A stretch of DNA of 64,000 bases from an uncultured delta proteobacterium. Lineage in GTDB: Bacteria; Desulfobacterota; Binatia; UBA9968. Positions 1 to 64,000 of this stretch are shown one piece after another. The stretch spans positions 143,878 to 207,877 of the forward strand of contig CAVSHR010000007.1 in the NCBI GenBank assembly GCA_963727625.1. Reading direction: 5' to 3'. Made by a program: the position numbers and the translations under genes. The notes beneath the pieces are model-generated. The model was not told where the DNA came from, ran no database searches, and saw only the letters and a program-made list of their open reading frames with translations. Numbering within the stretch: position 1 is the stretch's first letter; the number at the start of each line of letters is the position of its first letter.

Positions 1-534
1 GCGGTCGTTGAGGCTCAAAATCTGCGTGTAAAAATTAGTCACATCGCCGGTGACCACCAGGCGCAGCGCCTCTCGGTCGTAGCGGCTCGCCTCGGTGCGG
101 TCGTCGGCCGATTTCGCGGCGTTGCGGTTTTTGCCCCACAGATCCACTTCGTAGCTAATGCTGCCGCCGCCGCGCGCCGCGTTGGTGTCTTTCGGGTCTT
201 GATAGGTGCGCGAGGCCGAGCCGCTGGCATTGATCGTCGGATAGAGCGGCGAGGCGGCGACCTTCGCCTGCGCACGCGCCTGTTCGATGCGCTGCAGCGC
301 GGCTTCCAGATCGAGATTTTGCGCCAGGGCGATTTCCACCAGGCGATCGAGATCGGCGCTGCCGAGATCGCGCCAGAACGGCGCGCTGCCCGGTTGCGCG
401 TTCATGCCGACTCCCGCAACGCTGCTCCAGCCGGCGGGAATGGCCATATCCGGACGCTGATAGCCGGGCGCCAGGCTGCAAGCCGACACAGCCAGCGAGA
501 GGGCGATGGTACCGTTCAACAGTTGTTTACCCAT
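1..534 (-). CDS. Outer-membrane efflux lipoprotein (NodT/OprM/TolC family), 3' end runs off window
   Basis: Not in the ORF track; manual translation from ATG 534 gives MGKQLLNGTIALSLAVSAC-SLAPGYQRP (lipobox) ... ISYEVDLWGKNRNAA; GAGG RBS; lies directly downstream of macB. Confidence 0.88.
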   Translation of the reverse strand, partial: MGKQLLNGTIALSLAVSACSLAPGYQRPDMAIPAGWSSVAGVGMNAQPGSAPFWRDLGSADLDRLVEIALAQNLDLEAALQRIEQARAQAKVAASPLYPTINASGSASRTYQDPKDTNAARGGGSISYEVDLWGKNRNAAKSADDRTEASRYDREALRLVVTGDVTNFYTQILSLNDR

Positions 535-542
535 GATGCACC

Positions 543-2480
543 TCATTCGGAAGCCAACGCGACCACCGGATCGAGCTGCGCCGCTTGGCGCGCCGGCAGG
601 TAGCCGAAGATCAATCCGGTCGCCGAAGCGCAAACGAAGGCGAGCAGCGCCGGCGTGATCGAAAAAATTACCGCCATGCCGCTGGTGCGCAGCACCAGGC
701 CGGCGCCGACGCCGACGAGAATTCCCAAAACGCCGCCGGCGGCGCAGACCACCGCGGCTTCGATGTTGAATTGCAGCAAAATGTCGAGCATGCGCGCACC
801 GGTGGCCATGCGGATGCCGATCTCGCGGGTGCGCTCGACGACGCTCACCAGCATGATGTTCATCACGCCGATGCCGCCGACCAGCAGAGAAATTGCCGCC
901 ACCGTGCCCAACAGCAGCGTAAAGGTGTCTTGGGTTTCCATTGCCGCTTGGAGATAAGACGCCATGTTGCGCACGCTGAAGTCTTCGGTTCGATGGCGCG
1001 CTTTCAGCAAGGTTTCGACGCTCGCCTGGGTGCCCTGGATGTCGGTTGTGTCGGAGACCTTGATCGTGATGCTGCTCAGATAGTTTTTACCGAAGATGCG
1101 CACCAGGCCGGTGGTGATCGGCACGAAGATCACGTCATCCTGATCGCTGCCAAAGGGCGACGCGCCTTTTTCGCTCATCACGCCGATCACCAGAAAAGGC
1201 ACGTTCTTCATCAAAATATACTTCCCGATGGGGTCGCGGCCGTCTGGAAAAAGCGTCTTGGCGACGGTTTTCCCGAGCACGACGATCGCCGCGTAGTGCT
1301 TCACATCGTCAGTATTGAAGAACACCCCTTCGGCCACCGGCCAGTCGCGCGCCGAGGGAAATTCGGCGCCGGTGCCCTGGACGGAAGTCTGGTAGTCGAT
1401 GTTGCCGAAGCGCACGGTGGCGCGGCCGTTGCGCTCGGGCAACGCGGTTTCGATATTCGGCAAGGCTTTGATCGCTTCGGCGTCATCCGGCACCAGGGTT
1501 GCGATGTCGCCGGAGTTACGCATGCCCGCGGCGCCGGGCCGGATCAACATCAAGTTGGTGCCAAAGGAGCTGATGCGATCGAGAACTTTCTGGCGGCTGC
1601 CTTCGCCCACGGCAAGCATTGCCACCACGGCGGCGACGCCGATGATGATGCCGAGCAGGGTCAGCGAGGTGCGAAACAGATTGACCCGGAGCGAGCGCCA
1701 CGCCGTGGTCAGGGCCTCTTGCGCGCTGGCGGCGAGGCCGACACCGTCGCTCAGTTCGTGCCCAATTTCGTCGGTGGCAGCGTCAGCGCTTGCGCCTGCG
1801 CCGGTATCTTCGATGATTCGGCCGTCCTGCAGGCGCACGATCCGTTCAGCGTTTTGCGCGATGTTTTCCGCGTGGGTGATCAGGATGATCGTGCGCCCCT
1901 CGGCGTGCAGTTTGCCGAGCAGGGCCAGCACTTCGTCGCCACTCTTGCTGTCGAGCGCGCCGGTAGGCTCGTCGGCGAGGATCACCGGCGGATCGTTGAC
2001 CAGCGCCCGGGCGATGGCGACGCGCTGCTGCTGGCCGCCGGAAAGTTCCGCCGGGCGATGATCGATGCGGTCGCCGAGGCCGAGCTGCTCAAGCAGCTCG
2101 ATCGCGCGTTGGCTCCGTTTATGCTTCGGCAGACCCGCGTAAACCGAAGGAATCTCCACGTTCTCGCCCGCCGTGGCGGTTGCCAGGAGATTATACTTCT
2201 GAAACACAAAGCCGAAGGTCTCGCGGCGCAGGGCGGCGAGCTCGTCAGGCTCGAGGTGGGCGGCTTCTCTGCCCAACACCTTGTAGCTACCGGCGGTCGG
2301 CCGGTCGAGGCAACCGATGATGTTCATCAGCGTCGACTTGCCGGAGCCGCTTTGTCCCATGATCGCGACAAACTCGCCGCGGCGGATTTTTAGCGACACG
2401 CCGTCCAAGGCGCGCACCACGGTATCACCGTTTTTATAGTGCTTATGCAGGTCGCTCAGTTCGAGAATCGTCGCGTTCAT
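543..2480 (-). CDS. macB: MacB-type ABC exporter ATPase/permease fusion
   Basis: Walker A GQSGSGKST, LSGGQQQR signature, ILADEPTG, C-terminal FtsX permease (VERTREIGIRMATGA). Confidence 0.95.
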   Translation of the reverse strand: MNATILELSDLHKHYKNGDTVVRALDGVSLKIRRGEFVAIMGQSGSGKSTLMNIIGCLDRPTAGSYKVLGREAAHLEPDELAALRRETFGFVFQKYNLLATATAGENVEIPSVYAGLPKHKRSQRAIELLEQLGLGDRIDHRPAELSGGQQQRVAIARALVNDPPVILADEPTGALDSKSGDEVLALLGKLHAEGRTIILITHAENIAQNAERIVRLQDGRIIEDTGAGASADAATDEIGHELSDGVGLAASAQEALTTAWRSLRVNLFRTSLTLLGIIIGVAAVVAMLAVGEGSRQKVLDRISSFGTNLMLIRPGAAGMRNSGDIATLVPDDAEAIKALPNIETALPERNGRATVRFGNIDYQTSVQGTGAEFPSARDWPVAEGVFFNTDDVKHYAAIVVLGKTVAKTLFPDGRDPIGKYILMKNVPFLVIGVMSEKGASPFGSDQDDVIFVPITTGLVRIFGKNYLSSITIKVSDTTDIQGTQASVETLLKARHRTEDFSVRNMASYLQAAMETQDTFTLLLGTVAAISLLVGGIGVMNIMLVSVVERTREIGIRMATGARMLDILLQFNIEAAVVCAAGGVLGILVGVGAGLVLRTSGMAVIFSITPALLAFVCASATGLIFGYLPARQAAQLDPVVALASE

Positions 2481-3679
2481 AGCCGTGGTCCTCGGTTAAA
2501 GCGCTGCGGATTGTTCCGCTGGCCGCTCGCCTGGTTGGCGCCGCCGGGGCGGCTGGTGGCGATCTGATCGCCCTCGTTCAAGCCGTCGGTGACTTCCGCC
2601 AGCGTGCGGGTGACCAGCCCGACGTGGATCGTGCGCGGCTCGCGCCCGCTCGGAGTGACGACCGACACGCGATAAGCCTTGCCTTTGTCGTTATCCGCGT
2701 TCGGCGCGCGCCGGGTCAAAACTTCAGCCGGCACGATCAAGGCGTTGTCGGCCTTGCCGAGGATAAAAAATACCTGGGTCGTCATGCCGGTCATGAGCTT
2801 GCGCCCTTCGTTGTTGACGTCGATCAAGACATCGTAGAGGACCACGTCGTTGACGATTTGCGGCGAGGGCTGAATCTGCCGAACTTTGCCTTGCCAGCGG
2901 TGCTCGCTGTCACCGAGCGTGGTGAAATAAGCCGGCATGTTTTCTTTGAGCCGGCTGACGTCCGCCTCGGCGACCTGGGCGCGCACGGTCATCACGTCCA
3001 GATTGGCTACCTGCATGACCGTGGGCGCGGTTTGATTGGCGTTCAATGTTTGGCCTTCCTTGGTTGGCAAGGTGGTAACCGTGCCCGACATGGGCGCGTA
3101 GATCTTGGTGAAACCCAAGTTGGCCCGGCTCGCCTTCAAGTTGGACTCGGTCTCTTGCATCTGCGCGAGGATCGAGTCGACTTGCGCCTTGGCGACCGCC
3201 GCCTGGGATTCGCTTTCCTGAAGGACCTGCTGGCTGACCGCGTTGACCGCGATCAAATTCTGATTCCGTTTCAAATTCTGCTGCGCCAAGGTGAGCTCGG
3301 CCTTCTGTTGATTCAACTGGGCTCGCAGACTATTCAAACGCGCTTCACCGGCCTCTACCTGGGCCTGGAAAACCCGCGGATCGATTTCAGCGAGCAACTG
3401 TCCCTGCTTGACGGTATCGCCGATATCGACGTGAATGCGCTTGAGCTGTCCGGACACCTGAGTGCCGACGTCGACATATTGCCTTGACTCGAGCTTGCCT
3501 TGGGCGGTCACGACCTCTTCGATGTTGCCGCGGGTGACGGTCACGGGCTTGCCGGTGGCTTGCGGTTTCTGCGACGCGCTGCTGTACCAGTACCAGCCGC
3601 CGGCGGCGACAACGGCAACTGCCAGGAGGCCGGTCAGTTTTTTTCGCTGCGGTTTTGTCAGGGTAAATTTCCAAGTCAT
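2477..3679 (-). CDS. macA: MacA-type periplasmic adaptor (membrane fusion protein)
   Basis: N-terminal TM, VDVGTQVSGQL, coiled hairpin, IYAPMSGTV; 4-bp overlap with macB. Confidence 0.93.
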   Translation of the reverse strand: MTWKFTLTKPQRKKLTGLLAVAVVAAGGWYWYSSASQKPQATGKPVTVTRGNIEEVVTAQGKLESRQYVDVGTQVSGQLKRIHVDIGDTVKQGQLLAEIDPRVFQAQVEAGEARLNSLRAQLNQQKAELTLAQQNLKRNQNLIAVNAVSQQVLQESESQAAVAKAQVDSILAQMQETESNLKASRANLGFTKIYAPMSGTVTTLPTKEGQTLNANQTAPTVMQVANLDVMTVRAQVAEADVSRLKENMPAYFTTLGDSEHRWQGKVRQIQPSPQIVNDVVLYDVLIDVNNEGRKLMTGMTTQVFFILGKADNALIVPAEVLTRRAPNADNDKGKAYRVSVVTPSGREPRTIHVGLVTRTLAEVTDGLNEGDQIATSRPGGANQASGQRNNPQRFNRGPRL

Positions 3680-3714
3680 AGATTTGCACGTCCCTTCACC
3701 GAGGTTGTCACCTC

Positions 3715-3745
3715 TTAATACGAATCACCGGGCGCCATTCTTCGC
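3715..3745 (-). promoter_or_regulatory. Putative ECF-sigma promoter for macAB (GCGAAGA-N15-TCGTATTAA)
   Basis: Same motif and 15-nt spacing as the site upstream of the ECF sigma gene (5235-5265); the CGT -10 core is typical of ECF promoters. Confidence 0.7.
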
Positions 3746-3823
3746 CCCGCTAGTAAAAATAGCCCGGGTATTGCCGGCACTTGAAGAATCTGGAATTTCC
3801 CGGTTGAATTTGCGGCGCGCAGA

Positions 3824-4264
3824 TCAATCGGATTTGGGGGGTGGCGGCGGGCGGCGCAACAGGTCCGCGAAAGTCCGCCGTTCGTCGGGTGTCATCTCCT
3901 TGGTGATCAGCTTGATCGCCTGGCTCATGCGCTTGAACATCTCTTCGCGTAATGTCTCGTATTGATTCACCTGGCGGTCATAGGCGGCTTCGTCGAAGTT
4001 TTCGGCGCTCATGATGCGCAGGGCCTCGTTGCGCGCCGCATCCATTTGTTCGCGCAGCGGATCCCCGGCGGCGCGAATCTGGGCAAATTTTCTACGATAA
4101 CGGTCTTGCTCCGCCGCGGGCAGTTTTTTGAGCGCCTCTTCCATACGCTGTTGTCGCGTCGGCCGGCCGTCGAAACCATAGGGCACGCGCCCCAAAATCA
4201 CACCGACCAAAAGCAGATTCAGCACCAGGGAAACCAGGAACACCAACTTAAGCGTCTTGCTCAT
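3824..4264 (-). CDS. Periplasmic heavy-metal-sensor / Spy-CpxP-ZraP-like protein
   Basis: SLVLNL TM motif, helical body, C-terminal MTPDERR (LTxxQR-like) motif; sits in the ECF/anti-sigma operon. Confidence 0.75.
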   Translation of the reverse strand: MSKTLKLVFLVSLVLNLLLVGVILGRVPYGFDGRPTRQQRMEEALKKLPAAEQDRYRRKFAQIRAAGDPLREQMDAARNEALRIMSAENFDEAAYDRQVNQYETLREEMFKRMSQAIKLITKEMTPDERRTFADLLRRPPPPPKSD

Positions 4265-4581
4265 AAAAGAGCCTCATCCGAAGAGAAATAACCTGAAACG
4301 TTGGCAGTGCTGTCGTCGGCATTAGAATTACTTGCCGGCGGCAGGCTGAAGCCGATCACCGTGCCGAGGATCAACGCGCCGACAAGCACGTACGCCGGCT
4401 TCGGCAAATGAAACTCGGAGCAGATCTGGCGCATCCACTGCCACAGCGAAACCGAGCGGTTCTGCGGCAGCTGGCGCGCCTTGAAAATAATCCGCTGCGC
4501 CAAATCTGGACTGGCCGGTTCGACCCGGCGCGAGCGCAGCAGGTTGTCGAGTTTGTCGTCGCGGTTATCTTTCATAACCAC
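4261..4581 (-). CDS. Putative single-TM anti-sigma factor
   Basis: Directly downstream of the ECF sigma; short cytoplasmic N-terminus plus one TM helix. Confidence 0.65.
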   Translation of the reverse strand: MVMKDNRDDKLDNLLRSRRVEPASPDLAQRIIFKARQLPQNRSVSLWQWMRQICSEFHLPKPAYVLVGALILGTVIGFSLPPASNSNADDSTANVSGYFSSDEALL

Positions 4582-4582
4582 C

Positions 4583-5137
4583 TCACAGGTACGCTTTCAT
4601 ACGTTCTTTCAAAGTCGTCTTGGCGCGCATGATCAATGACTGCAACGCCTTCAGTTTGAGCCCCATGATCTCCGCCGCCTCCTGATTGCTGAGGTCCTCG
4701 GCAAAGCAGAGATTGAGCGCCTGGCGCTGGCGCTCGGGCAGGGCGGCGATCTCTTTTTCCAAAACTCTCTGCTCCTGGGCGCGTATCATCACCTCGTCCG
4801 CCGGCTCGCGATCGTCGATCACTGGCAGATCGTCGTCGAGAGCGGCCGGTTTTTTCTTCTTGCGCAAATCCAGGCATAAATTCACCACGACGCGATAGAA
4901 CCAGGTGGTAAACTTGCTGTTGCGCTCGGGCTGCCAGAGCGCCGGGTTCTCCCACAGCTTGAGAAAGGCGTCTTGGACCATGTCCTCGGCGGCTTCCTTG
5001 CTTTGCAAATAGCGGTAGGCGAGCCGATAAAAGCGCGCGGTGTGGCGCTCGACCAGCAGGGCGAAGGCCTGGCTGTTGCCATCCTGGATGAGCGCGAGCA
5101 GTTCGTGGTCGTCTTGGTCTGGCCCAGCCGCCGCCAT
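4583..5137 (-). CDS. ECF RNA polymerase sigma-70 factor
   Basis: Region 2 (AEDMVQDAFLKLW...FTTWFYRVVVNLCLD) and region 4 (LPERQRQAL...SNQEAAEIMG). Confidence 0.95.
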   Translation of the reverse strand: MAAAGPDQDDHELLALIQDGNSQAFALLVERHTARFYRLAYRYLQSKEAAEDMVQDAFLKLWENPALWQPERNSKFTTWFYRVVVNLCLDLRKKKKPAALDDDLPVIDDREPADEVMIRAQEQRVLEKEIAALPERQRQALNLCFAEDLSNQEAAEIMGLKLKALQSLIMRAKTTLKERMKAYL

Positions 5138-5234
5138 GGTGTTGTAGATACTGAATGGAAACTACGACTTGCAAGCTTGATCATACAACCAAAGGGCTCC
5201 GAAGATAAGGCCAGAATAGATTGCCGTTCAATGG

Positions 5235-5265
5235 TTGATACGATTGTCCGCGCGAATGTCTTCGC
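5235..5265 (-). promoter_or_regulatory. Putative autoregulatory ECF promoter (GCGAAGA-N15-TCGTATCAA)
   Basis: Matches the 3715-3745 motif in both boxes and in spacing. Confidence 0.7.
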
Positions 5266-5278
5266 GGCGTGACAAGTT

Positions 5279-5899
5279 TTATCTAATTGCTGCGTGCGGT
5301 TCGGACAGCCGTTGGTGGCCCAGGCGCTTGAATTGTTCCCGCCCGAAGTCGCTCGCGGCGTCAATCGCGCACCAAGGATAGGCCTCGGCGAAGAGCCTCA
5401 CAGTAGGCTCAAAACCGTGCAGCGGCGGAACTAAATCGCGCAGGGTGTCATACCAGGCGCGGCGCTCATCGCGGTCGATGGGGGTATCATCTCGCGCGTC
5501 GATGCGAAGGCATAGCTCCTGCCAGTCAGGAACAGAAAAACCGCATCGCAAGTTTGCCGGATAGAGGGACAGTGCGCTCAGGCGCGGCCGGGTGAAGTGT
5601 TGGCTCTCGTCGAATTCTACGATAAAAGGCGGAGCTGAAACAAAAAAATCGCAGAGCGGAACAACGGGGCTCTTGTTGAAGCCGCGCTGGCCGCGCAAGT
5701 CGCCCAGGGCGGCGCGGATTTGGTGCAAGAGTTCACCGAACGGTGTGTTCAAATAGTCATCCGGGAATGCCGACCAATCGAACGAATGATTGACCCGGCA
5801 GTCGCCGTAAATGGCTGTCAGAAGCTCGCGCACGCGAGCCTTGCAGGCGCGGCAATGGGCCGAATGTTCAGCGTTGAAGATTTCCAGGTTTGTCGACAC
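5279..5899 (-). CDS. Hypothetical protein, probable PD-(D/E)xK/Vsr-like nuclease fold
   Basis: CDFF...IVEFDESQHF motif, RDERRAWYDTLRD; start uncertain (GTG near 5899, ORF open to 5947). Confidence 0.6.
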   Translation of the reverse strand: MSTNLEIFNAEHSAHCRACKARVRELLTAIYGDCRVNHSFDWSAFPDDYLNTPFGELLHQIRAALGDLRGQRGFNKSPVVPLCDFFVSAPPFIVEFDESQHFTRPRLSALSLYPANLRCGFSVPDWQELCLRIDARDDTPIDRDERRAWYDTLRDLVPPLHGFEPTVRLFAEAYPWCAIDAASDFGREQFKRLGHQRLSEPHAAIR

Positions 5900-5940
5900 A
5901 AGCAAAACCCTAGCACAACCAGAGCGAAGGAGAAGCAGCA

Positions 5941-8199
5941 ATGGCAAAACCCAATTCCATCATCGGCGCGCGCGTCCGGCGCGTCGAAGGCGCGGACAAG
6001 GTCAGCGGTCAAGCGGTCTACGGCGCCGATGTTCATTTTGCGGACGCTCTGTGGGGAAAGATTTTACGCAGCCCCTATCCCCACGCGCGGATTAAAAGCA
6101 TCGATGTCTCGAAGGCGTGGAAGGTCGATGGCGTAAGGGCGATCGTCACGGGAAAGGATGAGCCTGAGCATTATCAGGGCAAGAGCATTCGCGACATTCC
6201 GGTTTTGTGTTGGGACAAGGTGCGCTTCACTGGCGACAAAGTCGCGGCGGTGGCCGCCGAGAGCCGCGACGCGGCGGAGGAGGCGATCAATTTGATCGAG
6301 GTCGAGTACGAAGAGCTTCCGGCCGTCTTTGACGCGCTCGAAGCGATGCAGCCGGGCGCGCCGATTCTGCACGACAACGCGCCGGCCTACGATGGCGCAC
6401 CGGCGGATATCATGGCGCCGGCCGGCGGCAACCTGGTGAACAAACTCACCTGGGGCAAGGGCGATATCGAAAAAGGTTTCCGCGAGGCTGATTTGGTCCT
6501 GGAGCATACTTTTAAGATTCCGATTCACCATCAGGGCTATTTGGAGCCGCAGTCGTTTCTCGTCAAGATCGACGACGACGGCAAGGTCGATGCCTGGTCG
6601 TCGACCAAGGGACCGTTCGGAACGCGCGCGCAATTCGCCAAAGCAGTGGGCATTCCCGCCAGGCAGATTAGCATTCACGCAGTTCATGTCGGCGCCGACT
6701 TCGGCGGCAAGAGCGGCGCAGGTGAATTGCCGATTTGCTATTTCCTCGCCAAGCAAGCCAAGCGGCCGGTGAAAATCATCCTCAGCCACAGCGAAGAGCT
6801 GACGGTGATGAATCCCGATCATTACACCGTGGTGAAAGTAAAGACCGGCGTCAAGCGCGACGGGCGGATGACCGCACGCTATTTGCAAGCGATCCATGGC
6901 ACGGGAGCTTATGCCGGCATGAAGCCTGGGCGCGCCAGTATCGGCGGCGCCGGTTCGGCGACGCCGTACAAAATCGACAATACCTACATGGAAGCGCTGC
7001 AAGTCTACACCAACACGGTGCCCTGCGGCTTCTGGCGCGCGCCCGGCGCGATCCAAGCCGTGTTCGCATCCGAGTCGCACATGGATCTGATCGCCCGCGA
7101 GCTTAAGATGGACCCGGCGAAGTTTCGCATGATCAATCTGGTCGGCGAGGGCGAAGAAAACGGCCTCGGCAAATCCTGGAGCGGTGTCAAAGCCAAGGAG
7201 ACGCTGCAGGCCGCGTTGGGCGCCGCCGGTTGGAAGAGCTCCAAGCGTCCCTACGTCGGCCGCGGTGTGGCGATGTACGAGCGCGGCACCGGCGCCGGCA
7301 AGGTATGGGTGAATTTAACCGCCGAAGCCGACGGCACTTTGACCGTGTTCACCGTTGCCGGGGATCAAGGAACGGGGCTACAGACGATTTTGTGCCAGAC
7401 GGTGGCCGCCGAGATGCAGGTGCCCTACGAAAAAGTGCACTGTCGCATCGGCAATACTGCGGATGTTTCTTACAGCGTCGACGTCGGTTTCGGCGGCAGC
7501 CGCTCGACCAACATCAACAGCGCCGCGGCATTTCAAGCGAGCGGCGAGCTGCGCAAGAAGCTTATGGCCCAAGCGGCCAAACTTTTCGGCTGCGCCGAGG
7601 ATCAACTGGTTTACAACAACGGCAAATTTTCCGTCAAAGGTGGAAAAAGCAAAGCGCTGTCTTTAAGCGACGTCGTCAAGGCGAGCGGCGGGCCGGTGAC
7701 GGTGAGCGTCGAGACCGAAGTGCCGCGCAAGGGCTCGTCCACGTCGTTCATCGCTCAGGTTGCGGAGGTGGAGGTCGATCCGGAAACCGGCCGGGTCAAG
7801 CTGCGCAACTTCGTCAGCGCCCACGACGTCGGCACGATCATCAATCCGATCGGCCATCAGGGGCAGATCGACGGCGAGGCGATCATGGCGATCGGCTCGG
7901 GCTTGATGGAAGAGTTGATCGACGATCAGGGGAAAGTGATCACGACAAACCTGGGCGAATACAAAATTCCCAACATCGTCGATATCCCGCGCTTCAAAAC
8001 GGTCTTGGTCAAAGGCAAGAACGGCCCCGGCCCCTACGAGGCCAAGGGCATCGGCGAACACGCCAACGTGAGCCCGCCGGCGGCCATCGCCAACGCCATT
8101 CACGACGCCTGCGGCGTGCGCTTGTTCGAAATACCCGCGACAGCCGAGCGGGTGTATCGGGAGTTAAAAAGGCAAGAGGCAATCGGCAATAGGCAATAG
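5941..8199 (+). CDS. Xanthine dehydrogenase-family molybdopterin-binding (large) subunit
   Basis: LRSPYPHARI, GADFGGK, AHDVGTIINP...GQIDG, KGIGE, ANAIHDACGVR. Confidence 0.95.
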   Translation: MAKPNSIIGARVRRVEGADKVSGQAVYGADVHFADALWGKILRSPYPHARIKSIDVSKAWKVDGVRAIVTGKDEPEHYQGKSIRDIPVLCWDKVRFTGDKVAAVAAESRDAAEEAINLIEVEYEELPAVFDALEAMQPGAPILHDNAPAYDGAPADIMAPAGGNLVNKLTWGKGDIEKGFREADLVLEHTFKIPIHHQGYLEPQSFLVKIDDDGKVDAWSSTKGPFGTRAQFAKAVGIPARQISIHAVHVGADFGGKSGAGELPICYFLAKQAKRPVKIILSHSEELTVMNPDHYTVVKVKTGVKRDGRMTARYLQAIHGTGAYAGMKPGRASIGGAGSATPYKIDNTYMEALQVYTNTVPCGFWRAPGAIQAVFASESHMDLIARELKMDPAKFRMINLVGEGEENGLGKSWSGVKAKETLQAALGAAGWKSSKRPYVGRGVAMYERGTGAGKVWVNLTAEADGTLTVFTVAGDQGTGLQTILCQTVAAEMQVPYEKVHCRIGNTADVSYSVDVGFGGSRSTNINSAAAFQASGELRKKLMAQAAKLFGCAEDQLVYNNGKFSVKGGKSKALSLSDVVKASGGPVTVSVETEVPRKGSSTSFIAQVAEVEVDPETGRVKLRNFVSAHDVGTIINPIGHQGQIDGEAIMAIGSGLMEELIDDQGKVITTNLGEYKIPNIVDIPRFKTVLVKGKNGPGPYEAKGIGEHANVSPPAAIANAIHDACGVRLFEIPATAERVYRELKRQEAIGNRQ

Positions 8200-8231
8200 T
8201 TGAAGAAGGCTTGAGGCGAGAGGCGTGAGGG
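8170..8231 (+). repeat. Heptamer-periodic (A/C)GGCnnn array overlapping the XDH stop codon
   Basis: aggcaag aggcaat cggcaat aggcaat ... aggcttg aggcgag aggcgtg. Confidence 0.75.
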
Positions 8232-8256
8232 AGAGTGTAAAAATGCAGGAGGGATT

Positions 8257-9267
8257 ATGGAGAATAACCGTTACGATTTGAGAATTATTTGGGGTTTCGT
8301 TTTGGTCATGCTGACTCTAATTTCAGCACGTGGTGCAGTGGCCCAGGACAAAATCAGGATTGCCTACAGCTCCACGGATACGCTCAATCAGCTCTGGACG
8401 ATTCCCAAAGAGGTCGGTTTCTACAAGAAATACGGTCTGGATGTCGATCTGGTTTACATCGGCAGCACCACCATCGGTATCGCCGCGATCATGGCGCAAG
8501 ATGTGCCAATCGGTAACGCCGCCGGCAGCGGCGTCGCCAACGCCAACGTGCGCGGCGCCGACACCGTGAGCGTCGGTTGCATGATCAACGTTTTGGCCTA
8601 TGAGCTGGTGGTTCTCGACAGCATCAAGACGCCGGAGGATTTGAAAGGAAAATCCATCGGCATCAGCCGCTTCGGCAGCGTTTCTGACGTGGCCGCGCGC
8701 GAGCTGCTCAAGGGATTGGGTCTACGGCCGCAGGAAGACGTAAAGATCTTGCAAGTAGGCGGCGCTTCGGATCGTGCCGCCGGATTCAGCCGGGGCGTCA
8801 TCGCCGGATTTCCATCGCCGCCGGGGAACGTGAATTTGATTCCCGGCGGACTGCCGCACCGTATTCTGGCCGACATGGCCGATCAAAAAAAGCCCTATCC
8901 TTTGCCGTTTATCTGCGCGGTGACGACCAAGAGTTATCTCGCCAAGAATCGCTCCATCGTCAAGCGGGTCATGATGGCACTGATCGAAGCGTCGCATTAC
9001 TTCAAAACCAACAAAGAGGGCACGCAGAAAGTCGTCGCCAAATACCTGCGCAACGCCAATAAAGCGTACCTCGAAGCGTCGTATGCCTCGACGGTAAAAA
9101 TCCTCGAGCAGGTGCCGTACACGACCCGCGCGGGCATGAAGATCCAGCTCGACGCGGCCCTCAAGCAAAGCCCCGACAGCAAGGTGACGGTCGACAGCCT
9201 GATCGACGACAGCATCGTGCGCGAACTCGAGAAGGAAGGGTTTATCGATCGGGTGTATTCAAGATAG
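8257..9267 (+). CDS. ABC-type substrate-binding protein (NMT1/SsuA/TauA-like)
   Basis: Signal peptide, GFYKKYGLDVDLV, DLKGKSIGISRFGS. Confidence 0.9.
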   Translation: MENNRYDLRIIWGFVLVMLTLISARGAVAQDKIRIAYSSTDTLNQLWTIPKEVGFYKKYGLDVDLVYIGSTTIGIAAIMAQDVPIGNAAGSGVANANVRGADTVSVGCMINVLAYELVVLDSIKTPEDLKGKSIGISRFGSVSDVAARELLKGLGLRPQEDVKILQVGGASDRAAGFSRGVIAGFPSPPGNVNLIPGGLPHRILADMADQKKPYPLPFICAVTTKSYLAKNRSIVKRVMMALIEASHYFKTNKEGTQKVVAKYLRNANKAYLEASYASTVKILEQVPYTTRAGMKIQLDAALKQSPDSKVTVDSLIDDSIVRELEKEGFIDRVYSR

Positions 9268-9288
9268 GCAAAAGGCATTAGGCAGTAG
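9266..9288 (+). repeat. Left heptamer array of the inverted pair flanking the four-helix-bundle gene
   Basis: aggcaaa aggcatt aggcagt ag; near reverse complement of 9678-9699. Confidence 0.8.
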
Positions 9289-9318
9289 TCTGAGAAGAGC
9301 GATGTCAGCACCGCTTAC

Positions 9319-9672
9319 ATGATAAACAGTCACAAAGACTTGCTCATCTGGCAACGGTCTATGGAATTGGTTGAGTCGATTTATCGAATCACTCGGCAAT
9401 TGCCGACGAGCGAGCAGTTCGGACTAATCGCGCAAATGCGCCGAGCGGCGATCTCGGTGCCCTCGAATATCGCGGAGGGATATGGACGTCAAGCGACCGG
9501 TGAGTACAGACATCATCTGTCGTTTGGCCGAGGTTCCCTGCTAGAATTAGAAACACAATTGATGCTTTGCCAAAGACTTCAGTTTTTATCAGAAGGCGAG
9601 GCCGATGCTGTTCTCAAAGAAATCGCTGAGATTAGCAAAATGTTTGGCGCATTGATTACTAAACTGTCCTAA
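9319..9672 (+). CDS. Four helix bundle protein (23S rRNA IVP / bAvd-like family)
   Basis: HKDLLIWQRSM...EQFGLIAQMRRAAISVPSNIAEGYGR...GSLLELETQL. Confidence 0.93.
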   Translation: MINSHKDLLIWQRSMELVESIYRITRQLPTSEQFGLIAQMRRAAISVPSNIAEGYGRQATGEYRHHLSFGRGSLLELETQLMLCQRLQFLSEGEADAVLKEIAEISKMFGALITKLS

Positions 9673-9677
9673 CTAGT

Positions 9678-9699
9678 TATTGCCTAATGCCTATTGCCT
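9678..9699 (-). repeat. Right heptamer array (inverted) flanking the four-helix-bundle gene
   Basis: t attgcct aatgcct attgcct = reverse complement aggcaat aggcatt aggcaat a. Confidence 0.8.
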
Positions 9700-9716
9700 G
9701 CTAAAGGAGTCCTCCC

Positions 9717-10420
9717 ATGATCGATCTTTACTACTGGACCACGCCGAACGGGCATAAGATCACGATCTTCTTGGAAGAGACGGGTCTGCCTTACAATATT
9801 AAGCCTGTTAATATCGGGAAGGGCGAACAGTTCAAGCCGGAGTTTCTAAAAATCTCGCCGAATAATCGGATTCCGGCGATCGTCGATAACGACCCCGGCG
9901 ACGGCGGCGGACCGCTAAGCGTTTTCGAATCCGGAGCGATTCTGGAATATCTCGCTTTGAAAACCGGCAAGTTCTTGCCGAGCGAACTGTGCGCGGGCGC
10001 GCGGAAGTCATGCAATGGCTGTTCTGGCAGATGGGCGGGCTCGGGCCGATGCTCGGGCAGAATCATCACTTCCGCGGTTATGCGGCGGAAAAAATAACTT
10101 ACGCCATCGAACGCTACACCAAAGAGACCGAGCGGCTCTACGGCGTGCTCGACGAGCGTTTGGCCGATCGCGAGTTTGTCGCCGGCGCCTACTACACGAT
10201 CGCCGACATGGCCTGCTACCCGTGGATCGTGCTGCACGAACGCCAGGGACAGGATTTGAACGACTTCCCCAACATCAAGCGCTGGTTCGAGACGATTCAT
10301 CAGCGCCCCGCGGTGGAGCGCGCTTACGCGATCGCGCGCCGGGTCAATCCGGATAGCCGCGGCATGACCGAAGAGGCGAAGAAAATACTATTTGGACAGG
10401 GCCGACGAGCAAAGACTTAA
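9717..10420 (+). pseudogene. yfcG: GST-family disulfide-bond oxidoreductase (YfcG/YghU-like), frameshifted near 9990
   Basis: N-half [10 protein letters not shown]...[10 protein letters not shown]...FESGAIL and C-half [20 protein letters not shown] are in different frames; extra TG in GAACTGTGCGCGGG; may be a sequencing error. Confidence 0.85.
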
Positions 10421-10620
10421 AGGCGTGAACAATGAATTTTTTCAAGCCGTTCAAGTCGTTCTATCTGCCCTTCCATCACGGGGTCACTTGTAGCCTTTAA
10501 CCTGCGCTGTGCGGACATTTCCGACACCTCAATAGGATTTCCCCTACTACGTTTTCCAGACGCGCCGGCTTTGCTTGAGCTTTTTCCAGAACTTCCGGCG
10601 AACGGAAAACTCCACCTCTT

Positions 10621-10636
10621 CGGTACGAGAGTTGCT
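10621..10636 (+). promoter_or_regulatory. Possible sigma-54 (-24/-12) promoter
   Basis: CGGTACGAGAGTTGCT = GG-N10-GC, close to the TGGCACG-N4-TTGCW consensus; about 110 bp upstream of the 10747 CDS. Confidence 0.45.
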
Positions 10637-10746
10637 ATAGCATCTTGGCGCGGTGGCATTGCACTAAAACAATGGCTCGGTGGTAACGCGCCGCCAGCGC
10701 TTGTCGACCGACGGCTTGAAAATGGCGGTGGCGGAGGAGGCGACTC

Positions 10747-11187
10747 ATGGCGGAGAAAAAACAGCCGGCCAATCGTGACTATAGGGTCGATCGTTTCTCG
10801 CCGGAAGAGACCCAACTATTTCGCCAGCCCGATGCTCTGTGCTGTGATGAATATCTGCACGTTTATCAGGCCAGACCGGTGGAGACTCCGGAAAGGCGCT
10901 TGCTAGCGGCGATCCTGCGCGATGCGATCGATTGCTACCTGCGCGATTGTTGTACGGAAAACCGCCACAAAAAGAGCAGCTTCCGTGAAGCCGAGGAGTG
11001 GTTTTTCAGCACCGACGATTACGACGTTTTCAGCGTCGAAAACATCTGCAGCGTTCTCAGCATCAACCCGGGCTATGTTCGAAGGAGCCTGTTGAGCTAT
11101 CAACAGAAACACCGAATCCCCGCCGATTCCCAAGCGGAAAAAGCCCGCGAGGAGTCGGCCGCGGGCCATTTGCGGCTGGCCTCATGA
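10747..11187 (+). CDS. Conserved hypothetical protein (ERRLLAAILRDAIDC...EAEEWF...FSVENICSVL type)
   Basis: Strong GGAGG RBS, plausible composition; no recognised function. Confidence 0.75.
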   Translation: MAEKKQPANRDYRVDRFSPEETQLFRQPDALCCDEYLHVYQARPVETPERRLLAAILRDAIDCYLRDCCTENRHKKSSFREAEEWFFSTDDYDVFSVENICSVLSINPGYVRRSLLSYQQKHRIPADSQAEKAREESAAGHLRLAS

Positions 11188-11513
11188 TGTAAGCTGCGCT
11201 CGACGCTTGTCTCTCAACGACGTCGGTCTAACGCGAAACGCTCCTTTCGGTCTGCTTAGCTGCCGGCCGGGTCGATCCCGATCGGTTTTCCCCTCCCTTG
11301 TCTGTCGCCGCGTCAAGTCCATTGGCCTGCGGTTTGTGATTTGAGTGAATGTCTAGGATATTCGTTCCAGCTCAGAACTGTTTTGCGATTTTTTTCCGTG
11401 TAAAAACGCAGCGAATGGTGGTTTCCCGGCTCTGTGTTCCTATAGATTGCAGTGCCTTTGACAAGCGACGCTGACCGATCGCAATATTCGGCGATGGATT
11501 TGAACTCCAACCA

Positions 11514-11627
11514 AGACGCTTCGACGGCAGCTATCGCTGGTTTCTCTTTCGCGCCGTGCCGGCGCGGGACGGCGCAGGCAAGCTGATCCGTTGGTATGGA
11601 ACCAACGCCGACATCGAAGACCTCAAA
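11514..11627 (+). pseudogene. PAS/PAC-domain fragment of a sensor protein
   Basis: RRFDGSYRWFLFRAVPARDGAGKLIRWYGTNADIEDLK is a classic PAC motif; no start or stop context. Confidence 0.75.
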
Positions 11628-11828
11628 TTCTTCCACGGTAATGCCTGCACCCTGGATCAGGGCACGGAGCGTTCCTCTGTCGCGCTCTCGATGATCGGGC
11701 ACCGACAGATGACGGCGGTTTGGATGGTACAGGATGATGTGGCTTCCCTTTTGCCGGTGGAAGATAAAACCGACTTTCCCAAAAACTTTGACCGCGTCGC
11801 GGCCGGAGATGACAGAGTAGCGTGGCCG
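11620..11828 (-). pseudogene. hicA: HicA-family mRNA interferase lacking a start codon and its native stop
   Basis: In frame: RPRYSVISGRDAVKVFGKVGFIFHRQKGSHIILYHPNRRHLSVPDH...GTLRALIQGAGITVEEF (GSH motif). Confidence 0.8.
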
Positions 11829-12044
11829 TCAAGCGGCGACGCTGATCTCGACGATATCGGCGGACGGAATGGGTAGATTTTGCGCTCGACGTACTCCGAT
11901 AATGCCTTCGATCGCTTCCCGGATATTTTTAAGCGCCTTTTCCCGGGTCTTACCTTGAGAGACGCAGCCCGGAAGCGTAGGGCATTCGGCCACAATATAG
12001 CCGTCTTCCCCGGCGCTCAACGTAACGATATACGTCTTTTCCAT
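11829..12044 (-). CDS. hicB: HicB-family antitoxin (short, UPF0150-like)
   Basis: EDGYIVAECPTLPGCVSQGKTREKALKNIREAI. Confidence 0.9.
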   Translation of the reverse strand: MEKTYIVTLSAGEDGYIVAECPTLPGCVSQGKTREKALKNIREAIEGIIGVRRAQNLPIPSADIVEISVAA

Positions 12045-12110
12045 AGCAGCAGGATCCTAACATTTTCCGTGTTTTAATGAGAATAGGTTCTTTCAAATCA
12101 CGGCATGACG

Positions 12111-12312
12111 CGCATCGCCACGGTTTAGCAACGCATGCCAGCTGACCTCGTGCGCAGGCAATCCGCTGAAGATTCTCAAACCGCCGGTCGAGATCCCGGG
12201 ATTCACCATGCGCCAGGGCTGGCATGAGATCCACCGCAACGATCCCGGTCACCGCTGGCTGCGCGGTGCGCTTATCAATGCCGTCGAAGCGCGGCGAAAG
12301 ATCGGTGTTTGA
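12111..12312 (+). repeat. Degenerate 3' end of a LysR-type regulator gene, copy 1 of 3
   Basis: RIATV*QRM...PLKILKPPVEIPGFTMRQGWHEIHRNDPGHRWLR, with an internal stop and a frameshift. Confidence 0.8.
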
Positions 12313-12381
12313 GCCCGCCCCGATTGCACCGACAGAAAGCTAAGCGACAGCCCTCGACCGTTCATAGTCGACTGGGGTGAC
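12310..12381 (-). mobile_element. IS3-family right-end remnant (IR plus transposase C-terminal tail), copy 1
   Basis: 5'-TGAGCCCGCCCCGATTGCACCGACAG end; minus strand encodes VTPVDYERSRAVA*; homologous to 18380-18452. Confidence 0.6.
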
Positions 12382-12519
12382 TCGTACCGCGGGGCGACCG
12401 GAGACAAACTTCCTTCGTAGGAATTGTTTGACGACAAGATCCGCCTATGCCCGATTCTAGACCTAACCCGAGCCCTGTGCGCCAGGCAAATAGTGAATTA
12501 GCAAGCTGCCGTCGAGCGC

Positions 12520-13563
12520 TCACAGCCCGTAAAGGGCCTGGGCGTTGTCGCCGAGGATCTTATCGATCGACGCGGCGGAGATTTTCCCGTCCGCTTTGAG
12601 CTTTCTCAGGGCGTTGATCTCGGAGGCGGTGTCGTCATGGCCGTAGTCGGTACCGATGATCAGATTGTCATCGCCCACGTGTTCCAGAATATAGGGTAGG
12701 TCATCGCTCGTCTGGCAGGCGACGTAGATACGATTGTCCTTGAGCAGCTCTTTGTCCGACCAAGGCTTCCCGCGCCGCCGATAGCCGATCTCCACGTGGT
12801 TCATCACGTAGGGAAGCCACTCGGCGCTGAGCTCGACGAAAGCCCAGCGTAATTCCGGAAATTTTTGCGGCAGACGGCTGCCGATGACACTGGCGAAGAG
12901 ATTGATCGGGCCGAACTTGAATTGGGCGAGGCTGGCGCCGCGTCCGAAGATGTCGAACATCTCCAAGTTGCCCTGCGAGGCATGCACGCAGAGGGGCATC
13001 CCCAGTCGGCTCGCCTCCTCGTACACGGGGAAAAAATATGGGTCCGTCGGCAGCTTTTCCCCTTCGACGCCCCGGATAAAAACACCGCAGGCGCCGTTCT
13101 TTTTGCCGAAGTTCAACTCTTCGATGGCCTTGTCGATGTAGTGCAGCGGTGGAATAACGACCCAGCGCAATCGACCCTTGCCGTCTTTCCAGATATCCGC
13201 GAGCCAGCGGTTGTAGCTCTTGCATAGCGCCGCGTCCACGTGCGCCAGGGGCGTCAGAGTGCGAAGAAACAGACTTGGGTAAAGAACCTGACAGTCCACT
13301 CCGAGATCGTCCATGTGGGCAAGGCGGGCCTCCAGGTCCGCCGCCTCGCGCCGCTCTTTGGCGATGTCAAAACCGATGTTCCCATCCTTGGCGAAAACCC
13401 GACCGCCGATCATCCAGTATTCGCTTGCCCTCTGCTCGGAAGGCTTCTGTTCCGGGTCTTTGAACACCATGACGCAGGGCGCAAAGGATCTCTCGCCTGC
13501 ATCCATGTAATCCCAGGTTCGCTCCCACTCGACGACATGCGCGTCGGCATCGATCACGGCCAT
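12520..13563 (-). CDS. Amidohydrolase family 2 protein
   Basis: MAVIDADAHV, YNRWLAD, VHA, GTDYGHDD; start taken at ATG 13563. Confidence 0.92.
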   Translation of the reverse strand: MAVIDADAHVVEWERTWDYMDAGERSFAPCVMVFKDPEQKPSEQRASEYWMIGGRVFAKDGNIGFDIAKERREAADLEARLAHMDDLGVDCQVLYPSLFLRTLTPLAHVDAALCKSYNRWLADIWKDGKGRLRWVVIPPLHYIDKAIEELNFGKKNGACGVFIRGVEGEKLPTDPYFFPVYEEASRLGMPLCVHASQGNLEMFDIFGRGASLAQFKFGPINLFASVIGSRLPQKFPELRWAFVELSAEWLPYVMNHVEIGYRRRGKPWSDKELLKDNRIYVACQTSDDLPYILEHVGDDNLIIGTDYGHDDTASEINALRKLKADGKISAASIDKILGDNAQALYGL

Positions 13564-13776
13564 CGGCTCAATCCTTCTTTCCGGTGAATTTAGCACTACT
13601 GTTAGGGCGGCGCGCCTCGCGCTGTCAAGAGGGAGTGCGCCTTGTGTGAATGAGTATCGCGGCGACTCCCGGCATCCAGGGACTGCTTGCCGACGCTCCC
13701 CAAGCTGGACAGATTGCACCCGACGGCGCCGTTTTGCTAGGTTGGGGGCTCCCGTTGGTCCCGAGAAGAGCGCATC

Positions 13777-15792
13777 ATGCGGTCGCGGCGAAAATCAAAA
13801 GGTTCAAACCAAAGGGCGGCAAGAAAAACTTCCTTTCTCGTGGAAGAGGCGACGATTGCCGGAGTGCACCGGGCGTTTCGCGCAAAGAAGCTCACGGCGA
13901 CGGAACTCGTGCAGCTCTATCTCCAACGCATCAGGGCCTATAGTGGCGTCTGCGTCCGCGGCGATGTCGATGCCGTCACCGGACTGCAGCTGGGAGACCT
14001 CACGCCGATCCCGAATGCCGGCCAGCTCAATGCCTTCATCACGCTCAATCTGAAGGACGACAAGCGTATCAAGCTCGGTTTCCCCGAAAAACTGAAACGG
14101 ACTCACACCGGGCGCGACGACGCCAAATATCCCGACGCGCTGGATCGGGCGCGGGATCTCGATCGAAATTTCGCCCGCACCGGCAAGTTGGCCGGTCCGC
14201 TCCATGGCATCCCGATCGCGATCAAGGACAACTACGATACTTTCGACATGCGCACGACGGCGGCAGCGGCGGCCGAGTACGCCGACGACCGCCCGCCCGA
14301 CGACGCCGCCATGGTCGCAAAGTTGCGCGCCGCCGGCGCGATCCTGCTCGGCAAGACCAACATGGACGAGTACGCTCCCGCGGGAATTGCCCGCAGCGCC
14401 TTCGGCGGCCAGACCTGCAATCCCTACGATACGACGAGGATTCCCGGGGGATCGAGCGGCGGCTCGGCCGCGGCGGTGGCGGCCAACCTCGCCCTGTGCG
14501 CGCTGGGCACCGACACCTCCGGCTCGGTGCGCTTCCCGTCATCCTGCTGCAGCCTGGTCGGCCTGGTCGCGACCCAAGGGCTGGTGAGCCGCGACGGCAT
14601 CGTGCCGCTGTCGTTTACCCGGGACCGCGGCGGGCCGATCTGCCGCACCGTCGCAGACACGGCGATCCTTCTCGCAGTGCTCGCCGGCTACGATCCCAAA
14701 GATCCGGTCACGGCGGCGTGCAACCCACGGCCGAAGATTTCCTATGCGCGCCATGCCGGTGGAAAATCGCTGCGCGGAAAAAGGCTCGGCGTGCTGCGCG
14801 ATCTTATGATCGAAGCGAGCCTGGCCGATCGGGAAAATATTCGCGTCGCCAACGAAGCGTTCGCCGCCATGAAAAAGGCCGGTGCGACGATCGTCGATCC
14901 GGTGAACGTCGATAAAACCATCGCCGATCTGATTCCCTGTCTCGAGCCCGGCTGGCTAAAGAGAAATTTTCCCGCGGCGTTTCCCGACTCCGCCAAGTCC
15001 ATCGATCGAATCGTGTCGATGGCGTTCGACCACAGCCAGGTTCCCTCTGGCGCCCGCGGCGTGAACCTGCGCCTGCTCGCCGCCCAGCCGCGCGGCCACG
15101 AAGCACACTACGCGATCAACCGATACCTGCGCGAGCGCGGCGACGCCAAGTTCAAAAACCTTGGAGACATGCTCGCCATGCCGATGTTTTCCGGCAATCT
15201 GGACAATCTCAAAAGAGCGTTCAGCGCCGACGCCGAGACTCTGGACACGCCGGCGCAGATCGATCACCTGATACGCATGCAGACCTTGCGGCGGATTATT
15301 CTCCAAGTGATGGCGGAGAATAATCTCGACGCGCTGGTTTACGCCTATACGACGATCCCGCCGCACATCATCTTGACCAACCGCCTGGCGAAAACCGTGC
15401 AGACCCACACCGAGCCGAGAATTCTAAAAGCCGGAACCGTCATGTCCGATCCGACCCTGGTCCCCGGCGAGCCCGTGCTGAAATCCGACCTCGACACCTA
15501 CCGAGGCTCGGGCTCGAGCTTCGCGGTCGGTCTCAGCCCCGAAACCGGCTTCCCCGCCATCGTCGTGCCGGCCGGATTCACCCGAGAAGTCTACGATCGC
15601 GTACCGGACGATAGCGATCCCAACGGAAGCCGGTTGGAAGGGCCGAAAACAGTCGACCTGCCGGTCGCTTTGGAATTGCTCGCCCGTCCCTTCGAGGAAA
15701 CCACACTCTTCGAAATCGCCTCTGCCTTCGAAAGCCTCACACGCCACCGCCGCCCACCGCCGGGATTCGGCGAGCTTGCCGGCGACCGGTGA
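13777..15792 (+). CDS. Amidase-signature family protein
   Basis: LHGIPIAIKD (Lys), GGSSGGS, GTDTSGSVRFP (Ser-cisSer-Lys triad). Confidence 0.92.
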   Translation: MRSRRKSKGSNQRAARKTSFLVEEATIAGVHRAFRAKKLTATELVQLYLQRIRAYSGVCVRGDVDAVTGLQLGDLTPIPNAGQLNAFITLNLKDDKRIKLGFPEKLKRTHTGRDDAKYPDALDRARDLDRNFARTGKLAGPLHGIPIAIKDNYDTFDMRTTAAAAAEYADDRPPDDAAMVAKLRAAGAILLGKTNMDEYAPAGIARSAFGGQTCNPYDTTRIPGGSSGGSAAAVAANLALCALGTDTSGSVRFPSSCCSLVGLVATQGLVSRDGIVPLSFTRDRGGPICRTVADTAILLAVLAGYDPKDPVTAACNPRPKISYARHAGGKSLRGKRLGVLRDLMIEASLADRENIRVANEAFAAMKKAGATIVDPVNVDKTIADLIPCLEPGWLKRNFPAAFPDSAKSIDRIVSMAFDHSQVPSGARGVNLRLLAAQPRGHEAHYAINRYLRERGDAKFKNLGDMLAMPMFSGNLDNLKRAFSADAETLDTPAQIDHLIRMQTLRRIILQVMAENNLDALVYAYTTIPPHIILTNRLAKTVQTHTEPRILKAGTVMSDPTLVPGEPVLKSDLDTYRGSGSSFAVGLSPETGFPAIVVPAGFTREVYDRVPDDSDPNGSRLEGPKTVDLPVALELLARPFEETTLFEIASAFESLTRHRRPPPGFGELAGDR

Positions 15793-15916
15793 CGGTGAAT
15801 GGGCGCCGTTGCCAGTCGCGGTAGACTCCCGCTGGCCACGCCGATGGGATTATCCTCAATGGCGCTTAGGTCGATATCGTTTGAATGACCGTCGCTAGAT
15901 TGTTTAGATATCCAGA

Positions 15917-16144
15917 GTGGCAGCCGAGCTCGTGCGCATGCATCCGCTGAAGATTCTCAAACCGCCGGTCGAGATCGCGTCGCGGGCTTCACCATCTACC
16001 AGGGCTGGCACGAAATCCACCGTAATGACCCCCGTAACCGGTGGCTCCGCGATGCGCTTATCAATGCCGCTAAAGGATAGAAACTGAACGAAGTCCCGCT
16101 CGCAACTGGCGCAATGCCCAATCCGCATAGATAAAATTACTGAA
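15917..16144 (+). repeat. Degenerate LysR 3' end plus downstream sequence, copy 2 of 3
   Basis: AAELVRMHPLKILKPPVEI...GWHEIHRNDPRNRWLRDALINAAKG*, with a 5-bp duplication (tcgcg). Confidence 0.8.
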
Positions 16145-16331
16145 TTTTACGAGAGCTCGCTTGAAGATGCCGTGGAGAAATAAGTCAATTCTCAGGCACG
16201 ACCAGACTTCCTTGTAGATATCCTTTCACGCCGGTCCTAAGGCCACCTGCTCCATTCTGTCGCAAATAACGTCCTTTCGTCCCTAAACTAAGATTTAATA
16301 TTTTTATAAAACAGTATATATATTAGTTTGT

Positions 16332-16391
16332 TATAATATGCTCCCTAATTTATTAAAAATACTTGACTACTATTAGGGAACATATTATATT
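16332..16391 (+). promoter_or_regulatory. higBA sigma-70 promoter with 18-bp inverted-repeat operator
   Basis: TTGACT(16363)-17 nt-TATATT(16386); IR TATAATATGCTCCCTAAT (16332-49) vs ATTAGGGAACATATTATA (16372-89), 17/18 match. Confidence 0.8.
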
Positions 16392-16396
16392 AGGCA

Positions 16397-16690
16397 ATGC
16401 GGATCATCGCGAAGAGGACTCTGCGCGAATTTTGGGAGCGCTGTCCGGACGCTGAAGATCCGCTACTGGCGTGGTATCGCGAAGTCGAAAAGGAAGATTG
16501 GAGCAACCCGTCACAGGTAAAAGACAAGTACAGAAACGCAAGTTTTGTAGGAGATCGCCGCGTTGTGTTCAATATCAAAGGAAATGATTACAGACTCGTT
16601 GTTCGGATCAACTATCCGTACCGGGTGGTTTACGTGCGTTTCGTCGGCACGCATAGAGAATACAATGAGATCGATGTCGAGGAGGTGTGA
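16397..16690 (+). CDS. higB: HigB-family toxin (mRNA interferase)
   Basis: MRIIAKRTLREFW...VVFNIKGNDYRLV...RFVGTHREY. Confidence 0.93.
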   Translation: MRIIAKRTLREFWERCPDAEDPLLAWYREVEKEDWSNPSQVKDKYRNASFVGDRRVVFNIKGNDYRLVVRINYPYRVVYVRFVGTHREYNEIDVEEV

Positions 16691-16691
16691 G

Positions 16692-17921
16692 ATGAGCAAT
16701 ATTCGAGCGATTCGAGCCGAGGCAGATTACGAAGCCGCTCTCGCTCGTATTGATGCCCTTATGGACGCAGAGAGTGGTACCCCTGAGGGTGAAGAACTCG
16801 ATGTGCTTACTGACCTTGTCGAACTCTACGAGGCGAAGCATGTCCCCATGGGATTTCCGACTCCGTCTGGAGCAATCCGGTTTCGTATGGAGCAATCCGG
16901 GCTTTCACCGCGCGATCTTATCCCGTTCATGGGCAGCCGTGCAAAAGTATCCGAAGTGTTGTCCGGCAAGCGCCCACTCACGATGCAAATGGCGCGCGCG
17001 CTCCATGCCAATCTCGGTATTCCCGCTGACGTGTTGTTACAGCAACCAGGCGGGGAGTTGCATTCGGCGCTCGAAGATACCGAATGGCACCGGTTTCCGT
17101 TGGCAGAAATGGCAAAACGTGGGTGGATCGAGAAGCGACGCAATCTTGACTCCCATGCCGAAGAAATTATGCGTGATCTGATTGGTCGGGCCGGAGGCGA
17201 ATATGTTTTGCCTGCAGCGTTCTTCCGGAAGAATGATCAGGCACGTGTCAACGCGAAAACCGATCCATACTCTCTCAAAGCTTGGTGCTGGGAAGTGCTA
17301 GCGCGAGCGAATGCGCATCGGCTGCCTGTCAGCTTTAAACCCGGCACGGTCGATCTCAATTTTCTGCGGAAAGTGGCAATGTTGAGCTGGTCGCAAGACG
17401 GTCCCCGACTCGCACAAGAATTCCTCGCTAATCACCGCATTCATCTCGTGTATCTCGAGCATTTACCACGTACCCACCTCGACGGCGCGGCCCTTCAACT
17501 CGCCGACGGTACACCCGTTATCGGACTGACCTTACGCTATGATCGGCTCGACAACTTCTGGTTCTGCTTGCTGCACGAGCTTGCTCATATCGGCCGCCAC
17601 ATGAATGGGACGAACAATGAAGCATTCATCGATGATCTGAGTCTTCGTGACGTGCAAGGCGCGCGACGTGATCCGCGAGAAGCCGAAGCGGATGAATGGG
17701 CCGAGAATGGGCTCATTCCAGAAGACATTTGGAATACGAGCAAGGTAAAAGACAACCCAACGCCGCTGGCCGTCGTGGAGCTAGCGCAGCGCCTCGGCAT
17801 TCATCCGGCCATCGTTGCCGGTCGCATCCGATACCAGACACGGAACTTTCGCCTGTTGTCCCACTTTGTCGGGACTGGCACGCTACGGAAGCAGTTTTTG
17901 GAGAAGAAAAGCGACGGCTAA
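16692..17921 (+). CDS. higA: HigA antitoxin (HTH) fused to an ImmA/IrrE-type zinc metallopeptidase
   Basis: YEAALARIDALM...VSEVLSGKRPLT HTH; LRYDRLDNFWFCLLHELAH (HExxH), EAEAD; start ATG 16692 after GGAGG. Confidence 0.9.
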   Translation: MSNIRAIRAEADYEAALARIDALMDAESGTPEGEELDVLTDLVELYEAKHVPMGFPTPSGAIRFRMEQSGLSPRDLIPFMGSRAKVSEVLSGKRPLTMQMARALHANLGIPADVLLQQPGGELHSALEDTEWHRFPLAEMAKRGWIEKRRNLDSHAEEIMRDLIGRAGGEYVLPAAFFRKNDQARVNAKTDPYSLKAWCWEVLARANAHRLPVSFKPGTVDLNFLRKVAMLSWSQDGPRLAQEFLANHRIHLVYLEHLPRTHLDGAALQLADGTPVIGLTLRYDRLDNFWFCLLHELAHIGRHMNGTNNEAFIDDLSLRDVQGARRDPREAEADEWAENGLIPEDIWNTSKVKDNPTPLAVVELAQRLGIHPAIVAGRIRYQTRNFRLLSHFVGTGTLRKQFLEKKSDG

Positions 17922-17934
17922 CCCGATGGTATAA

Positions 17935-18180
17935 CGCATCGGGACGGTTCCGTAACGCATGGCGGCCGAGCTCGTGCGCATGCACCCGCTCAAGATTTTC
18001 AAACCGCCGGTCGAGATCCCGGGATTCACCATGTGCCCCGGCTGGCACGAGATCCACCGGAAAGATCCCGGCCACCGCTGGCTGCGCGATGCGCTAGTCG
18101 CTGCCGCCAAAGGAAAGAAACTCAACTAAGTCTCACTCAAAGCTGGCGCCACGCTAAATTCGCTAGGCAAAGTTACTGAA
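17935..18180 (+). repeat. Degenerate LysR 3' end plus downstream sequence, copy 3 of 3
   Basis: RIGTVP*RMAAELVRMHPLKIFKPPVEIPGFTMCPGWHEIHRKDPGHRWLRDALVAAAKGKKLN*. Confidence 0.8.
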
Positions 18181-18379
18181 AGGGCGCCCTGTGGAAAGCG
18201 AGATGGAGGGTCAGTTAGTAGAGTTAGGCAAGTCTGACACCGCTGATTGTGCCTGATATCCTCCGCGAGCTCGCGCGGCATTTCATATCGACCGAACTCA
18301 AGGTCTCCGACAGCATGTATTCGGGAGATTAAGCACATCTCGCAAACTGAAGCGTTCGCGTAGAGTCCAGGGGCCAGGT

Positions 18380-18452
18380 TGAGCTAGCCGCGATTTCACG
18401 GACAGGAAGTTAAAGAACCGCCCTCGACCGTTTATAGTCAACAGGGCTGACA
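18380..18452 (-). mobile_element. IS3-family right-end remnant, copy 2
   Basis: TGAGCTAGCCGCGATTTCACGGACAG end; minus strand encodes VSPVDYKRSRAVL*. Confidence 0.6.
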
Positions 18453-18858
18453 TTGGGACCGATCATGCGGGAGTTAGCACAGCAGAAAGAGGCCGTGGTG
18501 GAGGAGGGGCACTTGATGGCGGATCATGTGCACATGTTGCTGTGGATACCGCCAAAATATTCAGTGTCTGGGGTGGTGGGGTTTATCAAGGGAAAGAGTG
18601 CGATAGCCATAGCTCGGAGATTTATGGACCGGGCGAAGAATTTCATAGGGCAAAACTTTTGGGCGCGGGGGTATTACGTATCGACGGTGGGGCGGGACGA
18701 GGCCGAGATACGGCAGTACATCCGCGCGTAGGAGAAAGAGGATAAACGGCTCGACCAACTGAACATGTTCGAGTAAACAGAAGTGCCGGCGTAGCCGGCC
18801 AAACCGCTTTGAGCGGTTCACAAACCAAGCCTTCGGCTCTGCCGGAGGTACATGACTC
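18453..18858 (+). mobile_element. tnpA: IS200/IS605-family remnant: 5'-truncated tnpA with internal TAG, plus right-end hairpins
   Basis: DHVHML (HUH), IPPKYSVS..VGFIKGKS, FWARGYYVSTVG, IRQYI; TAG at 18729 then EKEDKRLDQLNMF; AACCGCTTTGAGCGGTT and CCTTCGGCTCTGCCGGAGG hairpins. Confidence 0.88.
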
Positions 18859-19042
18859 GGAAAAGCTGCGCGCCGCTTCCGTCGCTGAAATGACCCGGCT
18901 TCCTTTGACCGAATGCGCCGCATAAGTTCGCGGCTCCGGCTTCGAGCGTTTTCGCCCGCGAGATTTTCCTTTTTTGCCAGGTTTCATAATAATCTGATTA
19001 TCTGATTTCTAATTAAATTGAGCAAGCGACGCCTAAGGTTTG

Positions 19043-20179
19043 CTACCGGCGCCGTCCCTGACCTCTCCCGCCGGTCTCGCCGCCGTTGTCGCCTGCGTCC
19101 TTATGCTTCCGGCCCACAACCTCGCCGGCGACTGGGCCAAGTTGGTCGCCCGCCGCCCATGGGGTGAGCACCCGAACGTCCGGGGGCTTCGGCGCCAGCT
19201 TCCACAGCCGTTCGGCGTTACCGTGCGCGATGGCATGAGCCACGCCTGGGGGAAGCCGACTGAGCGCACACCACCACAACTTCATCTGACCAAGATAACG
19301 GCGCGGCACCCAATTACCGGCGAACACGTTGTCGAGTGCGAACAGAAACCGGTCGGGATGGGCGACGAACAGCGGTCGCCATTGCGGCGCGATCAGGCGC
19401 CCGGCAAAGAGGTTCTGCCAATGCTTGACCGTATCGATCCGGCTGAAGATGGGGTTGGAGTGCGAGCCGATGAAATACAGGTTGGGATGGGCATCGATCA
19501 GGCGTGCGACATCATCCGGCGGCAGCTGTCCCATGTGGATCATGGCGACGGGCAACTGAGGATGCTCGGAAATCAGCGCCTCTAGGTCGCGCATATAGCG
19601 ATCGCGCGCCTCCCCTGCGAGCGAGCCGAACTCGATGTGAGCGATAAACGGCCAACCATGATCGCGCGCAATATCGAGCGCCGAGCGGACCCGTTCATCG
19701 TCGACCGTGAGCCGCACTTCCTTGATGCGGAGATCGGGCTCTCCCTGGTGCCAGATGAGCATCTCGGCGATGCCTCGATACGCACCGGAGGAAAGTTCGA
19801 CGCTGCGCAAGCTTCGCCATCTCGAGGCCGCGTTCCTTCCCCGCTGGTTACCCTTGGTGCGTAGCATGAGAACGATCCGCGCTTGCGTGCGCTTTGCGAA
19901 TTCCCAGATGCTCTCGGGCGGGCGCTCGAGATGGTTCGACAGCAGCGTCCGGTACACGCCGCCGTGGTCCATTAATGAGAGCACGCGCGCCTCGTCGACC
20001 CGTTGATCCATCTGACTGTGCGCATCGACAAAATAGAGTCCGTCGAGCGTCGGACAGGCTTGGCTCGCGCTATCGTCTTGCGCGAACGCGATTGCGCACG
20101 CAACGAAGAGCCCCAGCGCAGTGCCGGCCAGCAGACGCGCGATCCGCGGCATCAAAGAATAAGATAGTTTTTTTGCCAT
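19043..20179 (-). CDS. Secreted amidohydrolase-superfamily protein
   Basis: Signal peptide, VDAHSQ, AHIE, IHMG, FLFALD metal-ligand pattern. Confidence 0.75.
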   Translation of the reverse strand: MAKKLSYSLMPRIARLLAGTALGLFVACAIAFAQDDSASQACPTLDGLYFVDAHSQMDQRVDEARVLSLMDHGGVYRTLLSNHLERPPESIWEFAKRTQARIVLMLRTKGNQRGRNAASRWRSLRSVELSSGAYRGIAEMLIWHQGEPDLRIKEVRLTVDDERVRSALDIARDHGWPFIAHIEFGSLAGEARDRYMRDLEALISEHPQLPVAMIHMGQLPPDDVARLIDAHPNLYFIGSHSNPIFSRIDTVKHWQNLFAGRLIAPQWRPLFVAHPDRFLFALDNVFAGNWVPRRYLGQMKLWWCALSRLPPGVAHAIAHGNAERLWKLAPKPPDVRVLTPWAAGDQLGPVAGEVVGRKHKDAGDNGGETGGRGQGRRR

Positions 20180-20275
20180 AACCGCCGTGTCCCGGCCTCC
20201 AACCTAGAGAGTCGTATCAGAGTTGAGTTGCCTCAATTAAACTCTCTTCAGATACCGGCCGCCAATCCTGCTCGA

Positions 20276-20722
20276 CTAATCCGGGATCTCGGGGTCGACG
20301 AGCTGCGCGAGCAGGGTGAGCGATTCCTGCCAGCCGAGATAGCAGGCCTCGGCGGGAATGACACCGGGCACTCCCTCCTGCACGACGTTCAACTCCGTTC
20401 CACAGGACACTGTCTTCAAGGTGACGGTCGTCTGGATTTCTCCGGGCAGGTTCGGGTCGTCGAATCTGTCGGTGTAACGGATGCGCTCGTGCGGCGCCAA
20501 TTCGAGATACTCCCCGCCGAAGGAGTGACTCTTGCCGCTGCTAAAGTTGGTGAACGACATCTTGAAGGTGCCGCCGACCTTGGCATCCATATGGTGAACC
20601 TTTCCGGTGAAGCCGTGGGGCGGAAGCCATTTGGCCATGGCGTCGCCGTCGAGAAACGCCCGATATACTCTTTCGGGCGTCGCACGGAGGACGCGGTGAA
20701 GCCGGATCGTGTTTGTTGGCAT
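20276..20722 (-). CDS. SRPBCC/AHSA1 (START-like) domain protein
   Basis: RATPERVYRAFLD..AKWLPP...GEYLEL...GWQESL. Confidence 0.92.
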   Translation of the reverse strand: MPTNTIRLHRVLRATPERVYRAFLDGDAMAKWLPPHGFTGKVHHMDAKVGGTFKMSFTNFSSGKSHSFGGEYLELAPHERIRYTDRFDDPNLPGEIQTTVTLKTVSCGTELNVVQEGVPGVIPAEACYLGWQESLTLLAQLVDPEIPD

Positions 20723-20990
20723 GGTTGCTTATCCTTTCGGTGCATTATGTGTTGCGCTTTCGTTTTCCATCTCTATGACGAGTCAAGTCGAATACCCAGG
20801 ACAGCATCGGCGGGAATTCCCATTGTTAAATCTCGGTTAAAAATTTTGTCGCCGTTAGCCTGGCTTCATCATCTCACCGGAAGCGGCGCGTGTAAAACAA
20901 CCCCGTCGCTTACGTTCAGCCGTGCCGAGAAATCGGCAAATGCTGAGAAAAGAAAGAAAAGACTAAGAAAAGACTAAGGGAAAAGACTAA

Positions 20991-21997
20991 GGGTCAGACC
21001 TGAGTATTGACTTATTGGCGCACCTTTGGATATGTTCACCGGCATGGCCAGGAAACCGCGGGTGGAATTTGAAGGGGCGTTTTGCCACGTCATCGTCCGT
21101 GGCAATCAGCGCCGGAAGATCTTTCGCGAGGATCGGGACCGGTTTTACTACCTGGAACGGGTCGAGCACTACCGGCAACGCTATCGATTTAGAATCTACG
21201 CCTACGTCCTGATGTCCAACCACGTCCATTTCCTGATCCAAACAGGCAAGACACCACTATCGAAAATCCTCCAAGGAATTCAGTTTACATACACCCAATA
21301 CTATAATCGCCGTTACCGAACAGTCGGCCATCTCTTCCAAGGTCGGTACAAAGCGATTCTTTGTGACCGGGATGCGTACCTTTTGGAGTTGGTCCGCTAC
21401 ATTCACCTCAACCCCGCTCGTCTGAAACACCCTGAAGAACTCGCCACCTTTCGGTGGAATAGTCACGGTACCTATTTAGGAAAGAAGGGGCCGGTCGCCG
21501 TCGATACCACACTGGTTTTGAATCAATTGGGAAACTCGGCAAGCCAGGCTTATAAGGCATATCAACGATTTATCGAGGGCGGGCGGGGCCTGGGGCACGA
21601 CGATCGTTACTACCAAGCGATCGATCAGAGATTTCTGGGCGATGAGAAATTCATTGGGCACATGGCCAAGCGAGCGCCAAAGGCCGAGATCAGACCAGGC
21701 GGACGGAAGCTGCCATTTGAAAAGCTACTGCCCGCGGTGGCTCAGGTTCATGGATGCGGCGTCAAAGAACTCACGGCGGCTGGACGGCAGCGCGCGTGGG
21801 CCAAGCCGCGAGCGCAGCTTGCATATTTGGCGCGCGAGTGGTGTGCCATGAAGGCAATTGAGGTTGCTCGTTGGCTGAACCGTGATGCATCCATGGTGAG
21901 CCGGCTCTGCGCGAATTATGAAGCAGCTCGAGATTCTAAGACGGAAAAGAAGATTGCTGAGTTGACCGACAAATAATTCATAACTCAGGCCTGACCC
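20991..21997 (+). mobile_element. RAYT-like HUH transposase element bounded by ~26-bp terminal inverted repeats
   Basis: Left GGGTCAGACCTGAGTATTGACTTATT; right (reverse complement) GGGTCAGGCCTGAGTTATGAATTATT; tandem duplications at both outer flanks. Confidence 0.8.
21044..21976 (+). CDS. REP-associated-type Y1 tyrosine transposase with C-terminal DnaA-C/TrpR-like HTH
   Basis: MARKPR...HVIVRGN, MSNHVH (HUH), GHLFQGRYK, RYIHLNP (catalytic Tyr). Confidence 0.9.
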   Translation: MARKPRVEFEGAFCHVIVRGNQRRKIFREDRDRFYYLERVEHYRQRYRFRIYAYVLMSNHVHFLIQTGKTPLSKILQGIQFTYTQYYNRRYRTVGHLFQGRYKAILCDRDAYLLELVRYIHLNPARLKHPEELATFRWNSHGTYLGKKGPVAVDTTLVLNQLGNSASQAYKAYQRFIEGGRGLGHDDRYYQAIDQRFLGDEKFIGHMAKRAPKAEIRPGGRKLPFEKLLPAVAQVHGCGVKELTAAGRQRAWAKPRAQLAYLAREWCAMKAIEVARWLNRDASMVSRLCANYEAARDSKTEKKIAELTDK

Positions 21998-22019
21998 TCT
22001 CGCTTGTTCACCCTCTCGC

Positions 22020-22451
22020 TTGTTCAGTATGTCGACGCAAATCGGAATTGAGCGCGCGGCATACTACGACACACTCGAAATCACGCAAAAGGGCGACTTG
22101 GATATTTCGCCCTGGCTGCAGTGGTTTCTGAGTTGTCTCGACCGGGCCTTCGACGCCACGAAAAAAACCTTGAGCGGCGTTGTCCACAAAGCGGGTTTTT
22201 GGGAGAAACATAAAAATATAGCGTTCAATGAGCGCCAACGTAGGATGCTGAATATTCTGTTCGACGGGTTCGAAGGCAAACTGACGTCGTCCAAGTGGGC
22301 GAAGATCGCCAAGTGTTCGCAGGATACGGCAGCGCGCGACATCAACTATCTCATTGAGCGAGGTATTCTTACCAAAGACCCCGGCGGCGGGCGCAGCACT
22401 AGCTATTCTTTGACCGAATCACCGCCCAACAGCGTTGCCCAAAAAATCTAA
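22020..22451 (+). pseudogene. C-terminal fragment of a Fic-family protein (winged-HTH tail)
   Basis: FSMSTQI..ERAAYYDTLEITQKG...KWAKIAKCSQDTAARDI...GGGRSTSY; Fic motif and N-terminus absent, cut at the RAYT right end. Confidence 0.8.
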
Positions 22452-22546
22452 TTGCCGACGCAGCAAGCTCCAAGAACCGCCGCCTACGGCAGCGCTCGGG
22501 GCTTGGGCTTAAGGTGATTAAGGGAAACCGGATCTCTATTCGTGCG

Positions 22547-24259
22547 CTACCGCGGATTGAGATCGCTCAACACGAGATCGATCACCGTCAGTTTGCCCTC
22601 CATCTCATGCTTGAGCGCCTGGGCGACGGCGGTTTTGATTTCGCCCGGGTTGGTGACCCGATAGCCGTAGCCGCCGTGCGCTTTGCCGTAATACTGGTAA
22701 TCCGGCCTGGGCCCGATCTCGGCGCCGAAGTGGACGCCGGTTTTCTTCGCCGCGCCGTCGGGAAAATATTTGATCAAGCTCGTCTCCATCGACAGATAGC
22801 GGCCGTTGTTGAAAATCACCGGGTGAATCGGCAGACCGTATTCTTCCGCGACGCCCAGGCAGGACGGCACGGCGTTGTAGTGGAACGCGCCGTCGCCGAT
22901 CAGCGCGAACACCGGGCGATCGGGCATGGCCAGCTTCACGCCCAGCGCATAGCTCAAGCCGACACCCAAGCCGCCGGTGATGCGGGCGAAGTAGGATTGG
23001 GTCCTGTTGCGCGGGATCATTTCCTGGATCAGTCCACGATAGACCGTGGTTTCTTCCGAGATCACCGCGTTTTCCGGGATCGCTTCGGCGAGCGCGCGGC
23101 AAGCCCAGCGCGGATCTATCGGCGTCTCGCCGGCGTGTTTTTGCGCCTCGTCTTTGAGTTTGCCGAAATAGCTGTCGTGTTGCTCCCGCGTGCGCGCTAA
23201 ACGCTCTGTGTAGGCGGCGCGGTTAGCCGCGATCGGCTCAGAGGCCTTAGCTTTCTTGACCAGCTTCTCGAGCGTCGATGCCGGGGGCGCCACCAGCGCC
23301 AGATCGACGTTGTAACCCCAATAGGGCAGACGCGAGTTGGGAAATTCTTCGGCAATCGAAACGATCTTGGCGTTTTTCGGCGTCTTGCTCGCCGGGTACC
23401 ACGGCGTCACGGCGTCCACCATGAGCACCAAATCGGCGCCGTCGACAACTTTCGCATCATGATGCAAATAAAGCGGATGGGTGCGCGGGAAATTCATGAA
23501 CGCCGGCCGGTAGGTTTCCATCACCGGTATTGCAAGTAACTCACAAAGCTCGACGAAGCGCTCCACGGCGCGCGGGTCGCCGCCGACATGCTCGGTCAAC
23601 GCCACCGGATTTTTCGCCGCGGCGATCATATTCAACGCTTGATCGATGGCGGCGTCGCTGACTTCTTGAGCGCGCGCGACTTGGTTGGCTTTACCGTGGT
23701 CGACGAAATTGACCTCTTCCATCATGCATTCGAACGGAATGCCAATGAGCACCGGGCCAGCCGGCGGCTCCACGGCGATACGCGCGGCGCGCTCGATGGT
23801 CGACGCCAGAACTTCGGCGGACATGACACGATCGGCCCATTTGACGCAGCCGCGCAATAGATCCGGCGAGCCGCCGAGGTCGGTGAGGTCGTGCAGCCAT
23901 TGGCCGCCGGGATCGGCGACCTTGGTGTTTTCGCCGTAGGCGGAGATCTCGCCGCTGATGATCACCATCGGCGTGCGCTCCTGCAGCGCGGCGCGCAAAG
24001 TCATCGCCGCGTTGAGCGGTCCGGCGGTGGCGTGGAGCATTACCGCCTGGGGTCGATTGGTGACTTTCGTATAGCCGGCCGCCATGGCGACGGCGACGGC
24101 CTCGTGCCGGCAATTGATGTATTTGGGATTCTTGGCGCCGCGCGCGGCGGCTTCGGCAAGGGCCTCCCAGATCGGCGGCCACTCCGACCCCGGCGAGGAT
24201 AAAATATAGTCGATGCCGCTCCGTTCGATGGCTCTTAAAATCGCTTGTCCGCCGTTCAT
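22547..24259 (-). CDS. Thiamine-diphosphate-dependent enzyme (acetolactate synthase/benzoylformate decarboxylase superfamily)
   Basis: PGSE, RHEAVAVAMA, GDGAFHYN...NNGRY ThDP motif. Confidence 0.92.
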   Translation of the reverse strand: MNGGQAILRAIERSGIDYILSSPGSEWPPIWEALAEAAARGAKNPKYINCRHEAVAVAMAAGYTKVTNRPQAVMLHATAGPLNAAMTLRAALQERTPMVIISGEISAYGENTKVADPGGQWLHDLTDLGGSPDLLRGCVKWADRVMSAEVLASTIERAARIAVEPPAGPVLIGIPFECMMEEVNFVDHGKANQVARAQEVSDAAIDQALNMIAAAKNPVALTEHVGGDPRAVERFVELCELLAIPVMETYRPAFMNFPRTHPLYLHHDAKVVDGADLVLMVDAVTPWYPASKTPKNAKIVSIAEEFPNSRLPYWGYNVDLALVAPPASTLEKLVKKAKASEPIAANRAAYTERLARTREQHDSYFGKLKDEAQKHAGETPIDPRWACRALAEAIPENAVISEETTVYRGLIQEMIPRNRTQSYFARITGGLGVGLSYALGVKLAMPDRPVFALIGDGAFHYNAVPSCLGVAEEYGLPIHPVIFNNGRYLSMETSLIKYFPDGAAKKTGVHFGAEIGPRPDYQYYGKAHGGYGYRVTNPGEIKTAVAQALKHEMEGKLTVIDLVLSDLNPR

Positions 24260-24281
24260 GACGATTCTCCTTCAGTTTGAG

Positions 24282-25295
24282 TTAATGCGGAATTCTTTTT
24301 TTCATCTCAGCCATGAAGCCGCTGGCTTCAAGTTTTTCTACGATGCTGCTCGTGATGATTTGCTCTAAATCGGCGTCTTGAACCTTGGGATTGACCCGGG
24401 CGAGCAGACGCCGGACCGCTTTCCAGGCTTCGAGGTTGGGCGCGACATCGAGATTGGGCATCTGCAAGCGGGAGACTTTATAGGAGGCGTCGACATCTTC
24501 GTCTTTGCTGAGCCGAAGATGTTTTCTGAGCACGTCTGAAACGTCGCGCTTGTTCGCGGGATCGAGAATGAACGCGAGCGAATCCACAACCCCCTTGGTC
24601 AAGTTGATCATGATGTCGGTGTTTATCGCAGTCGAGTCTTTGGGAGCACAAAGGCTGGTTAATTGAAAAACCATATTCACCTTGCCGACATCGGCCAAAG
24701 AGCGGGCGCCGGCTCGCTTTGCCATGTCGGCGTAGCTGTACGGCACCACCATGGCATCGACGTTGCCGGTGACGAGCGCTTGCGTCACGGTGCCGGTGTC
24801 GCCGAGCACGCGCATTTTGAAATTGTATTTATCCGGATCGATGCCCAGGCCTTCCAGCGCGGCCATGGTCGACAGCCAGAAGCCGCCGCCGATGCTTTGG
24901 ACGCCAAAGCTTTTGCCGCGGAGATCATCCAACGATTCGATGCCCTTGCGCACGATGAGCTCGCGGGGAATGCGGTTGTTGCCGACGACAAAGCAACTAA
25001 GTTTCAATCCGCTCACCGATGTGTTGATCGCGCTGCCGGGCGCCGCCCAAACCAGCGGCACTTGGCCCGAAGCGAGTGTGGCCATCATCACCGGACCGCT
25101 GCGGGTTTGCAGCACGCGCGGATCGACGCCGTATTTGCGGAAAATGCCTTTCTCGATACCCACCCATAGCGGAATCATTGTTTCATTATGCCCGCCGTAC
25201 GCGATCAGCAAAGGTCCAGCGCCATGAGCCGTCGCGGCGAGCGAAACGGCTGCGACTATGATAGTGGTAAGAAACCAACGCCCTAAAACCTGCAT
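24282..25295 (-). CDS. ABC-type substrate-binding protein (NMT1/SsuA-like)
   Basis: Signal peptide from MQVLGRW; KGIFRKYG, DLRGKSFGVQSIGG. Confidence 0.88.
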   Translation of the reverse strand: MQVLGRWFLTTIIVAAVSLAATAHGAGPLLIAYGGHNETMIPLWVGIEKGIFRKYGVDPRVLQTRSGPVMMATLASGQVPLVWAAPGSAINTSVSGLKLSCFVVGNNRIPRELIVRKGIESLDDLRGKSFGVQSIGGGFWLSTMAALEGLGIDPDKYNFKMRVLGDTGTVTQALVTGNVDAMVVPYSYADMAKRAGARSLADVGKVNMVFQLTSLCAPKDSTAINTDIMINLTKGVVDSLAFILDPANKRDVSDVLRKHLRLSKDEDVDASYKVSRLQMPNLDVAPNLEAWKAVRRLLARVNPKVQDADLEQIITSSIVEKLEASGFMAEMKKRIPH

Positions 25296-25746
25296 GATGT
25301 GTGCCCCCTTGTTTGCGGGTTTGTCCTCGGCTGCTAGTACCATACCTAAATGCATTAGCACAACGCGTGTGGTTTTTTGCGTCATCAATGCTTCACGATG
25401 TCCTCTTTGAAGACGCGATTGACAACGCCGCCGTGGCAGAGCAATGATGCGATCGCCGAGACTTGTTTCGAGCAATATCGGAGAAATTAGATGTTGCAGC
25501 GTTGCACCAAAATTCACCCTGTAGTTCTACTGCCGGTCGAGACTTCGCCGATGCATGCCGTTCGACGCATGCGCGAGGTTGCGGAGATTAAAGGCAGCGA
25601 TATTCGATACGATATCGACAGCGGCGACGGCCGCTTCGATGTCCAGGCAGCAAAATTACCGCGCAAATTATGCCGAGAAGCGCACATTGTACCTAGTGGG
25701 AAGTCGGTCAAGAACGGCTACGCTCTAAACCAAGGAGGGTGCCAAG

Positions 25747-26610
25747 ATGCCTACCTTATATAACCCGAAAAACAAATTCCCTATCGAAGTTTCCGACGTC
25801 GAGTTTCGCCGCGCGCCGACGCGGACGTTGATGGCGCGGCTCTATCGGCCCCAGGGCGACGGGCCGTTTCCAGTGCTGCTGGATTTGCACGGCGGCGCTT
25901 GGAACAACCAGGACCGCGGCGCCAACGCGGCGATGGATCAGAACCTGGCATCGAGTGGAATTCTAGTTGTCGCCGTCGATTTGACCCGCGCGCCGGAGGC
26001 GCCCTATCCTGCCTCGGTACAGGATGCCAACTACGGCGTGCGCTGGCTCAAGCACAAGGCGCGCGAGTGGAACGGCGACCCGGCGACCCTGGGCGCGCTG
26101 GGGAGCTCCAGCGGCGGCCATGTGGTCGAGCTTTGCGCGATGCGGCCCCATCATCCTTTATACAGCGTCCACAAGCTCGCCGAGGCGCCCGCGCTCGACG
26201 CGACGGTCAATTACGTGGCCACCCGGTCGCCGGTAAGCGATCCCTACGCGCGTTACTTGAACGCGGAAAAATTGGCCAGAGAAGAAATGATGCAGAACAG
26301 CAAGAACTATTTTAACCCCTGGGATACCATTCATGAGGGAAACCCGCAGGAAATCCTCGACCACGGCGAGAAGGTCACTTTGCCGCCGCTCTTGATCATG
26401 CAGGGCGAGCTCGACGATAACGTGCGGCCGGCGGTGCAGCAGAAATTTGTCGATAGCTACCGCGCCGCCGGCGGCGAATGCCAATATGAGGTCTTTGCCG
26501 GCTGCGAACACCTGTGGATTCGCGAGCCGGGGCCGCAAACGGACCGCGCCTACGAAATCGTCAAAGCGTTTATCTTGAAGCAGTTGAAAGCCAAACGGCT
26601 GGCGGCGTAG
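25747..26610 (+). CDS. Alpha/beta hydrolase (HSL-type esterase)
   Basis: HGGAW, GSSSGG nucleophile, QGELDD, C-terminal H. Confidence 0.9.
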   Translation: MPTLYNPKNKFPIEVSDVEFRRAPTRTLMARLYRPQGDGPFPVLLDLHGGAWNNQDRGANAAMDQNLASSGILVVAVDLTRAPEAPYPASVQDANYGVRWLKHKAREWNGDPATLGALGSSSGGHVVELCAMRPHHPLYSVHKLAEAPALDATVNYVATRSPVSDPYARYLNAEKLAREEMMQNSKNYFNPWDTIHEGNPQEILDHGEKVTLPPLLIMQGELDDNVRPAVQQKFVDSYRAAGGECQYEVFAGCEHLWIREPGPQTDRAYEIVKAFILKQLKAKRLAA

Positions 26611-26634
26611 GGGCGACCGGCCGGTCGTCCCTAC
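26607..26634. repeat. GTAG-type REP-like palindrome
   Basis: GTAGGGGCGACCGGCCGGTCGTCCCTAC between convergent genes; related copy at 37302-37329. Confidence 0.7.
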
Positions 26635-26638
26635 ACTG

Positions 26639-27085
26639 TTATCTTTTTCCGGCGAACCGCCGGTGATCGACCATCAGTCAACGGTCTTGCACGACTTTGA
26701 TTCCCGCACGGGCGAAGTTTTCCGCGGCGCCGTCATTGCGGATGCCGGACTGAAACCAAACCGAATTCGGTTTTTTCTCCAGGATATCGTCGACATGTCG
26801 GGCGATATCCGGGGATCGGCGAAAAACGTCGACCATGTCGATTTCGCCGGGAATATCGATCAATTTGCGATAAACTTTCTGACCGAGAATCACCGTCGCG
26901 TCCGGATAGTAGACCGGCACGGGAATAATTTCGTAGCCGGCCTCTTGCATATAGAGCGGCACGTAAACCGACGGCTGATCGGCCTGCGCTTCGGTCTTGA
27001 TGCCGAGCACGGCGATGCGCCTGGTGTGAAGGATCAAATCGCGAATCTGCTCGCTGCTCTGAAGCAGGTTGTCTTGCCAGTTCAT
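26639..27085 (-). CDS. YccU-like CoA-binding protein with in-frame UGA at codon 136 (predicted selenocysteine)
   Basis: IAVLG...DMVDVFR...VWFQSGI...VVQDR-[UGA]-LMVDHRRFAGKR*; the family reads VxDRCxxxEH; SECIS-like hairpin follows. Confidence 0.8.
26649..26663 (-). promoter_or_regulatory. Putative bacterial SECIS for the CoA-binding protein UGA
   Basis: CCGGC-GGUUC-GCCGG, separated from the UGA by 14 nt. Confidence 0.65.
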
Positions 27086-27249
27086 GGCGCCAGTCTAGCA
27101 AAAGAATGTGAGATCCCGAACCTTAAACTTGAGCCTTAGCCTTGACGCCCGGCGCTTTGGCGTATTAATAGCCGAACATTCAGGGCAGTCGGCGTGCATT
27201 GCGAACCAAAGCGACGTGGCCGTTTAACCAGTACAAAGGACAAAGCTCT

Positions 27250-29481
27250 ATGGCTGATTTTAAAGTAGTTGGAACTCCGGTGCCGCGCGGTGAAGGTAGC
27301 AAAAAAGTCAGGGGCCAAACGGTTTATGCCGCCGATGTAAAACTCCCCGGTTTGCTCTGGGCGAAAGTCCTGCGCAGCCCGCATCCCCATGCGCGGATTC
27401 GCAGCATCGATATATCCAGGGCGGGAAAAGTCCCCGGCGTGCGTGCGATCCTGACCGGCGAAGACGTCAAGGGCCGGTTCGTCGGCAAGCAGATCCGCGA
27501 CATGCCGGTGCTCTGCTGGGACAAAGTTCGTTTCGTCGGCGACCGGGTCGCGGCGGTGGCGGCGGAAACCGTCGACGCGGCGGAAGAGGCGATCCATTTA
27601 ATCGACGTCGATTACGAAATACTGCCGGCGGTTTTCGAACCGCTCGAAGCGACGGCGCCGAGCGCTCCGACGATTCATGAAAACGTCGCCGGCTACGCCG
27701 GCGGGCCGGAAAAAATTCTCGCCGCCGATTTGCATAACGGGCTGACGCGGCTCAAGTGGGAGAAGGGCGACGTGGAAGCCGGATTTCGCGACTCCGATCT
27801 GGTCATGGAACATACGTTCTATGTTCCGGCGCGCCATCAGGGCTATCTCGAACCGCACGCGGCGAGCATCGCCATCGAAACCGACGGGCGGATTCAAGTC
27901 TGGGCCTCGGTCAAAAATCCCTTCAACGTGCGCACCCAATTGGCCAACGGCATCGGGGTTGCCGAAGAGCGCATCCGCATGAATCCGGTGAATGTTGGCG
28001 GCGAGTTCGGCGGCAAGGGCGACGGCGTCGAGCTGCCGGTGATTTATTTTCTCGCGCAAAAGGCGGGAAGCCCGGTGAAGCTCGTCATGAGCTACGCCGA
28101 GGAATTGTCGGCGAGCAATCCCGCCCATCCGACCGTCATCACGATCAAGAGCGGCGTAATGCGCGACGGGCGCCTGGTCGCGCGCAAGATGCGCGCGGCG
28201 CACGCCAGCGGCGGTTATGGCGCGCTCAAGTCGAATACCTCCTTGGCGACCTGGCACTACGCCGGCGGGCAATACCGGGTCGACAACGCCGACATCGAAT
28301 ATCTGCAAATTTACACCAACACGGTGCCCGGCGGTTATTACCGCAGCCCGGGCGCAGTGGCCACGGCATTTGCCGTCGACGGCCATACCGATATCCTCGC
28401 CAAGGAGCTCGGCATGGACCCGGCCGAGTTCCGTCTGAAAAATTTCTTGCGGGAAGGGGAGGCGGACGCGGTCGGCCACGAGCTGCACAACGTGCGCTTC
28501 CGCGAAGTGCTGCAGGGGGCGCTCGGCGCGGCCGGTTGGGAGAAAACCAAAAAGCGCAATCGCGGCCGCGGTATCGCGCTGTCCGGCCGGCATATCAGCG
28601 GCGGCGACACGGGGGTGATCCTGCGCGCCGATCCGGACGGCGGGTTTTCAATCATCAGCCCGAGCATCGATCAAGGCTCGGGGACGCACACGATCTTGCG
28701 CCAGCTGGTCGCGGACCAGATGAAAATGCCGATCGATCAGGTGCGCGTGGTCATCGGCGACACCGACAGCGCGCCGCGCGACAGCGGCATGCGCGCAAGC
28801 CGGATGACCTACGTGGCGGGCCAAGCGATGATGCAAGCCTGCGACAAGCTGCGCGAGCGTTTGCTCGACCGGGCGGGGCGGCTGTTGGAATGTTCGGCGG
28901 ATGAAGTGGATTTCGCCGCCGGTCGATTTTCCCTGCGCCAGGACCCCGGGCAGCAGGTTTCGTTGCGCCGCGTGGTGGCCCAAGCCGCTGAACCCCTCGA
29001 AGCGATGGTTTACGAAGACTATCCTTACCCTGAAGACATTTCTTACCTTTGCGCCCAGGTGGCCGAGGTCGAAGTGGACCCCGACACCGGCGCCGTGAAG
29101 CTCTGTCGCTTCATCAGCGCCCACGACGTCGGCACGGTGATCAATCCGGCGATGCACCAGGGTCAGATCGACGGCGCGACGATCATGGGCATCGGCCAGG
29201 GCATCATGGAAGAGCTGGTGATCGACGGCGGCAAAGTAACCAATAACAATTTAGGCGACTACAAGCTGCCCTCGATCAAAGACATTCCCGAGCTGAAAAC
29301 CGTGCTGGTCAAATCCACCGGCGGCGTCGGCCCGCTGGATTCCAAACCGATCGGCGAGTTCGCCAACAACGCGCCGCCCGCCGCCATCGCCAACGCCATC
29401 GCCGACGCGGTGGGCGTGCGCTTGTTCGAGCTGCCGGTCAAGGCAGAGCAAATTTATCAGGCGTTGAAGGAGAGGCGCTGA
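27250..29481 (+). CDS. Xanthine dehydrogenase-family molybdopterin-binding subunit (paralog 2)
   Basis: LRSPHPHARI, GGEFGGK, AHDVGTVINP..GQIDG, KPIGE. Confidence 0.95.
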   Translation: MADFKVVGTPVPRGEGSKKVRGQTVYAADVKLPGLLWAKVLRSPHPHARIRSIDISRAGKVPGVRAILTGEDVKGRFVGKQIRDMPVLCWDKVRFVGDRVAAVAAETVDAAEEAIHLIDVDYEILPAVFEPLEATAPSAPTIHENVAGYAGGPEKILAADLHNGLTRLKWEKGDVEAGFRDSDLVMEHTFYVPARHQGYLEPHAASIAIETDGRIQVWASVKNPFNVRTQLANGIGVAEERIRMNPVNVGGEFGGKGDGVELPVIYFLAQKAGSPVKLVMSYAEELSASNPAHPTVITIKSGVMRDGRLVARKMRAAHASGGYGALKSNTSLATWHYAGGQYRVDNADIEYLQIYTNTVPGGYYRSPGAVATAFAVDGHTDILAKELGMDPAEFRLKNFLREGEADAVGHELHNVRFREVLQGALGAAGWEKTKKRNRGRGIALSGRHISGGDTGVILRADPDGGFSIISPSIDQGSGTHTILRQLVADQMKMPIDQVRVVIGDTDSAPRDSGMRASRMTYVAGQAMMQACDKLRERLLDRAGRLLECSADEVDFAAGRFSLRQDPGQQVSLRRVVAQAAEPLEAMVYEDYPYPEDISYLCAQVAEVEVDPDTGAVKLCRFISAHDVGTVINPAMHQGQIDGATIMGIGQGIMEELVIDGGKVTNNNLGDYKLPSIKDIPELKTVLVKSTGGVGPLDSKPIGEFANNAPPAAIANAIADAVGVRLFELPVKAEQIYQALKERR

Positions 29482-29645
29482 AGAAGAATTTTCGAAACCG
29501 GGTGATTGACCGCCAAGAGCACAAAGGGAACATGGAAAAGAATTAGGAATCGGATAGTTTAACTGCAAAAGAAACAGACAGCGCAAAAAGGAAATTGGCA
29601 TTGAAGGGGACGCGATTTATTGCGTCCGTTTCGAGAGAGGTTGTG

Positions 29646-30476
29646 ATGTCGCAGACAATTGAAATGACTGCGGTGCAGTCGACGTTGAATTATATCATTC
29701 CAGATGGCGAGAAACCGGTGACGATGTCTAACCTGCCTGGTGAAGTCAGGGTCACGAGCAATACGGGGAAATACCAGGCGCACGCGGTGACGATCCGCAA
29801 TGGCCGGTTGGTGACTGGCTTTTCGTTGGAAAAGCAAGGTTTCATTTTCGTCAAGCATGAAACCAAGGTGAAAGATTTCTACGACGACGCGGAGGTCAAG
29901 CGCGTCTATTATCCAGAGATCGAGCAGCTGGTGCAGCAGGCCACCGGGGCGGCACGTGTGCTCGTTTTCGATCACACGCTACGGGCGGAGAACGACGAGG
30001 TGCGCGAAGAGAAATTCGCCAGCCGGCCGGTGCGTAGCGTGCACAATGATTACACCGAGTGGTCGGGGCCGCAGCGGGTGCGTGATCTATTGCCGAAGGA
30101 AGAAGCCGAAGCGCTGATCCGCAAGCGCTTCAGCGTGGTTCAGGTCTGGCGACCGGTGCGCAATCCAGTCGTCTCGGCGCCGCTGGCAATCGCTGATTCC
30201 GCGAGCATCGCCGAGAAGGATCTGGTCGGCACCGAGAGGCGCTACCCGGACCGCGTCGGAGAAATTTATCATCTGGCTTACAACCCAGAGCATCGCTGGT
30301 TTTATTTTCCCTACATGCAGACCGACGAAGCGATTGTCTTCAAATGCTACGATTCCATGAAAGACGGCCGCGCCCGCTGGTCCGCCCACGCCGCCTTCGA
30401 CGATCCCAACAGCCCGCCCGACGCGCCGGCGCGCGAGAGCATCGAGATGCGCACGCTGGCGTTCTTCGACGATTAA
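29646..30476 (+). CDS. CmcJ/NvfI (AsaB-like) family oxidoreductase
   Basis: VFDHTLR, VHNDYT, VWRP..PLAIAD, AHAAFDDP, RESIEMR. Confidence 0.88.
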   Translation: MSQTIEMTAVQSTLNYIIPDGEKPVTMSNLPGEVRVTSNTGKYQAHAVTIRNGRLVTGFSLEKQGFIFVKHETKVKDFYDDAEVKRVYYPEIEQLVQQATGAARVLVFDHTLRAENDEVREEKFASRPVRSVHNDYTEWSGPQRVRDLLPKEEAEALIRKRFSVVQVWRPVRNPVVSAPLAIADSASIAEKDLVGTERRYPDRVGEIYHLAYNPEHRWFYFPYMQTDEAIVFKCYDSMKDGRARWSAHAAFDDPNSPPDAPARESIEMRTLAFFDD

Positions 30477-30525
30477 CTCGTCAGGCGGCCTGCGGGCCGT
30501 TCCTTCCGGGCGTCTAAAATTAGCA

Positions 30526-31689
30526 TCACGCCGGCCTCAATTCCGGGTCCACCGGATATTGCGACAGAATTTCCGCGCCGTCGGCGGTGACGCGGAGCAG
30601 GTGCTCGAGCTTCACCGGATAGTGATTGACTTCCAGGGCGACGATCATATTTTCCTCCAGAGAGATCATGTACTTTTCCGGATCGCCGCCGCGCAGCCAG
30701 GGCGATTCGTAAACGCACAGGCCGACGCCGTGGTAGCCGTCGAAACCGGGCAAACGCATGCTTGCGCTGGCGCCCTTGCCGAAGCGTCGAAAGGCCTCCG
30801 TGCATGGGCCCGGCTTGACAAACTTCAGCGCTTCATAGAGCGAGTGATACGCTTCTTTGTAACGCTGCTTGGTCGCCTCGCTGGGTTTGCCGTGGCTGAA
30901 GGTGCGGGCGAAGTCGCTGTAATAGCCGCCCGGCCCGGCGACGGTGGCGTCGCAGATCACCAGGTCGCCTTCTTTGACGACCAGATCGTCGCCCATCGGC
31001 TCGTTATGCGAGCGGGTGTCGGCGGTCGAAGAATCGTAGATCGATATGAACTCACTGCCGGCTTCAAAGCCCTGATCCATTAAATAATCGAGCATGACCC
31101 GGCTGAGCTTTTCTTCCGGCGGATCGGAGCGGCGCAATTCCTCGCGCACCAGGTCGTAGCCGCGCTCTTTGGTTTTGGTCGTCCAGCGGATCAACTGCAC
31201 TTCGTCGACGGTCTTCACCGCGCGGGCCCGGTTGATCGCCGGCCAGCCGTCGACGAGCTCGAGGCCGGCGTCTTTCAAGCCGTCCACGGCGGCCAAATTC
31301 AAAACATCCACGCCGACCTTCTCGCCGGCGGCGCCGAGCTGTTTGAGGCCTGTGACTGCCTGATTGACGAAATCCTCGGTCGCGACCGGCGGGCGCATGG
31401 CGAACATATAGGCGTCGAAGCGCAGGTTTCGGTATTGGGTCCGGCGCGACAGCTCACGCTGGCAGATCAGCGGCTCGCCTTTGGCGGGCACCAGAACGAA
31501 GCGCTGAATTCCCGTGGCGCGCAATCCGAGCATCATCACGGTATTGGTGGCGTAGCGAATATTCAAAAAATCGGTGAGCAATAGTGCGCCGAGCCCTTCG
31601 CTCTGTATGGCGGCCTGCAATCGCGCGAGGCGATCTTTGGTGAGCCGCTCCATGTCGACGCCGAAAGGGGTGAGATCTGCGTAGAACAT
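30526..31689 (-). CDS. M24 (Xaa-Pro peptidase/creatinase-like) family protein
   Basis: NIRYAT, RAVKT.DE, GYYSDFART, HGVGL..ESP, ALE, KLEH. Confidence 0.88.
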   Translation of the reverse strand: MFYADLTPFGVDMERLTKDRLARLQAAIQSEGLGALLLTDFLNIRYATNTVMMLGLRATGIQRFVLVPAKGEPLICQRELSRRTQYRNLRFDAYMFAMRPPVATEDFVNQAVTGLKQLGAAGEKVGVDVLNLAAVDGLKDAGLELVDGWPAINRARAVKTVDEVQLIRWTTKTKERGYDLVREELRRSDPPEEKLSRVMLDYLMDQGFEAGSEFISIYDSSTADTRSHNEPMGDDLVVKEGDLVICDATVAGPGGYYSDFARTFSHGKPSEATKQRYKEAYHSLYEALKFVKPGPCTEAFRRFGKGASASMRLPGFDGYHGVGLCVYESPWLRGGDPEKYMISLEENMIVALEVNHYPVKLEHLLRVTADGAEILSQYPVDPELRPA

Positions 31690-31757
31690 CTAGCCTCCTG
31701 ATGAATTGAGTTAACATTCGCTACTGCCAATCCGGGCGGGTGTCAAGGTTTTCCAAA

Positions 31758-31819
31758 GTTTCTAGTTGCCGGTTTCTTGTTTCCAGTTATCCAGAGACTC
31801 GGAACCTGAAACTAGAAAC
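31758..31819. repeat. Inverted heptamer arrays (GTTTCnn / nnGAAAC) with no gene between them
   Basis: gtttcta gttgccg gtttctt gtttcca ... ggaacctgaaactagaaac. Confidence 0.65.
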
Positions 31820-31876
31820 GACTCGAATCGCCCGCCTTGACTTTTCGCGGGGATCACGTTGGTAATGACTATCATC

Positions 31877-33499
31877 ATGGACAACACGCTACAGGACATT
31901 TTGACCCTGGTCGAAAAGGGAACCGTCGAGCAACGCTGCGCCGCGCTGCTCGTGTTGGGCGCGCTCAAGGCCAACAGCGGGGCTGTGGTAAAGCTGGTCG
32001 GAACGCTGCTCGATCAGCCGAATCCGGTGTTGAAAGACTATGCGTTGCGCTATTTCGAAGAAGTCCAGCCCAAGAGCAACATCGCCCAACTGCTCAAGAT
32101 GCTCGACGACCCCGATAAAGAGATGCAAGAACGGGCGGCGCGGTCATTGATCGCGACCGGCCAGACGGCGATCGCGCCGCTGGTCCATGGTTTGGCCGGC
32201 GCCAACCGCGTCTGGCAGCTCAACGCGGCGCGGGTGTTGAGTCAGGTGCGCGGCAAGGCGGCGCTGAAAGCGCTGCTCCAGTTGCTGATTGACGGCACAG
32301 ACGAGACGAACCGGGTGATCTGCGACCTTCTCACGCCGGTGCTGCGTGAAATGAGTGCCAAAGAATCGGGCGCGTTTTATGACGAAGTCGAGGCTTTCGC
32401 GGCAAAGCTCGATATCAAACAGCAACGGCCCGCGGTGGTTTCCGCGATACGTTTGCTTGGCCAACTGGGGCGGCCTCAGGCGCGGCGCTGGTTATTCAAG
32501 TTTATCGGCGCGGAGCAGCATCCCGCCGTCCGCACCCACGCTTTGATCGCGTTGCTGCGTTGCCTGCGCGACCAGGATTTGCGCAAGGACGAGTATGCCA
32601 AGCTGTTTCCGTTGCTCGAGGAACCGGTTTACAACGAGGTGACCCGTCTGGCCATCGATTTGCTCGACGCCCACGAGCTGCCCGATGATTCCCGCGCGCT
32701 GTTCACCAAGCTGATGCAGAGCCCGCACTCCGACGTGCAAAAATTTGCGCTCCGAAAAATGGGCGACGTCGGCACCCCCGCCACCGTGCGCACCCTGGTC
32801 GAGCAACTGGGCGATGCGGATTACCGCAAGCGCGACGTCGCCGCCAGCTCGCTGCGCAAGATTCCCGAAGCGCGCGCCGCCTTGATCAAGGAGCTGATCG
32901 CCTGCGAAGACGCCAGCAAAGCCTGGAGCATCGCCGAGCTCCTGGCGTCCTTCGAGGGCAAGTGGCGCCAGGATGTTTTGGATGCCTTGTGGAAAAGACT
33001 GCAAAGCGCCATCGATGCCGAGGATCGCATTCAAACCGCATTTCTCCATGTGCTCAAACGGGCGGATAGCGAATTGGCTTATGAAAAACTCGTCGGACAG
33101 GGCACCAAGCTGGTCAAGGCGAAGAAGTATAAAGAAGCGCTGGGCTATTTGACGCCTCTAAAGGACTTTCCCGAATTCAAACCGGACAATAAATTTCAAC
33201 TCGCCGCTTTGCAGCTCAAGCTGCACGCGCATACGGTGGCGAGCCACAAAAATCATCCGGCCGTCGAATTGATCACCGACCTATGCCGCAATACCGCCTT
33301 TCCGGTGTTCGAGGTGTTGCGAAAGGAAAAGAGCCTGGCGCCGGAGGATCTTTTTGCCCTGGGCTTCAGCATGGCAGAGCGCGCTGGGCAGGAGCGCGGC
33401 CTGGGCATCGATCTGCTGGAACACATCGCGGAGAAATTTCCGCGCAACAAGATCGGCAAAAACGCCAAGAACAAACTGAAGCTGGTCGCCGGGATCTAG
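31877..33499 (+). CDS. HEAT/ARM-repeat protein
   Basis: Recurrent LxxLLxDPxxxVR..AAxxL helical repeats. Confidence 0.8.
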   Translation: MDNTLQDILTLVEKGTVEQRCAALLVLGALKANSGAVVKLVGTLLDQPNPVLKDYALRYFEEVQPKSNIAQLLKMLDDPDKEMQERAARSLIATGQTAIAPLVHGLAGANRVWQLNAARVLSQVRGKAALKALLQLLIDGTDETNRVICDLLTPVLREMSAKESGAFYDEVEAFAAKLDIKQQRPAVVSAIRLLGQLGRPQARRWLFKFIGAEQHPAVRTHALIALLRCLRDQDLRKDEYAKLFPLLEEPVYNEVTRLAIDLLDAHELPDDSRALFTKLMQSPHSDVQKFALRKMGDVGTPATVRTLVEQLGDADYRKRDVAASSLRKIPEARAALIKELIACEDASKAWSIAELLASFEGKWRQDVLDALWKRLQSAIDAEDRIQTAFLHVLKRADSELAYEKLVGQGTKLVKAKKYKEALGYLTPLKDFPEFKPDNKFQLAALQLKLHAHTVASHKNHPAVELITDLCRNTAFPVFEVLRKEKSLAPEDLFALGFSMAERAGQERGLGIDLLEHIAEKFPRNKIGKNAKNKLKLVAGI

Positions 33500-33601
33500 G
33501 CTCCGGTCCTTGCGGCGTGTCGTTAGCGAATCATCGCTGGCGAAGGGTGTTTTTTTCTTTTCATCGCTATTTTTCAAAGCAACAGATGCTCGGCTAGAAT
33601 C

Positions 33602-33916
33602 ATGAAAACAATCGCGCTTTATTCGCTCGCCGCGGCGATGTATGTCAGCGGCGGTATGTTCATGAAATTGTCCCAGGGTCTGGCCCGATTCTTACCCACC
33701 CTTGCGCTGGTCGTGTTCTTCGGCGCGGGCGCGTTGGTCCAAGCGTGGGCAATGCAGCGTGAGGCGCTCGGCCCGAGTTACGTTGTCGTGCTCGGCCTGG
33801 AGGCCCTGCTCGTAACCGCCGTCGGCAGCATGTTTTTTGCCGAGCCGGTGACCGGAAAATTAGTCTGCGGCGTTGCGCTGGTCGTCGCGGGAATGTTCGT
33901 CTTGCGGCTGACTTAA
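33602..33916 (+). CDS. SMR/DMT-family small membrane transporter
   Basis: 104 aa, 4 TMs, MKLSQG, FFAEP. Confidence 0.8.
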   Translation: MKTIALYSLAAAMYVSGGMFMKLSQGLARFLPTLALVVFFGAGALVQAWAMQREALGPSYVVVLGLEALLVTAVGSMFFAEPVTGKLVCGVALVVAGMFVLRLT

Positions 33917-33954
33917 CGGCTGCCGGGGATGAGCACCAGGGTCTTTGCTCCGCT

Positions 33955-34791
33955 TTATTTCCCGGCCGTGAGTTCCCACCAGTTCTTATCCAAATCACTG
34001 AAGATAAAATGTGCTCTGCCGTCGGCCTGCTCCAGCTCCCGGAGCTCGGTGATGCCGATGGTTTCGCCTGCGGCGGCAAATGCTCGGTGCGCTTGCTCGA
34101 CATCTTCAGGCGTCGCCATGGCGAGCGCAAAACGATTGACCGGGGCCAGATATTGGCGCGGACTGCGCTTCAAGACCACGATGTACCAGGGCGCCGCGGC
34201 ATGTTTGATATACTGGGCATTGTTGAATCCCGCCAAGATCTCCAGGCCCAAAACTTCCGTGTAGAAGCGGCGGCTGCGCTCGATGTCGTCGCACTGGAGC
34301 GTGCCGTGGGTAAACGCTTGAGGCAGATAGCCGCGGCCGGGAAAGTAGTCGTCGGATAGCGGTTTCTCCCAATGCCCCGCCGTATGTGCGCGGCCGTGCA
34401 ACGCGCCGCCGGGATTGTAATATTCGATTTCGAGGTGATTGCCGCCGGGCTCGCGAAAATAAATCGAGTAGGCAAAGTGGGCGCTCTGCGGCTTGGTAAT
34501 TTTACTGATTCGATATTTTTCCTTGTGCGCTTCGATATATTTCCACGCCGCTTCGACTTCCTCGTGGGTGCCGACGCGAAAACCGTAGTGGTTATCGAAA
34601 CCTTTTTCCCGCGCGCCGGGTCCGCCTTCATGGACGATCAACCGCCAGGCGGTGTTCGGATGCTCGAGCGTCGCTTCGCCCGGCTTCCGCTCGACGATCT
34701 CCATCGCCAAAAGATCGGTGAAGACCGGCAAAGTTTCCGCGAGCGAGCGGCATTCGTAATGACCGGCAACCAGGCCGGTGGTTCTCAACAT
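33955..34791 (-). CDS. VOC/glyoxalase-superfamily protein (two domains)
   Basis: HYGF, YSIYFREPGGNHLEI, FYTEVLGLE, FSDLDKNWWEL. Confidence 0.88.
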   Translation of the reverse strand: MLRTTGLVAGHYECRSLAETLPVFTDLLAMEIVERKPGEATLEHPNTAWRLIVHEGGPGAREKGFDNHYGFRVGTHEEVEAAWKYIEAHKEKYRISKITKPQSAHFAYSIYFREPGGNHLEIEYYNPGGALHGRAHTAGHWEKPLSDDYFPGRGYLPQAFTHGTLQCDDIERSRRFYTEVLGLEILAGFNNAQYIKHAAAPWYIVVLKRSPRQYLAPVNRFALAMATPEDVEQAHRAFAAAGETIGITELRELEQADGRAHFIFSDLDKNWWELTAGK

Positions 34792-34909
34792 GGCTCAGTT
34801 CCTTTTACAAGCGTTCCCGTAAGTGTCTAAAATTACTCTGGCGAATTTATAACGCAACGTCGATCCCGTTCGAGCCAACCCTCTCGAGAAAGCGCGCTCA
34901 TATTCTTCT

Positions 34910-35935
34910 CTACAGTGCATAGAGCGCTTTGGCGTTGTCGTGGACGATTTTCTTTGCCAGGTCTGGCGTCAGGCGCGGATCGGCGCTCAAATTATGAATC
35001 GCCAGCAATTCGGTTGCGCTGTCGGCATGGGCATAGTCCGAGCCGATCACGATGTTGTCTTCCCCGAGCTTGCCGACGATGTAGGGAATATCGTCGGTGG
35101 TTTCACAGGCGACGTAGATGCGGTCCCGGCGCAGAAAATCCGGCTTGAGCTCCTTGCCTTTGATGCGAAAGCGTTTGGTTAGATCGGTGTAGGCGTAGGG
35201 CAGCCACTCGGCGCTGATCTCCAAGAAACCGATGCGCAATTTGGGGAAGCGCTCGGGAATCCGGTCCATCACCATCGAGTGAAACGCGCCGACGCAGTTG
35301 AGTTTGAATTTCGAAAAGCCGACGGTTTCGTATTTGTAATAGTTGTAAAGCGTCGCGCTGCCATTGGCGGCGTGAATGCAAATCGCGAGATCCAAGCGGC
35401 CGGCTTCTTTGTAGAGCGGAAAAAAATACGGATCGCTCAACAACAAGTCGCCTTCGGTGCCGCGCATGAAAATGCCGCAGGCGCCGTGTTCCTTGGCGAA
35501 GCGCGCTTCGGCAAGCGCCTGCTCCATGGTCATCAACGGCATGACCGCGGCCCAGCGCAGCCGCTCTTTTTCCTGCCTCCAGATATCGGCGAGCCAGCGG
35601 TTGTAGCTGCGCGCGAGCGCGAGCTCGACCTCGGGTCGCGGCGTGAGCGGAATCAGAAACAGCGTGGGGTAAAGCACTTGAATGCTCACGCCGAGCTCGT
35701 CCATGTGCTTTAAACGCGTCGGCACGTCGCGCATCTCGCGCGAGGCTTGCGGCGTGTTGCGGCCGACGTTGCCGGATTTCAAGCGTAGGGTGCCGTCGAC
35801 CAGCCAGTATTCGTCCTTAGACTCGCCGCCGGTGGCGCCGACGATCCGCGGCCGGTGCTTGCGCTCGGCGCCGTCCATGGATTCCCAGGTTTGCTCGGTT
35901 TCCAAGACATGGGCGTCGGCATCGATAGTCAACAC
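34910..35935 (-). CDS. Amidohydrolase family 2 protein
   Basis: GTG start after GAGGAG; IDADAHV, YNRWLAD, GSDYAHAD. Confidence 0.92.
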   Translation of the reverse strand: MLTIDADAHVLETEQTWESMDGAERKHRPRIVGATGGESKDEYWLVDGTLRLKSGNVGRNTPQASREMRDVPTRLKHMDELGVSIQVLYPTLFLIPLTPRPEVELALARSYNRWLADIWRQEKERLRWAAVMPLMTMEQALAEARFAKEHGACGIFMRGTEGDLLLSDPYFFPLYKEAGRLDLAICIHAANGSATLYNYYKYETVGFSKFKLNCVGAFHSMVMDRIPERFPKLRIGFLEISAEWLPYAYTDLTKRFRIKGKELKPDFLRRDRIYVACETTDDIPYIVGKLGEDNIVIGSDYAHADSATELLAIHNLSADPRLTPDLAKKIVHDNAKALYAL

Positions 35936-36108
35936 GGAGAACTCCTCGCTTTCGGAATTTAATCGCAAGCCATTAAAGGTCTAAACAGTTGGGTTCATAG
36001 CACCGCGATTTGGACTGCGTCAAATGCGGCGGATCGATCTCGGCGCCGACGTTGACAACTTTTTTGTCTCGGTGTAAGCCGGGCCAACAGCCATCCACGC
36101 GAGGAATT

Positions 36109-37299
36109 ATGAAGTACAAATGCATTTCCGCCGATTCTCATCTGGAGATTCGTCCCGATCGCTATACCCAACGGGTGCCGGAGAAATTCCGCGACCGCGC
36201 GCCGAAAGTGATTACGCTGGAAGACGGCACGCTGGCCGTGCTCCAGGAAGGCCAACCGCTAGAGCGCTTGATCTCCAACATCTCCGCGGGCCTGCCCTAT
36301 GAGGAGCGCCGGCCCTTCGATCCCCTGCCAGGCAACAACTATGAAAATTCTCCCGGCACGGGGTCCCCCGAGCAACGGCTTCGCGAGCAGGACAAGGACG
36401 GTGTCGACGCCGAAGTGTTGTTCGCCGGCAACGTCGGGCCGGGTTTCTGGCGCGGCATTCGCAACGACGACGCTTACAAAGCGGTGGTGCGCGCTTACAA
36501 CGATTGGCTTGCGGAAGAATACTGTTCGTCTGCGCCGGAGCGGCTCATCGGCGTCGGCGTGATACCGATCACCAACATCGACGACGCGGTGGCGGAGTTG
36601 CGGCACTGCGCCAAGCTCGGCCTCAAGGCGGTCGCCATCGACAATTTTCCCGCCGGCAACCGATTTCCGACGCCGGCCGATGATCCGTTCTGGGCCGCTG
36701 TCGTCGACCTCGATATGGCGCTGACGATCCACGTCGAGTTCGGGTTTCCCAGACGCGGGCGCGGCCAGCCCGCGGTCCCGGCACCGGCCTTTAAATACGC
36801 GCGCCAGACCGACCCCGAGCATCACGTGCCGGACGTGGTCGAGCGCTTTAACAAATACGGTTTTCGCGGCAGCAAGCAGGTCGTGCAGATGATCTGGGGC
36901 GGCGCCTTCGAGCGTTTCCCGAACCTGAATATTTACGTCGCCGAGGTGCAGATCGGTTGGGTTCCCAACTGGATGGATCAGATGGACAACGAATACGGCC
37001 GTCAGCAGTATTGGGCCGAGCGGGTTCTCGGATTGCCGCGACTCAAGCGCATGCCCAGCGAGATCGCGCGCGAGCATTGCCATTGGGGCTTCAATCGTAA
37101 TCCGGTGGGCGTGCGCATCGCGCGCCAGGAAATGGACATCGACAAGCTCATGTGGGCGAGCGATTTTCCCCATCTCGAATCGGATTGGCCGAACTCGCGC
37201 AAGGTCATTGCGGAGAATTTCGCCGGATCCGCGGAAGATGAGATTTGGAAAATGACCGTGGGCAACGCCGTGAAATATTTTCATCTCGCCGATCAGTAG
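36109..37299 (+). CDS. Amidohydrolase family 2 protein
   Basis: ISADSH, YNDWLAE, WASDFPH. Confidence 0.92.
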   Translation: MKYKCISADSHLEIRPDRYTQRVPEKFRDRAPKVITLEDGTLAVLQEGQPLERLISNISAGLPYEERRPFDPLPGNNYENSPGTGSPEQRLREQDKDGVDAEVLFAGNVGPGFWRGIRNDDAYKAVVRAYNDWLAEEYCSSAPERLIGVGVIPITNIDDAVAELRHCAKLGLKAVAIDNFPAGNRFPTPADDPFWAAVVDLDMALTIHVEFGFPRRGRGQPAVPAPAFKYARQTDPEHHVPDVVERFNKYGFRGSKQVVQMIWGGAFERFPNLNIYVAEVQIGWVPNWMDQMDNEYGRQQYWAERVLGLPRLKRMPSEIAREHCHWGFNRNPVGVRIARQEMDIDKLMWASDFPHLESDWPNSRKVIAENFAGSAEDEIWKMTVGNAVKYFHLADQ

Positions 37300-37301
37300 A
37301 C

Positions 37302-37329
37302 GTAGGGGCGGCCCGAAATCGGTCGCCCT
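37302..37329. repeat. GTAG-type REP-like element
   Basis: GTAGGGGCGGCCCGAAATCGGTCGCCCT. Confidence 0.6.
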
Positions 37330-37346
37330 GATTAGGAATCATCGCC

Positions 37347-38384
37347 TTGGCTGAGAGGAGCGCGCCCGTGAGCAATGAAATGACCGACCTGAAATCGCTT
37401 GACGCTGAGTTGGCGAAAGAGTCCATGAAAGGGCTTTGGGCGCGCGAGGAGACCACACGCCGCGAGCCGGCGCCGTTCGGCAAACCGATCCTTTGGAAGT
37501 GGGAAAAGATCCGGGCCGGGCTCGAGGCGGCGGGCAAGTTGATCACGACCAATTACAAGGGCGCGCGTCGAGCCATCAGCCTGGTCCACCCCAACATGGG
37601 CGAGAGCACGAGCCACACTTTGAACATGGCGGTGCAGCTGGTGAAAGCCGGCGAAGCGGTTTACTCGCACCGCCACACCAATGCCGCGATGCGCTTTGTC
37701 ATCGACGGCGGCGCCGGGGTGTACACGATCACCGACGGCGAGAAGTGCGTGATGGAAAAGGGCGACCTGGTGATCCAGCCGAGCTGGGGCTACCACAATC
37801 ACATCAATGAGACCGAGCGCGACGCGATCTGGATCGACTGTCTCGATTCGGGCTTGATGCGCATGCTGCGCACGATGTTTCAAGAACCCCATCCCGCCGA
37901 GGACGTGCGGCTTTACAACAGCCCGGTGGACACCGCCCTGCGCAATCCCGGCTTGCTCGCGCCGCCGGGGCGGCCGTTGAAGTCGTTGGTTTATAAATGG
38001 CGCGAAACACGCCGGGCGCTGGCGGAAGCGCTGCCGGAGAGCGAGAGCGCCTATGACGGCAAGTGTCTGGAATATCGCAACCCGGTCACCGGAGGTTCGA
38101 CCTTTCCGACTTTTTCTTGCTGGGTTCAACTGCTAGACGGCGGGAAGAAAACCGCGGAGCACCGCCACACGTCGAATCAGATCTACTATGTGGTCGAGGG
38201 CAGGGGGGTTAGCGAAGTCGCCGGCGAAAAGCTAGCGTGGGAAGCCGGCGATTTTTTTGTCGTGCCCAACTGGAGTTGGCACCGCCACCAGAATTCTTCG
38301 GCGAGTGTTCCCGCCGTGCTTTTCTCGACCACCGACCGGCCGTTGCAAGAGGCCATCGGCGTGTATCGGGAGGAGACGCGGTAA
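37347..38384 (+). CDS. Gentisate 1,2-dioxygenase-like bicupin
   Basis: HRHT..AMRF, PSWGYHNH, YRNPVTGG, HRHT, VPNW.WH. Confidence 0.88.
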   Translation: MAERSAPVSNEMTDLKSLDAELAKESMKGLWAREETTRREPAPFGKPILWKWEKIRAGLEAAGKLITTNYKGARRAISLVHPNMGESTSHTLNMAVQLVKAGEAVYSHRHTNAAMRFVIDGGAGVYTITDGEKCVMEKGDLVIQPSWGYHNHINETERDAIWIDCLDSGLMRMLRTMFQEPHPAEDVRLYNSPVDTALRNPGLLAPPGRPLKSLVYKWRETRRALAEALPESESAYDGKCLEYRNPVTGGSTFPTFSCWVQLLDGGKKTAEHRHTSNQIYYVVEGRGVSEVAGEKLAWEAGDFFVVPNWSWHRHQNSSASVPAVLFSTTDRPLQEAIGVYREETR

Positions 38385-38425
38385 TGTCGTGGCCGAAATG
38401 TTAAATAAATTGTTTGGCTTTTAGC

Positions 38426-38515
38426 TGTCATACCGGCGAACGCCGGTATCCAGGTGTCTTTTAAATTTCTGGATTCCGGGTCCCGCCAGCTATCGCCGGC
38501 TTGCCCGGAATGACA
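38426..38515. repeat. GTCAT...ATCCAG / CTGGAT...ATGAC palindromic intergenic element
   Basis: TGTCATACCGGCGAACGCCGGTATCCAG...CTGGATTCCGGG...CCCGGAATGACA. Confidence 0.7.
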
Positions 38516-38581
38516 CTCGATTTGCGTAACGAATTTCAGAAACAGCTCGCACGGTGGCTTTGAACCGTATTGGAATTCTCT

Positions 38582-39295
38582 ATGACCGATGAAGAACGCG
38601 CCTACAATTCGGCAGAATTCGCCGCGGCCCCGGCGCCGACCAATCCCGGCGAGACCATGCCGGCCAAGGTCGGTGTGGCCGCTCCCGATTTTGAGGCGAC
38701 CACGTTGGACGGGGAGACCGTTCGTCTTCGTGATTTTCACGCCAAGCGCCATGTGGTGGTCATGACCGGCGCGGTGACCAGTCCGATGTGCGCCTTCGAA
38801 GCGCCGGCGTTTAATCAGTTGCAGAAGGAATTCGATAGCAAGGGAGTTTCGTTCTTTTTGCTTTACACGCGCGAGTCCCACCCGGCGGAAAACTACGGCG
38901 CGCATCGCTCGCTCGAACAGAAGCTTGACTATGCTCGCGACTTGCAGCGGCTCGAAGATATCCGTATGGCGATTCTCGTCGATCGTCTCGACGGTCGAAT
39001 TCACCGCGCCTACGGGGTCTGGCCCAACGCGCTGTTCGTCATCCACAAAGACGGCCGGCTCATTTTTCGCAGCAACATGGCAAACCACCGCGAGTTGCGG
39101 CAATTCTTGGACGACTTGATAGCTGCCGAGACGGCGGCGGTAGCGGGCAAGGTGCTCCACTTGCAGTATTCCGAGCGGGTCATGCCTCATGAGGCCGATC
39201 AGGCGACGCACCGGCGCGTCTACGAGCGCGCCGGTCCCAAAGCATTCGAAGATTACTGGACAAAACGGCCGCAGAATCGAAACCGCTGGCCGTAA
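38582..39295 (+). CDS. Iodothyronine-deiodinase-like / redoxin-fold protein
   Basis: APDFEA..LDG, TGAVTSPMC, YTRESHP (cf. deiodinase YIxEAHP), YGVWPN. Confidence 0.8.
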   Translation: MTDEERAYNSAEFAAAPAPTNPGETMPAKVGVAAPDFEATTLDGETVRLRDFHAKRHVVVMTGAVTSPMCAFEAPAFNQLQKEFDSKGVSFFLLYTRESHPAENYGAHRSLEQKLDYARDLQRLEDIRMAILVDRLDGRIHRAYGVWPNALFVIHKDGRLIFRSNMANHRELRQFLDDLIAAETAAVAGKVLHLQYSERVMPHEADQATHRRVYERAGPKAFEDYWTKRPQNRNRWP

Positions 39296-39328
39296 TCCAA
39301 ATTTACAGAAGTAGAGGAAAAATATCCA

Positions 39329-40312
39329 ATGGGGAAATTCAAATTAGCAATCGTTCTCACAGTGGTGCTCGGTGCCTTCCTGTCCCTGACCGGGCGATCG
39401 GCGTATAGCGCCGGCCGGGAGTTGGAAAAAGTGCGCATCGGCTATTCCATCGGCGGACTGATTCCGTTTCCCATAATCGTCGCCAAGGAAAACCACTTTT
39501 TCGAGCAGGCCGGTTTGGCTGTCGAGCTGATCAATATCCGGCCGACGACCGCGGTCACCGCCCTGGTCTCCGGCGATATTCAGTACGTCGTCTTCGCCGG
39601 CACGACACTCAACGCGGCGGTGCGCGGCCTGCCGGTCAAGCTGGCCATGGTTTACAACGATCGGCCGCTGTTTTCCTTGATGGCGCGCCCCGGTATTCGC
39701 TCGATCAAGGATCTCAAAGGGAAAATCCTGGGTGTCGCCACGCTTACCTCCGGCGAATCTTTTCTGTCCAGGCGGCTGCTCAAAGAAGCCGGCATCGACG
39801 CCGATAAAGAAATGACGCTCCGCGTCATCGGCAACACGCCGGACCGGCTGCAAGCGCTCAAAGCCGGCCTCGTGGATGCGACGACGCTGACTCTGCCCGT
39901 CGATATTCTCGCCGAGCGGATGGGCTTGCGCCGATTGGCGTTCATGGGTGAAATGTTGGAAAGCGTCAACGGCGGTTACGGCGTGTCGGAGCGCTGGCTG
40001 CGGGAACGCCCCGATCAGATCAAAAAAATGATCGCCGCGGCCTTTCGCGGCATGGCGCATGCGCGCGCGCAGCGTCAGGATTCGGTCGCGCTGATTATGT
40101 CCAGGTGGAAGATCGAACGCGACGTCGCCGAGAAGGCGTTTGATTTGATGATCAAAACCTGGACGGACAGCGGGGTGGCGTCGGATCGGGCGCTGCAAGA
40201 AGCCATCGACGAAAGCTTGAGAGTTACGAACACCAAAAAGTCGGTGCCGATCTCCCAAGTCGCGGATTTCACCCTGGCGCGCGAAGTCTATCGGGAGATG
40301 AAGTCAAAATAA
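39329..40312 (+). CDS. ABC-type substrate-binding protein (NMT1/SsuA-like)
   Basis: Signal peptide, FFEQAGL, DLKGKILGV. Confidence 0.88.
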   Translation: MGKFKLAIVLTVVLGAFLSLTGRSAYSAGRELEKVRIGYSIGGLIPFPIIVAKENHFFEQAGLAVELINIRPTTAVTALVSGDIQYVVFAGTTLNAAVRGLPVKLAMVYNDRPLFSLMARPGIRSIKDLKGKILGVATLTSGESFLSRRLLKEAGIDADKEMTLRVIGNTPDRLQALKAGLVDATTLTLPVDILAERMGLRRLAFMGEMLESVNGGYGVSERWLRERPDQIKKMIAAAFRGMAHARAQRQDSVALIMSRWKIERDVAEKAFDLMIKTWTDSGVASDRALQEAIDESLRVTNTKKSVPISQVADFTLAREVYREMKSK

Positions 40313-40404
40313 TTTGCGGCGTCTCGGACATGCGCGCGATGTACAACGCACCGCGAAGGCGTGAGCGTAACATGGAGTTAAAGGCACTCGGAGTCGGAAA
40401 TTGC

Positions 40405-40512
40405 TCTCGCCAAGGCGCAAAGTCGCCAAGTTTAGAGGGGAAAATGAGAACTCTTACGAATTACTTTCCTATTAGGTTCCGGTCTTTGCGGCCTTTGCGA
40501 CTTTGCGTGAGA
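40405..40512. repeat. CGCCAAG/CGCAAAG ... CTTTGCG inverted-array element
   Basis: ctcgccaaggcgcaaagtcgccaag...ctttgcggcctttgcgactttgcgtgag; sister copy at 46745-46815. Confidence 0.7.
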
Positions 40513-40585
40513 CATTCCGGGTTTAGGTCGCAGCTCTGCTCAGAGGGCCTTTGTGGTGAAAAGTGAAGCGGGTCAAATTGAGAAC

Positions 40586-41569
40586 ATGAGCAACGACGAA
40601 ATCACCCTGAAACCGACGCGCTTGCGCACGCATCCGCATACGACGCGCTCGCGTTTGATGCTCGAAGTTGCCTCGCGGCTGGTCAGCCGAAAGGACTTTC
40701 CTTATCTCCAGGCGCGCGTCAGCCTGCGCGAGCAGGGCTCGAACGAATGGCCGTTGATCTTGTTTGCCAGCGACAGTCCCGCGACCGTGGAGGAAGTCGC
40801 CGCCGGAACAGTCCAGTTCGCCATCATCAATCCATCGATGATGCTCAAGCTCGCCGCTCTCGGCAGTGCGCCGTTCAAAGCGCCGATGCCGCTGCGGGTC
40901 ATCGCCGTGCTGCCGTCCTTGGACCATATGGCCTTCGCGGTGAAGCGCGAAACCGGTCTCACCACGTTCAGCGATATTCGCGATCGCAAGTTTCCCTTGA
41001 GAGTGTCGCTGCGCGGCCAGCCGGACCATTCGCTGCACGCGATCGTCGATCACGTGATGAAAGCCGCGGGGTTTTCTCTCGACGACATCGTCTCCTGGGG
41101 CGGAAAAGTTCGCTACGATGCCGGCATGGCCTACGGCCGGAACCGCATTGGCGCCATGCAGCGCGGCGAGATCGACGCGATCTTCGATGAAGGCGCCTTC
41201 GCTTGGAGCAACATGGCGCTGGAGTTGGGCATGACGTTTCTATCTTTGGACGAGATGATCCTGCGGCGGCTCGAAGCTGTCGGCTTGCGCCGCGGCTTGA
41301 TGGAACGCAAATCTTTTCCCAAGCTCGCTGCCGACGTGCCCACACTCGACTTCAGCGGCTGGCCGATCTATACGCACAAGGACACGCCCGATTTCATGGT
41401 CACGGATTTCTGCGCCGCGCTGGAAGCGAGCAAAGCGCAAATTCCCTGGGCGCAAGACGCGCCTCTGCCTCTTGAACAAATGGTCCGCGATACGCCTGAA
41501 GGTCATCTCGAAGTGCCGCTCCATCCCGCGGCGGAACGGTTTTGGCGACAGTGTGGCTATTTGCCGTAG
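40586..41569 (+). CDS. TAXI-family TRAP solute receptor-like protein
   Basis: GEIDAIFD, PLHPAAERFWRQ C-terminal motif; no obvious signal peptide. Confidence 0.75.
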   Translation: MSNDEITLKPTRLRTHPHTTRSRLMLEVASRLVSRKDFPYLQARVSLREQGSNEWPLILFASDSPATVEEVAAGTVQFAIINPSMMLKLAALGSAPFKAPMPLRVIAVLPSLDHMAFAVKRETGLTTFSDIRDRKFPLRVSLRGQPDHSLHAIVDHVMKAAGFSLDDIVSWGGKVRYDAGMAYGRNRIGAMQRGEIDAIFDEGAFAWSNMALELGMTFLSLDEMILRRLEAVGLRRGLMERKSFPKLAADVPTLDFSGWPIYTHKDTPDFMVTDFCAALEASKAQIPWAQDAPLPLEQMVRDTPEGHLEVPLHPAAERFWRQCGYLP

Positions 41570-41814
41570 TTAGATTTTGCCTAGGCGTGGAATTCTTAGC
41601 CGCCTGAGTTTTACGACTAACGTCTGATCACTCATGAGGCTTTCTCGGCGCCAGCGAAGGTTATTAAAGCATTCCCTTTGGATTTGGCTTATGATAAATT
41701 TAGAAAGAATTTTTTGGGGTTTTGGAGTCACTCCGGGTGGAAGAGGCGTGAATGAGGAATTTGAATCGACGGTGTTGCCGCTTCCTAATTTCTTTGAATG
41801 ACGAGACCACAAAT

Positions 41815-42477
41815 ATGAAGCTGAGAATAATTCTTGCATTTTTTTTGTTTATTGCTCTGCTCGCAGGATCTGTCTCCGCAGCGGAAAGCGCGGCTAACGA
41901 TGCGGATAAGGGCCAGGCGGCAACCCCCTGGGTTCGCAGGCTTTCATTCGGCGTCGTCTTGCATGATGTAGGGTTCATAAGCGATAAGAGGGAAAAAGGG
42001 GTTGACCCCAATTGGGAGGTGCAGTTCAACCGTCCCGAGTGGAGATGGTGGCGTTGGCTTGGCTCTCCCTACCCGATTATCGGCGCCACTCCGAATTTCG
42101 TTGGGGATACGAGCGCGTTTTATTTCGGAATCTTCAATTATGAGTTTAGTTTGTCCAATCAGTTCCTGGACGGCCTCACCAATGATTTAACCAAGAATCT
42201 TTGGATTTCAGGTGGGTTGAGCACGGCGGTTCACACCGGCCCGCTACGCAAGAACGAGACGAAATGCAGGGAAGACAGCGATTGTGGATTCGGGTCTCGA
42301 GTTCTGCCGCGGATATCGTTAGAAATCGGGTATACCTTCTGGAAAAACCACGCGATATCGCTTTTTTTTGATCACATGTCGCACGGGAGCGTGGGGTGTG
42401 CTTGCCTGCAGAACGAGGGAATCGATCACACGGGAATTCGCTATCATGTTACTTTTGATACGGGTAGTAAACCGTGA
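41815..42477 (+). CDS. Acyloxyacyl hydrolase / PagL-like lipid A 3-O-deacylase beta-barrel
   Basis: Signal peptide, FGSRV, HMSH (H-x-S), NEGID..GIRY. Confidence 0.75.
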   Translation: MKLRIILAFFLFIALLAGSVSAAESAANDADKGQAATPWVRRLSFGVVLHDVGFISDKREKGVDPNWEVQFNRPEWRWWRWLGSPYPIIGATPNFVGDTSAFYFGIFNYEFSLSNQFLDGLTNDLTKNLWISGGLSTAVHTGPLRKNETKCREDSDCGFGSRVLPRISLEIGYTFWKNHAISLFFDHMSHGSVGCACLQNEGIDHTGIRYHVTFDTGSKP

Positions 42478-43320
42478 TCAGAATCTTGCCGTTTCAACCC
42501 GAATAGGTTCTGATCCTTTTTTTTCTTCTTGAGATAGATCAGAATTGACACGCCTTCCCGAGACTCGGTCGTAGCAGTCCGCCGCTAATCTTTTTCGGCC
42601 CGCAGAGTTATCTTCATACCTGGAGCAGTCGATCTTCGGCTGAACCGTCACCGTAGCCTCGATCCTTCGAAGCGCCAGCAGGTGCCAAAAATGAGGCGCA
42701 AAAGCCATGTCGTCGTAGCAATAGACCAAATCGCGATTCGCCTTCGAAACCGCTTGATCGTCAATCGACCTGTAAACCAGAGTCACCGGTACGATGATCG
42801 AGCGATTGCGCAATGGCGCGGCTAACGGGACGGTCTGAAAGGGCAACGTCCGCTCGCCGTTGGTGGCGTGTCCTTCAGGAAACAGAAGGAGATTCGCTCC
42901 CTCTTTTAGTTTTCTGGTCATTTCCGCAACCATCAACCCTACCAGCTTCTTCCTCTGGCGGTCGATAAAAATTGTGCCGCCGAGGATCGTCCACAATCCG
43001 ACCAGCGGCCATTTCTTAACCTCTCTTTTGGATACGAACACCACCGGGAAAATGCTGGCCAAAACAAAACCGTCGACATAGCTGAGGTGATTGCTGATAA
43101 TCACCCGGCCGCCCCCCTCGAGTTGCCCCGCGTCGCCATTCACCATCACCTTTATATTCAGGATTCGTCTCAAAAGGAACGTCAGGCTACATGTCAAGCG
43201 GCTGATAATCACCCAACGATCAGGCATTCTCAATACGCTGATCCACAAATGCACGAGGACTATAAAGCCGAAAAAAACTGCCCACAGGGAAACAATCGCA
43301 GCTAACTTGACCCACCGCAT
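42478..43320 (-). CDS. Lysophospholipid acyltransferase (PlsC/OlsA-like)
   Basis: NHLSYVD (HX4D), FIDR, FPEG. Confidence 0.9.
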   Translation of the reverse strand: MRWVKLAAIVSLWAVFFGFIVLVHLWISVLRMPDRWVIISRLTCSLTFLLRRILNIKVMVNGDAGQLEGGGRVIISNHLSYVDGFVLASIFPVVFVSKREVKKWPLVGLWTILGGTIFIDRQRKKLVGLMVAEMTRKLKEGANLLLFPEGHATNGERTLPFQTVPLAAPLRNRSIIVPVTLVYRSIDDQAVSKANRDLVYCYDDMAFAPHFWHLLALRRIEATVTVQPKIDCSRYEDNSAGRKRLAADCYDRVSGRRVNSDLSQEEKKGSEPIRVETARF

Positions 43321-43545
43321 GGATTATCTTTACTTGTTGAGCGCCAAACGAGCAACATAAAATTGAGGTTGCTGCGTTCGTTTCGTTTAACGCACAATGT
43401 TCATTGGGTGCTTCCACAGGATGCTGAACGCCTGCTGTTATCAATACACAGAAATTCCCTTAGCCCAGTGTAATTTCGTTGTTTTGCCTCTTCATTGCAA
43501 ACATTTATAAATTTCCGACGCGCGTTAACAATAGTAGAATAGTAG

Positions 43546-45236
43546 CTAAACGCTCCGTAACACTTTTCCAGGATATGTGCCGCTGTGTGCACCGTGTTTC
43601 ATCAAAACTGAGCCGTTAACGATCGTGTAGTGGATGCCCTTGGCGCCCTGGATGTAGCGCGGGGCGCCGGCGGGGAGGTCGGTGACTTTTTCGGGCGCGG
43701 CCGAGATCGATACTTTTCAGGATCGAAGATAAAAAGGTCGGCCGCCATGCCGCGGCGCAACAGGCCGCGGTCGTGAATGCCGAAGATCGATGCCGGCAGG
43801 AAGGTCAGTTTTTTGATCGCCTCTTCTAACGTCATGATCTCGCGTTCACGCACCCAGTGGGCGAGCATGAGCGTCGAGTAGCCGAAACCCGGGTTGCCGC
43901 TGGCGACATGGGCGCCGGCGTCGGACTGGCCGAGCAGCACGTGCGGGCTATTGAAAATTTCTTTGACCGCTTGAATGTCTCCTTGAGTCGCGGAGTCTTC
44001 GAAGGTCGTTTCCAGATCTTCTGCGAGCGCGAGATCCAGAAATGCGTCGATGGATGGCTTGGACTGCAAGCGCGCCAGCTCGTCGATGGTTTTCCCTTCG
44101 AGATGCCGGTTCTCAGCGCGCGCGGTTTTTTTGATCGTGATGCAATCCCAGCGGCGGCAGAAATCGATCGGCTTGTTTTCGTTGAACGTTGCGGCGAGCT
44201 GGGTGCGGGTTTGCGCATCGCGCAGCTTTTCCTTGCGCAGTTCCACGGGCATGAACATGAGGTTTTTCCACTCGGGGATTTCGTCGAGGCGGTTGGAATC
44301 TTTTAAATTCCAGCGGCGCATCGCCGGGCGGGTGCTCGTCATCGCATAGGCGGCGAAGCCCTGCCGGCAGCGCTCTTCGACATCGCTCAATTGCTTGCGC
44401 CACAGCTCCGGTTCGCTCCAGCGGTGGCGGATGCTCTCGCCGATCAGCGGCCGGCGGGTTTCTTTGAGAATCATGTCGTACCACTGGCTGATATGCGCGA
44501 CATGCTCGGGCGTCGCGAACGCGCCGTGGGTGAACTGGACCAATCCGCGCTGGCTCTCACCGACAACGCGACACAGGCGGGCGATTTCACCCAGACCGGC
44601 GCAGCGGCTTGCCACCGGCTTGCCGTCTTCGCGATAGTGGCTTTGGTTGGAATTTGTCGAGAAGCCGAAGGCGCCGTCGGCCATGCCCTGGCGCACCAGC
44701 TCTTCCATCTCTTCGATCTCGGCATCGTTCGCTGCGCGCTCGACGCAGGCTTCGCCCATGGCGTACTGGCGCACGGCGCAATGGCCGACCAGTGTGGCGA
44801 CGTTCAAGCCAAGCGGCTTTCGCCCGAGAGCGTCCAGATATTCGCCGTGGGTCGACCATTCCCATGGAATCCCGGCCTGCAAGCTCTCGCGCGGCATCGC
44901 CTCGACGCGCACGAAAGTTCCGATCAACGCGTCGCGGCTCTCCGGCTTGCACGGCGCGAGGGTCAAGCCACAGTTGCCGGTAACCACGGTGGTCACGCCA
45001 TGCTCGTTGGACGAGGTCGCCAGCGGGTCCCACCAGAGCTGCGCGTCGAAGTGGGTGTGAAAGTCGATAATGCCGGGCGCTACGGCGAGACCGCCGACGT
45101 CGAGCACCCGCTGGGCCGCGGCATTGATCCGGCCGATATCTTCGATGCGCCCGTTCGAGATCGCCACGTCGCCGAGGAACGATGGCAACCCCGAGCCGTC
45201 ATAAATACGCCCGCCTTTGAGAATCAGATCATACAT
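43546..45236 (-). pseudogene. N-acyl-D-amino-acid deacylase-family amidohydrolase, frameshifted near 43700
   Basis: PGIIDFHTHFD, GVTTVVTGNCG, SDAGAH; the native tail (EKVTDLPAGAPRYIQ...VNG...PGKVLRSV*) is in another frame after two apparent 1-bp insertions; may be a sequencing error. Confidence 0.85.
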
Positions 45237-45404
45237 GTTGAAACCTCGATTCCCGCTTTGGCTGCGCCGGAATATACGGCGGCATTGTCAGAGCGCGCAA
45301 ACGAAAAATCCGAAGCAAACAGCGGCCCGCAGATCACGCACCTGCTCTGACCCGACGGTTTGAACTACTTGAACGATCTGAACGGCCTGAACTTGGCCCG
45401 GAGT

Positions 45405-46694
45405 TCAGACTTCTTCTTGAAGCGTTTGCAGCGCGCGTAGGATCAATTCGCGCCGGAATTCTTTTTCTTTGTCCGGAGGCAAGTCAGGATTGCCGGTGGG
45501 ACTGACGATGCCGCCGGAGGCAATCGCCCGGAGCGAGCCAACTTCTTTGGCCACCGGGATCATCGTGCAGATCTGTGTCACGGGGATTTCCAGCTTTTCG
45601 ATTTCCTTGCTGATCGCTGCGCCGCAGCGGGTGCTCGAACCTCAGGTCGAGGTCAGAATCACACCGGTGACGTTCGCGGCTTTCAGCTGATCGGCGATCT
45701 GCCGGCCGATCTGCGTGGCGTTTTCGACGGCGGCGTGGGCGCCGCCGGTGGAGCGGACAAATTCATGCAATTTTCCGATTATACCCTCGCGTTCCAGCTC
45801 GCGCATGGTGTCGAGCGGTACCAGCCGGTTCGGATCGCGGTTGGCGGCGGCGGTGTCATAGCCGGAGTGGACGGCGTCGAATTTATCGGCGTCGAGGGAA
45901 TTGACGCCGGCGATCGGGATGGTCGTGAAGCGCGTCGGGCGGCCGGGCTCGATCTTGTCGGGGTTACCTTCGGGCACCAGGCCTCCGTCGGTGACCAGCG
46001 CGATCACCGCTGATTTTAAATCGCGCAGCGGCGCAGCGGGTTTGCCGCCAGCGAATTTTGGCGGTGCGATTTCCGATTCAAATTCCGCACCGCGTAATTT
46101 GGCCAGCAGCATGTCGACGGCGCGCTCGGCCGGCGGTTTGGCGGCAAACTCGTTGCGCTTGATGCCGCGCTGCAGATAACCTTCGCTTTCGGGTCTGCCG
46201 ATGGCGTCGCGGCGCACCAGCTTCACGCCGAGGATAGCCATGCGCTGCAGTGTCGGCACCATACGCGCGATCGATGCACCGGAATTGACGATGAAGATAT
46301 GCTTTCGATAGAGACCGGCGCCGACGTTGTCTTCATCCATGCCCGCCACGGCGACGATGTTGAGACGCTGTTGCGCCGCCAGGCAAATTGCGCCGCAGGC
46401 GATGCCGTAGCGGCCGCTCTCGAACGCAGGACCGGCGATCAGCAAGTGCGGTTTGTATTCGGCCATTTGTTGAATCAATTGATCGTTCGCCTGCTCTTGC
46501 TGCTCGGCAAAATAGTTATCTCCACAAAAGATTGTCGCGACGATTTCGCCGTGCTCGCCCAGCGCCTGCTGCAGCGCGCGGCCTGGGCCGATCAGACCCG
46601 CTTTCACCTGCGGCCCGACGTCCGCTTTGTCTTCACCACCGATTTGGGCGAAGAATTGATTCAAGTAGTGCACGACACGAATCTTTGTGTTCAT
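45405..46694 (-). CDS. grdB: Glycine/betaine/sarcosine reductase selenoprotein B (Sec at codon 351)
   Basis: VVHYLNQFFAQIGGE, AGPAF..GRYG, VILTST-[UGA 45642-44]-GSSTRCGAAISKEIEK...PTGNP...LQEEV*. Confidence 0.92.
45615..45629 (-). promoter_or_regulatory. Putative SECIS of grdB
   Basis: CGCUGC-GGC-GCAGCG, separated from the UGA by 12 nt. Confidence 0.7.
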
Positions 46695-46744
46695 CTCTCC
46701 AGCTCCGAGCGTAATCATTTGTCTCAATTAGGGAAAGAAGATTC

Positions 46745-46815
46745 TCCCGCCAAAGCGCTAAGGCGCAAAGAAATTACTGTCTTCCAGAACTTGGCGTCCT
46801 TGCGCCTTTGCGGGA
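46745..46815. repeat. CGCCAAAG/CGCAAAG ... CTTTGCG inverted-array element
   Basis: cccgccaaagcgctaaggcgcaaag...cttggcgtccttgcgcctttgcggg. Confidence 0.7.
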
Positions 46816-46833
46816 AAAAGTCCGAATCATCCT

Positions 46834-48108
46834 TCAGCTCATATAAGTCGTCAATCGCGAGGCGCCCACCTGGCTGATGGCGCCGACGATGTCGCCGATC
46901 CAGAGATTCAATTCTGCGCGCGCCGGCGTGGGCGTGAGGCCCGGGTTTTCGCTGTCCGGGTTGGCATTGTCCAGTGCGATTGTTTCACCGCCGATGACCC
47001 GTTCTACCGCGGGCAACGTGATCGCATCGCGCGTCAGACCGGGTGTGATGAGCGCGTTGACGTTGGACGGCACGAAGGTGATGCCGGTGTCGGGATAGCG
47101 CTCCATGATGATCAACGCCGCTTTCATGCCCATTTCTTCGCAGCGCGTATAGATCATCATCAAGTCGGTGTCGACGGCGCCGCCGCCGATCTTGGTCGCG
47201 ATGATGCCGTCGGCGCCCAAGGTTTCTTTGGCCAAGCGCGCGCACAGAAAAGCATTGCGCTCTTTTTCGGAAACCGTGGCCGGCGCCACCGTCAGGACGA
47301 TGCCGGCGAACCAAAGATCGCGACCATGGCGGCGATAGAGCTCCTCGATCACCGGATGATTTTGGGCGAACCAGGTGAATGCCGAATAGGAAAACATCAG
47401 CGCGCCATCGAGAATCTCGTTGGGATGGACGATAGTCGGCATGAAGCCCTGGATGTTGCTGCCGTAGAAAACCGGTTCGTTTTGCTGGGTCGGATGCTGG
47501 TGCGAGTGCATCGGAAAAACGTAAGCGACGCGCGGCAGCTCCTTCGGCCCCTGATTGAAGGCCACCGGCGGAAGCTCGTAGACTCGGGTTTCATCCGGTG
47601 CGACATCTTTCGCCGCCCGTGCGAGATAAACGGCCGCTTTCAAGCCGGCTTTTTTTACCGCAATGCGATAGTCGTCCTTGTCGATGCCATGTTTCGGGTA
47701 AGGCAACAGGACGACGTTGTGCGTATTGGCGATGGGCGAATATTCCGTCGCCGGCCCGGTCATGTCGATGAGACTGCGCGAGCGCGGCGCAGTCTGATCG
47801 GTCTCGACCACCGCCACGTTCTTGAGCGCCCGGGTTTGTCCCTCGCCGACCAGTTCGTTGCCCTCGAGCGCGCCGGGGAAATTCGGCCCGTTCAATCGAT
47901 AGCGCGGCTCGAGCACGTCGAGCACGCGGATGATCCTGCACGACTCGCCCGGATGCGCCAGCTCGATCTCGACGCGCTCGAAGAGCGGCTCCTGCTCGAG
48001 CAGTGCAACTAATTCCTGTCGATCGACCGAGAGAACTTGATTCTCGATCGCCGTCTTCGCGCCAAATCGGACATCTTTGATTTGAATGCTGCCAAGTTCC
48101 AATCGCAT
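46834..48108 (-). CDS. grdE: Glycine/sarcosine/betaine reductase component B proprotein (GrdE-like, divergent)
   Basis: MRLELG.I.IKDV.FG, PGESCRI, IDMTGP, HPNEILDGA, QNHPVI..LY..HG. Confidence 0.85.
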   Translation of the reverse strand: MRLELGSIQIKDVRFGAKTAIENQVLSVDRQELVALLEQEPLFERVEIELAHPGESCRIIRVLDVLEPRYRLNGPNFPGALEGNELVGEGQTRALKNVAVVETDQTAPRSRSLIDMTGPATEYSPIANTHNVVLLPYPKHGIDKDDYRIAVKKAGLKAAVYLARAAKDVAPDETRVYELPPVAFNQGPKELPRVAYVFPMHSHQHPTQQNEPVFYGSNIQGFMPTIVHPNEILDGALMFSYSAFTWFAQNHPVIEELYRRHGRDLWFAGIVLTVAPATVSEKERNAFLCARLAKETLGADGIIATKIGGGAVDTDLMMIYTRCEEMGMKAALIIMERYPDTGITFVPSNVNALITPGLTRDAITLPAVERVIGGETIALDNANPDSENPGLTPTPARAELNLWIGDIVGAISQVGASRLTTYMS

Positions 48109-48233
48109 GGGCCGATCCTTATCACTTATCTATTTGGCTGGGTAGGGATGAAGATTGAGGAGACGCGATGTAATTGGCCGGAGCCGGATAAATTTCGAGT
48201 GCGCAGATTCCGGGGGCGGTCGCTTTAATAGAT

Positions 48234-49193
48234 TTAGGACTCGGTATACGGACCCAGGAAACGCGCGCCGTTGAAGTGAATGAGATGCGATGGCGCGTCA
48301 CCTACCCACACCTCTGTTTCCCAAGCGATTTCTCCAAGGTAACGGCTCATGATGACCCGATTCGGGAAGGCTGTAACATAAACCAATCCAGCAGTTGAGT
48401 TAGAAAACAGCTTGGCAAGCTCGCCGTGCCGCTTGCCATCGACTGGCCCGTGGCTGGTGACAGCTTCGACTAGCAGGAGCCAGTTCTTTCGGGTGTAGTG
48501 TAGTACGACGTCCGGCATCTTGCCATGCGAGTCCACACCGACACCAAGCCCGACCAGCAGGGAAGCGTCGAAATAGCCCCACTTGTCACCTGTGTCTCCG
48601 GCATAGACCAGCACGCTCCCCGGCGCAAAACGTGGCGCGAAGTCCTCTATGATTGCCCGGATCAGTTCGCTGTGTTCGCCGGGGCTGAGGGTGATTTCCT
48701 TACCTGGGGCGATCTCAACGGGGACACGGTTCTGCTCGCGCGCCTTGGCATAGCGGGCAACGAGCGTTTCCCGCGTGGCCATATAGTTTGTCAGAGTGTC
48801 ATGCCATGCTGGCGTCCCGAAGGTCCGAAGCAATGCCAGTGCGGTGGTTTCGATCTGATAGACCGCCTTGGGGCTATTCACCGGTCGGCTGGGCTCGTCC
48901 GGGTTGTACAGCGCGAGCCCCGCATCGCAAAACTGGTGCATGGTCTGCCGGCGGACGGTCTCGCGCGTGTTCGGTGCATACTCTTTATCGTAATATTTAC
49001 GCGCCCAGTCCATAATGGGCGTAATTCCTATGAGTGGATTCTCTGCTTTTGACCACGGCTTACCTGGAGCGAGGTTGAGCAACGCTAAAAGACAGAGGGC
49101 GGACCGCTCGTTCTGTTGCGCGCGAGGGAGTCCAAGAGAAACGAGAATCTGATGCGCGGCGTCGATGTGGCGGCTCTTCTTGTTTTTCGTCAT
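48234..49193 (-). CDS. BsuBI/PstI-family type II restriction endonuclease
   Basis: YAPNTRETVRRQTMHQF, LSPGEHS, HGKMPDVV, EAVTSHGP, IAWETEVW. Confidence 0.93.
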   Translation of the reverse strand: MTKNKKSRHIDAAHQILVSLGLPRAQQNERSALCLLALLNLAPGKPWSKAENPLIGITPIMDWARKYYDKEYAPNTRETVRRQTMHQFCDAGLALYNPDEPSRPVNSPKAVYQIETTALALLRTFGTPAWHDTLTNYMATRETLVARYAKAREQNRVPVEIAPGKEITLSPGEHSELIRAIIEDFAPRFAPGSVLVYAGDTGDKWGYFDASLLVGLGVGVDSHGKMPDVVLHYTRKNWLLLVEAVTSHGPVDGKRHGELAKLFSNSTAGLVYVTAFPNRVIMSRYLGEIAWETEVWVGDAPSHLIHFNGARFLGPYTES

Positions 49194-50671
49194 GTAGTCA
49201 GGGTTACGAATTCGTCATCGATTATCTTCTGCGTAAGTTCTCCCTGTTCTTTTGCCCATTCGCCAAGCTCGATTAGGGCGTCACGGCTCGGATATTTCAT
49301 CAGCTTGAGGTCGGTTGCATTTACCTGCGTATGGCCGTTGAAGCGCCGGAAATTCTCATCAACTGCGGTCGTGTTCAGGAACACGGTTAGCCCACGGGCC
49401 AGAGCCTGCGGCAAGCCGCGCTTATTCTGATGAAAAACGTTCAGGTGGTTCTCGAAGGCCAGCATGGGCACGTCTCCGAATGCGCCGGGATCAACCACGC
49501 TCGCCACAATTCGCCGGATTTCTTCCTTGGAAGAAAAGCGCCTTACCACGCAATAAAACCCGCTCGGATATAGCCACTTTTCAGTGCTCGCACTACGCTC
49601 GATGGCGTTGGGTTTCTTCATGCCCTCAATGGGCCATGTGATGCCGTTGCTGCCAAAATGGCTTGGATAGAGCAAGGGCACAGTGCCCGGCCCCGGCATG
49701 TCGCACAGGTGCTCCTTCAGCCGGAAATCGACTACCGGCCCAGTCGATACCTTGATACCAAGCTCGGCCAGTGTGTGCTGGATAGCTGAGGATAGTTCGA
49801 TGGCATTCTTCTTGGGCGACGTGGGTACATGAATAAAGCGCTCCGGGTCATCCGGGAACACGATCCGGTCGAACGGATGTTCGTGTGTGGTAAGGTCGGA
49901 GAACGTATCGTCGGTCGAAGTCGAAACCGTTACCGGCCCCTGTTCGCCCCCACGTTCCAGCCGGACAATGATGTTCTCCTGCAGCACTTCGTCATCCCTG
50001 AACGCCTTGCTGCGCGACTCGAACAAGTGCATGTGCTGAATGGCTGCACGCTCAAGGATGAATTCACGAAACGGGCGATAATACGGCCCATTGCAGAAGC
50101 TGCGTGGGATAATCGCCACGATCTGCCCGCCCGGAGCAGCCTGCGCCACAGCCAACGCCACAAAGGCCGAATACAAATTCACCGTCTCGATACCGACACG
50201 GCGCAGGGCCAGCCGGTGAGCTGAGTCACTGTTGATCTTCTTGTAGGGTGGGTTAAGGATAGCGTGGCTGTATCTTGGGAGTGGCTTTGCGAACAGGTCA
50301 CAGGAAAGTGCATCAGTGGCGGCGTGTATGAAATCGTCACCAAGCACGTTCGCGGAAAACGTGTCGCTGTGGTAGTTCGACAATGTGTGAACCAGCTGAG
50401 CGTGCAGGGAATCATCGATCTCGAATGCATCGAGTTCGACGCGCTGGAAGCGAAGACCACCAGAACACCATCTCTCCAAGAAGGCCGCAGCAAGCGAGCC
50501 TATACCTGCACCCGCATCAAGCAGGCGACAGTTACCATCGGCGGGTGGGAAAAGACCGGCCATAAAGGCCGCTGTTCTAACTGGAGTCAGGAACTGGCCG
50601 AACTGCGATTTTTTCTTCGCGTCCGTGTCCCTGGATAACCGTAATCGGGCTTGTTCAACCGCCGACAGCAA
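49190..50671 (-). CDS. N6-adenine DNA methyltransferase (BsuBI/PstI, Eco57I-like)
   Basis: GQFLTP, LLDAGAGIG, ILNPPY, FNGHTQVNATDL. Confidence 0.93.
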   Translation of the reverse strand: MLSAVEQARLRLSRDTDAKKKSQFGQFLTPVRTAAFMAGLFPPADGNCRLLDAGAGIGSLAAAFLERWCSGGLRFQRVELDAFEIDDSLHAQLVHTLSNYHSDTFSANVLGDDFIHAATDALSCDLFAKPLPRYSHAILNPPYKKINSDSAHRLALRRVGIETVNLYSAFVALAVAQAAPGGQIVAIIPRSFCNGPYYRPFREFILERAAIQHMHLFESRSKAFRDDEVLQENIIVRLERGGEQGPVTVSTSTDDTFSDLTTHEHPFDRIVFPDDPERFIHVPTSPKKNAIELSSAIQHTLAELGIKVSTGPVVDFRLKEHLCDMPGPGTVPLLYPSHFGSNGITWPIEGMKKPNAIERSASTEKWLYPSGFYCVVRRFSSKEEIRRIVASVVDPGAFGDVPMLAFENHLNVFHQNKRGLPQALARGLTVFLNTTAVDENFRRFNGHTQVNATDLKLMKYPSRDALIELGEWAKEQGELTQKIIDDEFVTLTT

Positions 50672-51031
50672 TCGATCTCTCCTGTTCTGTGCCCTAACCC
50701 GAAGTATACAAATAGGCCTTTGCGGATATTAATATCCGCAAAGGCCGCCTGCAAGGTAAGAGCCGATCTAAAATTACGGGGAATTTTCGAAATACTCGCG
50801 ATCGAAAAGAAGCAGATTGGTAGCACTCGGCCCGCATCGATATTTCACAATCACCGCGGCCTCAAGTTCTCGACTTCGAGGAGTCAGGATTTTGGTGCCG
50901 CCGCTTTCTTTTCTTGCCCCCGCGCCCGGCGGGACGAAAGCCGCGCCATCAAGTCGGGCAGCCGGAAGTTCCGCGATATTTGTGGCCGCGGGAGCAGGTT
51001 TTCCAGCCGCCGCTGGTGTCATTAGCCGCCA

Positions 51032-51319
51032 TCACTCACCTATGAAAGATCCGTCGGGAGCTATGATGAAAGTCTCGTTCAGCGGCACAAACGCGCTCCA
51101 ACCGCCGTCGTCGATGCCGCCGAGAACACGGAGGTTGCCGCCCGGCTGAGAATCCCAGAACACTTGGATCTCCATCTGGTATACCGCTCCCGATTCGCCG
51201 ACGACTTCCCTTGTGATCACTTCATCGATGAGCGCTCCCAGCTCGGCGTACGAGCGTGCGCGCCAGAGCAGCATCTCTTTGGCGAGCACGGCTCTTGCTT
51301 CCTGTTTGTTCATCGTCAT
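51032..51319 (-). CDS. Small conserved hypothetical protein
   Basis: RSYAEL...SGAVYQMEIQVFWD...IDDGGW...FIIAPDGSFIGE; coding-like composition. Confidence 0.65.
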   Translation of the reverse strand: MTMNKQEARAVLAKEMLLWRARSYAELGALIDEVITREVVGESGAVYQMEIQVFWDSQPGGNLRVLGGIDDGGWSAFVPLNETFIIAPDGSFIGE

Positions 51320-51421
51320 GAATTTGAACTGTGGGAAACCTCCGATGCTACCAAGGCTCGTATCGGCGCATTGCGCTACCACCCACCCGTCATTGACTCG
51401 AACGATTTGAACCGCCCAAGC

Positions 51422-52486
51422 TCAGCGCGGCGGCAGCGGGCCGGCGGCGTTGAGTTTTTTAAACAGCGCGATGGTTTCGGGATCGCGCGGCAGCTCTTTT
51501 AGAGCCTGCTCCATTTCGTCCGGCAGTAGCGGCGTCGGGTCGTCGCCGGTAAACTTTTTGTACTCCGCGGGAAATTCCGGGTCCTTGAATGTTTTCACCA
51601 CTGCGGCTTTGAGGATATCAGCCTGCTCTTTTGGCGTGCCCGGCGGTAGGATCGACGGCGTGCCGAATTGCCGGAAGGCGCGCACCATATGCAGAAGCTT
51701 CCGTTCCCTGTCCGTCTTCGCGAAACTCTGAATCTCGGGTAGGTTTTTGAAATGATCGTGTTTCAAACCTTTGGGAACCTCCATGATCACATGCGGCACG
51801 GCCTCGCCCGACTTCAACATGTCCGCGTTTCGTTTCAGGGCGGTGTCGGCATTGTTGATCCGGGCGTCAATTTCGCCGCGGGCCAAGGCGGCGTCAAGCT
51901 CGGTGCCCGAATAACCGACCACGAAGGTCGGATCTTTAATGCCGATGAGGTATGCGAACATCCGACCGACGAAATAAATCGAGTGGCCAACGGCTTGCGC
52001 ACCGATTCTCAATTTGGCAACGGAGCGTAGGTCATCGATGTTCTTCACGCCGGCTTCCCGCCGGGTCAGGAATATCCAGTGATAAGTGCTGTGCGGCGAG
52101 CCCAGGTAAATAAATTTATCGAGATCATACAAAACACCCTTTTCGCCGAGAATCGCGTTGGCAACCAGGGCGCCGCCGATACGCCCGATGGTGAGGCCGT
52201 CGGGCTTGGTGCTTTTGTAGATATGATTCGCGGCTTTGATGCCTCCGCCTCCAGGCATGTATTCCGATACGATGGTCGGGTGTCCCGGAATATGCTTCTG
52301 AAGGAACGGCATCATCGAGCGGGTCAGCATATCCGAAGAGCCTCCAGGCGACGTGCCTTGAAGGATGGTGATGGTTTTTCCCTGATAAAAGGGTGTCTGG
52401 GAGAATGCGTGGCCGGAGAAAATCAATAGCCACAATCCAAAAGCCGCGCCGGCGATAACCTGGACTCGAGTTCTTCTGGGTTTCAT
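51422..52486 (-). CDS. tctC: Tripartite tricarboxylate transporter substrate-binding protein (TctC/Bug family)
   Basis: FYQGKTITI..PGG..D, MPGGGG, KPDGLTIG, PPGTP. Confidence 0.88.
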   Translation of the reverse strand: MKPRRTRVQVIAGAAFGLWLLIFSGHAFSQTPFYQGKTITILQGTSPGGSSDMLTRSMMPFLQKHIPGHPTIVSEYMPGGGGIKAANHIYKSTKPDGLTIGRIGGALVANAILGEKGVLYDLDKFIYLGSPHSTYHWIFLTRREAGVKNIDDLRSVAKLRIGAQAVGHSIYFVGRMFAYLIGIKDPTFVVGYSGTELDAALARGEIDARINNADTALKRNADMLKSGEAVPHVIMEVPKGLKHDHFKNLPEIQSFAKTDRERKLLHMVRAFRQFGTPSILPPGTPKEQADILKAAVVKTFKDPEFPAEYKKFTGDDPTPLLPDEMEQALKELPRDPETIALFKKLNAAGPLPPR

Positions 52487-52650
52487 TGCAAACCTCCTTC
52501 ACTCTCGTCGATAGATATTTCGGCCGATGCTGCGACATCTATGGTTTTTGAAATTTTGAGGCAAGACCCCCCAGGGATTATTGGGGCTACAGGGCACACA
52601 GCCGAGCCGCGGGTTGTAGTGCCCCGGTCGAGACCGTCTAAAAATTTAGC

Positions 52651-53577
52651 CTAATCCGGAAACTGTTCTTTGATATAACAGTGCGCGGCGATGGCGGCGG
52701 TGGCGCCGTCGCCCGCGGCGGCGATCGCTTGCGCGGCCGAGTTTTCGCGAATGTCGCCGACAGCGTAGAGGCCGGGCCGCTTGGTTTGCATCGAGACATC
52801 GGTCGACACATGGCCGGTTTCGCTCAGGCCGACGATGGCTTTCAGCAATTCCGTATTCGGCTTCATGCCGACATAGACGAACAGGCCGGTCAAATCGACC
52901 TGGCTTCGTTCGTTTGTACTGATGTCGCGCACGCGCACGCCGGTCACGCAATCGTCGCCGAGCACCTCTTCGACGACGGTGCGAAAGCGCGGAACGATTT
53001 TCCCATTTTCCAAAGCTCTTTGCCGATAGGACTGTTGGGCGGAAAAGCTGTCGCCTTTGTGAAGGACGATGACTTGGTCGGTGTAATTCGTCAGCGCCAG
53101 CGCTTCCTGGAGCGCCGAGTCGCCGCCGCCGACCACGCCGACGACCTGGCCGTTGTAGAGCGGCCCGTCGCAGCTAGCGCAGTGACTGACGCCCCGGCCG
53201 ATCAACTTGGCTTCGCCGGGCACGCCGAGCTCTTTCAGCTTCGAACCGGTGGCGACGATGACGGCTTTGGCGAGGTGTTGACTGTCCGAAGTGACGACGG
53301 ACCAGAAACGGTCCTGCATCGTTAATCTCTGCACTTCGGCGCGCTCGAACTCCGCGCCGTGATCGGCGGCCTGGCGCTGCACCGTTGGACATAGATCGTA
53401 GCCCGCAATGCCGTCGGGGAAGCCGGGAAAGTCTTCGATCTTTTCGATGCTGATCAAGTGGCCGCCGGGGATGTTCGCTTCCATGATCAGCGTCGAAAGG
53501 CCGTGACGGGCGGCGAAAAGGCCCGCGGTCAAACCGGCGAGGCCGGAGCCCACAATTATTACGTCAAAGTTTGCCAT
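52651..53577 (-). CDS. trxB: Thioredoxin reductase-like FAD/NAD(P) disulfide oxidoreductase
   Basis: GSGLAG, GVSHCASCDG (CxxC), GGGDSA, GDI..QAI.AAGDG. Confidence 0.9.
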   Translation of the reverse strand: MANFDVIIVGSGLAGLTAGLFAARHGLSTLIMEANIPGGHLISIEKIEDFPGFPDGIAGYDLCPTVQRQAADHGAEFERAEVQRLTMQDRFWSVVTSDSQHLAKAVIVATGSKLKELGVPGEAKLIGRGVSHCASCDGPLYNGQVVGVVGGGDSALQEALALTNYTDQVIVLHKGDSFSAQQSYRQRALENGKIVPRFRTVVEEVLGDDCVTGVRVRDISTNERSQVDLTGLFVYVGMKPNTELLKAIVGLSETGHVSTDVSMQTKRPGLYAVGDIRENSAAQAIAAAGDGATAAIAAHCYIKEQFPD

Positions 53578-53594
53578 GGGGTACCGAATTCTTG

Positions 53595-53744
53595 GTTCAA
53601 TACGTTCAAGCCGTTCGACCGCTGCGCTCCGTTCAAGCCCCTACCTTTCTTCGAAGTTGCCCGAGACAGCTTTTCCTCCCCCGCGTCGCGGGGGAGGATG
53701 AAGGAGGGGGTTTGATCGTTTTGAACGCCTTGAACGGTTTGAAC
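53595..53744. repeat. Composite element: GTTCAA(N3) array, GC hairpin, inverted TTGAAC array
   Basis: gttcaatac gttcaagcc gttcgacc...tcctcccccgcgtcgcgggggagga...ttgaacgcc ttgaacggt ttgaac. Confidence 0.7.
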
Positions 53745-53758
53745 AAACGCATGGCGTT

Positions 53759-55420
53759 TCAGCGCCATGCGTCGATCGAAACCGTTTTCTGATAGTTGCA
53801 GCCCATGATGCGCCAGTAGCCGTTGGTTTCGCCGCCGACCACGACGACGTGAATTTCGTCGGGCTTGAACATTTTAACCATCTCGTCCGGCGCCGCTTTC
53901 AATTTGCTCGCATAGGGTTCTTCGCCAAAGGTTGCACGTGGGTAGATATAATTCTGAATCAGCTGATAGTCCCAATACTCGCCGGCGGGCATGAGCGCGT
54001 TGTCGTAAACCCACTGGATGAGTTTTTCCTTGGTGTCGAAGCCACCGCGGTCGATATATTGCCGCGCAGCGATGGGGTCGAGCAGGAAGGTCGGCGCGCT
54101 GTGCGCGTCCATGCCGCGCAGCATGTTGCGCACATGCTCGCGCCAATATTTTTCACGAACGCCGAGTGTGAAGGCGGTGGAGCGGCAGCCGGTAAAGATG
54201 CTGACCGTGCTGTCGCTTGCTTTAAAACCATGCTGTACATGGAACGGCTCCCAGGGGCTGCGCTCTTCGTTCTCCGCGAAGGTAACCGTGCCGTAGGCAT
54301 AACCGTTGCCCTGGGAGCCCATGTAACTGTCCCCGGGGATCGAGCCACCCTGAAGATTTTGCGACAGCAAACCATAGGCGCGGCCGATGGTCGCATTGGG
54401 GTGGTTGTAGGGCGCCATGGCGCCGGTGCCGGAGTTCATGCCGATTTCTTTGCGGATCGGACCGTTGACCGCGACCATCGCCGCCATGGAGCTGGTGGTG
54501 CTGCCGCGCGCGCTCACGCCGCTGGCGGCGAGGGCCAATATCACCGGAAAATATTCCGGCTTGGCGCCCGCCATCACCGCGTTGACCGCGACTTTTTCGA
54601 CGGTGAACTCCCAATGCTGGCGGAACTGATTCGAGCGTATATGCCCGGCGACTTCGTCCGGCTTGCGGCTCGTGTGTGCGAGCATTTCTTTGACTTTCTT
54701 TTCCGTCGGCAAAACGATCGGCAGCTTATCCGTCCAATTGTTCTCGAGGAACAAACGATGCATGTTTTCTTCGCCGTCGGTGTCCACCAGCCGCGGCGTC
54801 GAGCGTTCGAACTTGGTTTCTTTGAGGCGATCGCCTTCGGCCGGACGGGTGAGACCTTCGATGACTTCCTGCATCACCGGCCGGCCGCTGATCGGGCTTT
54901 TGCCGTCGACGTAGACGCGCAGCTGCTCAGCGGTCTTGCCCATCACGGGTTGGGGCACGAAGGTATAACGCGCCTCAGGCATGCCGTGCATTCGGGTCAC
55001 CGACTGGACTGCTTTCTCGAAGACGTTGGTATGGATGGCAACGGTGGGCACACCGTACTTGCTATCGAGCGCGATTGCGTGCACGGCGACCGCCGGCGCG
55101 CAGGTGCTTCAATGACCGACACCGATGATGGCGCCGTCGCCGTTGGCCTTGATCATCTCCCAGGTTTTCGGATCGTCTTTGGTATAGACGCTCGACATCT
55201 CGACGAGCTTAGTCGTCACCGAAGGCATGCGCTCGGCGAACCAATCCTGCACCTGGAGCAGAAACAGGCCTGAGTCGTCGAAGCGCGGGTCGACCAGATA
55301 AATGGTCTTGCCATCGAGGCCGTCGAGCCGCGGCGCCATCGGTTTGGGCGTGATCTTGGGCGGAAAACCGGCCGGATTGAGCGCCGACAATTTTTGCAAA
55401 CCATTCGTGTGTTCGGCCAT
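53759..55420 (-). CDS. UGSC-family selenoprotein, long form (Sec at codon 104)
   Basis: ORFs 55109-55468 and 53759-55084 are in one frame, joined by GVGH-[UGA]-STCAPAVA; C-domain WTDKLPIVLPT...TVEKVAVNAVMAG, NATIGRA. Confidence 0.88.
55084..55095 (-). promoter_or_regulatory. Putative SECIS of the UGSC selenoprotein
   Basis: CGGC-GGUC-GCCG, separated from the UGA by 13 nt. Confidence 0.65.
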
Positions 55421-55528
55421 GTGTCTAGCCTCCTCTTGGCTACTCCAAGCAGTCGATTCCCACACCAAAACTATGCGATGTCGTGAACCCGCGTCAAGCG
55501 CAAATAAGCATCTAAGATATGGCCACGA

Positions 55529-55822
55529 TCAGCTTATAACCTCGTGGACGATAAAATGACCGCCATCGCTCTTTTGGGTTTGATAGCGCGCGGTAGCTTC
55601 GCGCATCGCGTTATGGGTGGGAGTACCGCGGTGTTGAGTATGCGCTTCAACGCTGTCCCACTCGATCATCAGGATGACCCGGGTCGGGTCTTCGATGCTG
55701 GTGAAAAATTTGATGCCGTGGGACCCGGCGTAATTGGCCTTTTTCAAAATATCGCCGAACACTTGGATATATTCATCACGCTTTTCAGGCGCGACATGCT
55801 GGATAACGATTTCATGAATCAT
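55529..55822 (-). CDS. Antibiotic biosynthesis monooxygenase (ABM)-domain protein
   Basis: SIEDP..VIL.IEWDSVEAH; GGGAGG RBS. Confidence 0.85.
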   Translation of the reverse strand: MIHEIVIQHVAPEKRDEYIQVFGDILKKANYAGSHGIKFFTSIEDPTRVILMIEWDSVEAHTQHRGTPTHNAMREATARYQTQKSDGGHFIVHEVIS

Positions 55823-55899
55823 CCGACCTCCCGGTAATGATCAGGCTCGAACCTGGGTCAATGGCGTTCATTGACCGACTCGAGGACTTGAACCCCCTG

Positions 55900-56325
55900 C
55901 TAATTGATCCCGCCGGTCGTACTCGTGAAGGTGAAGCTCGTCTGCGTCCCGCCCGGTTTGGCAGCAGTGATGGTATAGGAATTTGGCGACACGATTGTAA
56001 GGGTTAACGTCACCCCGCTCGTCGGTTGGAAGCCGAAGCCCTCGACCTCGCTCATGCTGGCCGGATATACGGAATATTTGGTGAAATAACTCTCGACGGC
56101 GACAGCGGAGTTTCGGAGATCCGACTTCATCTGCGCATCAATCGCCCGGTTGCGGTAGGCGATGAACCGAGGAATCGCAATAGCGGCGAGCAATGCGATG
56201 ATCGCGACGACGATTAAAACCTCGATCAAGGTGAAGCCGGAGTTGCGGCGGAAACGAGGCTGGGTGTCATCGTTCTGGCGGTGTGTCACGTCGTTGTTTT
56301 CCCCATCGGCTGAATTGTTTCGCAT
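55900..56325 (-). CDS. Type IV pilin / prepilin
   Basis: SG|FTLIEVLIVVAIIALLAAIAIP prepilin peptidase motif with E5. Confidence 0.9.
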   Translation of the reverse strand: MRNNSADGENNDVTHRQNDDTQPRFRRNSGFTLIEVLIVVAIIALLAAIAIPRFIAYRNRAIDAQMKSDLRNSAVAVESYFTKYSVYPASMSEVEGFGFQPTSGVTLTLTIVSPNSYTITAAKPGGTQTSFTFTSTTGGIN

Positions 56326-56610
56326 CCTAGATGATCTTTAGAAAAAGCGCCAGATAATTTTGTGAATCTACCGGCTCGACTCAGTCAAGTTCCGCGCACC
56401 ATCGACCTTAAACAAGCGATTTCCAACAGGCCCGTCAGTTTGCATTTTCACCGCATAGCCCCGCGGCGCGACTCTACAAGCCGCCGGGCCGCCGGCCGTA
56501 AGTTTCCGATGCCGAGATTATCCGGCGGGTCAAAACTCCGATTTGATTCAGCCGATGGTTTGAGATATTCGCTCAAGATAGAAACAGTTGTTCGTTTTAG
56601 GAGGTCGTTT

Positions 56611-57351
56611 GTGCTTCAAGACAAAATCGTCCTGATTACAGGCAGCGGGCAGGGCATCGGCAAACACGCCGCAAGGACCTTTGCAAAAGAGAAAGCCAAG
56701 ATTGTCATCGCCGACTTCAATGCCGAGCTGGCGAAAAAGTCCGCCGCGGAGATCGGCCGGCTCACCGAAACCATGGCCGTCCATGCCGACGTGCGCAATG
56801 AAAACAGTGTCAAGTCGATGATCGATCAGGTGATCGAGCGCTTCGGCCAGATCGACGTGATGATGAACAACGCCGCGATCGTGCCGCACTTTGCCTGGAA
56901 CATTCCGCGCTGGCCGCTGATCGCCGACATGCCGGTGGAGTTTTGGAATCGGGTAATTCACACTAATCTCTACGGCACCTTCTTCGGCACCAAGCATGTG
57001 GTTCCGCATATGGCCAAGCGCAAGTCGGGACATATCATCAATCTCTACGGCGGCGGCGGCGTGAAGCCGGGCGGCGCCTGCACTTATATGGTGACCAAAG
57101 ACGGCATTCGTACTTTTGGCCGTTACGTTGCCGAAGAAGTGCGGGATGCCAACATCTGCGTGGTGACTTTTTCGCCGCGAGTGCCGATCGCGACCGAAAC
57201 CGCGCCGGAGGAAGCACTCAAGCGGCTACCCGGCCCGGAAGTTCTGGGCCAGGGCTTCGTGCTTTGCGCGCAGTTGCCGCTGGATCAGAGCGGCAAGTGC
57301 TTCGCTTACGAAAACGGCAAGCTCGTGCTCGAGGGGTCGAGGGAAGGTTAG
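56611..57351 (+). CDS. SDR-family oxidoreductase
   Basis: TGSGQGIG, NNAA, YMVTK; GTG start after AGGAGG. Confidence 0.9.
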   Translation: MLQDKIVLITGSGQGIGKHAARTFAKEKAKIVIADFNAELAKKSAAEIGRLTETMAVHADVRNENSVKSMIDQVIERFGQIDVMMNNAAIVPHFAWNIPRWPLIADMPVEFWNRVIHTNLYGTFFGTKHVVPHMAKRKSGHIINLYGGGGVKPGGACTYMVTKDGIRTFGRYVAEEVRDANICVVTFSPRVPIATETAPEEALKRLPGPEVLGQGFVLCAQLPLDQSGKCFAYENGKLVLEGSREG

Positions 57352-57355
57352 AAGA

Positions 57356-57385
57356 AGGCAATAGGCACCCGGCACCAGGCAATAG
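57356..57385 (+). repeat. Solo AGGCAAT-type heptamer array
   Basis: aggcaat aggcacc cggcacc aggcaat ag. Confidence 0.7.
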
Positions 57386-57404
57386 ATAGGAAAGGGAACA
57401 CGAA

Positions 57405-58424
57405 ATGGCGGTGATCGATGCCGATGCGCATGTAATCGAGAATGAATCGGCGTGGGACTACATGCTGGAGTCGGAGCGGTCGTTTCGTCCGCGCATCGTC
57501 GGCGCGAACGGCGGCGATCCGGCGGTGGATTTCTGGTACATCGACGGCCTGCTGATGCCGCGCAGTAACGTGGAAAAAAAACTTCCGGAAGCGGCGCGCG
57601 ACATGAGCGACTTGAGCATCCGGATCAAACACATGGACGAGCTCAATATCGACATTCAAGTGATCTATCCGACGATTTTTATTTTTCCCACGGCGCGCCG
57701 GCCCGCGGTCGATCTCGCAATCTGCCGCAGCTACAACCGCTGGATGGCCGACATCGTCGCCAAGGCGCCGGAGCGGTTTCGCTGGGTGGTGGTGCCGCCG
57801 TTGCTCAATCTGGACCGCGTTGCAGAGGAGCTCAAATTCGGCAAAGAGCATGGCGCTTGCGGCGTCTATTTACGCGGCCTGGAAGCAGACCGGCGCTTGA
57901 GCGATCCCTATTTTTATCCTTTATACGATACGGCGAGCAAGCTGGATCTGCCGATTTGTGTCCATTCGGCCAACGGCAGCATCGAATCGCATGACTTTTT
58001 TCTCGACGAGCCGGGATTTTGCAAATTCAAACTCGCCGTGGTCGGCGCGTTCCATTCGCTGGTGAACGACGGTATCCCCGAACGTTTTCCCAAATTGCGC
58101 ATCGGCATTATTGAAGTCAGCGCGCAATGGATTCCCTACGCAGTCCACGATTTGGCGCGGCGCCACGCCCGGCGCGGCAAGAAACTCAGCGAAAACCTGC
58201 TCAAGGACAAGCGCGTGTACGTTACCTGCCAGACCGACGACGATCTCGACTATTTGCTCGGCTACGCCGGCGAAGATAATCTCGTCATCGGCACCGATTA
58301 CGGTCATTCGGATAACGCCAGCGAGATCGAGGCGCTGCGAAAGATCCGTAAGGAAGGCAAAACTGCCGCCCGGGTGATCGACAAGATACTCGACGACAAT
58401 CCCCGGGCGCTTTACGCGCTGTAG
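57405..58424 (+). CDS. Amidohydrolase family 2 protein
   Basis: MAVIDADAHV, YNRWMAD, GTDYGHSD. Confidence 0.92.
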   Translation: MAVIDADAHVIENESAWDYMLESERSFRPRIVGANGGDPAVDFWYIDGLLMPRSNVEKKLPEAARDMSDLSIRIKHMDELNIDIQVIYPTIFIFPTARRPAVDLAICRSYNRWMADIVAKAPERFRWVVVPPLLNLDRVAEELKFGKEHGACGVYLRGLEADRRLSDPYFYPLYDTASKLDLPICVHSANGSIESHDFFLDEPGFCKFKLAVVGAFHSLVNDGIPERFPKLRIGIIEVSAQWIPYAVHDLARRHARRGKKLSENLLKDKRVYVTCQTDDDLDYLLGYAGEDNLVIGTDYGHSDNASEIEALRKIRKEGKTAARVIDKILDDNPRALYAL

Positions 58425-58506
58425 CAGGCGGCTGAAAGGACTCTCGCGGAGCGCTTCGATTAGGCTCCCCAGAGCGGACGGCAGTTTTTAATCTTGGAGG
58501 TTTGAA

Positions 58507-59544
58507 GTGTTAACCATCGACGCGGATGCGCATGTTATCGAGTGCGAGAAGACTTGGGATTATTTAGAAGGCGGCGACAAACGCTATCGGCCGGTGCCGC
58601 TCGCGGTCGATATGCCGTCCGGCAAGAGGCAGAATTTTTGGATCATCGGCGGGCGATTAATTGGGGGGCGCGACAACATCGGCCAGGATACCGCCAAGGA
58701 ATCGCGCGAGATGGCGAACATCGATTCGCGCCTGAAACATATGGACGAGATCGGAACCGGCGTGCAGGTGCTCTACCCGACGTTATTCCTGCGGCCGGTG
58801 ACGGACAACCCGCGCATCGAGCTGGCGCTCTGCCGCTCGTACAATCGCTGGATGGCGGACATCTGGTCGAAAGACAAGAAGCGCTTGCGCTGGGCGGTGC
58901 AGTTGCCTTTGATGACGATGAATAAAGCGCTCGACGAGCTGCGCTGGTCGCACGGCAACGGCGCCTGCGCGGTCTTCATGCGCGGCATCGAGACCCATCA
59001 CACGCTCCACGATCCGTACTTCTTTCCGCTCTACGAAGAAGCCAGCCGGCTCAACATGCCGATCGGCATTCACTCCGGTATCGGCAACTTCACCGTCAAT
59101 GAAATGCTCGGCGGCGAGCCGTTCCGAGTCGCCAAGCTGATCGTTATCGGCGGCTTTCACTCGATGATCCTCAACGGCATCCCGGAGAAATTTCCCGAGC
59201 TGCGTATCGGCGCGATCGAGGTCGCAGCGCAGTGGGTGCCGTATTTAGTTCACGATTTGAATCTGCGGTTTCCCAAGCTCGAAGGCAAACAAGCGCGCCC
59301 GGACGTGCTCAGCGGCAGCAGCCAACTCTTCGTCGCCTGCCAGACCGACGACGATTTGCCTTACGTGCTCAAGTACTCCGGCGAGAATTGCTTGATGATC
59401 GGCTCGGACTACGGCCACGCCGACAACGCCAGCGAGCTGCTGGCGTTGGCCAAGCTCAAAGACAACGGCGAGATCGAGCCGCGGGTGATTGACAAAATCC
59501 TCTACCACAATCCCATGAAATTTTACGGCTTGGATCAGGATTAA
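58507..59544 (+). CDS. Amidohydrolase family 2 protein
   Basis: IDADAHV, YNRWMAD, GSDYGHAD. Confidence 0.92.
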   Translation: MLTIDADAHVIECEKTWDYLEGGDKRYRPVPLAVDMPSGKRQNFWIIGGRLIGGRDNIGQDTAKESREMANIDSRLKHMDEIGTGVQVLYPTLFLRPVTDNPRIELALCRSYNRWMADIWSKDKKRLRWAVQLPLMTMNKALDELRWSHGNGACAVFMRGIETHHTLHDPYFFPLYEEASRLNMPIGIHSGIGNFTVNEMLGGEPFRVAKLIVIGGFHSMILNGIPEKFPELRIGAIEVAAQWVPYLVHDLNLRFPKLEGKQARPDVLSGSSQLFVACQTDDDLPYVLKYSGENCLMIGSDYGHADNASELLALAKLKDNGEIEPRVIDKILYHNPMKFYGLDQD

Positions 59545-59684
59545 CTAACGTGATCGTGAACGTGGTTCGTGAACACTCGTTACCACCGTTTTTATTCCCA
59601 GGTAAGCGCACGATCGATGAAGGATTTTTCCCTTCGTTGAAATGACACCGTCGGAGCGCGAGGTAGATAAACAAGGGCGTTACC

Positions 59685-60830
59685 ATGGTTGACACATTCG
59701 ATCTGTTACTGACTGGCGGTACGGTTCTCAATCCGGCGACGAAGGTGAACCAGAAATTTGATGTGGGCGTGACGGGCGATCGAGTAACCGCGATCCAAGC
59801 GAATCTCCCGCGCCCGGGCGCGAAAAAAATCCTGGACGTCACCGGCTGCTACGTCACGCCGGGACTCATCGATTTTCACGTGCACAGTTACTGGGGCGTC
59901 AATCCGTACGGCTGCAATCTCGATTCTCTCTGCTTGGCTACCGGCGTGACGACGACGATGGATGCGGGTTCCGCCGGGCCGGTCAACTTTCTCGGCTTCC
60001 GAAAATTAGTCTATGAAGCGTCGAACACGCGGATGCTCGGCTTCATCGCTTTGGCGCAACATGGGGTGCTCAATACGCCGGGCGAATTGCTCAACCTCGG
60101 TTTCGCCGATTCGGAGGGCGCAGCCGCCATCGTCGGCAACAACCGCGATGTCGGTATCGGCATCAAACTGCGCTTGCACAAAAAGTCCATCGGAGAAAAT
60201 AGCCGCGAGGCTTTGCGCCTGGCGCTCAAGGCCGGCGAGGCGACGAAGACGCCGATCATGGTGCATGTCGGCGACACGGCGATCGGCATGGACGAGATCG
60301 CCGATACTCTGCGTTCCGGCGACATCATCACCCATTGTTACACGCCGCACAAACCGTCAATTATCGATGAGCGCGGAAACCTCTTGCCGCTGGTGCGCAA
60401 GGCCAAGGAGCGCGGCGTGATTTTCGATGTCGGCCACGCCGGCGGCCACTTCGATTTCAATCTCGTGGAACGGGCGATGAGCGAAGGCATATTGCCCGAT
60501 ATCATCAGCTCCGATCTGCATGGCCGGCTTGCGCAGCCGGGTTTCGGCATCGTCGGCGATTTGCCGACAACGCTGACAAAGTTTTTGCCCTTGGGGTTGA
60601 GCTTGGAACAGATCATTGCCGACTGCACGATCAACCCGGCGCGCACCGTCGGATGGCAAGACCGCATCGGCAGCTTGGAAATCGGGCGCGAGGCGGATAT
60701 CGCGGTACTGCAAGTCATCGACAATCCAATAACGCTGCGCGACTCGGTCGGTAAAGAAAAATTGCATAAGCAGCGCATCGCGGCCAAGTGGACGATCCGC
60801 GCGGGTCAATTGTTCCAAGGCCGCGGTTAA
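59685..60830 (+). CDS. Dihydroorotase-like amidohydrolase/deacetylase
   Basis: PGLIDFHVH, GVTT.MDAGSAG, GIKLR, MVH, THC, ISSDLH. Confidence 0.88.
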   Translation: MVDTFDLLLTGGTVLNPATKVNQKFDVGVTGDRVTAIQANLPRPGAKKILDVTGCYVTPGLIDFHVHSYWGVNPYGCNLDSLCLATGVTTTMDAGSAGPVNFLGFRKLVYEASNTRMLGFIALAQHGVLNTPGELLNLGFADSEGAAAIVGNNRDVGIGIKLRLHKKSIGENSREALRLALKAGEATKTPIMVHVGDTAIGMDEIADTLRSGDIITHCYTPHKPSIIDERGNLLPLVRKAKERGVIFDVGHAGGHFDFNLVERAMSEGILPDIISSDLHGRLAQPGFGIVGDLPTTLTKFLPLGLSLEQIIADCTINPARTVGWQDRIGSLEIGREADIAVLQVIDNPITLRDSVGKEKLHKQRIAAKWTIRAGQLFQGRG

Positions 60831-60851
60831 ACGTATAGGCAGGAGGGTGCC

Positions 60852-61559
60852 ATGGCTTCGACTTGGGAAAGCGTCAAAGTCGGCGACTCGAAGATGCGAC
60901 TCTACTTGAGCGGGCCGGAATCCGCGGGGAGATGCCCCGCTGTTGTCGTCATTCAAGGCCAAACCGGTGTCGATGATTTTCTCAAGTTCTCGGACATGGT
61001 GGCGCGGGAGGGATTCGTCGCGGCGGCGCCGGACCTTTACCATCGTGATGCGCCGGACTGCCGGGACGATGCGCCGACGCGGCGCATGCGGTTGCGCGAT
61101 GCAACCGTCATTCAAGACGTCAACGCTACGGTCGCTTTTCTCAAATCGCACAACACCGTCGACCCGGGCAAGATCGGCATCGTCGGTTTCTGCATGGGCG
61201 GGCGGGTCGTCTATCTGATGTCCACGGTGAATCCCGCTATCAAGGCCGGCGTGATGTATTACGGCAGCGATCTGTTTTCACCCTGGGGCGACGGTCCGTC
61301 GCCGTTCGAAAGGACCAAGGATATTTCCTGCCCGATCATGGGACACTTCGGCGAAGACGACAAAAATCCATCGCCGGCAGATATGAAGAAGCTCGACGCC
61401 GAGATGGGTCGATGGGGCAAGGCGCATGAATTTCACTCCTATCCGAATGCCGCTCATGCCTTCGCCAATTTCGGCTCAGGCAACTACCGCGAACAGGCGG
61501 CCAACGCGTCATGGACGCGGACCTTCGGATTTTTTAGGCGGCATTTAAAAAACAGTTAA
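60852..61559 (+). CDS. Dienelactone hydrolase-family protein
   Basis: APDLYHR, GFCMGG nucleophile, GEDD, AAHAF. Confidence 0.92.
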   Translation: MASTWESVKVGDSKMRLYLSGPESAGRCPAVVVIQGQTGVDDFLKFSDMVAREGFVAAAPDLYHRDAPDCRDDAPTRRMRLRDATVIQDVNATVAFLKSHNTVDPGKIGIVGFCMGGRVVYLMSTVNPAIKAGVMYYGSDLFSPWGDGPSPFERTKDISCPIMGHFGEDDKNPSPADMKKLDAEMGRWGKAHEFHSYPNAAHAFANFGSGNYREQAANASWTRTFGFFRRHLKNS

Positions 61560-61776
61560 GAACGGAGAGTTCAAAAGGTTCAAGCCGTTCAAAAGGCGCC
61601 GTCCGCTACGGCGTCATTGGATCCCGAGCCCGAGCGCCCGATGATCTCATTTTATCCGTGCTCGCGGTTTGCTATGCTTCAATGTATCGATAAACGCTGC
61701 CGGTTCAACACCGATTGAATTGTCGTCAATCTGCTTACGACGGCGCTCGTTTCCCTAATCTGGAAGGAGACAGACC

Positions 61777-62061
61777 ATGCTTTCCGCCATCGTCCTTTTG
61801 AACACTGAACGGGATAAAACCAACAAAGTCGCCGAAACCCTCGCAGATACTGACGGAGTCACGGAAGTCTATTCCGTCGCTGGACGCTATGACCTCGCGG
61901 CGATCGTGCGCGCGAGCGACAACGATCAGTTGGCCAAGGTCGTGACTGAACATATTCGTGCGGTGCCAGGGATCACCGGCTCGGAAACGCTGATCGCCTT
62001 TCGCGTCTACTCGCGTCACGATCTGGAGCGGATGTTTTCCATCGGCATGGAAAAAGTTTAG
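61777..62061 (+). CDS. Stand-alone Lrp/AsnC ligand-binding-domain protein
   Basis: GVTEVYSVAGRYDL...IRAVPGITGSETLI; no HTH. Confidence 0.88.
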   Translation: MLSAIVLLNTERDKTNKVAETLADTDGVTEVYSVAGRYDLAAIVRASDNDQLAKVVTEHIRAVPGITGSETLIAFRVYSRHDLERMFSIGMEKV

Positions 62062-62201
62062 CCGGCGACTGAAAAAGCCTCATCTGCTTCGTTGCGCTCG
62101 ATCTCTTCGCGTCAACGTACAAGAGTACGCCTCCGCTCGTCGATTTTTCGCGCGCCTCGTATCCGAATCTTTTTGAGTCGCTGGCGTAGAATCGGAATAG
62201 A

Positions 62202-63545
62202 TCAATTTCGGCGGGCGAGCCGCACAATCAGCGGCACGATCAGCAGCAGAAATGAGATCGCCAGAATGGTCGCCGAGATTGGCTGGGTGATGAAGACCGA
62301 AGGGTCGCCTTGGCTGATAGCGAGCGCGCGCCGAGCCTGGGTTTCGGCAAGCGGGCCGAGAATCAAGCCGATCACGGCGGGGGCGACCGGAATATCCCAG
62401 CGGCGCATGACAAAGCCCAACAAACCGAAAACGTAGAGTATCACCAGATCGACGACCGATTGATGCAGGCTGTAGGCGCCGAGAGTCGCGAAGACCAAGA
62501 TGCCGGCGTAAAGCAACGGCCGCGGAATCGCCAGCACTTTGACCCAGATCCCCACCAGCGGCAAGTTCAAGACCAACAGTAAAACATTGCCGATATACAA
62601 ACTCGCCAGCAGGCCCCAGACCAAGTCGCCTTGCATTTGAAAAAGCAGCGGGCCGGGCTGAATGCCGTAATTCTGAAACGCGCTCAAGAGAACTGCCGCC
62701 GTGGCCGATGTGGGTATCCCCAGCGTCAATAGCGGCACGAGCGCGCCGGTGACCGACGCGTTGTTTGCCGCCTCGGGGCCGGCGACGCCTTCGATGGCGC
62801 CGTGGCCAAACTCCTCGGGATACTTGGTGAGCTTTTTTTCGGTCGCGTAGGAGAGAAAGGTCGGAATCTCCGCGCCGCCGGCTGGAATCGAGCCGAAGGG
62901 AAAACCGATAGCGGTGGCGCGCAGCCATGCCGGCCAGGAGCGTTGCCAATCGCTTTTCGACATCCACAGCGAGCCCTTGAGCTGTTCCATCTTTTCCTCG
63001 AGCCGGCTCGAGTAGGCGCCGACATAAAGTGCTTCGCCGACGGCGAACAGTCCCACTGCCAGCACGACCACATCGATGCCGTCGAGCAATTCGGGGACGC
63101 CGAAGGTAAAGCGCGATCTGCCGGTCTGGCTGTCGATGCCGACCACGCCCAAGAGCAGGCCGAGAAACAAGCTGGTCAGGCCGCGCGGGGTGGAGCTGCC
63201 GATGACCGCCGCGACCGTGGTGAAGGCAAAGATCATCAGAGCAAAATATTCCGCCGGGCCGAACTTCAATGCGATCTCAACGATGATCGGCGCGAGCAGC
63301 GTGACCAGAATAGTGGCGATGGTTCCGGCAACGAACGAGCCGATGGCGCAGGTCGCCAGTGCCGGGCCGGCGCGGCCGTTCTTGGCCATCAGGTTGCCTT
63401 CCAGGGCGGTGGCGATGGAAGCCGACTCGCCGGGCGTGTTGAGCAAGATGGTTGTCGTCGAGCCACCGTACATGGCGCCGTAGTAGATGCCGGCGAACAT
63501 GATGAGCGCGCCGGTGGGGTCAAGCTTGACGGTGAGCGGCAAGAG
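62202..63545 (-). CDS. tctA: Tripartite tricarboxylate transporter permease TctA (5' end lost at the fold-back junction)
   Basis: [35 protein letters not shown]. Confidence 0.9.
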
Positions 63546-64000
63546 CATCGCCACCGCCCTGGAAGGCAACCTGATGGCCAAGAACGGCCGCGCCGGCCCG
63601 GCACTGGCGACCTGCGCCATCGGCTCGTTCGTTGCCGGAACCATCGCCACTATTCTGGTCACGCTGCTCGCGCCGATCATCGTTGAGATCGCATTGAAGT
63701 TCGGCCCGGCGGAATATTTTGCTCTGATGATCTTTGCCTTCACCACGGTCGCGGCGGTCATCGGCAGCTCCACCCCGCGCGGCCTGACCAGCTTGTTCTT
63801 CGGCCTGCTCTTGGGCGTGGTCGAGCATCGACAGCCAGACCGGCAGATCGCGCTTTACCTTCGGCGTCCCCGAATTGCTCGACGGCATCGATGTGGTCGT
63901 GCTGGCAGTGGGACTGTTCGCCGTCGGCGAAGCACTTTATGTCGGCGCCTACTCGAGCCGGCTCGAGGAAAAGATGGAACAGCTCAAGGGCTCGCTGTGG
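63546..64000 (+). repeat. Inverted near-identical duplicate of 62964-63417 (internal tctA segment)
   Basis: Base-by-base reverse complement apart from one 1-bp insertion and one adjacent-base swap. Confidence 0.92.

What the first reader, a model, noticed from the sequence alone, without database searches (positions are those of the whole stretch)
26639..27085. Candidate new selenoprotein: YccU-like CoA-binding protein with Sec in place of the conserved Cys
The ORF caller stops at VVQDR-UGA (26678-26680), but the frame continues LMVDHRRFAGKR-UAA. That tail is the family's usual C-terminal DRC-x-x-x-(E/D)H motif, so UGA sits exactly on the conserved Cys. Fourteen nt after the UGA lies a GC hairpin, CCGGC-GGUUC-GCCGG, whose loop starts with G. 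It closely resembles the hairpins after the two recognisable Sec codons in this window (grdB, UGSC), which indicate that this organism decodes UGA as Sec. YccU-type proteins have no established redox function, so Sec here would imply a catalytic thiol/selenol. I do not recall this family among the classical selenoprotein lists but cannot check that.
Basis: partly seen in the sequence, partly recalled or inferred. Interest (0 to 1): 0.85.

Follow-up and report, generated by a model that had tools for sequence, protein, structure and literature searches.

The report
New selenoprotein: Sec-containing CoA-binding protein
A small CoA-binding protein of unknown function carries selenocysteine in place of its one invariant cysteine, which adds a family to the known selenoproteins and marks that residue as the likely catalytic site.

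Summary
The minus-strand gene 27085..26639 is a PF13380 CoA-binding protein. Its in-frame TGA (26680-26678) sits on the family's invariant Cys (DRC-LMV-E/DH), and the frame runs on for 12 codons to TAA.

- **Sec/Cys pairing:** in 139 distinct genome loci that column is TGA (23) or TGC/TGT (116), never anything else.
- **Distribution:** TGA forms occur in the window's own genus (19 of 20 genomes that hold the gene) and in a second genus of the order (4 of 13). Soil metagenomes add at least one further clade.
- **Hairpin:** every TGA form has a hairpin 14-16 nt downstream. 22 of 23 meet the published bacterial SECIS criteria, against 7 of 116 Cys forms.
- **RNA-level selection:** the clades carry three different stem sequences. 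There are compensatory changes and no synonymous variation across the stem.
- **Machinery:** selA, selB, selD and tRNA-Sec are present in the genome.
- **Novelty:** the family is missing from a 2026 catalogue of 119 prokaryotic selenoprotein families and has no NCBIfam model. Databases hold it truncated as "CoA-binding protein".

No selenium or expression data exist. A redox role at the CoA thiol is inference only.

The parts
26639..27085 (-). Full coding sequence of the Sec-containing CoA-binding protein: 148 residues (U at 136) plus the TAA stop.
   Evidence: Translation with TGA=U. PF13380 CoA_binding_2, E 6.6e-31, residues 22-141 against profile positions 1-115 of 116. PDB relatives 1iuk and 2d59 align through the tail.
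26678..26680 (-). In-frame TGA read as selenocysteine (residue 136), on the family's invariant Cys column.
   Evidence: Column is TGA in 23 and TGC/TGT in 116 of 139 distinct loci. Cys136 is invariant in alignment A1.
26664..26677 (-). 14-nt spacer between the Sec codon and the stem. It encodes L-M-V-D and the first two bases of the His codon.
   Evidence: Spacing from UGA to the apical loop is 20 nt, within the published 16-37 nt range.
26649..26663 (-). SECIS-type hairpin CCGGCG-GUU-CGCCGG: 6-bp stem, 3-nt loop starting with G, -9.4 kcal/mol. It lies inside the codons for H-R-R-F-A-G.
   Evidence: In 19 congeneric sequences, 7 of the 9 degenerate codons downstream of the TGA show no synonymous variation, among them the 5 that lie wholly in the hairpin (H, R, R, F, A); the codons D(+4) and G(+10) do vary. 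Compensatory pairs in metagenomic variants.
26639..26641 (-). True stop codon TAA, 12 codons after the Sec codon.
   Evidence: Relatives stop 7-13 codons after the TGA with TAA, TAG or TGA.
26607..26634 (.). 12-bp palindromic hairpin between this gene and the convergent alpha/beta-hydrolase gene (25747-26610, +). Probably a bidirectional terminator.
   Evidence: (terminator-like scan). A similar palindrome is seen downstream in several congeners.

Best explanation
The gene encodes a 148-residue single-domain CoA-binding protein (Pfam CoA_binding_2; relatives TT1466 and PH1109). The family's single invariant cysteine is replaced by selenocysteine.

Inferred mechanism of decoding: during translation the UGA at 26680-26678 is not read as stop. 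The hairpin 14 nt downstream acts as a bacterial SECIS element. It recruits SelB carrying Sec-tRNA(Sec), Sec is inserted, and translation runs 12 more codons to TAA.

Shown by comparison: a Sec/Cys pair at one column, a conserved in-frame tail, a conserved and covarying hairpin, and the Sec machinery in the genome.

Inferred function: Sec136 is the protein's only thiol or selenol and sits in the family's most conserved motif. It is probably the catalytic residue and probably reacts with the thiol end of bound CoA, as a selenenylsulfide intermediate in CoA-disulfide, CoA-persulfide or protein-CoA exchange. My odds are about 0.9 that Sec is inserted here and about 0.35-0.4 for this particular chemistry.
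For: 1. **Sec/Cys pairing.** 139 distinct loci of 144 (5 identical duplicates dropped) have TGA (23) or TGC/TGT (81 and 35) at the column, and nothing else.
2. **Long-term retention.** TGA is kept in 19 of the 20 genomes of the window's genus that hold the gene, at 75-85% protein identity, and in 4 of 13 in a second genus.
3. **Independent sampling.** Among the best 120 database clusters, 76 end exactly before the Cys column (one of them is the window's own ORF) and 44 have Cys.
4. **Coding tail.** LMV(D/E)HR is kept after the TGA, with synonymous changes in CTN, GTN and GAY, and varied true stops follow.
5. **Hairpin.** 22 of 23 TGA forms meet the published bSECIS criteria (review PMC13188914, section 5), against 7 of 116 Cys forms. 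Mean energy of the 45 nt downstream is -14.8 against -11.0 kcal/mol at similar G+C, with no difference upstream.
6. **RNA-level selection.** In 19 congeneric sequences, 19 of 20 upstream codons vary synonymously. The downstream codons for L, V, H, R, R, F and A never do.
7. **Different stems in different clades.** CCGGCG-GUU-CGCCGG in the own genus, GGUCGCC-GGC-GGCGACC in the second genus, and 7-8-bp stems with 4-nt loops such as GCUC, on variant arms, in a metagenomic clade. In 22 sequences of that clade, pair 21-30 is GC 14, CG 7, GU 1 and pair 23-28 is GC 14, AU 6. 91.5% of cells are paired against 16-56% when the partner is slid, and 0 of 500 shuffles reach the covariation score.
8. **Machinery.** selB 397 bits, selA 607 bits, tRNA-Sec 76.7 bits, and selD 377 bits with a TGA of its own. 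selB was found in 54 of 61 relatives.
9. **Same hairpin type** after seven recognised Sec codons of this genome.
10. **Sole thiol.** 98 of 108 Sec forms and 85 of 87 Cys forms have no other Cys before the column.
Against: - There is no direct evidence of selenium insertion or of expression. No RNA run holds the stretch, and the DNA contigs that were laid do not cover the TGA.
- The hairpin alone is weak evidence: 7% of all TGA triplets in the window pass the generic criteria, and fold z-scores are not significant.
- One TGA form (L029) fails the -7.5 kcal/mol cut-off because of a G-U pair.
- The sequences are related, so counts of loci and the shuffle controls overstate independence. Only two stem positions covary.
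- The metagenomic loci were selected by a pattern that includes the TGA and the LMV(D/E)H codons. They cannot be used to estimate how common the TGA form is.
- Two TGA-bearing orthologues (G018, G025) align in pieces and may be frameshifted.
- selA, selB and tRNA-Sec were not found in the TGA-bearing genome G009, which is 93% complete.
- Nothing here shows that Cys/Sec136 lies near the CoA thiol.
- No conserved gene neighbourhood beyond the genus points to a function.
Confidence: 0.9

Rival explanations
1. The TGA is an ordinary stop. The cell makes a 135-residue protein without the Cys motif, and the downstream hairpin is a terminator, a remnant or chance.
For: Gene callers in all sources stop there: 76 of the best 120 clusters are 135-residue forms. 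GC-rich hairpins are common, with 7% of TGA triplets followed by one. There are no expression or selenium data.
Against: The truncated product would lack one of the family's 14 invariant residues and the conserved His. The 5-6 codons after the TGA are kept in frame at the amino-acid level with synonymous changes, and a second, variable stop follows. The hairpin has no U-run and lies inside the conserved frame, and a separate terminator-like palindrome follows the TAA. TGA never alternates with TAA or TAG at that column, only with Cys codons.
Confidence: 0.03
2. The TGA is a private nonsense mutation, a pseudogene or a base-call or assembly error in this genome.
For: The window comes from a 15-contig assembly with 6.3% contamination. 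The contigs laid from other runs did not cover the codon.
Against: The same TGA stands in 22 other distinct genome loci and in at least 120 metagenome contigs from many data sets, at protein identities down to 57%.
Confidence: 0.01
3. The UGA is read through by a mechanism other than Sec: a near-cognate Trp, Cys or Arg, or a suppressor tRNA.
For: Sequence alone cannot tell which residue is inserted.
Against: The genome has the complete Sec machinery. The codon is followed by the same type of hairpin as its recognised Sec codons. The pairing is with Cys only, as expected for Sec. No tRNA with a UCA anticodon other than tRNA-Sec was looked for beyond the window.
Confidence: 0.03
4. Sec is inserted, but the residue is an acyl acceptor (a selenoester or thioester intermediate taken from acyl-CoA) or a metal or persulfide ligand, rather than a redox partner of the CoA thiol.
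For: The domain is the CoA-binding domain of the acyl-CoA synthetase (NDP-forming) superfamily. Paralogues in this genome carry a conserved Cys in GPNC just after the same domain. For E. coli succinyl-CoA synthetase a paper titled 'Participation of Cys123alpha ... in catalysis' exists. I saw only its title, in a reference list.
Against: By the reviews read here, most uncharacterised selenoproteins are thought to serve redox functions. No acyl-transfer partner gene is conserved beside it. The equivalence of DRC and GPNC was not shown.
Confidence: 0.2

Closest known systems
Single-domain CoA-binding proteins of Pfam PF13380 / COG1832 (Thermus TT1466, PDB 1iuk/1iul; Pyrococcus PH1109, PDB 2d59/2d5a; E. 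coli YccU, named from memory)
   Same: Same family and length, E 1.4e-24 to 1iuk. The alignment runs through the C-terminal DRC-LMV-EH motif.
   Different: Sec in place of the invariant Cys, with a SECIS hairpin written into the last codons. None of the solved proteins is a selenoprotein, and no function is assigned to them in the PDB titles.
Recognised bacterial selenoproteins of the same genome (GrdB-like, UGSC family, SelD)
   Same: UGA followed 12-25 nt later by a 6-9-bp GC-rich stem with a 3-nt loop starting with G. Each has Cys-containing homologues elsewhere.
   Different: A Rossmann-type CoA-binding fold rather than a thioredoxin-like or GrdB fold. There is no UxxC or CxxU motif and usually no second Cys at all. 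The Sec lies 12 residues from the C-terminus.
[quoted passage not shown]
   Same: A selenoprotein tied to CoA thiol chemistry by its name.
   Different: An unrelated flavoprotein fold. No sequence relation was seen in any search here.
CoA-binding domain of succinyl-CoA synthetase alpha / NDP-forming acyl-CoA synthetases, with the conserved GPNC cysteine
   Same: Homologous N-terminal CoA-binding domain. A conserved Cys follows the last strand of the domain in paralogues of this genome.
   Different: Multi-domain enzymes. Profile alignments end before the Cys, so the equivalence of the two cysteines is a lead, not a result. That Cys123alpha lies near the CoA site is recalled, not read here.

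Membership tests
Bacterial selenoprotein (UGA-Sec with bSECIS) | In-frame UGA aligned with Cys in homologues (Sec/Cys pair) | tested here: met
   23 TGA and 116 TGC/TGT of 139 distinct loci, no other codon.
Bacterial selenoprotein (UGA-Sec with bSECIS) | Conserved coding sequence downstream of the UGA | tested here: met
   LMV(D/E)HR is kept in all 23 genome loci with synonymous variation. It aligns to PDB relatives.
Bacterial selenoprotein (UGA-Sec with bSECIS) | Stem-loop that meets the consensus model: 3-9 nt loop, 4-16 bp stem, G in the first two loop positions, 16-37 nt from UGA to loop, -7.5 kcal/mol or lower | tested here: met
   Window: 3-nt loop GUU, 6 bp, 20 nt, -9.4 kcal/mol. 22 of 23 TGA forms pass against 7 of 116 Cys forms (criteria). 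bSECISearch itself was not available.
Bacterial selenoprotein (UGA-Sec with bSECIS) | selA, selB, selD and tRNA-Sec in the genome | tested here: met
   All are over the curated cut-offs on contig C5.
Bacterial selenoprotein (UGA-Sec with bSECIS) | Selenium shown in the protein (75Se labelling or mass spectrometry) | not testable with these tools
   No experiment was possible, and no RNA holder is listed.
Pfam CoA_binding_2 (PF13380), YccU/TT1466-like | Match to the family profile over the gathering score | tested here: met
   107.6 bits against a cut-off of 22.8, profile positions 1-115 of 116.
Pfam CoA_binding_2 (PF13380), YccU/TT1466-like | Binds CoA | not testable with these tools
Only the molecule names of PDB entries were seen.
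Any of the 119 catalogued prokaryotic selenoprotein families | Listed in Table 1 of PMC13188914 or matched by an NCBIfam selenoprotein model | tested here: not met
   The table was read in full, and it has no PF13380 or CoA-binding entry. NCBIfam gives only two weak ACD hits at about 16 bits.
Thioredoxin-fold type redox selenoproteins | UxxC, CxxU or a similar motif with a resolving Cys | tested here: not met
   The motif is DR-U-LMV(D/E)H. 98 of 108 Sec forms have no other Cys before the column.

The most novel reading that the evidence does not exclude
The Sec/Cys pair shows that the whole single-domain CoA-binding family (YccU, YneT, TT1466, PH1109) is not a passive CoA binder. The family is widespread, structurally solved and functionally unassigned. 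On this reading it is a new class of single-cysteine (or single-selenocysteine) oxidoreductase on a Rossmann fold, and it uses the thiol of its own bound CoA as the resolving partner. Examples would be reducing CoA disulfide or CoA persulfide, or removing CoA from CoA-modified proteins. Sec was recruited to this site at least twice, and probably three or more times, in soil bacteria, each time with a newly made SECIS hairpin.
Probability: 0.3. Interest if true: 0.8.

Novelty: new member of a known kind. Interest (0 to 1): 0.62.

Why it matters
It adds a family to the prokaryotic selenoproteome that the most recent catalogue (119 families, 2026) and NCBI's naming models do not hold. Public databases store hundreds of its members as truncated "CoA-binding protein". 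The fold is unusual for a selenoprotein, and there is no CxxU-type motif.

Sec/Cys pairs are a recognised pointer to catalytic, usually redox-active, cysteines. The finding therefore gives a concrete, testable hypothesis for a widespread family with solved structures and no known function. It names the residue to mutate (the Cys of the DRC motif) and the chemistry to assay (CoA thiol/disulfide exchange).

The locus is also a clean natural example of SECIS evolution inside a coding tail. The peptide after the Sec changes (RRFAG, RRLRR, RQLCR, RSPAA) while the stem is preserved.

Tried and rejected
- **Single-sequence folding.** The 63-66 nt after the TGA fold no better than shuffles. The same is true of the recognised grdB site, so this test has no power here.
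- **Rfam.** No match on 26300-27400 at E up to 1.
- **Reads.** No RNA holder is listed. Contigs of three DNA runs were laid, but none covers 26648-26703, so they say nothing about the TGA.
- **Position of the Cys relative to CoA.**
  - hhalign of the family profile against this genome's SucD found nothing (probability 0.2).
  - hmmsearch against ACD-like paralogues aligns only up to about profile position 120, before the Cys.
  - The resemblance of ...VVQDRC to ...GPNC stays a lead.
- **Literature.**
  - A search for PH1109, TT1466, YccU and YneT found nothing useful.
  - A search for PF13380 / COG1832 found only unrelated uses.
  - I considered and dropped a complex-prediction job (dimer plus CoA), because I do not claim a protein-protein contact.
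- **Gene neighbourhood.** The convergent alpha/beta-hydrolase is kept within the genus and in one other genus of the family. In other clades the neighbours differ: rhomboid, SDR, NMT1, DUF2961, barstar and glyoxalase genes. There is no functional hint.
- **Loss of the Sec trait in G027, the one congener with Cys.** selA, selB and tRNA-Sec were not found there (92% complete). They were also not found in G009, which has the TGA (93% complete), so assembly gaps are as likely an explanation.
- **Prior reports searched for.**
  - 'selenoprotein' + 'CoA-binding' + 'selenocysteine' + 'bacteria': 2 unrelated papers.
  - 'selenoproteome' + 'CoA binding domain': 0.
  - 'selenocysteine' + 'Binatia': 0.
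  - 'new selenoprotein' + soil + metagenom + Sec-containing: 0.
  - Word search for CoA, YccU, COG1832 and PF13380, or for CoA, coenzyme A, COG1832 and Rossmann, in PMC13188914, PMC12013277, PMC9312934, PMC2398784, PMC1976440 and PMC1088965: no relevant passage.
Candidate lists in supplements, for example those of deep-Sep or of comparative-genomics papers, may hold this family without my seeing it.
- **Another strict-hairpin TGA** at 11831 (minus strand) is the real stop of a hicB-like gene, followed in frame by hicA.

Full report
**What is there.** On the minus strand an ORF starts at ATG 27085 and reads 135 codons to TGA at 26680-26678. The same frame continues L-M-V-D-H-R-R-F-A-G-K-R to TAA at 26641-26639.
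- The read-through product (148 residues) matches Pfam CoA_binding_2 (PF13380) at E 6.6e-31 over profile positions 1-115 of 116.
- It matches the solved single-domain CoA-binding proteins TT1466 (1iuk, E 1.4e-24) and PH1109 (2d59, E 1.7e-19). In those alignments the TGA falls on the Cys of DRCLMVEH and NRCMMREH, and the tail aligns residue for residue.
- In a 19-sequence alignment reaching down to 36% identity, that Cys is one of 14 invariant columns.
- Fourteen nt after the TGA lies CCGGCG-GUU-CGCCGG (26663-26649).

**Is it more than chance?** The hairpin alone is not strong evidence.
- 128 of 1833 TGA triplets in the window (7%) are followed by a hairpin that meets the generic bacterial SECIS criteria. 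19 (1.0%) are followed by a stem of 6 bp or more with a 3-nt loop starting with G.
- 54 of 1000 shuffles of the downstream 60 nt pass.
- Whole-segment fold energies are not unusual.

The case rests on comparison.

**Sec/Cys pairing.** I searched 61 related genomes, a 401-genome sample of the phylum and the named genome collection, and fetched five further loci.
- Of 144 loci, 139 were distinct. The codon at the Cys column is TGA in 23, TGC in 81 and TGT in 35, and never anything else.
- In the window's genus, 20 of 31 genomes hold the gene. 19 have TGA and one (G027) has TGC.
- In a second genus of the same order, 13 of 19 genomes hold the gene, 4 with TGA and 9 with Cys.
- In the phylum sample, 113 of 401 genomes have a relative at E up to 1e-20. 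None but the window's own has a TGA.
- The closest named records are metagenome-assembled genomes that their depositors label Candidatus Binatia bacterium, and in other cases Thermodesulfobacteriota or Syntrophobacter.
- A search of 5.8 billion proteins that does not depend on the TGA gave, among its best 120 clusters, 76 that end exactly before the Cys column (one is the window's own ORF) and 44 with Cys. Where the sources name them at all, they call them 'CoA-binding protein', 'hypothetical protein' or 'uncharacterized protein'.

**The hairpin is selected as RNA.** The published consensus asks for a 3-9 nt loop, a 4-16 bp stem, a G in the first two loop positions, 16-37 nt from UGA to the loop, and -7.5 kcal/mol or lower (review PMC13188914, section 5, read).
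- 22 of 23 TGA forms pass against 7 of 116 Cys forms. The one failure has a G-U pair that weakens an otherwise intact stem.
- One of the seven Cys forms that pass is G027, whose hairpin differs from its congeners' by one loop base. That looks like a recent Sec-to-Cys change.
- In the 19 congeneric TGA sequences, 19 of the 20 codons upstream of the TGA vary synonymously (mean minor-codon share 0.29). Downstream, the codons for L, V, H, R, R, F and A show no synonymous variation at all, including two six-fold degenerate Arg codons.
- The second genus has a different stem at nearly the same place: GGUCGCC-GGC-GGCGACC, 16 nt after the TGA.

These were chosen by the TGA and the flanking codons, so I use them only for hairpin variation.
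- They include a clade at 57-72% identity to the window protein, with tails RRLRR, RQLCR and RQLGR.
- In 22 such sequences the 8-pair helix is 91.5% paired, against 16-56% with slid partners.
- Pair 21-30 is GC 14, CG 7, GU 1. Pair 23-28 is GC 14, AU 6.
- No shuffle of 500 reaches the observed pairing or covariation score.
- The sequences are related, and only two positions covary, so this is supporting rather than decisive.
- The peptide after the His-Arg changes while the stem persists.

**Machinery.**
- The genome holds selA (607 bits), selB (397 bits) and a selD with its own in-frame TGA (377 bits) side by side on contig C5. tRNA-Sec (76.7 bits) lies 50 kb away.
- selB was found in 54 of 61 relatives, in all 11 genera.
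- Seven recognised Sec codons of this genome (selD, two UGSC, four grdB-like, one of them in the window at 45644-45642) are each followed by a 6-9-bp stem with a 3-nt loop GUC, GUG or GGC. This is the architecture of the hairpin here.

**History.**
- A tree of 107 genome-derived proteins needs at least 3 changes of the Sec/Cys state, 2 of them forced by well-supported branches. Rows under 58% identity or starting after residue 5 were left out.
- With the metagenomic forms added, the tree has 196 rows. It was built only on the 135 residues before the column, with FastTree. It needs at least 6 changes, 4 of them forced. One row (L194) sits on an aberrant long branch and should be discounted.
- Together with the three unrelated stem sequences, this points to at least two, and probably three or more, independent recruitments of Sec, plus one reversal.

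**What it does.** The decoding mechanism follows from established knowledge of bacterial Sec insertion and is an inference here. Function is also inferred.
- The residue is the only Cys or Sec in most members: 98 of 108 Sec forms and 85 of 87 Cys forms have no other Cys before it.
- It is invariant, and it lies in the family's most conserved motif near the C-terminus.
- The reviews read here state that most uncharacterised selenoproteins are thought to serve redox functions.
- With no resolving Cys in the protein, the bound CoA thiol is the obvious partner. My preferred reading is therefore a Se-S(CoA) intermediate in CoA-disulfide, CoA-persulfide or protein-CoA exchange, at odds of roughly 0.35-0.4.
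- The main rival is an acyl-accepting nucleophile, as once proposed for the conserved GPNC cysteine of succinyl-CoA synthetase. I saw only the title of that 2007 paper, in a reference list. That the residue lies near the CoA site is my recollection.
- Gene neighbourhood gives no hint.

**Is it known?**
[quoted passage not shown] I read it whole, and it has no CoA-binding or PF13380 entry.
- Word searches in that review, the 2022 review, the deep-Sep paper and the Sargasso, GOS and Olavius selenoproteome papers found nothing relevant.
- Four full-text searches found no report.
- NCBIfam release 20 has no model for it.
- Supplementary files could not be read, so an earlier listing in a supplement cannot be excluded.

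**Verdict.**
- This is a real and, as far as I could check, unlisted selenoprotein family.
- It is a new member of a known kind: standard recoding in a new protein family.
- Confidence that Sec is inserted is 0.9. The functional reading is much less certain.
- Counts that include the unpublished genome G005 (one of the 19 congeneric TGA loci) do not depend on it.

Noticed in passing
window 45405-46694 (-), Sec codon 45644-45642: GrdB-family gene (PF07355, 430.6 bits) with in-frame TGA in ...ILTST-U-GSSTRCG, followed 12 nt later by CGCUGC-GGC-GCAGCG. The genome has three more grdB-like copies, each with a TGA and a near-identical hairpin.
   Followed up: partly
window 53764-55528 (-), Sec codon 55111-55109: A 588-residue protein with an N-terminal UGSC-family domain (PF24696, 82.3 bits; NCBIfam NF041046 only 54.7 bits, below its cut-off). 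Its motif is G-H-U-S-T-C rather than UGSC, and it is fused to a large C-terminal part with no Pfam match. It may be a fused variant of the UGSC selenoprotein.
   Followed up: partly
G000 contig C5:715112-719466 and C5:768830-768920 (loci L001, L009, L010, L172): selA, selB and selD lie head to tail, and selD itself has an in-frame TGA (...AAG-U-AAKLG). tRNA-Sec lies about 50 kb further on.
   Followed up: partly
L019 (G027), same genus: The only congener with Cys (TGC) keeps the hairpin except for one loop base. selA, selB and tRNA-Sec were not found in that 92%-complete genome. This could be loss of the Sec trait with a Sec-to-Cys change. G009, which has the TGA form, also lacks matches, so assembly gaps may explain both.
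   Followed up: partly
window 26607-26634: A 12-bp perfect-stem palindrome lies between the convergent CoA-binding and alpha/beta-hydrolase genes. A similar palindrome follows the gene in several congeners. It may be a bidirectional terminator or a repeat element of the genus.
   Followed up: partly
window 11316-12056 (-): A hicB-like antitoxin and a hicA toxin lie in one frame, separated by a TGA (11831-11829) that happens to be followed by a SECIS-like hairpin. It is an ordinary stop between two genes and a useful example of a false positive.
   Followed up: yes
window 27619-27714 (-): ARAGORN calls a 96-nt tRNA-Met inside the molybdopterin-binding dehydrogenase ORF (27199-29481, +). It is probably a false positive.
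   Followed up: no
L162 (G025) and L163 (G018): Two TGA-bearing orthologues align to the query in two or three pieces in different frames. These are either frameshifted genes or assembly errors.
   Followed up: no
metagenome loci such as L191, L220, L240: In one metagenomic clade the 3' arm of the hairpin encodes a Cys nine residues after the Sec (U-LMVDHRQL-C-R-stop). Sister sequences have RRLRR instead. Whether that Cys matters for the protein is unknown.
   Followed up: no
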